Part shown: one piece after another, positions 1 through 64,000 of the stretch
Layout of the letters: each line of letters begins with the position of its first letter
Numbering within the stretch: position 1 is the stretch's first letter
DNA from: an uncultured Acidobacteriota bacterium
GTDB lineage: Bacteria; Acidobacteriota; Thermoanaerobaculia; Multivoradales; SZUA-115
Direction of reading: 5' to 3'
DNA length: 64,000 bases
Assembly: GCA_963805975.1 (NCBI GenBank)
Contig: CAWDVR010000001.1
Location: 1,056,001-1,120,000, forward strand
Notes under the pieces: model-generated
Told to the model about the DNA's origin: nothing
The model's database searches: none
What the model saw: only the letters and a program-made list of their open reading frames with translations
Made by a program: the position numbers and the translations under genes

Positions 1-2808
1 GAATCTCCGCTCGCGGCTCCGGCCCCCGGCCACCTGGCCTACGTCCTCTACACCTCCGGGTCGACGGGCCGGCCCAAGGGGGTGATGGTCGAGCACCGGA
101 GCCTGATGGGGTACCTGCGCTGGGCGGGCGAGAGCCTGCTGGCCGGGGTGGATCACCTGCCGTGGACCACCCGCATCACCTTCGACGCCTCGCTCAAGCA
201 GCTCTTTGGCCCGCTGCTGGCGGGGCGGGCGGTGCGCATCCCGGCCCCCGGCGCCCTCTCCGACCCGGCGGCCCTGGCCGCCGCCCTGGAGGTGCCGCCG
301 GAGCTCGCCGGGCAAGGGGCCTTCAACGCCGTCCCCACCCTGTGGGGGGCTCTGCTGGACGCCATCGAGGCCGGGCAGGTGGCACCGCCTCGGGGGCTGG
401 GGCTCCTGCTGCTGGGCGGCGAGGCCCTGCCCGGCCGCCTGGTGGAGCGCACCCGGAAGGCCCTGCCCGGCCTCGAGATCGTCAACCTCTACGGCCCCAC
501 CGAGCTCACCTCCAACGCCAGCTTCGACCGCGTGGACAGCTCCGGCACCGTCACCCTGGGGCGCTCGGCCGCGGGGGCGCGGCTCCACGTCCTGGGCCCG
601 GGTCTCGAGCCCCTGCCCGACGGCGTGGCCGGCGGTCTCTACGGAGCCGGCACCGGGGTGGCGCGCGGCTACCTGGGGCGCCCGGCGTGGACCGCGGAGC
701 GTTTCCTCCCCGACCCCTTCTCCGGGGAGCCGGGGATTCGCCTCTACGCCACCGGCGACCGGGTGCGCCGCCGGCCCGACGGCCGCCTGGAGTTCCTGGG
801 CCGGCTGGACGAGCAGGTGAAGATCCGCGGTCACCGCGTGGAGCTGGCCGAGGTGGAGTCGGCGCTGGCGGCGTTGCCGGACCTGGCCGAGGTGGCGGTG
901 GCGGCCCGGCGCCTCGGCGGCGATGGAGATGGCCCGCTCTCTTTGGTGGCCTACTGCGTACCCCGTTCCGGGCGACTGCCCGCCGCCGGCGAGCTGCGCT
1001 CGGCCCTCGCGGCAGTCTTGCCCGAGGCCATGGTGCCGGCCCGCTTCGTGGAGCTGCCGGCCCTGCCGCGGCTCCCCAGCGGCAAGGTGGACCGCCGTGC
1101 CCTGCCCGCTCCAGGCGCCGGCGACGGCCTCGACGAGAGCGCCGGCGAGCCACCGCGGACGCCGCTCGAGCGCCTGCTGGCCGACCTCTGGGCCGCGGTG
1201 CTGCGCCGGCCGGTGGGGATCCACGACAACTTCTTCGACCTGGGGGGCGACTCGATCGTCAGCCTCCAGATCATCGTGCGCGCCCGCCAGGCGGGCCTGG
1301 CGCTCGAGCCGCGGCAGATCTTCGAGCAGCCCACGGTGGCGCGGCTCGCGGCCGTGGTGGGCGAGGCGCCGCCGGTGGCGGCCGAGCAGGGGCCGGTCTC
1401 CGGTCCGCTTTCTCTCACTCCCATCCAGCGGCGCTTCTTCGAGCTGGGCTTCGAGGAGGAGCACCACTGGAACCAATCCCTGCTGCTGGCGCTGCGCCGG
1501 CGGCTGGAGCCGGCCCGCCTGGGAGCCGCCCTCGAAGCGGTGGTGGAGCACCACGACGCGCTGCGCACGACCTTCCAGCGCCGCTCGGACGGTCGAGTGG
1601 AGGCCAGGATCGCCGAGCTTCCGGCACGGCTGCCGCTCTCGGTCTGCGACCTCACGGGCCTCCGTGCCGAGGGGGCTCGCGTTGCCCTGCCGGCGGTGGC
1701 GGCCCGGGTCCAGGCCAGTCTGGACCTCGCCCGTGGGCCTCTGACCCGGGCCTGCCTCTTCCGGCTGGCCGAGGGCGATCAGCTCCTGTGGGTGGCCCAC
1801 CACCTGGTGGTGGACGCGGTCTCCTGGCGCTTCCTGGTCGAGGACCTGGAGGCGGCGGTGAAGGCGCTCGAAGCTGGCGAGGCGGCCTCGCTGCCGCCCA
1901 AGACCACCTCGTTCCAATCCTGGAGCGATGCCCTGGAAAAGCACTCCCGCTCCGCGGCAGTGGTCGCCGAAGGAGATTTCTGGCGCCGGCAGGCCGGGCA
2001 TCCGGACGCGGACCTGCCCCTGGATCTGCCCGGCGACGCCGGCACGGTGGGGCAGGCCGCGAGCTTCACGGTGAGCCTGGGAGGGGACGCGAGCCGGGCC
2101 CTGCTGGACCGCCACGCCGGCGGCGAGAGGGGAGCCCCGGCCGGGTCCAGGGTGGAGGAGGCCCTGCTGGCGGCCTTGATGTCGGCGGCCTCCGGCTGGT
2201 GGGGGTCGACCGCCCTGCGGGTGGAGCTCGAAGGGCATGGCCGCGAGCCCATCTCGGGGGAGGTGGACGTCGCCCGCACCGCCGGCTGGTTCACCACCGT
2301 CTTCCCGCTGCTCCTGGAGGGTTCGCCGGGAGAGTCGGTGGCCGAGACGCTGGCGGCCGTGCGCCGCCGGCTGCGCGCGCTGCCGGGGCGGGGGCTGGGC
2401 TACGGGTTGCTGCGCTACCTGGCCGGCGGCGACGACCTGGCCGCCGCTCCCGGCGTGAGCTTCAACTACCTCGGCCGGGTGGACCTGGCGCTGCCCGAGG
2501 GCGAGATTTTCGCGCTGCTGGGGACGGGCACGGGCGGCGACCGCAGCCCGCGGGGGAAGCGCCATCACCCGCTCGAAGTGGTGGCCCTGGTGGCCGGCGG
2601 GCGCCTCCAGGCGACCTGGACCTACAGCCCCGAGCTCCACCTGGCCTCGACCGTGGAGGGCTTGGCGGAGAGCTTCCTGGCGGCGCTGGGCGAGCTGGCG
2701 GCGGTGCCGGCGCGGGAGGACGGGCCGGGCGGCGAGGCACTGAGCGGCGACGCTCTGGGCGAGCTGCTGGCCGAGCTCAACGACGGCTCCCGGCGAGGAG
2801 GGCGCTAA
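1..2808 (+). CDS. NRPS, C-terminal part (A-T-E plus COM-like tail), 5'-truncated by window edge
   Basis: Frame open from base 1: AYVLYTSGSTGRPKG (A3), NLYGPTE (A5), LPRLPSGKVDR (A10), T FFDLGGDSI, E HHLVVDAVSW, EGHGRE, RTAGWFT, FNYLGR. Hand-read code DAKNLGLSNK; Lys at 239 suggests Glu/Asp-like substrate. Confidence 0.95.
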   Translation, partial: ESPLAAPAPGHLAYVLYTSGSTGRPKGVMVEHRSLMGYLRWAGESLLAGVDHLPWTTRITFDASLKQLFGPLLAGRAVRIPAPGALSDPAALAAALEVPPELAGQGAFNAVPTLWGALLDAIEAGQVAPPRGLGLLLLGGEALPGRLVERTRKALPGLEIVNLYGPTELTSNASFDRVDSSGTVTLGRSAAGARLHVLGPGLEPLPDGVAGGLYGAGTGVARGYLGRPAWTAERFLPDPFSGEPGIRLYATGDRVRRRPDGRLEFLGRLDEQVKIRGHRVELAEVESALAALPDLAEVAVAARRLGGDGDGPLSLVAYCVPRSGRLPAAGELRSALAAVLPEAMVPARFVELPALPRLPSGKVDRRALPAPGAGDGLDESAGEPPRTPLERLLADLWAAVLRRPVGIHDNFFDLGGDSIVSLQIIVRARQAGLALEPRQIFEQPTVARLAAVVGEAPPVAAEQGPVSGPLSLTPIQRRFFELGFEEEHHWNQSLLLALRRRLEPARLGAALEAVVEHHDALRTTFQRRSDGRVEARIAELPARLPLSVCDLTGLRAEGARVALPAVAARVQASLDLARGPLTRACLFRLAEGDQLLWVAHHLVVDAVSWRFLVEDLEAAVKALEAGEAASLPPKTTSFQSWSDALEKHSRSAAVVAEGDFWRRQAGHPDADLPLDLPGDAGTVGQAASFTVSLGGDASRALLDRHAGGERGAPAGSRVEEALLAALMSAASGWWGSTALRVELEGHGREPISGEVDVARTAGWFTTVFPLLLEGSPGESVAETLAAVRRRLRALPGRGLGYGLLRYLAGGDDLAAAPGVSFNYLGRVDLALPEGEIFALLGTGTGGDRSPRGKRHHPLEVVALVAGGRLQATWTYSPELHLASTVEGLAESFLAALGELAAVPAREDGPGGEALSGDALGELLAELNDGSRRGGR

Positions 2809-2810
2809 CC

Positions 2811-5800
2811 GTGCTGCAAGAGAGCGACGTCGAGGCCCTGCACCCCCTGTCCCCCCAGCAGCAGGGGATGCTCTTCGAGTGGCTGCGGGCGCCGGAGTCC
2901 GGGGTCCACGTCGAGCAGTCCCTGTTCACGCTGGACGATGGAAGCGGCCAGGGAGGTCTGGACCTCGCCGCTTTCCAGGAGGCCTGGGGGCGGCTGGCCG
3001 AGCGTCACGCCATCCTGCGCACCGCGTTCGTCTGGGAGAACCGCCGGGAGCCGCTGCAGGTGGTGCTCCGCCGGGCGGAGATCCCCATCGCGGTCGAGGA
3101 CTGGCGGGAACGGCCGGTGGAGGCAGCGCTCGCAGCTTTTCTCGAGGCCGATGCCCGCCAGGGCCTGCCGCTGCACCGGGCGCCGCTCATGCGCCTGGCC
3201 CTGTTCCGCTGTGGCAGCGGCCGGAGCCTCCTGGTGTGGACCTCCCACCACATCCTCCTCGACGGCTGGAGCCGCAGCCGGATCTTCGGCGAGCTGCTGC
3301 CGCTCTACGGTGCCCTGGCCCGGGGAGAGGCGCCGCCGGTGCTGCCTCCGGTGCGCCCCTACGGCGACTACGTCTCGTGGCTGGGAGAGCAGGACACGGC
3401 CGCGGCGGCCGGCTTCTGGCGCCGCCAGCTCGCCGGCCTCGCCGGCCCCAGCGGACTGCCACTGGAGGAGGGCCGCGCGGCTTCGGTCGCGGGAGAGCGG
3501 TACGGGTCCCTGAAGCTGGGTCTCGGTGCCGAGGCGACACGGGGCCTGGAGGAGCTCGCCCGGCGGCGGCGGGTGACGCTGAGCACGGTGGTCCAGGGGG
3601 CCCTGGGCCTGCTCCTCGCCCGCTACGGCGGCCGTGAGGACGTCCTCCTCGGCATCACGGTCTCCGGCCGCCCCGGCGGCCTGCAAGGCGTGGAGGAGAT
3701 GGTGGGGCCCTTCCTCAACACCTTGCCGCTGCGGCTGGCGGTGCCCGAGGGTGGTGCCTTCGACGCCTGGCTCGGTCGAGTCCAGGCCGCCGCCCTGGCG
3801 CTGGCCTCGTACCAGCACTGCTCCGAGGGCCAGGTCCACGCCTGGAGCGGCCTGCCGCCGTCGGCGCCTTTGTACGAGGCGGTGCTGGTGTTCGAGAACT
3901 ACCCCCTGCTGGAGGACGGCTCGGCAGTAGGGGAGCTGGGCTTCCGCATCTCCGGCCTGGAGCAGCGGGGGGCCCGCACCAAGTACCTGCTCACTTTCCT
4001 GGTGTTCGCGGAGCAGGAGCTCTCCTTCGAGCTGGTCTACGACGGCCGGCGCCTGGGGCCCGAAGGCGCCCGGCGGGTCGCCGATCAGCTCGCCGGCCTC
4101 CTGCGCACCGTGGCCCAGGGGCCCGGCACCGATCTCGGGGCGCTGCGCGCGGCGATCGCCGACGAGGAGCTGCCGCGCTGCCGGCCGGCGACGGCCGGTG
4201 AGGTGGACTCGACGCCGCCCCGCACCGCCGTCGAGCGGCTGCTGGCGCCGGTCTGGGCTCGGGTCCTGGGTGTCGAGGGGCTGGGAGTCCACGCCAGCTT
4301 CCTCGAGCTCGGCGGGCACTCGCTCCTGGCGCTGGAGCTGGCGGGCGAGAGCCGCCGCGCCCTGGGCTGCGAGGTGCCTCTGCGCCTGCTCTTCACCGAT
4401 CCCAGCGTCGCCGGCGTGGCGGCGGCCGTGCTGGAGGCCGAGGCAGGCCAGGCCCCGGAGACGGTGGCGCGGATCATGGGGCCGGGAGAGCCGACAGCTC
4501 CACTGACCGGGCTGGCCCCCGAGACCCAGGACCGGCTGTGGGAGGCGCTGGTCGCCGCCCGCTCCGGGCAGGCCGAGCCGCCGCCGGCCCCGCCGCACAT
4601 CGAGCCCCGCCCGGGCGAGCGCCACGAGCCCTTCCCCCTGACCGGCATCCAGACGCTCTACTGGCAGGCCCGGGGCGGGCTGGCGCCGACCGACACCCAC
4701 GGCAACAACCTGGTGGTGGAGTTCGAGATCCCGGGTGCCGGCGAGGGGTTGGTGGCGGCGCTGGAAGCGGCGCTGGGGCACCTGGTCGAGCGCCACGCCA
4801 TGCTGCGCGCGGTCTTCTCTCCCGACGGCACGCAGCGGGTGCTGCCGGAGGTGCCCCGACCCTCGATTCGGCGCCTCGATCTGCGGTCGCTTGCCGCGGG
4901 GGAAGCGGAGGCCCGGGTGGCGGCCCTGCGCTTCGAGCTGCGCCACCGCCGGGCCGCTCCCGACCGCTGGCCCCTCTTCGAGGTGATCGCCCACCTGCTG
5001 CCCGGGGAGCGCCTGCGCCTCCAGTTGCGCATGGAGGCCCTGCTGCTGGACGGCGACAGCCGGGAGCGCCTGTTCCAGGAGCTCCTGGCCCTGGTCCGCC
5101 GTCCCGACCTCGCCCTGCCTCCCCTGGGGGTGACCTTCCGGGACTATGCCGTGGGCTGGCGCCGGCTCGCCGCCCAGCACGGAGACTTCCGCCGCTCCCG
5201 CCAATACTGGCTCGGCCGGCTGCCGCACCTTCCGGCCCCCGCGACGCTGCCCACCCGCGGCGGCGGCCCGCCTTGGCCCCGGCGCTTCGCCCTGGAGAAG
5301 GAGACCGCCCGCTTGCTTCCGGCCGGGGAGTGGGCGGCGGTCAAGACACGAGCGGGGGAGCGGGGCCTGACACCCTCGGCGGTGGTGGCCGGCGCCTTCG
5401 CCGCGGTTTTGGGCCATGCGATCTGGGGCCACGCGGCGCGAGACGAACCTGGCGGCGGGCGCAGCTTCACGCTGCCGGTGGTGGGCAACTTCCGCCCTCC
5501 CTTCCACCCCGACCTCGAAGGCGTGGTGGGCAACTTCGACACCCTCTACCCGGTGGCGGTCCGCGACGCCGCGGCACCGCTGGTGGAGATCGCCCGGCAG
5601 CTCCAGGAGGAGCTGATGGCGGCCTTGGAGCACCCTTACTTCTTCGGCCCCGAGGCCCTGCTCCAGCTCGCCCGGCGCCACCCCGGCACCGGGGCCACTC
5701 CGGCGGTGGTCTTCAACAGCCTGGTGGAGTTCAACCACCCCCAGCACCGGCAGCGGCTGCTGGCGGCCAAGGGCGAAGCTCCGTTGGGCGAGCAGATCGA

Positions 5801-6020
5801 CCTCAGCATCAACATCCCGCAGGTGATCTTCAACGGCACGATCGCCGAGACCCTGGACGGCGACCTCATCGCCCTTTGGCAGTGGATGGACGAGGCCCTC
5901 GCCCCTGGAGTGGCGGCGGAGGTGCGGGACGGGTACCGCCGGCTCCTCGTCTGCCTGGCGCGGGCGCCCGAGCCGTGGGACCTGCCGTTCGAGGAGGCAG
6001 TCCTCCCCTCATCGCCCTGA
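2811..6020 (+). CDS. NRPS subunit C(DCL-type)-T-Cy-like, no adenylation domain
   Basis: GTG 2 nt after the upstream stop, GGAGGG SD nearby. HPLSPQQQGMLF and HHILLDGWS (C after E), FLELGGHSL (T), then Cy-type motifs EPFPLTGIQ..YW, WPLFE, EALLLDGDS, TFRDY, PAVVFNS, PQV. Confidence 0.9.
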   Translation: MLQESDVEALHPLSPQQQGMLFEWLRAPESGVHVEQSLFTLDDGSGQGGLDLAAFQEAWGRLAERHAILRTAFVWENRREPLQVVLRRAEIPIAVEDWRERPVEAALAAFLEADARQGLPLHRAPLMRLALFRCGSGRSLLVWTSHHILLDGWSRSRIFGELLPLYGALARGEAPPVLPPVRPYGDYVSWLGEQDTAAAAGFWRRQLAGLAGPSGLPLEEGRAASVAGERYGSLKLGLGAEATRGLEELARRRRVTLSTVVQGALGLLLARYGGREDVLLGITVSGRPGGLQGVEEMVGPFLNTLPLRLAVPEGGAFDAWLGRVQAAALALASYQHCSEGQVHAWSGLPPSAPLYEAVLVFENYPLLEDGSAVGELGFRISGLEQRGARTKYLLTFLVFAEQELSFELVYDGRRLGPEGARRVADQLAGLLRTVAQGPGTDLGALRAAIADEELPRCRPATAGEVDSTPPRTAVERLLAPVWARVLGVEGLGVHASFLELGGHSLLALELAGESRRALGCEVPLRLLFTDPSVAGVAAAVLEAEAGQAPETVARIMGPGEPTAPLTGLAPETQDRLWEALVAARSGQAEPPPAPPHIEPRPGERHEPFPLTGIQTLYWQARGGLAPTDTHGNNLVVEFEIPGAGEGLVAALEAALGHLVERHAMLRAVFSPDGTQRVLPEVPRPSIRRLDLRSLAAGEAEARVAALRFELRHRRAAPDRWPLFEVIAHLLPGERLRLQLRMEALLLDGDSRERLFQELLALVRRPDLALPPLGVTFRDYAVGWRRLAAQHGDFRRSRQYWLGRLPHLPAPATLPTRGGGPPWPRRFALEKETARLLPAGEWAAVKTRAGERGLTPSAVVAGAFAAVLGHAIWGHAARDEPGGGRSFTLPVVGNFRPPFHPDLEGVVGNFDTLYPVAVRDAAAPLVEIARQLQEELMAALEHPYFFGPEALLQLARRHPGTGATPAVVFNSLVEFNHPQHRQRLLAAKGEAPLGEQIDLSINIPQVIFNGTIAETLDGDLIALWQWMDEALAPGVAAEVRDGYRRLLVCLARAPEPWDLPFEEAVLPSSP

Positions 6021-6037
6021 CCGCGAAGGAGCTTGCC

Positions 6038-7741
6038 ATCGCCCCCCTCCTCCACCTCTTGCGCTTCCTGCTCCGCTTCACGCGCCACGTGCACTTCTCC
6101 CGGCTGGGAGTGGGGCTGGTGCTGGCCGCCGGCCTGGTGGCCGGCGCCGCCAACATCCTGCTGCTGGCGATCATCAACTCCGCCCTGGGCTCCCTGGGCT
6201 CGCCCAGCCGCTTCCTGGTCACGGCCTTCGCCGCGTTGTGCGTGCTGATGCCGGTCACCTGGTTCGCCTCCCAGTACCTGATCTTCGCCCTCAACCAGCA
6301 GGTGCTCTCGGACCTGCGCATGCACCTCGCGAAACGCATCCTGGCCACCCCGCTGCGCCGGCTGGAGGAGGTGGGGCCGGGGCGGCTGCTGGCCACTCTC
6401 ACCGAGGACGTGGGGGCGATCTCCCAGGCCCTCCTGGACATTCCGCTGCTGTGCCTGAACGGCGCCATCGTGCTGGGTTGCCTGGCCTACTTCGCCTACC
6501 TCTCCTGGCCGGTGCTGCTGGGCTTCGTGGTGGTGATGGCCCTGGGGCTCGCCAGCTACCAGCTTCCGCTCGCCCGGGCCACCAGGCACTTCTCCGAGGG
6601 CCGTCGCCACTTCGACCAGATGGTGGGGCACCTGCGGTCGCTGACCGATGGCACCAAGGAGCTCAAGGTCCACCGGCCCCGGCGGCAGGCCTTCGTCTCA
6701 GAGCACCTGGAGGCCAGCGTCCAGGGCTACCGCCGCGCCAGCGTGCGGGGCGGCAAGATCTTCGCCGCCGCCACCGGCTGGGGGAGGGGAGTCTTCTTCG
6801 TGGTGATCGGCCTGGTGCTCTTCGTCCTGCCCCAGCAGACCACTCTCGACCGCACGGCGATCACCGGCTACGTCCTGGGGCTCCTCTACCTGATGAACCC
6901 CATCGACATCGTGCTGCGGGTGATGCCGGAGCTCAGCCGGGCCGCGGTCGCCATCCGGCAAGTGGAAAACCTGGGGCTCTCCTTGGCCGAGGAGGAGCCG
7001 GCGGGACCCGAGCCGGCGCCGGAGCGGCCGGGTGCGGCCTCAGTCGGCGAGTGGCGCCGCCTGGAGCTGGACGGAGTGCACTACTCCTACCCCGGGGAGG
7101 AAGGTCACACCTTCGCGCTGGGGCCCCTGGACCTCGTGCTCACCCCCGGGGAGCTGGTCTTCGTGGCCGGCGGCAATGGCAGCGGCAAGACCACTCTGGC
7201 CAAGCTCTTGACCGGCCTCTATGAGCCGGATGCGGGAGAGGTCCGCCTCGACGGAACCGCCGTCACCGCCGCCAACCGGGAGGCCTTCCGGCAGCATTTC
7301 TCGGTGGTCTTCTCCGACTTCCACCTCTTCCCGAGCCTGCCGGGGCTCTGGGCGCCGGACCTGGAAAAGGCGGCGGGGGAGTACCTGGCCACGCTGCAGC
7401 TCGCTCACAAGGTCCAGGTCAAGGACGGCGCGCTGACCACGGTGGATCTCTCTCAAGGGCAGCGCAAGCGGCTGGCACTGCTCACCGCCTACCTAGAAGA
7501 TCGGCCCATCTACCTGTTCGACGAGTGGGCCGCCGACCAGGACCCCTACTTCAAGGAGGTCTTCTACCGGCAGCTCCTGCCGGGTCTCAAGAAGCGGGGC
7601 AAGACGGTGGTGGTGATCAGCCACGACGACCGCTACTACGACCAGGCCGACCGCCTGGTCAAGCTGGAGAACGGGCGCTTCGTGGAGCCCCAGGCGCCGG
7701 CGGCATCCGCCAGCGCCTCGACCTCCCGCACCAGCGCGTAG
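6038..7741 (+). CDS. Cyclic peptide export ABC transporter (PvdE/SyrD/YojI family); start uncertain (CTG 6017, ATC 6038 or TTG 6059)
   Basis: N-terminal TM helices, GTKELK, Walker A GGNGSGKTT, LSQGQRKRLAL, family signature FDEWAADQDP, ISHDD. Confidence 0.93.
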   Translation: MAPLLHLLRFLLRFTRHVHFSRLGVGLVLAAGLVAGAANILLLAIINSALGSLGSPSRFLVTAFAALCVLMPVTWFASQYLIFALNQQVLSDLRMHLAKRILATPLRRLEEVGPGRLLATLTEDVGAISQALLDIPLLCLNGAIVLGCLAYFAYLSWPVLLGFVVVMALGLASYQLPLARATRHFSEGRRHFDQMVGHLRSLTDGTKELKVHRPRRQAFVSEHLEASVQGYRRASVRGGKIFAAATGWGRGVFFVVIGLVLFVLPQQTTLDRTAITGYVLGLLYLMNPIDIVLRVMPELSRAAVAIRQVENLGLSLAEEEPAGPEPAPERPGAASVGEWRRLELDGVHYSYPGEEGHTFALGPLDLVLTPGELVFVAGGNGSGKTTLAKLLTGLYEPDAGEVRLDGTAVTAANREAFRQHFSVVFSDFHLFPSLPGLWAPDLEKAAGEYLATLQLAHKVQVKDGALTTVDLSQGQRKRLALLTAYLEDRPIYLFDEWAADQDPYFKEVFYRQLLPGLKKRGKTVVVISHDDRYYDQADRLVKLENGRFVEPQAPAASASASTSRTSA

Positions 7742-8754
7742 GGGTCCCAGGCGTCGTGAGAGACGCTCTCGAGCGGCAGCTCGGTGCCCAGGCCGAGGTG
7801 GTGGGCGTGCGCGAGGAGCACCTCCATCGCCACCTGGTCCTCGAGGGCGAAGCCGGTGGAGTCGAAGATCGTGGTCTCGCCGCGCAGATGGGCGAAGCGC
7901 TCCGGCGTCTTGACCAGCTCGTCCAGGCTCGCCCCCACCTCCTCGGGCGCCAACTGCTGGCACTCCCCCTCGCGCAGGGCCTGCTCGCGGAAGTCAGCGC
8001 ACACCCAGGCCCGGCGGACCAGCCCGGCCGGCAGCTCGGTCTTGCCGGGGAAGTCGGAGCCCACGGCGTTGATATGCACCCAGGGGCGGAGCGCGTCGCC
8101 GTCGAGGACCGCCCCCTCGCCCGGGGCCACCGAGGTGGCGGTGCACAGCAGGTCGGCGGCGGCCTCCACCTCGCGGCGGGGAGCGGGCCGCACCGGCACG
8201 CCGAACGCGGCGGTGCGCTGGGCGAAGGAGCGCTCCACCCGCGGATCGGCGTCGTGGATCAGCACCTCTCGCAGGTCGAAGCAGCGGCTCAGGGCGTGGA
8301 GCTGGGTCACCGCCTGCATACCGCAGCCCACCAGGCCCAGGACGCGGCTGTCGGGGCGAGCCAGCAGGCGGCTCGCCACCGCCGACGCGGCGCCGGTGCG
8401 CACCGCCGTGGCCAGGCCCCCGTCGGCCACCGCCAGCAGGTGGCCGTTGGCCACGTCGTAGAGGGAGAGGGTCGCCAGCACCGTGGGGATCCCCTGGCCG
8501 GGGTTGTGGGGGTGGTAGGCCACGGTCTTGATGAGCACGTTACGCCCCACGGTGAGGAGCGGCATCCACTCCACCAGGCCGGGCCGGGGAGAGTCGTAGT
8601 CGAAGCCGTCCCGCACCGGGATGCGAGTCGTGGCCGGATCGAAGGCGCGCAGGCTGGCCTCGAGCCCGGCGATCACCTCGTCCATCAGCGAGTCGAGGCC
8701 CACCGTGGCGGCCAGGCGGGCGACGTCGTCGCGGCCGAGGAAGAGGGTCTTCAA
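7636..8754 (-). CDS. Ornithine/lysine cyclodeaminase (mu-crystallin) family protein, possible pipecolate/proline synthase
   Basis: TTG start after GAGGAGG, overlapping the upstream TGA. VEWMP, K..YHPHNP, TAVRTGAASA, GxG Rossmann GCGMQA, HINAVGSDFPGKTEL, FDSTGFALEDQ. Confidence 0.9.
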   Translation of the reverse strand: MKTLFLGRDDVARLAATVGLDSLMDEVIAGLEASLRAFDPATTRIPVRDGFDYDSPRPGLVEWMPLLTVGRNVLIKTVAYHPHNPGQGIPTVLATLSLYDVANGHLLAVADGGLATAVRTGAASAVASRLLARPDSRVLGLVGCGMQAVTQLHALSRCFDLREVLIHDADPRVERSFAQRTAAFGVPVRPAPRREVEAAADLLCTATSVAPGEGAVLDGDALRPWVHINAVGSDFPGKTELPAGLVRRAWVCADFREQALREGECQQLAPEEVGASLDELVKTPERFAHLRGETTIFDSTGFALEDQVAMEVLLAHAHHLGLGTELPLESVSHDAWDPYALVREVEALADAAGAWGSTKRPFSSLTRRSAWS

Positions 8755-9626
8755 ACCGCCACCTCCTCGGACCTCCGGGTGGGGAACTCGAAGCGCTCGC
8801 CCAGCGCACGCTCCTCGATGCAGAAGCGCTTGAAGGCGACCGCCTTCTCCGCGAGCCGGGGGTCCTCCGCACGGCGGGCCAGCTCCACCAGCCAGTCGAA
8901 GACGTCGGCCGCGTGCGCCTGGCGGTAGAAATGGATCTTGCCCAGGAGGCCGACCAGGTCGCGGAAATTCTCCTGGGTCAGGAGCTTGCCCAGGGCGAAG
9001 AGGATCTGCCGGTCCTCCTGGGTCAGGGGCTCGCGCTCGACGAGGTGCGGCGAGAGCTCCCCGGAGTTCCGGTACGGGGGCCGGACCCACTCTTCGAGCG
9101 GGCGCCCGTCGTCCGAGAAATCGAGGCACAGGGAGATACGCCGGAAGTCGAAGAGGCTGCACGCCGAGTGGACCGTCCGGGCGTCGAGGAACCAGACCTC
9201 CCCCTCCCGCATGTGGAAGACCAGATCCTCCTCGGAGTGCAGGCAGCTCGGGTCCGTGGCCAGAGGCACGTTGAGGCGCACGAACGGCTCCTCGAACTCG
9301 ACGAAGTCCCGGTGCGAGATCAGCAGGCCGTTGTGGACCAGGAAGATGCGCTCCCATTTCAGGCGATCGGTATCGAAGGTCTCTGCGATGGCCTGGCCCA
9401 GGTAGGGCAGCTCGCGCCCGAGGGCAGTTTTCTGCGGCCGTCCCTCGTAGCCCCGGAACGAGGTGTCTGCCGCGTCGCCGCCGGCGTTGGCCAGCACGTA
9501 GGAGCGCCAGGTTCCGAAGGTGTATTCGGAGTACTGATCTTTGACCTGGAAATCGAGGATCCTGGCCAGCTCGGGGGCGAGCCGAGACGAGTCGAGCCGG
9601 AGCCTGCCGAGAATTTGTGACTTCAT
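8751..9626 (-). CDS. Fe(II)/2-oxoglutarate L-proline/L-pipecolate cis-hydroxylase family protein
   Basis: MKSQILG..LD..RLAPEL N-terminus, HRDF (HxD), FHMREGEVWFLDARTVHSA, R.SLCLDF, ENFRDLV.LL.K.H: hallmarks of Streptomyces cis-3-proline hydroxylase and rhizobial cis-P4H. Confidence 0.92.
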   Translation of the reverse strand: MKSQILGRLRLDSSRLAPELARILDFQVKDQYSEYTFGTWRSYVLANAGGDAADTSFRGYEGRPQKTALGRELPYLGQAIAETFDTDRLKWERIFLVHNGLLISHRDFVEFEEPFVRLNVPLATDPSCLHSEEDLVFHMREGEVWFLDARTVHSACSLFDFRRISLCLDFSDDGRPLEEWVRPPYRNSGELSPHLVEREPLTQEDRQILFALGKLLTQENFRDLVGLLGKIHFYRQAHAADVFDWLVELARRAEDPRLAEKAVAFKRFCIEERALGERFEFPTRRSEEVAV

Positions 9627-9696
9627 GGCTGCGACTTCATGGCATTGCAGGGAAAACCAGTGGAAGATGCCGGTTGAGAGGGGCCAGCATGGAGGG

Positions 9697-9725
9697 ACTC
9701 TACCGACCTCCCGGTGACCTGTCAA
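9697..9725 (-). promoter_or_regulatory. sigma70-type promoter of the hydroxylase-cyclodeaminase operon
   Basis: Minus strand TTGACA (9725-9720), 17 nt spacer, TAGAGT (9702-9697), about 70 nt upstream of ATG 9626. Confidence 0.7.
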
Positions 9726-9814
9726 CGCGCGGACGAGACAGGCGGCAGCCTGTTTCGGGCTCGAGATCTACGGCCCGCAAACGTTAGTTTTCGTCCCGCC
9801 TCCCGCCCAGTTGC

Positions 9815-10069
9815 GTGGCGGCAACCGCCGGCCGGCAGCTCGGCCGCAAGCGAGCCCTTCGCGAGCTCGACCAGGCGGCCATCGATCGCTCCTTCGAGGA
9901 GCGGGATATCCTCTTCGACTCGCGCCAGTATCCGCGCGACGAGGCGCCCGCCGCCTACAAGGACTTCGACGAGGTGCTGCGCTCGGTGAAATCGGCCGGG
10001 CTGGCCTCCGAGGTGGCCCGGCTCCAGGCGCGCTTCGTGATCAAGGACGCCTCGGGCGCGGACGACTGA
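9815..10069 (+). pseudogene. rtcB: C-terminal remnant of RtcB RNA ligase
   Basis: AGRQLGR...DEAPAAYKDFDEVL...VARL...IK match the RtcB C-terminus. The HGAGR motif is broken and the N-terminal majority is missing. Directly upstream of rtcA. Confidence 0.8.
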
Positions 10070-10071
10070 CC

Positions 10072-11100
10072 ATGCTCCTCCTCGACGGTTCAGCCGGTGA
10101 AGGCGGCGGGCAGATCCTGCGCTCGGCGCTCACGCTGTCGCTCGTCACCGGCCAGCCCTTCCGCATCGAGCGGATTCGCCAGCGCCGGAGCCGGCCCGGC
10201 CTCATGCGCCAGCACCTGACGGCGGTGAAGGCGGCGCAGGCGGTCTCTGGCGCCGAGGCTCCGGGGGCCGAGGTCGGCTCCACGGAGCTGACCTTCCGGC
10301 CGGGCCGGGTGCGCGGTGGCGAGCACGCCTTCGCCGTGGGCACGGCCGGCAGCACCACGCTGGTGCTCCAGACGGTGCTCCCGGCGCTGATGCTCGTGGC
10401 CGAGCCCTCGCGCCTGACGCTCGAAGGCGGCACCCACAACCCGTGCGCGCCGCCGTGGGACTTTCTCGTCGAGGCCTACCCTCCCTTGCTCCAGGCAATG
10501 GGGCCGCGTTTCTCGCCCCTGCTCGAGCGGCCGGGCTTCTTCCCGGCCGGCGGCGGCCGGCTGACGCTCGGCATCGAGCCCACGGCCAAGCTCGGTCCGC
10601 TGGAGCTGCTCGCCGTGGAAGAGCCGCGCGAGCTCTCCGCCACGGTCCTCCTCGCCAGCCTCCCGACGCACATCGGAGCTCGGGAGGCCGAGCGCCTCCA
10701 GACGCTCACCGGACTTCCTCCCGAGCGCATCGAGGTCAGGGACCTCGAAGGCGTGGCCGGCCTGGGCAACGTGGTGATGGTCAAGCTGCGGAGCCGCCGA
10801 TTCACCGAGGTCTTCACCGCCTTCGGCGAACGGGGTGTGCGCGCCGAGGCCGTGGCGGAGCAAGCGGTGCGCGCCTATCGCCATTTTCTCGCCGCCGGCG
10901 TGCCGGTGGGGGAGCACCTGGCGGACCAGTTGATCCTGCCGCTGGCCGTCGCCGGCCGGGGGAGCTTTCGCACGCTGCCCCTGAGCCGCCACGCCACGAC
11001 CCAGATCGCGCTGGTGGGCCGGTTCCTGGACGTGGAGATCGCGGTGAGAGACGAGGGCGGTGCGACCGTCGTCGAGGTGGGCGGCCCGCGGCAGCGATAG
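10072..11100 (+). CDS. rtcA: RNA 3'-terminal phosphate cyclase
   Basis: LDGSAGEGGGQILRSALTLS, RPGLMRQHL, GTAGSTTLVLQT, GGTHNP, GFFPAGGG, VGEHLADQL, H..T. Confidence 0.95.
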   Translation: MLLLDGSAGEGGGQILRSALTLSLVTGQPFRIERIRQRRSRPGLMRQHLTAVKAAQAVSGAEAPGAEVGSTELTFRPGRVRGGEHAFAVGTAGSTTLVLQTVLPALMLVAEPSRLTLEGGTHNPCAPPWDFLVEAYPPLLQAMGPRFSPLLERPGFFPAGGGRLTLGIEPTAKLGPLELLAVEEPRELSATVLLASLPTHIGAREAERLQTLTGLPPERIEVRDLEGVAGLGNVVMVKLRSRRFTEVFTAFGERGVRAEAVAEQAVRAYRHFLAAGVPVGEHLADQLILPLAVAGRGSFRTLPLSRHATTQIALVGRFLDVEIAVRDEGGATVVEVGGPRQR

Positions 11101-11131
11101 ACTCTTCCGATCCTGCGGAGGTGATTCCCCG

Positions 11132-11404
11132 ATGTGCCGGAACATCAAGACCCTCTTCAACTTCGAGCCGCCGGTGACGGAGGGCGAGCTGCGCTCTGCC
11201 GCGTTGCAGTTCGTGCGCAAGGTCACCGGCTTCAACCAGCCGTCCAAGGCCAATGCAGCCGCGTTCTTCGCCGCGGTCGACGAGATCACCGGGATCTCGG
11301 GCAGGCTTCTCGGTGCGCTCGAGACCAGCGCACCCCCACGCAACCGGGAGGAGCAGGCGGTTCGAGCGAAGGCCCGCGCCGCCCGCCGCTTCCCGGCAAC
11401 CTGA
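11132..11404 (+). CDS. DUF2277 family protein
   Basis: MCRNIKTLFNFEPP...AALQFVRKVTG..PS.AN pattern; GGAGG SD upstream. Confidence 0.85.
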   Translation: MCRNIKTLFNFEPPVTEGELRSAALQFVRKVTGFNQPSKANAAAFFAAVDEITGISGRLLGALETSAPPRNREEQAVRAKARAARRFPAT

Positions 11405-11419
11405 TCGAGCCGGCCTCTC

Positions 11420-11445
11420 GAAACTGCGACCCCGCTCCAGCCGTA
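11420..11445 (+). promoter_or_regulatory. Putative ECF sigma promoter
   Basis: GAAAC-N17-CGTA, 40 nt upstream of ADOP start 11486; same motif and spacing found before a second ADOP gene. Confidence 0.55.
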
Positions 11446-11485
11446 GAAGCGGGAGAACGCACCAGCATCTCTTGGAGACTCCCCG

Positions 11486-13987
11486 ATGCCCAACCTTCGG
11501 CATGCGCTGCGCACCCTGCTCGGAACCCCGCTCGTCACCGCCGTCGCCTGCCTCTCGCTGGCCCTGGGCATCGGCGCGAACTCCGCCATCTTCTCGCTCT
11601 TCGACCAGATGGTCCTGCGGGCCCTGCCCGTGGCGCAGCCGCAGCGGCTGGTGAACCTCTCCGCCCCGGGCCCGAAGCCCGGCTCGCAGTCCTGCAGCAA
11701 CGCGGGCGACTGCGACGAGGTGTTCAGCTATCCCATGTTCCGCGACCTCGAGAGCGCCGAGATCGAGCTCTCGAGCCTCGGCGCGCACCGCGAGTTCGGC
11801 GCCAACCTGGCCTATCGCGGGCAGACCGCGAGCGAGAGCGGCCTCCTGGTCTCGGGCGGCTATTTCCCCACGCTCGGCCTGCAGCCGGTGCTCGGCCGGC
11901 TCTTCGGCCCGGAGGACAACCGCACGCCGGGAGGCCACCCGGTGACGGTTCTCGCCCACGAGTACTGGCGGAGCCGCTTCGGCGCCAGCCCGGCGGTGGT
12001 GGGCGACTCGCTCACCGTCAACGGCCAGACGCTGACCATCGTCGGCGTGGCGCCGGCCGGCTTCACGGGCACCACGCTCGGCTCCCGGCCGCAGGTCTTC
12101 GTGCCCATGGTGATGCGCGAGACGCTGGTGCCGGGCTTCAAAGGCCTCGAGGATCGCCGCAGCTACTGGGTCTACGTCTTCGGCCGCCTGAAGCCGGGCG
12201 CCTCCCTCGCCCAAGCCCAGGTGGCGGTCAACGTGCCGTACCACGCCATCGTCAACGAGGTGGAAGCGCCGCTGCAGGAGGGCATGAGCGAGCAGACCCT
12301 GGCGCAGTTCCGGGCCAAGACCGTCCAGCTCGCGCCGGGCGCGCGGGGCCAGAGCTCGGTCCGCGGAGAAGCTCGCGCTCCCTTGCTGTTGCTCCTGGGC
12401 GCCACCGCCTTCGTGCTGTTGATCGCCTGCGCCAACGTCGCCAACCTGCTCCTCGCCCGAGCGGCCAGTCGGGCGGACGAGATCGCCGTGCGACTGGCGG
12501 TGGGCGCCGCCCGGCGCCAGCTCGTCTTCCAGCTCCTCACCGAGTCCTGCCTCCTGGCAGTGCTCGCCGGGCTCCTCGGCCTCGTGGTTGCCTCCTGGAC
12601 CCTGAGGCTGGTCGGCTCCCTGCTGCCGCCCTACGCCGCGGCGACCCTGTCCTTCGAGATCGACCCCTCGATCCTGGCTTTCACCGCCTTCCTGGCGCTC
12701 GCCACCGGCCTCGTCTTCGGGCTCTTCCCGGCCCTGCACAGCACCCGGCCGGAGCTCGCCTCCTCCCTCAAGGGGCAGGCGACCAAGACCACCGGCACCC
12801 GCGCCGCCGCACGCTTCCGTGCCGGGCTGGTCACCGGGCAGATCGCGCTCGCCATGGCGCTCCTGGTCTCGGCCGGCCTCTTCACCAAGAGCCTCGCCAA
12901 CGTGAGCCGGGTGGACCTCGGCCTGAAGACCGATCACCTCGTCACTTTCGGCATCTCGCCCGACCTCAACGGCTACACGCCGGTGCGGTCGCTGGCCCTT
13001 TTCGAGCGCATGCAGGAAGAGCTCTCGGCGCTGCCCGGCGTGACCGGGGTGGTGGGTTCGATGGTGCCGCTGATCTCGGGCAGCAACTGGGGCAGCAGCG
13101 TCTCGGTCGAGGGCTTCGCGGCGGACTCGGACACCGACACCCATTCGGTGTTCAACGAGATCGGCACCGGCTACTTCCGCACCCTGGAGATCCCGCTCCT
13201 CGCCGGACGGGACTTCGCGACCGCCGACGCGCTCGGGGCCCCCAAGGTGGCGATCGTCAACGAGGCCTTCACCCGCAAGTTCAACCTCGGCCGCGAGGCC
13301 GTGGGCAAGCACATGGCGACCAGCACCGGCGCGGGCACGCCGCTCGACATCGAGATCGTCGGCCTGGTGGCGGACGCCAAGTACAGCGACGTCAAGCGCC
13401 CCGTGCCGCCGCAGTTCTTCCTGCCGTACCGCCAGAACGAGGGGTTGGGCGCGCTCAATTTCTACGTCCGCACGGCCCTCGCGCCCGAGAACGCGATGGT
13501 GTCGATCGGCGAGGTGGTCCGTCGCCTCGACCCCGACCTGCCCCTCGAGAACCTCCAGACCATGGAGGCCCAGGTGCGCCAGAACGTGTTCATCGACCGG
13601 CTGATCGGCACGCTCTCGACAGCCTTCGCAGTGCTCGCCACGCTGCTCGCCGCGGTGGGCCTCTACGGTGTGCTGGCCTACACGGTGGCGCAGCGCACGC
13701 GGGAGATCGGCCTGCGGATGGCGCTCGGCGCCAACGTCGCCCAGGTGCGGGGCATGGTGCTCCGCCAAGTGGGGCTGATGACACTGATCGGCGGAGCAGC
13801 CGGCATCCTCGCCGCCTTGGCCCTGTCCCGCCTCGGGCGATCGCTGCTCTACGAGCTCCAGGGCCACGACCCCGCCGTGCTCGGCGGGGCGGCGGTGCTG
13901 CTGGCCCTGGTGGCGCTGTCGGCAGGCTTCATCCCCGCCTCCCGCGCCTCCCGCATCGAACCCATGCGGGCGCTGCGGCACGACTGA
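11486..13987 (+). CDS. ADOP-family duplicated ABC permease (MacB_PCD/FtsX x2)
   Basis: LALGIGANSAIFS, LLIACANVANLLLAR, EIAVRLAVGA, QIALAMALLVSAGLF, RTREIGLRMALGA, PASRASRIEPMRALR; no ATPase domain. Confidence 0.93.
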   Translation: MPNLRHALRTLLGTPLVTAVACLSLALGIGANSAIFSLFDQMVLRALPVAQPQRLVNLSAPGPKPGSQSCSNAGDCDEVFSYPMFRDLESAEIELSSLGAHREFGANLAYRGQTASESGLLVSGGYFPTLGLQPVLGRLFGPEDNRTPGGHPVTVLAHEYWRSRFGASPAVVGDSLTVNGQTLTIVGVAPAGFTGTTLGSRPQVFVPMVMRETLVPGFKGLEDRRSYWVYVFGRLKPGASLAQAQVAVNVPYHAIVNEVEAPLQEGMSEQTLAQFRAKTVQLAPGARGQSSVRGEARAPLLLLLGATAFVLLIACANVANLLLARAASRADEIAVRLAVGAARRQLVFQLLTESCLLAVLAGLLGLVVASWTLRLVGSLLPPYAAATLSFEIDPSILAFTAFLALATGLVFGLFPALHSTRPELASSLKGQATKTTGTRAAARFRAGLVTGQIALAMALLVSAGLFTKSLANVSRVDLGLKTDHLVTFGISPDLNGYTPVRSLALFERMQEELSALPGVTGVVGSMVPLISGSNWGSSVSVEGFAADSDTDTHSVFNEIGTGYFRTLEIPLLAGRDFATADALGAPKVAIVNEAFTRKFNLGREAVGKHMATSTGAGTPLDIEIVGLVADAKYSDVKRPVPPQFFLPYRQNEGLGALNFYVRTALAPENAMVSIGEVVRRLDPDLPLENLQTMEAQVRQNVFIDRLIGTLSTAFAVLATLLAAVGLYGVLAYTVAQRTREIGLRMALGANVAQVRGMVLRQVGLMTLIGGAAGILAALALSRLGRSLLYELQGHDPAVLGGAAVLLALVALSAGFIPASRASRIEPMRALRHD

Positions 13988-14001
13988 CACGGGGGAGCGG
14001 C

Positions 14002-14439
14002 ATGAAGGTCTTCACCATCGGGTTCACGAAGAAGCCTGCACGCCGCTTTTTCGAGCTGCTGCGGCAGTCGGGGGCCCGGCGTGTCGTCGACGTTCGATTG
14101 AACAACGTGTCGCAGCTCGCCGGCTTCGCCAAGAAGGACGACCTCGCCTTCTTCCTGCAGGAAGTCTGCGGGATGGAGTACGTCCATCTCCCCGAGCTGG
14201 CACCGACGCAGGAGCTCCTCGACGGTTTCAAGAAGGAGCGCGGCGACTGGAAGGCGTACGAGCCTCGGTTCCTCGAGCTGATGAGGCAGCGGCGCATCGA
14301 GGAGACGGTGCCCCGCGAGCTGATCGCCGAGGGCTGCCTGCTGTGCAGCGAGGACCAGCCGCACCACTGCCACCGCCGGCTGGTCGCCGAGTACCTGCAG
14401 CGGCACTGGGGCGACCTGGACATCGTCCATCTGAAATAG
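14002..14439 (+). CDS. DUF488 family protein
   Basis: TIGFT, VDVRL, LAGFAK..DL, CLLCSE....CHRRLVAE. Confidence 0.85.
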   Translation: MKVFTIGFTKKPARRFFELLRQSGARRVVDVRLNNVSQLAGFAKKDDLAFFLQEVCGMEYVHLPELAPTQELLDGFKKERGDWKAYEPRFLELMRQRRIEETVPRELIAEGCLLCSEDQPHHCHRRLVAEYLQRHWGDLDIVHLK

Positions 14440-14575
14440 AAGGCCGAAGACTTCGCGGCAGCCCGGTGACCGATTTCGAACCGGGCGGCTACCGACATTG
14501 GAACCCTCGGCCTCCCGCCAGACAGAGCACGGCCCACGGCCCGCGCGGGTGGATGCCGTGTCGAGGGAGACCGCC

Positions 14576-15159
14576 ATGGGAGAGCATCACGTCCGTCGCG
14601 AGCGGCGGCTGCTCGACGGCCTGATCGAGGCCGTGAGCACCGTCTACCACGCTCACGCGGGGTCGAGGTCCGCGCCCACGCCATCGCTCAGGCTCTGGCG
14701 CCGTTTCTCGGCGACCCCAGGCTGCTGAGCGCCGCCGAGCAAGAGCCCGACCCGGAGCGCTACCGCCCGCACGTGCTCTACGTGACGCCGCGGGGCGCCT
14801 TCTCGATCGTCTCCCTGGTCTGCCTGCCCGGCCAGGCCACTTCGATCCACGACCACGTCTCCTGGTGTGTGATCGGGGTGCATCAGGGCTCCGAGCGCGA
14901 GTTCGCGTACCGGCTCGAGCAGAGACCGGAAGGGAGCGTCCTGGTACCGGTGGGCGAGTGTACGAACCATCCCGGCGAAGTCTCCGCGCTGGCGCCGCCG
15001 GGAGACATCCACCGGGTCGAGAACCCGGGGCCGGGCACGGCCATCTCGATTCACGTCTATGGAGCCGACATCCGCCGGCTCGGCTCCAGCATAAGGCGGC
15101 GCTACGACCTGCCGGTGGTCGCGGCCGACGCCGGCCCGCTCGTCCGTCCCGCCGCCTGA
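14576..15159 (+). pseudogene. Cysteine/3-mercaptopropionate dioxygenase family cupin, single-base frameshift at 14659-14662 (possibly a sequencing error)
   Basis: GGGAG SD + ATG 14576. The frame switches at GCGGGGTC; the downstream frame has PERYR.HVLY, LPGQATSIHDHVSW, PPGDIHRVEN, SIHVYG. Confidence 0.8.
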
Positions 15160-15201
15160 GCGCGACCCAGGCGGCGGGATGGGAGGCCGCTGGGCTCGCG
15201 C
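15160..15201. terminator. GC-rich hairpin between convergent genes
   Basis: GCGCGA-CCCA-g-GCGGC ... GCCGC-TGGG-c-TCGCGC fills the gap between stops at 15159 and 15204; no U-tract. Confidence 0.4.
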
Positions 15202-15203
15202 CG

Positions 15204-17672
15204 CTACTCGCCGCGCAGCACGTCGGCCGGCTCGATGCGCAGGATGCGCCGGGCCGGCAGGTAGCTCGCGGCCAGCGCGATCAGCCCGAGGAGCACCAGC
15301 ACCCCGGCGAAGGTCAGCGGGTCGGTGGGGCGGACGCCGTAGAGCAGGTTGCCCAGGAAGCGGGTGAGGCCGGCGGCGAGCGCCACGCCGGCCACGAGCC
15401 CCGCCCCCACGACCGCGAGGAAGCGGCCGACCACGAAGCGGAGCACCTGGTCGCGCCGGCCGCCCAGGGCGACGCGCAGGCTGAGCTCTCGCCGCCGGCG
15501 GGTCACGGCATAGGTCACCACGCCGGTGATCCCGATGGCGGTCAGGAGCAGGGCGAGCACCGCGAAGCCGCCCAGGAGCTGTAGTGCGAAGCGCTGCTCC
15601 GCGACCGAGCGGGCGAGGTGCTCGCCGAGCGTCCCGATGCGGGCCGGCACCTCGGCGTCCGCCCGGCGGCAGGCCTCGCCCAGTGCGCCGAGCAAGCCGG
15701 GGAGCTCGCCCGCGGTCGCCACCGCGATCGTCGCCTGGGTCACGCTCTGCGGGCGCTGCAAGGCCGGGAAGTAGGCGGTCGGCTGGATCGCCGCCGTCAG
15801 GCTGCCGTGGCGCACGTCGCCGACCACGCCGACCACGCTGGCCCACACGTCCTGCTGCCAGTACTGGTCCATGCCGGCGGCGTTGACCCGCTGGCCGAGC
15901 GGGTCCTTGCCCGGCCAGGCGCGGTCGGCGAAAGCCTGGCTCACCACCACCACGAACTCGCTCCCCGCGCGGTCTCGCTCGTCGAGCGCGCGCCCCAGGA
16001 GGACAGGGATGCCGAGGGCGTCGAAGTAGCCGCCGCCCACCGCGCGATAGCCGGCGTCCAGGTTGGGCAGCGGGCCGCCCTCGGTCAGCATCTGGCCGCT
16101 GGGGTCGTCGCCGGCAAACGGCAGCGCGCTGCTGAAGCCCACCTGGCGCACCCCGGGAAGGGCCGTGAGCTCGGCGATCACGCTCCGGTAGTAGCCCTCG
16201 ATGGCCTGCGGCTCGGCGTAGCGTGAGGAGGGCAGGCTGACCGACACGGTGGCGACGCGCTCGGCAGTGAAGCCCGGCTCGATGCGGAGGATCTCGCCCA
16301 GGGTGCGAACCAGCAGGCCGGCGCTCACCAGGAGGACCAGGGCCAGGGCGACCTCGCCCGCGATCAGCGCATTCCAGACGCGGAGCGGTTGGCGCCCCGC
16401 GGTGGCCCGCTGGCCGCTCACCGGCCCGAGGCCGCCGCTCCGCCGCGCCAGGCGCAGGCTCGGCAGCACGCCGAAGAGAAGGGCGGTGAGCACGGCCAAG
16501 CCGACGGCGAAGGCGAGCACCGGCAGGTTGATCGCGACCTGGTCGAGGCGGGGGAGCCCGGGCGGCGCCAGGGCCAGGAGGTACTCGCGCAGCGCTGCCG
16601 CGAGCACCAGGCCGGCCGCGGCGCCGGCAGCGGAGAGGAGGAGGCTCTCGGCGACCAGCGGGCCCAGCAGCCGGGCGGTGCCGGCGCCGAGCCAGGAGCG
16701 GACGGCGATCTCCTGCCGCCGTTCGAGGCCGCGGGCGAGGAAAGCGCTCGCCAGGTTGGAGCCGGCGACCAGCATCACCAGGGCCGTCGCGCCGAGCAGC
16801 ACCCACAGGGGTTGACGTGCGCGGCCGGTGATCTCCGCTTTGAGCGGGCGCACCAGGGCGCCGGCAGGAAGGTAATCGGACGGCTCGTCGGAAACGATCG
16901 CCTTGGTGATCGTGTCGAGCTCGAGCCCGGCCTGCTCGAGGCTCACGCCGGCAGCGAGGCGACCCACCACCCGGTAGTTGTGGGCGGTGCGCACGGGGCC
17001 GGGGGACTGCAGCTCGAGCGGCGCCCAGATCTCGACCCCGGCCGGGAAGGCGAGGGCGTCCGGCAGCACGCCGACCACCTGGAAGCCCATGCCCCAGAGG
17101 TCCAGGCGGCGGTGCACCAGGCCCTCGGGGTCGCCACCCAGGTACCGGTGAAGGAAGCTCTCGCTGACCACCGCGGCCGGCAGAGCACCGGCCCGGTGAT
17201 CCTCCGGCAGGAACAGCCGGCCGGCCGCCGGCTGGGCGCCCAACACACGGAAGAAACCCTCGCTGACCAGGGCGGCGCGGGCGATCACGGCCGCGTCGCC
17301 CCCCAGCACGGTGGGGGAGCCCGTGGAGTAGGCGGAGAGCGCTGCGAAGCTCCGGGCCTCGCGCCAGTCGAGGAAGTTGCCCCAGGCGCTCCTCATCTCG
17401 GAGCCGTGCCGGCCCAGCTCCCAGGCCGCGACCAGGCGCCGGGGCTCGGACCACGGGAGATCGGACAGCAGAACACCCTGGATGACGCTGAAGATGGCGG
17501 TGTTGGCGCCGAGGCCGAGCGCGAGAGTCGCCACCGCGGCGGCCGTGAAACTCGGCCGGCGGCGGAGGTTGCGGGCTGCGAGCCGCAGGTCCTGAAGGTT
17601 TCTGTCGATCCACGAGCCGAAACGCGAGCCGCCGAAACGCGAGCCTGCATCCTGCCGATCCATCCTCGCCAT
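15204..17672 (-). CDS. ADOP-family duplicated ABC permease
   Basis: QDLRLAARNL, TLALGLGANTAIFS, EIAVR..LGA, EVALALVLLVSAGLL, YLPARR...P..LR.E; GGGGAG SD. Confidence 0.92.
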   Translation of the reverse strand: MARMDRQDAGSRFGGSRFGSWIDRNLQDLRLAARNLRRRPSFTAAAVATLALGLGANTAIFSVIQGVLLSDLPWSEPRRLVAAWELGRHGSEMRSAWGNFLDWREARSFAALSAYSTGSPTVLGGDAAVIARAALVSEGFFRVLGAQPAAGRLFLPEDHRAGALPAAVVSESFLHRYLGGDPEGLVHRRLDLWGMGFQVVGVLPDALAFPAGVEIWAPLELQSPGPVRTAHNYRVVGRLAAGVSLEQAGLELDTITKAIVSDEPSDYLPAGALVRPLKAEITGRARQPLWVLLGATALVMLVAGSNLASAFLARGLERRQEIAVRSWLGAGTARLLGPLVAESLLLSAAGAAAGLVLAAALREYLLALAPPGLPRLDQVAINLPVLAFAVGLAVLTALLFGVLPSLRLARRSGGLGPVSGQRATAGRQPLRVWNALIAGEVALALVLLVSAGLLVRTLGEILRIEPGFTAERVATVSVSLPSSRYAEPQAIEGYYRSVIAELTALPGVRQVGFSSALPFAGDDPSGQMLTEGGPLPNLDAGYRAVGGGYFDALGIPVLLGRALDERDRAGSEFVVVVSQAFADRAWPGKDPLGQRVNAAGMDQYWQQDVWASVVGVVGDVRHGSLTAAIQPTAYFPALQRPQSVTQATIAVATAGELPGLLGALGEACRRADAEVPARIGTLGEHLARSVAEQRFALQLLGGFAVLALLLTAIGITGVVTYAVTRRRRELSLRVALGGRRDQVLRFVVGRFLAVVGAGLVAGVALAAGLTRFLGNLLYGVRPTDPLTFAGVLVLLGLIALAASYLPARRILRIEPADVLRGE
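17616..17645. repeat. Perfect 15-bp tandem duplication in the ADOP N-terminus
   Basis: GCCGAAACGCGAGCC x2, giving GSRFG-GSRFG. Confidence 0.8.
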
Positions 17673-17696
17673 CGAGATCTCCCCCTGCCGAGCCAG

Positions 17697-17723
17697 AACG
17701 GCCGGATCGACGCCGAGGTTTCA
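17697..17723 (-). promoter_or_regulatory. Putative ECF sigma promoter
   Basis: Minus strand TGAAAC-N17-CGTT, 25 nt upstream of ADOP ATG 17672. Confidence 0.55.
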
Positions 17724-17832
17724 AGGGGCGCTTCCGGCCACATCTCATAAGTCGTTGACTAATCGCGCGGATAGAAAGCGCATCCATGGTGGAGAGAGCC
17801 TAGAAACCGCTAGCCAAAAAGAGAGGTTGTCC

Positions 17833-20652
17833 GTGAGACGAGAGATTTCTCGGGGTTCGGGATGGGTCTGGGGTCGAACAGTGGCTGCGCTGTTGGCAGT
17901 GCTGGTCGGGCTGGCACCGGCGCCCGCCCGTGCACAAGGCGCGGAAACGGCAACCCAGTGGGTGCGCTGGGAGATCACCCAGCCTCTCACCAGTACCGCA
18001 CCGTCGACCAACCAGGACTTCTACCGCAACGTGAAGCTGCGCGTCGCCTTCGAGCGCAAGGTGGGCGGCGTGGTCCAGGAGAAGTTCGACAGCCTGGCGT
18101 TCTGGGTGGGCAACAAGGACCTCAAGTTCCGCGCCGCCTTTCCGACCGCCGGGACCTGGACCTGGACCTCGGCCTGCGAGGTGGGCTGCACCAACACCGC
18201 GGAGGCCGGCGGCCTGGTCAAGACCGGGACCGTGCAGGTGAACGCCTACACCGGCTCGACCGCCCTCTACAAGAACGGTTTCCTCAAGATCAAGGCGGGC
18301 ACTGCGGCGGACCGCGGTTTCCTCACGTTTCACAACGGGACTGCGTTCCCCTGGATCGGAGACACGGCCTGGGCGGGGCCGATCAACGCCACGTCGGCGG
18401 ACTGGACGAGCTATCTCAAGACCCACGCCAAGAGCCGCCAGAAGATGAAGTACACCGTCATCCAGGTCGCCTACCCGATCGACTGGATGCAGACCGACGG
18501 CGTCCAGCCCAACTTCCCCGGATCTCCCAACCAGAAGCCGTTCAAGGTCGCGAACTGCGACAACAGCGGAGCGATCCCGCGCTCCACCTGCCAGCCGGAC
18601 CCCGCGTTCTGGCAGGAGTACGACCGCCGGATCCAGGAGGCCAACGACGCCGGCTTCGTGGTCTGCCTGATCGGCCTCATGGAGAGGATCCTGGAGGACA
18701 AGCCCTGGCCGCCCAGCGCGGAGTCGCAGCACCTGGCGCGCTACGTGGCCTCCCGTCTGGCCGGCAACTTCGTGGTCTACTCGCCGAGCTTCGACCGCCC
18801 CAAGGCGGACCAGAGCACGCGCATCAACGCCGTGGGCGCCGAGGCCGCTGCCGTCAGCCGCAGCTATGCCACGCCGACCGCGACGCCGGGCAAGGCGCGG
18901 CAGCTCATCGGTCTCCATCTCGCCGCCTCAGACGCATCCAGCGACTACCTCTTTTTCAAGAGCCAGCCCTGGCTGAGCTTCTACCTGATGCAGAGCGGCC
19001 AGGCGCTCAACCTGGCCTACAGCGCGATCTGTGGCAACCAGACCGCCTGCCAGTGCAACACGGCATCGGGCCTCAACGAGAAGAAGGTGCGCGACGAACA
19101 GCTCCGCCTGGTGGCGACGCGAGCAATAGACATGGTGACGGCGATCCGGGCCGGCGATCCCGCCAAGCCGGTGGTCAACGCGGAGGCGATCTACGAGACC
19201 AACGACCTCGGACCGGCGTGCAAGCTGTGCATCTCCCGCCCCTGCGCGAAGAACCCCTCCTGCCCGGCCTGTGCCACGCAGTCCGGGGCCTGCGACAACC
19301 GCTGCCCGGCGCAGCCCTATGCCGAGCACTACAGCCCGCTCCGCGTGCGGCAGACGGGCTACTACTCGCTGTTCTCCGGGGCGGCGGGCTACACCGCCGG
19401 CGCCGGGGGGGTCGTCGACTGGACGGGCTACGTGTCCGGTCTGAACCGCGAGGCGACCACCACCATGAAGCAACTCGCCGGGCTGATGAGCAACGTGCCG
19501 TGGTCGATCCTGCGGCCGGCGCAGGACCGGCTGACGGGCAACAGCCTCAGCGGCGCCGTGTGGACCCGCAGAGTGGCCATGGCGAACGCCGAGAACCTGC
19601 TGGTGTACTCACCCAACAACAGCAAGTTCGAGGTCAAGACCGGCAACCTCGCCGGCTGGCCGAACCAGTGGAGCAAGCAGTGGTTCAACCCGCGCGCCAC
19701 CACCGGCACCGGGTTCACGGACGTGGCGGCCCAGGAGCGTAACTGCGCGAGCCCGACCTGCAGCTTCCAGCCGCAGGCCGCCGGAGACTGGGTGCTGGTG
19801 CTCAAGAAGGTGGGCTCCTCGCAGAGCCAGGCCCTGGGGAGCCTCCGCGCCTGGGCGACCACCGCCGGCGAGGACGAGGTGCCCGTGGTCGTCACCCAGT
19901 TCGTGGACGAAGAGGGCGTTCCAGTCGGGGACCCCGTGCAGGTGAGCGATGCGCTGGACCTAGCGGAGAAGGCGGAGCCGCGCGTGGTCCGCGATGCCAA
20001 CGACAACTACCTCGTGGTGTGGGAATCTGCTGGGGGCGAGGAGGCTGCGCGCCTCTCGGCCCGGCGGCTCGACGGCCACGGCAACCCGCTCGAAAGCGCG
20101 TTCACCCTGGGCAGCAGCGAGTCGGCGTCGCTCGGGGAGGCCTCGGTCGTTCCGCTCGATCCCGGCGGCTTCGCCGTGGCCTGGGTGAGCCGCGGCGAGG
20201 CATCCCAGGTCTTCCTGCGCACGATCGACGGTCTCGGCAACTTGCAGTCGCCGGTCACCGTGGCCACGGCCGGCCCCGGTAACGCGCTGGCGAACCCCGA
20301 GCTCGCGAGCGACGAGAAAGGTGCCTACGTGGTCGTCTGGCAGGAGATGGCGCCGCCGTCCGATTCCGAGGCGGACTTCATAGAGCTCGCCTCCTCGGTG
20401 AAGCTCCAGCGCTTCGACGCGACGGGCTCGGCCGTGGGGTCGGAGGCTCTGGTGACCCTCTTCCCGACCGAGGCCCCGTTCGAGGTGGGATCGGTCTCGC
20501 TCGGCAACGCCGGGGAGGTGATGGTGGCCTGGGATAGCTGGGACAACGCAGGTGGCTTCGACGGCGTCTTCGCGCGGCCCATCGACAGCCAGGGAGGCGT
20601 AGGAGAAGTGCTCACGGTCTGGGTGCCGGAGGAGGAATCCAGCTCCTTCTAG
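17833..20652 (+). CDS. Secreted DUF5060/DUF4038 (apiosidase-like) glycoside hydrolase with Cys-rich inserts and C-terminal beta-repeat region
   Basis: GAGAGG SD + GTG, signal peptide ending APARA-Q. FW.G...FRAAFP..GTWTW, GTAFPWIGDTAW, P.FWQEYDRRI, F...QSG, KPVVNAEAIYE, SGAAGYT.G, WFNPR, GDWVLVL; C-terminal VVWE/VAW repeats. Confidence 0.75.
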   Translation: MRREISRGSGWVWGRTVAALLAVLVGLAPAPARAQGAETATQWVRWEITQPLTSTAPSTNQDFYRNVKLRVAFERKVGGVVQEKFDSLAFWVGNKDLKFRAAFPTAGTWTWTSACEVGCTNTAEAGGLVKTGTVQVNAYTGSTALYKNGFLKIKAGTAADRGFLTFHNGTAFPWIGDTAWAGPINATSADWTSYLKTHAKSRQKMKYTVIQVAYPIDWMQTDGVQPNFPGSPNQKPFKVANCDNSGAIPRSTCQPDPAFWQEYDRRIQEANDAGFVVCLIGLMERILEDKPWPPSAESQHLARYVASRLAGNFVVYSPSFDRPKADQSTRINAVGAEAAAVSRSYATPTATPGKARQLIGLHLAASDASSDYLFFKSQPWLSFYLMQSGQALNLAYSAICGNQTACQCNTASGLNEKKVRDEQLRLVATRAIDMVTAIRAGDPAKPVVNAEAIYETNDLGPACKLCISRPCAKNPSCPACATQSGACDNRCPAQPYAEHYSPLRVRQTGYYSLFSGAAGYTAGAGGVVDWTGYVSGLNREATTTMKQLAGLMSNVPWSILRPAQDRLTGNSLSGAVWTRRVAMANAENLLVYSPNNSKFEVKTGNLAGWPNQWSKQWFNPRATTGTGFTDVAAQERNCASPTCSFQPQAAGDWVLVLKKVGSSQSQALGSLRAWATTAGEDEVPVVVTQFVDEEGVPVGDPVQVSDALDLAEKAEPRVVRDANDNYLVVWESAGGEEAARLSARRLDGHGNPLESAFTLGSSESASLGEASVVPLDPGGFAVAWVSRGEASQVFLRTIDGLGNLQSPVTVATAGPGNALANPELASDEKGAYVVVWQEMAPPSDSEADFIELASSVKLQRFDATGSAVGSEALVTLFPTEAPFEVGSVSLGNAGEVMVAWDSWDNAGGFDGVFARPIDSQGGVGEVLTVWVPEEESSSF

Positions 20653-20696
20653 CGCTGCACCGGAAGCGTGGGGCGAGGGGAGGCGCGGCGACGCTG

Positions 20697-20705
20697 TGTT
20701 ACATT
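20697..20705 (+). promoter_or_regulatory. Extended -10 element upstream of the coaBC-like gene
   Basis: TG-T-TACATT 12 nt before ATG 20718, with no SD: possible short-leader transcript. Confidence 0.4.
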
Positions 20706-20717
20706 GCGCAGCCGCCC

Positions 20718-21953
20718 ATGCGAGACGGTTTTCCGCCCCCCACGCCCTCCGATCTCGAGGACCGCGCGGTGCCCCTCCTCGGGCGACACCTCGCGGGCAA
20801 GCGGATCGCGTTGCTGGTCACCGGCGGCATCGCCGCCTTCAAGGCGCCGCTGGTGGCCCGCGCGCTGCGGAAACAGGGCGCGGAGGTAGTGGCCTTCGCT
20901 TCGCAGGAGGCGCTCCGCTACGTGACCGCGGAGACGCTCGAGTGGTCGACGGTGAACCCGGTCGTCACCCGTCTGACGGCCGCGGCCGAGCACCTCTCCG
21001 ACGCCGCGCCCTTCGACGCCTACCTCGTGGCTCCGGCCACGTACAACACGATCAACAAGCTGCGCCACGGCATCGCGGACTCGGTGGTCTCCGCGGCGCT
21101 GGCCTCGGCGCTGGGGCGCCTGTCGCAAGGACGGACGAAGGTCCTCCTCGCGCCCACGATGCACGGCACGCTCCATACGCCGATCCTCACCGAGTCCCTA
21201 GCCTTCCTCGCCGAGCTGGGTGTGGAGGTGCTGCCGCCGCGCGACGACTACGGCAAGCACAACCTGCCGTCCGAGGACGAGATCGTGGCCGCGGTCTGCC
21301 GCGCCGTCTCGACATCGAAGCTGCGCGGCCGGCGCATCCTGGTCACCGGCGGCCCCACGCCGGTGCCGATCGACAGCGTGCGCCGCATCACCAACGTGTT
21401 CACCGGCGCTTTGGGCGCTGCGATCGCCGAGGAGCTCCACCTGCGCGGCGCCGAGGTGGACTGGATCCACGGCCAGTCCGCTTTCCCGCCGCCGGCTCAC
21501 CTGCCCCACACCGTGATCCGCACCTACGACGAGTACCGGGCGCGCGTCTACGAGCTGCTGGCCGCGGGCTCCCACCAGGCGGCGATCTTCTCGGCCGGGG
21601 TCGCCGACTACCGGCCGGCCGAGGTGCGGAAAGGCAAGACGCCGAGCGGCGGAGCGCTCTCGAAGCTCGAGATGGTGGAGCTGCCGAAAGTGATCGACGA
21701 GGTGCGGAAAGCCTTCCCGGGACTCTACATGGTGACCTTCAAGTACCAGGAAGGCATCTCGCACGAGGAGCTGATGGCCATCGCCCGCGGGCGGCTCTCC
21801 CGCTTTCCGGCCGTGGTGGCCAACCGTGGCGAGGAGCGCGGGCCACAGGGCGAGCAGGTGGCCTACCTGGTGACGGAAGGCGCCGAGCCGTGGCGCATGG
21901 TGGGCAAGCCCGAGATCGCGCGGGCTCTCGCCGACCACCTCGAAGCGCTCTAG
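20718..21953 (+). CDS. coaBC: Bifunctional PPC decarboxylase/synthetase (Dfp/CoaBC) homologue, archaeal-type
   Basis: GKRIALLVTGGIAAFK, EHL, LVAPATYNTINKL.HGIAD, APTMH; then ILVTGGPT..PIDSVR.ITN, AGVADYRP, VVAN. Confidence 0.8.
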   Translation: MRDGFPPPTPSDLEDRAVPLLGRHLAGKRIALLVTGGIAAFKAPLVARALRKQGAEVVAFASQEALRYVTAETLEWSTVNPVVTRLTAAAEHLSDAAPFDAYLVAPATYNTINKLRHGIADSVVSAALASALGRLSQGRTKVLLAPTMHGTLHTPILTESLAFLAELGVEVLPPRDDYGKHNLPSEDEIVAAVCRAVSTSKLRGRRILVTGGPTPVPIDSVRRITNVFTGALGAAIAEELHLRGAEVDWIHGQSAFPPPAHLPHTVIRTYDEYRARVYELLAAGSHQAAIFSAGVADYRPAEVRKGKTPSGGALSKLEMVELPKVIDEVRKAFPGLYMVTFKYQEGISHEELMAIARGRLSRFPAVVANRGEERGPQGEQVAYLVTEGAEPWRMVGKPEIARALADHLEAL

Positions 21954-24292
21954 CCGGGCGACCGGCGCAGGGTGAGGAGGGCTCCGAGCCCGCCGAGCGT
22001 GAGGAGCCAGCTCGCCACCAGCGCCACGGCGACCAGCAGGCCCAGGCGCGCGTTGGAGGGGACCTGCGACAGGCCGAGCAGCCCGAAGCCGAGGGCGATG
22101 GCGACGGTGTCCGCGGTGATGGCCGGCCCCGCCTCGCGCAGTGAAACCGCCACGCGCTCCACCGGGTCCCCGCCTTTCTGCCGCTCCCAGCGCTCCATGA
22201 AGTGGATCGCGTAGTCGACGCCGACCCCCAGGGAGATGGCGCAGAACATGGAGGTCGCAACACCCAGTGGAATCTCCAGCCAACCCATGAGCCCGAACAT
22301 CCAGAGCCCCGAGAGCGAGGCCGGCAAGAGGGTGAGAAGGCCGATCCGCAGCGAGCGGTAGAGGAGGCAGACGGCGGCCAGGGAACCCGTGAGAGCGAGG
22401 GCCAGGGAGGTGACCTGGCTGTGCACGATGGCCGGGATCATCGCTTGGCTCACCGCGACGTCGCCGGCGAAGCCGAGGCGAGCGCCCACAGGCGTCAGCT
22501 CGCGCCGCTCGTAGTCGCGCAGGCTGCGGATCAACCGGTCGGTGTCGCGGTAGTTGGCCTCCTTGAGGAAGAGGGTCACCACCGTCTGGCGCAGGTCGTC
22601 GTGGATCACCTCGCGCCGCCGCACCTCGCTACGGACCCGGTCATAGAAGAGCAGCAGGCGGTCGATGACCTCCGGCCGGTCGGGGATCGCGCGGCCTTCC
22701 TCGCGCCGGCCGTGCCAGAGGTAGGAGACGTCGCTCAACTGGCCGGCGGCCCCGAGCACGCCGCCTACCCCCGGCTGGGAACGGGCAAACCGCTCGAAGC
22801 CGGCGACCGCGTCGAGGGCCGGCTTGCCGAGGAGCGGCCCCTGGCGCCGGCGCACCCGCGGCATGCTCTCCTCGGGGCCGTCGAATTCCAGATGGGCGAG
22901 CAGGAGGTGGGTGCCGTTCATCCGCGCGTTCACCGCGTCGGTGTCGCGGCGGAACTGGCTCTGCGGCGAGAAGCCGTCGATCCAGCCGTCCTGGACGACC
23001 AGCTTCGTCGCCCCCAGGCCCATGAAGGCCGTCACCAGAGCCAGCACCGCCACCGTCGTCCGCCCGTGCACGATGAGCGGGCGCAGGAAGCGCAGGGCCT
23101 CGCCGCCCGCCGCCGCATCCAGGTGCGGATGCCGCAGCTTCTCGGGGGAGAGCAGGGTCAGGGCAGCCGGCAGAGCCGTCACCGAGAAGACGATGCAGTA
23201 CAGGATGCCGAGGCCGGCGAACCAGCCGAAGGCGCGCACCGGTCCGATCGTGGAGGAGTTGAAGGAGAGGAAGCCCAGCAGTGTGGTCAGCGAGGTGAGG
23301 GCGATCGGCCGCACCATCTGCCGCATCGTCTGCCGCACGGCGTCGGGGTGAGGGCCGGGCGGCGTGCCGCCGGCGAGGATCCGTTGATACCGCCAGAGGA
23401 GATGAATGTCGTCCGCCACTCCCACGGTGGTGAGGATGACCGGTAGGAGGCTGGTCGTGAGATAGACCGGGACGCCGGCCCAGCCCATCAGGCCGAAGGT
23501 CCAGAGGCAGCACCCCGCAACCTCGGCGAACCCCAGCCAGACCCCCCAGGGCCGGCGGCAGCCCAGCCAGATGACCGCTCCGATGAGCAGCACGGAGGCC
23601 GGCAGGAGCAGCAGGAGGTCGCGCTGGATGTGGGTCCCCAGGAGCGCCTCGGCCACGGGGGCGCCGACGACGCGGATGCGGTCCCCGCCGCCGGCGAACG
23701 GAGCCGCCGCGGCGAGCACCTGGCGGCACAGGAGCGCCCGGTCGTAGCCGAGGAAACCGGGATCGCGCTCCGAGGGCGCCCCGACCAGGATCGCCAGCGC
23801 CCCGCGGTCGGCCGACACCAGGGTCCCGGTCAACACCGAGAGGGCGTCGACATCCGATTTCAGGACGGAAAGCAGCTCCGGCGTGGCGGGGAAGGGGTCC
23901 AGGAAGGGCCGGAAGATCAAGGTGTTCGGGTAGAGCCGGTCACGGTGCTCCGTGGCCAGGCTGACGACTTGGTCCGGACCGATGCCATCGAGCCGTGCCA
24001 GGACGGCGGTGAGATCCTGGAGCCGGCGCAGGGTCTCCGGGTTGTAGATCCCGTCCGAGTGGGAGGTCTCGAGGAGGACAACGATCGGATCGCGCAGGTG
24101 GAACTCGCGGCGGACCTCGGCATCGAAACGCACGGCAGGGTCGTCGGCCGGGACCAGGGCATGGCCGTCGGTGCGCCATTCGAGAAAGGCCAGCCCAGGC
24201 GCGGCCGCGAGGGTCAGGAGGGCAATTCCGGCGAGCGCCAGCCGAGGATGGTCGATCGCCCAGCCGGACCAGGCGAGCAGGAGCCGTCTCAC
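21950..24292 (-). CDS. MMPL/RND-family membrane transporter
   Basis: Two repeats of a periplasmic domain plus TM block; VGVADDIHL, TSLTTLLGFLS, LGVGVDYAIH, GFGLL.LS. Confidence 0.88.
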   Translation of the reverse strand: MRRLLLAWSGWAIDHPRLALAGIALLTLAAAPGLAFLEWRTDGHALVPADDPAVRFDAEVRREFHLRDPIVVLLETSHSDGIYNPETLRRLQDLTAVLARLDGIGPDQVVSLATEHRDRLYPNTLIFRPFLDPFPATPELLSVLKSDVDALSVLTGTLVSADRGALAILVGAPSERDPGFLGYDRALLCRQVLAAAAPFAGGGDRIRVVGAPVAEALLGTHIQRDLLLLLPASVLLIGAVIWLGCRRPWGVWLGFAEVAGCCLWTFGLMGWAGVPVYLTTSLLPVILTTVGVADDIHLLWRYQRILAGGTPPGPHPDAVRQTMRQMVRPIALTSLTTLLGFLSFNSSTIGPVRAFGWFAGLGILYCIVFSVTALPAALTLLSPEKLRHPHLDAAAGGEALRFLRPLIVHGRTTVAVLALVTAFMGLGATKLVVQDGWIDGFSPQSQFRRDTDAVNARMNGTHLLLAHLEFDGPEESMPRVRRRQGPLLGKPALDAVAGFERFARSQPGVGGVLGAAGQLSDVSYLWHGRREEGRAIPDRPEVIDRLLLFYDRVRSEVRRREVIHDDLRQTVVTLFLKEANYRDTDRLIRSLRDYERRELTPVGARLGFAGDVAVSQAMIPAIVHSQVTSLALALTGSLAAVCLLYRSLRIGLLTLLPASLSGLWMFGLMGWLEIPLGVATSMFCAISLGVGVDYAIHFMERWERQKGGDPVERVAVSLREAGPAITADTVAIALGFGLLGLSQVPSNARLGLLVAVALVASWLLTLGGLGALLTLRRSPG

Positions 24293-24296
24293 GGCA

Positions 24297-24320
24297 TCAT
24301 GGTAATTGCGTCATGGTAAT
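24297..24320. promoter_or_regulatory. Direct repeat TCATGGTAAT x2 in the divergent intergenic region
   Basis: Perfect 10-mers at 24297-24306 and 24311-24320 between the MMPL and hydrolase starts. Confidence 0.5.
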
Positions 24321-24351
24321 CTCGCGAAGGTTTTCTCTCAAGGATGGCGCC

Positions 24352-25881
24352 ATGGACAAGAGTCCGATCCGCGTTCTGATCCTCGCGCTCCTGGCGTGCT
24401 GTCTGACCGGTGCTGCCAACCGTCCGGTGAAAAAGGCCGGGGATCTCTCGTGGCAGCCATATCTGCTGGAGACCGCCGGTGGGGAGAAGGTCGAGGCGGA
24501 GCTCGGCACGTTGGTGGTGCCCGAGAGCCGCAAGCGGCCGGACGGCCGCCTGATCGAGCTCTCGTTCGTGCGGCTCAAGAGCCTGGCGCCGAACCCCGGT
24601 CCGCCGATCGTCTACCTGGCGGGCGGCCCCGGGGGCTCCGGCATCGATGCCGCACGCGGCGCCCGCCATCCGCTGTTCACGGCCTTGCGCCAGGTCGCGG
24701 ACGTGATCGCCCTCGACCAGCGCGGCGTGGGCTTGTCGGCTCACGTCCTGATGCTCTGCCGCGAGTCCTGGCTCCTTCCCATCGACCGGCCGGGGGAGCG
24801 GAGCACGATGATCGACGCCGCCCGGCGCCACTCCCGGTCCTGCGCCGAGTTTCTCGCCCGGAATCAGTTCGATCTCTCCGCCTACGACACCGACCAGAGC
24901 GCGGACGACCTGGAGGATCTGCGCCGGGCATTGGGCGCTCCTCGGCTCAGCCTGTGGGGCGTCAGCTACGGCACCACGCTGGCGCTCACCGCCCTGCGCC
25001 GCCATCCGGAGAGCTTCCACCGCGCCGTCCTGGCCGGCGTCGAAGGTCCGGGCCAGGGCCTCCGGCTGCCGAGTGAGGTCCAGAGTTTCCTCGAGCAGGC
25101 CGGCCGGATGGCCCGTACCGACCCGGGGACCCGCGACGCGGTCCCCGACCTGCTCGCGCTCATGCGCTCGGTGCTCGACCGTCTCGGCGAGCGGCCGGTC
25201 ACGGTCGAAGTGTTCGACGAGTTGGCGCGCCGCAAGGTCCCGGTCACCGTCGGCCGGTTCGACCTCCAGTTGATGACCGTGCAGGCCCTGGCCGACAGCG
25301 ACGGGCTCCGCCGGCTGCCGGCCGAGTACTTCGAGATGTCGCGGGGCGACTTCTCCCGGCTGGCGGATTTCGTCTACCAGCGGCGCAAGGGGTGGCTCGG
25401 GCAGGCGATGCCCTATCTGGTCGACTGCTCGCAGGGAACGCCGCCGGAGCGCTGGGCACGCGTCCTCGCGGAGGAAAAGGAGACGCTGCTGGGCCGCGTC
25501 GCGGACTTCCCGTACCCCGAGATCTGCGAGGGGTGGGGGCTCGCCGCCCCCGGTCCTGCCACCTGGGAGCCCGTGCGGTCCGAGGTTCCCGTCCTCCTCG
25601 TCAGCGGCACCCTGGACGGCCGCACGCCGCCGCAGAATGCCGTCGAGGCCGCCGAGGGGCTCCCTCATTCCATCCAGCTCGTGATCGAGGATGCGGGGCA
25701 TGGCGACGACCTGCTGATCGCCTCGCCGGCGATCCGTGAGGCGATCGTCGCCTTCCTCCAGGGCGGCAAACTGGCTACCGGGAGGATCGCTCTCCCTCCC
25801 TTCCGCTTCCAGCCGGCCGGGAGCCCTGTGCCGCCGGCCCCCCCTGCTCAGCGGAACTCGAGCAGCTCGAACGTGCCGTAG
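24352..25881 (+). CDS. Secreted alpha/beta hydrolase (TAP/tripeptidyl peptidase-like)
   Basis: Signal peptide, LAGGPGGSG, DQRGVG, DLEDLRRALG, nucleophile GVSYG, D.RTP, GHG. Confidence 0.9.
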   Translation: MDKSPIRVLILALLACCLTGAANRPVKKAGDLSWQPYLLETAGGEKVEAELGTLVVPESRKRPDGRLIELSFVRLKSLAPNPGPPIVYLAGGPGGSGIDAARGARHPLFTALRQVADVIALDQRGVGLSAHVLMLCRESWLLPIDRPGERSTMIDAARRHSRSCAEFLARNQFDLSAYDTDQSADDLEDLRRALGAPRLSLWGVSYGTTLALTALRRHPESFHRAVLAGVEGPGQGLRLPSEVQSFLEQAGRMARTDPGTRDAVPDLLALMRSVLDRLGERPVTVEVFDELARRKVPVTVGRFDLQLMTVQALADSDGLRRLPAEYFEMSRGDFSRLADFVYQRRKGWLGQAMPYLVDCSQGTPPERWARVLAEEKETLLGRVADFPYPEICEGWGLAAPGPATWEPVRSEVPVLLVSGTLDGRTPPQNAVEAAEGLPHSIQLVIEDAGHGDDLLIASPAIREAIVAFLQGGKLATGRIALPPFRFQPAGSPVPPAPPAQRNSSSSNVP

Positions 25882-26354
25882 CGGAGAATGCGCCAGGCGC
25901 CGCCGATCAGCGTCATCGAGTAGGTGTCGATGCCGTCGTTGGTGAACGACGCCCCCTCCCCCATCTTGCCGGCGGAGCGGAAGCGCACCGAGACGATGGC
26001 GCCCTGGTCGAAGCTCAGCACCGACGTGTCGAGCAGAGTGAGCGCGATCTCGGTGACCGGAGCGAGCTCGGTCTCGGCCCGCGTCATCCATTGCGCCGCC
26101 GTCAAGTAGTCCACGGCCGGCGCGCCCTCCCGCGCCAGGTTCACGGTGGAGACCACGGCGCTGGGCGCGAAGAGCATGCGCAGGGTGGCCCAGTCCTTCT
26201 TCTCGAAGGCGCGCAGGAACTGGTGGGCCACCGCGGCGGGGCCCTGCTCGGCCTGCATCTCCGCGGCGAGCGCCGCGCCGGGCGCCCACCCGGCAGCCAG
26301 CGCCGCCACCAGGCCGATGTGCCGTGCCGCCTTCAGAGCAGTGCTCTTTCTCAT
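25848..26354 (-). CDS. Secreted NTF2/SnoaL-like protein
   Basis: GGAGG SD, signal peptide, F.RAFEKKDW..LR.LFAP.A, GIDTYS.....WRI. Confidence 0.75.
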   Translation of the reverse strand: MRKSTALKAARHIGLVAALAAGWAPGAALAAEMQAEQGPAAVAHQFLRAFEKKDWATLRMLFAPSAVVSTVNLAREGAPAVDYLTAAQWMTRAETELAPVTEIALTLLDTSVLSFDQGAIVSVRFRSAGKMGEGASFTNDGIDTYSMTLIGGAWRILRYGTFELLEFR

Positions 26355-26389
26355 GACAGCCTCTCCTCCAAGTTGTCCGGCCGTGTGGG

Positions 26390-26899
26390 TCAGAAGATCT
26401 CGATCCGCTCCAGATAGCCGTACTGCAGGACCCGCCAGGAACCGGCCATCCGGATCAGCGAGTAGGTGTCGATGCCTTCGCTGACGAACGAGCGTGGGCC
26501 GGCACGGCCGGTGAAGCGGTACCGCAGGTTGACGACGGCGCCCTGCTCCAACGTCGCGGTGCTGCTGTCCAGGAGCTCCAGGCGCAGGTCCTTGAGGTAG
26601 GCATGGTTCTCTTCCGCGGAGGCTGCCCAGTCCGCGGCGCTGAAGCGGTAGAAACGGGGCTCGCCGGAGCGGAAGACCTCCACCCGGGAGACCGTCGCAT
26701 CGGGAGTGAAAAGAGCACGCACCGTGGCGAAGTCCTGCTGCTCGAACGCGCGGGCGAAACGGGTGGCGACCGCCAGGGGCGTCTCCCCGGAGCTCGCCGC
26801 GCCGGCCGGCTCGCCGGCAGCGGCGGGGACGGCGAAGAGCAGAGCTACCAGGACGAGGACCGCTCTTATGCTCGGAACCTGCGCGTCGAGCTCAGGCAT
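26390..26899 (-). CDS. Secreted NTF2/SnoaL-like protein, paralogue of the neighbouring gene
   Basis: GAGGAG SD, signal peptide, F.RAFEQQDF..VR.LFTP.A, GIDTYS.....WRV. Confidence 0.75.
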   Translation of the reverse strand: MPELDAQVPSIRAVLVLVALLFAVPAAAGEPAGAASSGETPLAVATRFARAFEQQDFATVRALFTPDATVSRVEVFRSGEPRFYRFSAADWAASAEENHAYLKDLRLELLDSSTATLEQGAVVNLRYRFTGRAGPRSFVSEGIDTYSLIRMAGSWRVLQYGYLERIEIF

Positions 26900-26953
26900 G
26901 ATCGCTCCTCTGCGAGACGAGAACGGGTCAAGGCTGCGATAGAAGGTGCGGGG

Positions 26954-26982
26954 TTGTCAAGGTTCTCATTTTTCACTATTCT
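26954..26982 (+). promoter_or_regulatory. sigma70-type promoter of the third ADOP gene
   Basis: TTGTCA-17 nt-TATTCT in an AT-rich patch 24 nt before ATG 27007. Confidence 0.6.
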
Positions 26983-27006
26983 TTCCGAGATCGAACCGGA
27001 TCAAAG

Positions 27007-29437
27007 ATGGCGAGTTTCTGGCAGACACTGCGCTTCAGTGCGCGGGCCCTGGCGCGGCGCCCGTTGTTCAGCTTGGTCGTGATCGCCACTCTGGCGCTGG
27101 GAGTGGGCGCCAACGCCACGGCCACCAGCCTCATCCATTCGATCCTTCTGCGCCCCCTGCCCTTTCCCGATCCCGGCCGCCTGATCAGCCTCTCCGAGGT
27201 GGCCTTGAAGCAGCCTGGCACGCCGAGGGCGGTCTCGGTACCCAACTTCTTCGACTGGCGCCAGAACCGGTCGTTCGCGGGGGTGGCGGCCAGCTACCGC
27301 TGGAAGTCCAGCCTGACGGGCGGCACGCCGGAGCGGTTGTGGATTGGGCTGGTCTCCGCCAATCTGTTCGAGGTGTTGGGCGTCCGCCCGGCGCTGGGCC
27401 GGACGTTCACCGCCACCGAGGATTCCCCGGGCGGGGAGCCGGCGGTGATCCTCGGCCATGGCTTCTGGCAGCGCCGTTTCGGCGGCGCGGCCGATGCCGT
27501 CGGCCGTTCGTTGGTGCTCGACGGCAAGATCCACAACGTCGTCGGCGTGATGCCTGCGAGCTTCGACTTCCCCAGAGATGTCGACCTGTGGGTCCCCCTC
27601 GCCTACGGCCCGGATTCGGAGCCGCGCGACTTCGCTTTCCTCACCGTCGTCGGACGCCTGCGCCCCGGGGTACCGCTGCCGGAGGCGCAGGCCGAGATGA
27701 GCGCTCTGGGGGCGCGCCTGGCCCTGGAGCATGCGGCGACCAACGAGGGGCGGGGCATCCTGGTCCAGACGCTGCACGAGCGCTTGGTGGGGGACACGCG
27801 GCCGGCTCTCCTGATCCTCCTCGGTGTCGCCACGCTGGTGCTCGTGGTCGCCTGCGCGAACCTGGTCAACCTGCTCCTCGCGCGGCGCTCCGCCTGTGCG
27901 CCGGAAGAAACGATCCGCGCCGCCCTCGGCGCGAGCCGCAGCCAGATCATGCAGCAGCCGCTGGCCGAGGGCCTGATCCTGGGTCTCGCCGGCGGGAGCC
28001 GCCGGGACTCTCCTCGGCGCCGGGGCCGTCCGCCTGGTGGCGCTCTACGGTCCCAAGCGCGTCCCGCTCCTGGCGGAGGCCGCGCTCGGCGGGCAGGTGA
28101 TGGTGGTCACCCTGGCGGTCGCGCTGCTCGCCGGTCTGCTCGCGGCACTGGTGCCGGCGGTGCGGGCCAGGCGCCTCGATCTGGCCCGGCGTCTGAACGC
28201 CGCCGGCCGGGGTCTTCGGGGCGGCGCCGCGGAATCCAACCTGCGGCGCACGCTGGTGGCGGCGGAGATCGCGGTCTCGGTGCTGCTGTTGATCGGAGCC
28301 GGCCTGCTGCTCAAGAGCTTCGCCGGCTTGCTGCGAATGGATCCGGGATTCGATCCCACGGACGTCCTGACCCTGCAGATCGAGCTGCCGGAGACGCGGT
28401 ATCCCGAAGCGCACCAGCCGCCGGCCTTCTACGCCGAGCTCTACAGCCGTCTCGCCGCACTGCCCGGGGTCGAGGCGGTGGGCGGCATCTTCCTTCTCCC
28501 GCTCTCCGGGATGCACGCTTCGGCGTCCTTCGTGGCCGAGGGGCAGGCGAAGCCGGGGGACGGCGAGGCCCGGTGGGTGGCCTCGCTGCGGCCGGTGGGA
28601 CCCGACTACTTCCGGGCCATGGACATGCGGCTCGTCAGCGGGCGCCGCTTCACGGCCGGTGACACGGGGCAGACGCTCCCGGTCGTGATCATCAACGAAA
28701 CGATGGCGCGGACCTTCTGGCCGGGCGAAGACCCCCTCGGCCGCAAGGTGACCTTCGGCGTGGACTTCGGGACGACCGGGGCGGTGCCGGAGGTGTCGCG
28801 GGAGATCGTGGGCATCGTCGGCGACGACCGGCACTCCGGCCTCGAGAAGGCCCCGGCGCCCGCCCTGTACGTCTCTCAACTGCAGACCTCGTGGCGGGAC
28901 ATGACCCTGGTGATCCGGTCCGCTCTGCCGCCCGACACGCTGGCGCTTCAAGCGCGCCGCGAGATCGGCAGCCTCGATCCCGATCTGCCGGTCTCCGAGA
29001 TCAAGACCATGGAACAGTGCCTCGTGGATTCGCTGGCGCAGCCCCGCTTCTACGCCGCGTCGGTCGCGGCCCTGGCCGCCCTCGCCCTTGCCCTCGCCAT
29101 GGTGGGGCTCTATGGGTTGATCGCCTTCTCGGTGGGGGAACGCACGCGCGAGCTCGGAATCCGCATGGCGCTGGGGGCCGGCAAGTCTCAGATCCTCCGC
29201 TTGGTTCTCCGGGAGGCGCTGCTGCTGGCCGTCGTTGGGGTGGCCGTGGGCCTCGGGGCCGCCGCTTTTCTCTCGCGGTCGCTCGGCAGCCTGCTCCACG
29301 GCATCACTCCCACGGATCGGGCCGTCTTCCTGGGCGTTCCTGTGCTCCTGGCCGCCGTGGCCCTGGCGGCCAGCTACCTGCCTGCCCGCCGGGCGACCCG
29401 GATCGAGCCCCGGGAAGCCCTGGAGCTGGTCCCTTGA
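27007..29437 (+). pseudogene. ADOP-family permease split by a one-base insertion at about 27994-27996 (pseudogene or sequencing error)
   Basis: N-half in ORF 27007 (TLALGVGAN, ACANLVNLLLAR), C-half in ORF 28037-29437 (EIAVSVLLLIGAGLL, ERTRELGIRMALGA). Removing one G from GGCGGGAGCC restores LAGGAAGTLLG. Confidence 0.85.
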
Positions 29438-29569
29438 GCGGCGGGGGGTGTCACGATTTCGTCAGATGCAGCACCGCCTTTGAATAGAGGACTCTACCTT
29501 TCTGATCTTTCTGCGTCCTTTTTCCAGGACGCTAGAAAATGCCTCCCGCTGAGGAGGCAAGGAGGTCAA

Positions 29570-30217
29570 ATGACCAACCGTACCAAGGTAGTCGGCATCT
29601 GCCTCGCACTGCTGGCTTGCGTGGCTCTGGCCGCGCCTGCGACAGCCAACGACAACGCCTTCCCGCCGGCGGATCAGTACGTCCTCCGCTCCAATCCCCA
29701 ATTCGAGATCACGGTGGGGGAGAACAAGGAGCTGGTCGCCTGCAAGGCGGCGCTCGTCCTGACCACCGGCACCCCGTATGTGTCGGCGGACGGCAAGCGG
29801 CGCGTCGACCTCCAGATTCTCGATTGGAATGCCACCGGCACCTCCAAGTTGCTGGGTGGCGAGATCACCTTCCGGATGCGCAAGGACGCGACGACCACGG
29901 ACAAGAGCTTCGTCGAGAGCTACGAGCTCGTACAGTCCGGCTCGCACGACTTCCCGGCGCAGGCCCAGTTCGCGATGCCCTACGAGGTGGATACCCCGTT
30001 CGGCACCGTCTCCAATCTGTATGGCGTCACCACCGGAACCATCGAGTCCTTCCCTCCCCAGCCGGGAGCCCAGTTCAAGATGTACAAGGGCGACGTCGCC
30101 CATCTGATGGCGGAATTGATGCCAGCGCCGCTGTCGGCGTTGTCGGCGGCGGGTGAGGTCACCACCGTCAGGGCCGCGATCGCTCCCGTTGCGTGCATCG
30201 AGAGCGATCCGGAGTAG
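29570..30217 (+). CDS. Secreted hypothetical protein, beta-rich
   Basis: Strong AAGGAGG SD, signal peptide ending APATA-N, typical codon bias; no family confidently recognised. Confidence 0.75.
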   Translation: MTNRTKVVGICLALLACVALAAPATANDNAFPPADQYVLRSNPQFEITVGENKELVACKAALVLTTGTPYVSADGKRRVDLQILDWNATGTSKLLGGEITFRMRKDATTTDKSFVESYELVQSGSHDFPAQAQFAMPYEVDTPFGTVSNLYGVTTGTIESFPPQPGAQFKMYKGDVAHLMAELMPAPLSALSAAGEVTTVRAAIAPVACIESDPE

Positions 30218-30232
30218 GAAGAAGAGCCTCTC

Positions 30233-30274
30233 GGCCGGTCCGGGTCGCGGTCTCCCGGTCCGGCCTGTCGTTTT
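30233..30274 (+). terminator. Probable intrinsic terminator
   Basis: GGCCGGTCCGGG-9 nt-CCCGGTCCGGCC (one mismatch) followed by TGTCGTTTT, just after stop 30217. Confidence 0.5.
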
Positions 30275-30817
30275 GCCGAGGCTGGCGATGGTATCCCTTG
30301 AGGAGCCGCCGTTGAACCAGATCGCGGAGACTCTCCGTGATCTGGCGCTCCTTCGAACTCAGTTGGAAGAAGCGTTGGCATATCCCCCAGACCCAGAGCA
30401 AGGCCAGAATTCTGGTTAAGCTCAGGAACCAGCCCCGCTTACCTTTCCCGCCCTCCTAGCCTGGCCGCGGCGCCGGTGTCAGGTTGCCTCGGCGGGGCAG
30501 CCCTTCCCCTGCGAGCCAACTCCTCTCGGCCGCTCGGCAGCTGGCAGCGGGCCCGGCTTCGTCATGAGCCCAGTGACTACGGGATTCGTGCGAGCTCGGC
30601 AACCAGCCAGAGGCGGAAATGTCGCTGGGGACCATGGTTTTCCAGGCTGCTGGGAAGGAGAGTGGCTAGCCTGTTTGGGCTGCTATGGAGGAGTACCAGT
30701 TCATCCAGTGAGGGACTATCCTCCTCGAGACTCGTTCTCTACGAAAACAGCATGGGAAGGCTTCGATCACGGCTTGGTCCTGGGGAGGATCGTCCCATGC
30801 CCAACAGAGGAGAGACC

Positions 30818-32320
30818 ATGCCTCGGAACGCTCTTTGCCTTCTATCGCGTCTATCTCTGCACGTCCTCGCGGCGGCTTTGGTATTGCTGGCCGTGCCCGC
30901 CGTCTCCTGGGCCGCGGACGGCTCGAAGTTCATCGCGCAGACCGGTTCCACCGCCCTCCAACCGGGGCAATCAGGCACGGTCTCGGTCACGATGAGAAAC
31001 ACCGGCACCACGACCTGGACCGCCGCCGCCGGCTACAAGCTCGGCAGCGAGAACCCGCAGGACAACGTCACCTGGGGGAAAAACCGAATCCATCTCGCCC
31101 CCGGAGACACCATCAAGCCCGGCGAAGAGAAGACCTTCACCTTTTCCGTCACCGCGCCGTCCGCGGCGGGCTGGTACAACCTCCAGTGGCGCATGCTGAG
31201 GGAAGGAGTCGCATGGTTCGGGGACCTCTCCGCCAACCGGATAGTGCAGGTGCTGGGCGCCTGGGACATCTCGGCGTTCGTTGCGCAGACTGGTTCCACC
31301 GCCCTTCAACCGGGGCAATCAGGCACGGTCTCGGTCACGATGAGGAACACTGGCACCACGACCTGGACGGCTGCCGCCGGCTACAAGCTCGGCAGCGAAA
31401 ACCCCCGGGACAACGTCACCTGGGGAACCAACCGCATCCAGCTCGCCCCCGGCGACGCCATCAAGCCCGGCGAGCAGAAGACCTTCACCTTCACCGTCAG
31501 GGCGCCGTCCGCCGCCGGCTCCTACAACCTCCAGTGGCGCATGCTGAGGGAGGGGGTCGCCTGGTTCGGGGCCCTCTCCGCCAACCGGACGGTCCAAGTG
31601 CTCGCCAGCGCGGGGGGAGGCTACCGTACGGACTACGAGTACGCGTGCTCCTGGAAGAGGGGCGCTACGACGGGCTCCGCGAGCCTTCGTCTCGATACCA
31701 GCGGCCCATCGGGGCTGCAAGGCACCCTGACCACCGCCCAAACCAATGGCGCCGTCGAGAAAAAACCCTTCGTCCTGAGCAACCCCTCCCACCCCCAGGC
31801 GGGGGCGACCACCTGGCTCTACCACCAGACCGAGGACAACGTGCGGTGTGAGCTGCACCTCCTCGACTCGGGCACGGAGCTGGTATGGAAGAACTGCTCG
31901 AACGGCCTCTACCAGCAGTGCGTCGCCATGACCCAGGACGTGCGGAGCGCCATGGCGACCGCGGCGTGCTCCTGCGGCTCTCTCTCCGGCATGGCGTTGA
32001 TGGAGTGCACGAGGGCCTGTCTTGTAGGGGGGATCGAGCAGGGCCCCCTGGAGGACTTCAACGCTGCCGCCAGGGCCCGCTGCATGCAGGACCTCGTGAG
32101 CATCGTCAAGTGTTTGGTGATCTGGGCACGCTCCGAGCCGGGAATGGAAGTGTGTGAGAACGCCTCGGGAGCGGTCGAAGAACTATGCTGGGGCTGGGTT
32201 AATTTCGGCAGGGACCAGACAGCGGGAGGTTCGTGCTCCTCCAGCATGGAGTGCGCTGGCGGCAGCTTTTGCGTCATGGTGAAGGGAGGCCGCTGGACCT
32301 GCGGTTCCATGCGCAACTGA
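30818..32320 (+). CDS. Secreted protein with two tandem NBR1-type Ig-like domains and a Cys-rich C-terminal region
   Basis: GGAG SD, signal peptide; repeats V.MRNTGTTTW...YKLG...PGE.KTFTF...AP...G.YNLQWRM..EG..WFG; many Cys in the last ~220 aa. Confidence 0.8.
   Translation: MPRNALCLLSRLSLHVLAAALVLLAVPAVSWAADGSKFIAQTGSTALQPGQSGTVSVTMRNTGTTTWTAAAGYKLGSENPQDNVTWGKNRIHLAPGDTIKPGEEKTFTFSVTAPSAAGWYNLQWRMLREGVAWFGDLSANRIVQVLGAWDISAFVAQTGSTALQPGQSGTVSVTMRNTGTTTWTAAAGYKLGSENPRDNVTWGTNRIQLAPGDAIKPGEQKTFTFTVRAPSAAGSYNLQWRMLREGVAWFGALSANRTVQVLASAGGGYRTDYEYACSWKRGATTGSASLRLDTSGPSGLQGTLTTAQTNGAVEKKPFVLSNPSHPQAGATTWLYHQTEDNVRCELHLLDSGTELVWKNCSNGLYQQCVAMTQDVRSAMATAACSCGSLSGMALMECTRACLVGGIEQGPLEDFNAAARARCMQDLVSIVKCLVIWARSEPGMEVCENASGAVEELCWGWVNFGRDQTAGGSCSSSMECAGGSFCVMVKGGRWTCGSMRN
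30928..31603 (+). repeat. Tandem 348-bp (116 aa) domain duplication
   Basis: e.g. ACCGGGGCAATCAGGCACGGTCTCGGTCACGATGAG at 30961 and 31309. Confidence 0.9.
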
Positions 32321-32334
32321 TAACGAGGTGCTCG

Positions 32335-32362
32335 GAGCTCCATCGCAAGCCGATGGAAGGCT

Positions 32363-32363
<1 letters not shown>
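32335..32363. terminator. Hairpin between convergent genes (end of the giant NRPS-PKS)
   Basis: GAGC-TCCATCG-CAAGC-CGATGGA-ag-GCTC. Confidence 0.45.

Positions 32364-64000
<31,637 letters not shown>

Follow-up and report, generated by a model that had tools for sequence, protein, structure and literature searches.

Heterocyclization (Cy) domains of nonribosomal peptide synthetases (NRPSs), such as those of BmdB, EpoB, HMWP2-Cy2, FmoA3 and PchE, stand inside the assembly line with an active Cys-, Ser- or Thr-type A–T after them. In the bleomycin system (BlmIV/BlmIII) a Cy domain is found at a polypeptide end, with a dead A and a T that is loaded in trans; this Cy is canonical and its line continues, whereas the lines described below do not. 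The closest precedent is the Cy domain of thiolactomycin TlnC, which has Asn for the Thr of the cyclodehydration dyad and off-loads without a TE; its substrate is a polyketide, and it retains the dyad Asp, on which it depends just as it does on a T loaded with Cys (bioRxiv 10.1101/2024.12.18.629141). The C^S domain of DepA (romidepsin), comparable to our case by description only, is from a clade related to Cy in which the catalytic residues are changed and a new acyl transfer has arisen, but it is chain-initiating and has an active Cys A (bioRxiv 10.1101/2025.03.13.642940). In fungi a terminal condensation-family domain (CT) replaces the TE, sometimes together with an empty T as in the CT–T3 of GliP, which closes a diketopiperazine; CT domains differ in origin and carry the His motif HxxxD (PMC11546977 and PMC11610984). 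Finally, the bacterial pyrrolizidine and azabicyclic NRPSs LgnD and AzeB have the order Ser/Thr–modAA–Xaa–T and release by ring closure via a dehydro residue; their substrates are short dipeptides containing Pro or azetidine carboxylate, the ring is closed by a TE, and a Baeyer-Villiger enzyme acts afterwards (PMC10880069, section 18 part 2, and bioRxiv 2026.07.17.738954). The domain reported here, Cy*, is bacterial, His-less and Cy-derived, and it ends lines with the LgnD/AzeB order that carry long peptides with varied last residues and have no TE.

Cy* lies in a 64,000-nt stretch of DNA from an uncultured Acidobacteriota bacterium, which was analysed as a whole (the window). By sequence and domain reading, an NRPS gene tail (1..2808, + strand) carries the last full module from its A onward, as A–T(GGDS)–E, and is followed by a terminal NRPS gene (2811..6020, +) that reads from a GTG at 2811 to a TGA at 6020 and encodes a 1069-aa protein of the architecture DCL–T–Cy*, in which Pfam finds Condensation and PP-binding only. 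Its DCL-type C domain (2823..4127, +), assigned from PDB matches of which McyB, BacC, PvdL and TycB are the best, has an intact HHILLDG motif and lacks an A domain of its own; the donor T (4224..4430, +) reads GGHS with its Ser intact; and Cy* (4593..5996, +) has, by alignment, AlphaFold model and structure ranking, the Cy fold with its cyclodehydration dyad lost. The next gene encodes a cyclic-peptide export ABC transporter (6038..7741, +, start codon inferred; TIGR01194 above cut-off). A preliminary description of this DNA had claimed that the line ends without TE or R and is followed by an exporter, which holds, and A is absent as well.

That description had also read the last domain as a Cy scaffold with altered DxxxxD, PVVFTS and SQTPQVxLD motifs, and had proposed structure comparison and phylogeny as checks. 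The translation agrees (EPFPLTGIQTLYW, WPLFE, TFRDY, YWLGRLPHLP and HPDLEGVVGNF), as do all 8 PDB sequence matches, which are Cy domains (top EpoB, E 1e-50), and an AlphaFold model (pLDDT 79) for which Cy structures occupy rows 1-14 of the VIA-align ranking (Z 37.9-32.5, rmsd 2.7-3.2, 416-432 aligned), with other C domains below them (Z ≤31.5). Likeness to canonical Cy domains lies in the fold (Z 32-38), the PFPLT/WPLF/RDY motifs, the second Asp of DxxxxD and Q411. Alignment places an ExxxxD-G-x-S-R motif at 5034..5063 (+; EALLLDGDS = 5034-5060), and the catalytic His motif (HxxxD) is absent from this site, which reads EALLLDG. The first position of DxxxxD is D in 43 and E in 12 family members and the second is D in 58/58; both aspartates are structural (PMC9547227), and the D to E change is conservative. 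At 5703..5738 (+), VFNSLVEFNH (AVVFNS = 5703-5720) has N376 in place of the dyad Thr together with the family-specific E380 and H383, the latter being R in the two closest relatives, while INIPQVIFN at 5805..5834 (+; SINIPQVIFN) keeps Q411 and has N415 in place of the dyad Asp. HMMER aligns N376 over the Thr of BmdB PIVFT and N415 over the Asp of QVYLD.

The paired Asn signature that homologues had been expected to keep stands in its first half only. Thr has become Asn in 52/58 Cy* domains and is retained in two; the dyad Asp, present in 237/243 ordinary Cy domains and in 0/39 Cy*, is replaced across the 58 by L22/M15/T6/S6/F3 and others, with N in the window protein only (1/58). The N-x-T-x-F-x-R gate motif is also lost and rebuilt, gate Phe included. 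Other positions are fixed: the family-specific R158, D154 and Q411 are each invariant (58/58), with N/D at 376 in 56/58 and E/D at 380 in 53/58. From their place in the alignment, R158, N/D376 and E/D380 would sit near the donor entrance or tunnel region, and R158 may be a structural stand-in for the lost Arg partner of D154, since R302 is found in only 19/39. TlnC stays active when the Asn at the equivalent site is mutated (bioRxiv 2024.12.18.629141), a point against the ring-closing reading given below. With both dyad residues and the gate motif gone, Cy* could be a dead, X-domain-like scaffold that keeps the peptidyl-T beside the exporter or brings in a trans enzyme, release being spontaneous or due to a free thioesterase. 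We regard this as distinctly unlikely; the new invariant polar residues that, by alignment only, line the tunnel region speak against it, as do points on the line end given below.

The 58 homologues form a single clade nested among the canonical Cy domains (SH-aLRT 100, with the UFBoot tree used for topology only), and four Asn-bearing ordinary Cy domains fall outside it in a tree set without TlnC itself. Cy* is under purifying selection (dN/dS 0.11, 0.37 and 0.37 in three pairs), and the window gene differs from that of a related soil strain by 17 synonymous and 7 non-synonymous codons. The independent contig of this strain (~94% identical, covering 3888-6695) has a single in-frame 21-nt insertion, and both Asn codons and the stop are unchanged there among the 28 of 31 differences listed. 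A sequencing artefact or a frameshift into the ABC gene is therefore ruled out over 3888-6695, and two other proteins that stop at the same domain also contradict an artefactual gene end. Decay of the Cy domain is likewise ruled out by the one 58-member clade, the dN/dS values, and the related strain's kept stop and Asn codons, so the earlier claim of a repurposed rather than decayed terminal Cy is upheld. Phylum-wide (401 genomes) and Chloroflexota-class (301 genomes) surveys gave no match beyond the source genome and the seed, respectively, at E ≤1e-62, a cut-off that would miss divergent members such as that of genome G409, with only 7-10 candidates scored per genome. An ESM Atlas search gave generic condensation clusters only, and no description of the clade was found in a literature search whose coverage left out most subscription journals.

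In general, Cy* domains are followed by a T, which is absent from three members including that of the window. The acceptor-T docking site, placed by family alignment in the loop after helix 1 (4668..4691, +), has A and A here, as in the two other T-less members, where the family has G27 and F/Y32; the loop Phe, lost in the same three, is what docks the acceptor T (PMC9547227 section 5). This raises the idea that the T-less Cy* of the source genome is a relic, with the chain passing from DCL–T to an opposite-strand, 14,225-aa NRPS–PKS–TE protein whose 3' end lies 26 kb downstream. That protein opens with an LCL-like rather than a starter-like C and has no NRPS gene upstream of it, and the T-less branch is long (0.46). 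We nevertheless find a relic most improbable, given that all three T-less members keep R158, N376, E380 and Q411 intact, that Cy* is conserved like DCL between the window protein and P0004 (51% versus 52% identity), and that another family (G409) repeats the arrangement modAA-A-T-E / DCL–T–Cy* / ABC, its exporter after a T-less Cy* being 58% identical to the window ABC exporter. In addition, unrelated genes lie between the two clusters, and a patatin gene like the one ahead of the second line stands before a KS gene in G020 (one case).

Position argues for a role in termination. Of 26 loci, 23 have downstream DNA in view, and in every one of these Cy* is the final condensation-family domain of the line; an MFS exporter follows in 20 of the 23, an ABC exporter in two and neither in one, and in none of the 23 was a TE, R or intact A module found 3' of Cy* within the same gene. 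The common layout is Cy*–(A dead or deleted)–T–MFS exporter, with frequent fusion of Cy* to the MFS. In the source genome the same MFS family also occurs 3' of A-T-TE and A-T-R line ends, and Cy*-T therefore holds the release slot. The dead A (A*) lacks its P-loop in 9/9 examined and is often deleted, and yet where present is itself under purifying selection (dN/dS 0.18-0.43); conservation is thus no proof of catalysis, which, with the MFS fusions and a free TE two genes downstream in one locus (L006), favours the dead scaffold. Against it, A* is freely deleted and Cy* is not, and the neighbours scanned include no recurring trans enzyme, many loci being short.

The trailing T retains its Ser, and could receive in trans a Cys or some other residue that Cy* condenses without cyclodehydration, the thiol then adding to a dehydro residue or driving off-loading in a TlnC- or DepA-like manner. 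A* descends from a Cys-type A (DLYNLSQIW in L004-L006 versus DLYNLSLIW in active Cy modules), and both S-acylation of Cys (bioRxiv 2025.03.13.642940) and sulfur transfer with off-loading (bioRxiv 2024.12.18.629141) have been described for atypical Cy domains. Even so such loading seems highly unlikely: Cy* lacks the Asp essential to TlnC, three members have neither the trailing T nor its docking Phe, and, with A codes as we take them to be, no intact Cys-type A occurs in the window cluster or in as much of the L010 and L002 clusters as was fetched, though an enzyme encoded outside the cluster might load the T.

A second regularity lies upstream. The last full module has its C domain immediately to the left of the window, and this C is a modAA domain of the dehydrating kind (top PDB matches McyA, E 1e-98, and AmbE, 5e-70) that follows a Ser-type A. 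A modAA is the upstream C in all 14 visible loci (21 examined) as well as in the window cluster and G409, that is 16/16 cases, which share one origin and are not independent; ordinary Cy domains have one in 2/72 visible loci (113 examined), and among other C domains of the source genome it makes up 5/59. The association persists while the last A changes among Ser, Thr, Tyr/Phe, Pro, Leu and Asx types, with MT or E optional. We therefore put forward, with confidence a little short of an even chance, that Cy* putatively does the work of a TE and sets the finished peptide free by closing a ring with the preceding dehydro residue.

The donor would be …-Dha/Dhb-Xaa-S-T, which Cy* would position so that a six-membered ring closes onto the thioester. 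Either the enamide nitrogen would attack, giving an N-acyl dehydro-diketopiperazine, or the beta-carbon, giving a pyridinedione as in pyrrolizidine precursors; enamide ring-closing release has a precedent (PMC10880069, section 18 part 2). A last residue that is Pro (L021) or long-MT modified (L010, L015, L122) would suit a cis-amide six-ring, and makes closure to an oxazolone or imidazolone less likely. The empty downstream T would serve as a way-station comparable to T3 of fungal GliP, CT-T3 being the precedent for a terminal domain plus T (PMC11610984). The last residue of the window line is epimerised, and a relay of the D-peptidyl chain to Cy* through the A-less DCL–T is therefore proposed; here the downstream T and docking loop have been lost, the ABC exporter takes the place of the MFS, and the likely product would be a FAAL-started lipopeptide of ~11 residues. 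Weighing against this reading, a neighbouring A could load the A-less T of the window cluster, shifting Dha to n-2, and A-less C–T modules are found in two other lines of the source genome. Against the relay in particular, E/DCL–T/Cy units followed by an active A for Cys are common, with 6 loci. No tailoring enzyme co-occurs consistently with Cy*. A Baeyer-Villiger partner is ruled out, as the FAD monooxygenases beside 3 loci are not general and resemble kynurenine monooxygenase, and they therefore lend no support to a pyrrolizidine-type route.

The positional and selection evidence would fit equally well if Cy* released the chain with another nucleophile, be it a side chain or the N-terminus (macrocyclisation), water or a free amine, the modAA being an inherited cassette. 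Terminal C domains are known that macrocyclise or hydrolyse (PMC11546977), the E before DCL–T–Cy* implies that the last stereocentre survives, and the window exporter belongs to a cyclic-peptide family. We consider this route unlikely, since modAA is kept in 16/16 although the last-module A, MT and E vary, and since no amine-supply gene recurs. The preliminary description had named a free hydroxy-imino acid as a possible condensing amine. The window does have an ornithine/lysine cyclodeaminase-like gene (7636..8754, −, start approximate) and a proline/pipecolate hydroxylase-like 2-oxoglutarate oxygenase gene (8751..9626, −), but the idea finds no support: the pair was found in 0/34 stretches fetched around other Cy* genes, many of them short, and the cyclodeaminase gene is skipped in the related strain. 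The window line has what we take to be two Pro/Pip-type A domains; that the line itself would use such a residue argues against a free nucleophile, and both genes are best read as monomer supply, the cyclodeaminase probably unrelated to release.

Taken further, ring closure by Cy* would make it an undescribed bacterial NRPS termination class derived from a Cys heterocyclase, which reads a penultimate dehydro residue, cyclises the last two residues and passes a long lipopeptide to a fused exporter by way of an empty T, with the A-less DCL–T as a pure relay between E and Cy; in this full form we hold the proposal to be possible but rather doubtful. Which scaffold a nonribosomal peptide ends up with depends on release chemistry. 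In databases Cy* proteins go by the names ‘pyochelin synthetase’ or ‘MFS transporter’, and the thiazoline that one would predict from this cannot form. The signature DGxSR, GNFN, FNSxxE and PQxLL picks out at least 58 domains, at 26 loci or more, among soil Acidobacteriota and Chloroflexota, and one not-yet-described C-terminus would be common to the products of these lines. Lacking the dyad on a Cy scaffold, Cy* is a natural probe of His-free bond formation by Cy domains, and the existence of Cy*–T proteins of 600 aa opens the question to small synthetic substrates. If the proposed Cy* termination class is real, uncultured Acidobacteriota and Chloroflexota would have a C-terminal scaffold that is new.

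The terminal NRPS gene of the cluster starts at a GTG (position 2811), two bases past the stop of the upstream NRPS, and runs to a stop at 6020 on the forward strand, encoding a protein of 1069 aa (P0003) in which Pfam recognises a single carrier domain besides two condensation stretches. The first condensation domain is DCL-like, and the last (4593..5996, +), here termed Cy*, had been described as a heterocyclization (Cy) scaffold with altered signature motifs. That description holds: all 8 PDB matches are to Cy domains only, the predicted fold puts Cy structures in the first ranks, and every quoted motif was found in the translation. The Thr and Asp of BmdB, which we take to be T1196 and D1226, are aligned by N376 and N415 (Cy* numbering). 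According to PMC9547227, this Thr/Asp pair is the putative catalytic dyad of Cy domains, and the aspartates of DxxxxD are structural. Cy* is the only Cy-type domain in this genome, and a soil contig (~94% identical) retains both Asn codons, the reading frame and the stop; among the differences listed, 17 codons are synonymous and 7 non-synonymous.

Homologue searches gave a family of 58 distinct Cy* domains, verified in at least 12 of 300 genomes from this order and also in four Chloroflexota records; close homologues carry the label Thermoanaerobaculia. The C-domain phylogeny called for in the preliminary description separates them in one split, whether 39 members are set against 70 ordinary Cy plus 12 outgroup domains (FastTree 1.0), all 58 against 45 (FastTree 1.0) or 17 against 26 (SH-aLRT 100), the ordinary Cy sets being random subsets of 243 and the members having been chosen by a profile made from early members, a selection that favours a tight group. 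Conservation of the double Asn substitution in homologues was borne out in part: the dyad Thr is N in 52 of 58 Cy* (D in 4, T in 2) versus T in 220/243 ordinary Cy, but Asp to Asn occurs only in the window's protein, the dyad Asp being found in 0/39 Cy* versus 237/243 ordinary domains. R158 is present in all 58 members, E/D380 in 53, N315 in 52 and H383 in 40, and the gate Phe has been lost, usually to T, S or N; in the alignment, these sites would fall near the donor entrance as outlined in PMC9547227. Three close pairs of Cy* gave dN/dS values of 0.11, 0.37 and 0.37, compared with 0.18-0.43 for dead A domains following Cy* (A*) and 0.14-0.31 for MFS exporters.

Of 26 Cy* loci, three end at or just past the domain; in the 23 showing downstream DNA, the same gene never continues with a TE, R or intact module, and the terminal position originally proposed extends to the homologues. 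Exporters are fused to or near Cy* (MFS 20/23, ABC 2/23, neither 1/23), and MFS genes also follow TE-ended and R-ended lines in this genome. Exceptions occur in three loci: in L006 a stand-alone TE lies two genes further along, in L021 there is an A–TE gene on the opposite strand, and in G309 a stand-alone C domain is encoded two genes further along. The commonest arrangement is Cy*–A*–T–MFS, where A* is truncated or missing in many loci and lacks the P-loop in 9/9 examined; a Cys-like code persists in three, and the Ser of the trailing T is retained. A reading in which Cys is loaded in trans is quite improbable. Three proteins ending at Cy* (P0003, P0004, P0286) form their own clade (support 1.0), and all three have lost the family's G27 and F/Y32 of the acceptor-T loop. 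The G409 locus has the same order as the window cluster (modAA–A–T–E, DCL–T–Cy*, ABC), with exporters 58% identical. M28 peptidase genes, 54% identical (L124:336-1028 and L186:1462-2481, both minus strand), flank both clusters of known context whose Cy* proteins lack a trailing T, and no other fetched Cy* locus. Other neighbours recur: a lantibiotic-dehydratase-N (PEARL-like) gene after Cy*–A*–T–MFS in Herpetosiphonaceae-type loci (L004:11616, L005:6554, L006:10054), a kynurenine-monooxygenase-like gene directly after Cy* and MFS genes (L002:13012, L015:14616, L017:13710), and a DUF3326 gene directly after Cy*–MFS fusions (L158:13462, L160:4405).

In the window an ABC exporter gene follows the terminal ORF, as first noted, and past it lie cyclodeaminase and hydroxylase genes on the opposite strand. 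An AAGGAG 6 nt ahead of an in-frame ATC (6026-6040) is, like the ATC, identical in the related strain; this ATC may be the exporter's start, which otherwise would be TTG 6059. The related soil strain joins across 7694-8773, so that most of the cyclodeaminase gene is absent and the hydroxylase retained.

The cluster reaches ~38 kb left of the window to a FAAL-like start, and its upstream NRPS has about eleven A-containing modules interrupted by several frameshifts. These fall inside A and C domains (G000:C1 1,018,000-1,051,000, source-genome contig coordinates), likewise in other NRPSs of this genome, and are probably assembly indels. A Pro/Pip-type A domain at ~1,047,900-1,049,500 of the same contig has Cys at the conserved amine-binding Asp (code CVQHIAQVV). 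The line ends in A(Ser type)–T(GGDS)–C–A–T–E then DCL–T–Cy*, and the Ser module is followed by a C domain of the dehydrating modAA type (McyA E 1e-98, AmbE 5e-70). Among loci over 5 kb, the last full module's C was visible for 14 of 21 Cy* domains and was modAA in 14/14 (16/16 with the window cluster and G409), versus 2 of the 72 visible among 113 ordinary Cy domains; the Fisher P values are tiny, yet overstate the case because the link is one origin kept across all subclades. Judged by their codes, the A before modAA is Ser- or Thr-type in 13/14 and Asp-type in 1/14, and the last A of Cy* lines is widely variable. At L186:7256-14221 a modAA domain stands after an A of Asp type instead of Ser/Thr type.

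A-less DCL–T units after an E domain lead to Cy (6) or Cy* (3) in 9/9 cases, a count biased by loci centred on Cy, and a direct E to Cy order was seen once. Such units recur in the order between E and an ordinary Cy–A(Cys) module (L157, L187, L189, L191, L192, L086), possibly as a chain-relay adaptor. Whether Dha stands at n-1 in the window cluster hinges on this role, chain relay versus loading by a neighbouring A.

Terminal position argues for release, and the link to modAA for participation of the dehydro residue. Taking closure of a six-membered ring together with attack by another nucleophile, Cy* probably acts in release. Ring closure is our tentative choice, and we favour N-attack, as an enolised last stereocentre would waste the E domains. 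The known release from Dha-Xaa-S-T, by enamide attack, gives a six-membered ring through a TE (PMC10880069; AzeB, bioRxiv 2026.07.17.738954), and GliP CT–T3 closes a diketopiperazine with a C-like domain and an empty T (PMC11610984). Against ring closure, no residue of Cy* stands out as a catalytic base, R158 could have a structural role, the closest relatives lack H383, and TlnC can do without the corresponding Asn. Release with another nucleophile is doubtful and a scaffold role unlikely. A second line in this genome is a single 14,225-aa NRPS–PKS–TE ORF (window 32363-64000, on to G000:C1:1131040, minus strand) with three modAA domains and one A-less LCL–T module; it is without a loading module, and a patatin gene lies directly upstream, whose G020 homologue sits ahead of a KS gene. 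Its LCL-like first domain favours continuation of the chain into this protein with Cy* as a relic, which we consider highly improbable.

The dyad and active A of canonical Cy, both tested, are absent from Cy*, which is therefore not canonical; nor is it a His-type CT. The nearest precedent is TlnC-Cy, which combines Thr to Asn with off-loading independent of a TE but needs Asp and Cys-T (bioRxiv 2024.12.18.629141). DepA C^S is another repurposed Cy (bioRxiv 2025.03.13.642940); bioRxiv 2025.03.13.642309 and PMC11546977 served as background only. We found no account of the Cy* clade in the literature searched, most subscription journals lying outside its coverage, and the clade is apparently undescribed. 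Cy* is real and conserved, a variant among terminal condensation-family domains whose mechanism we infer.
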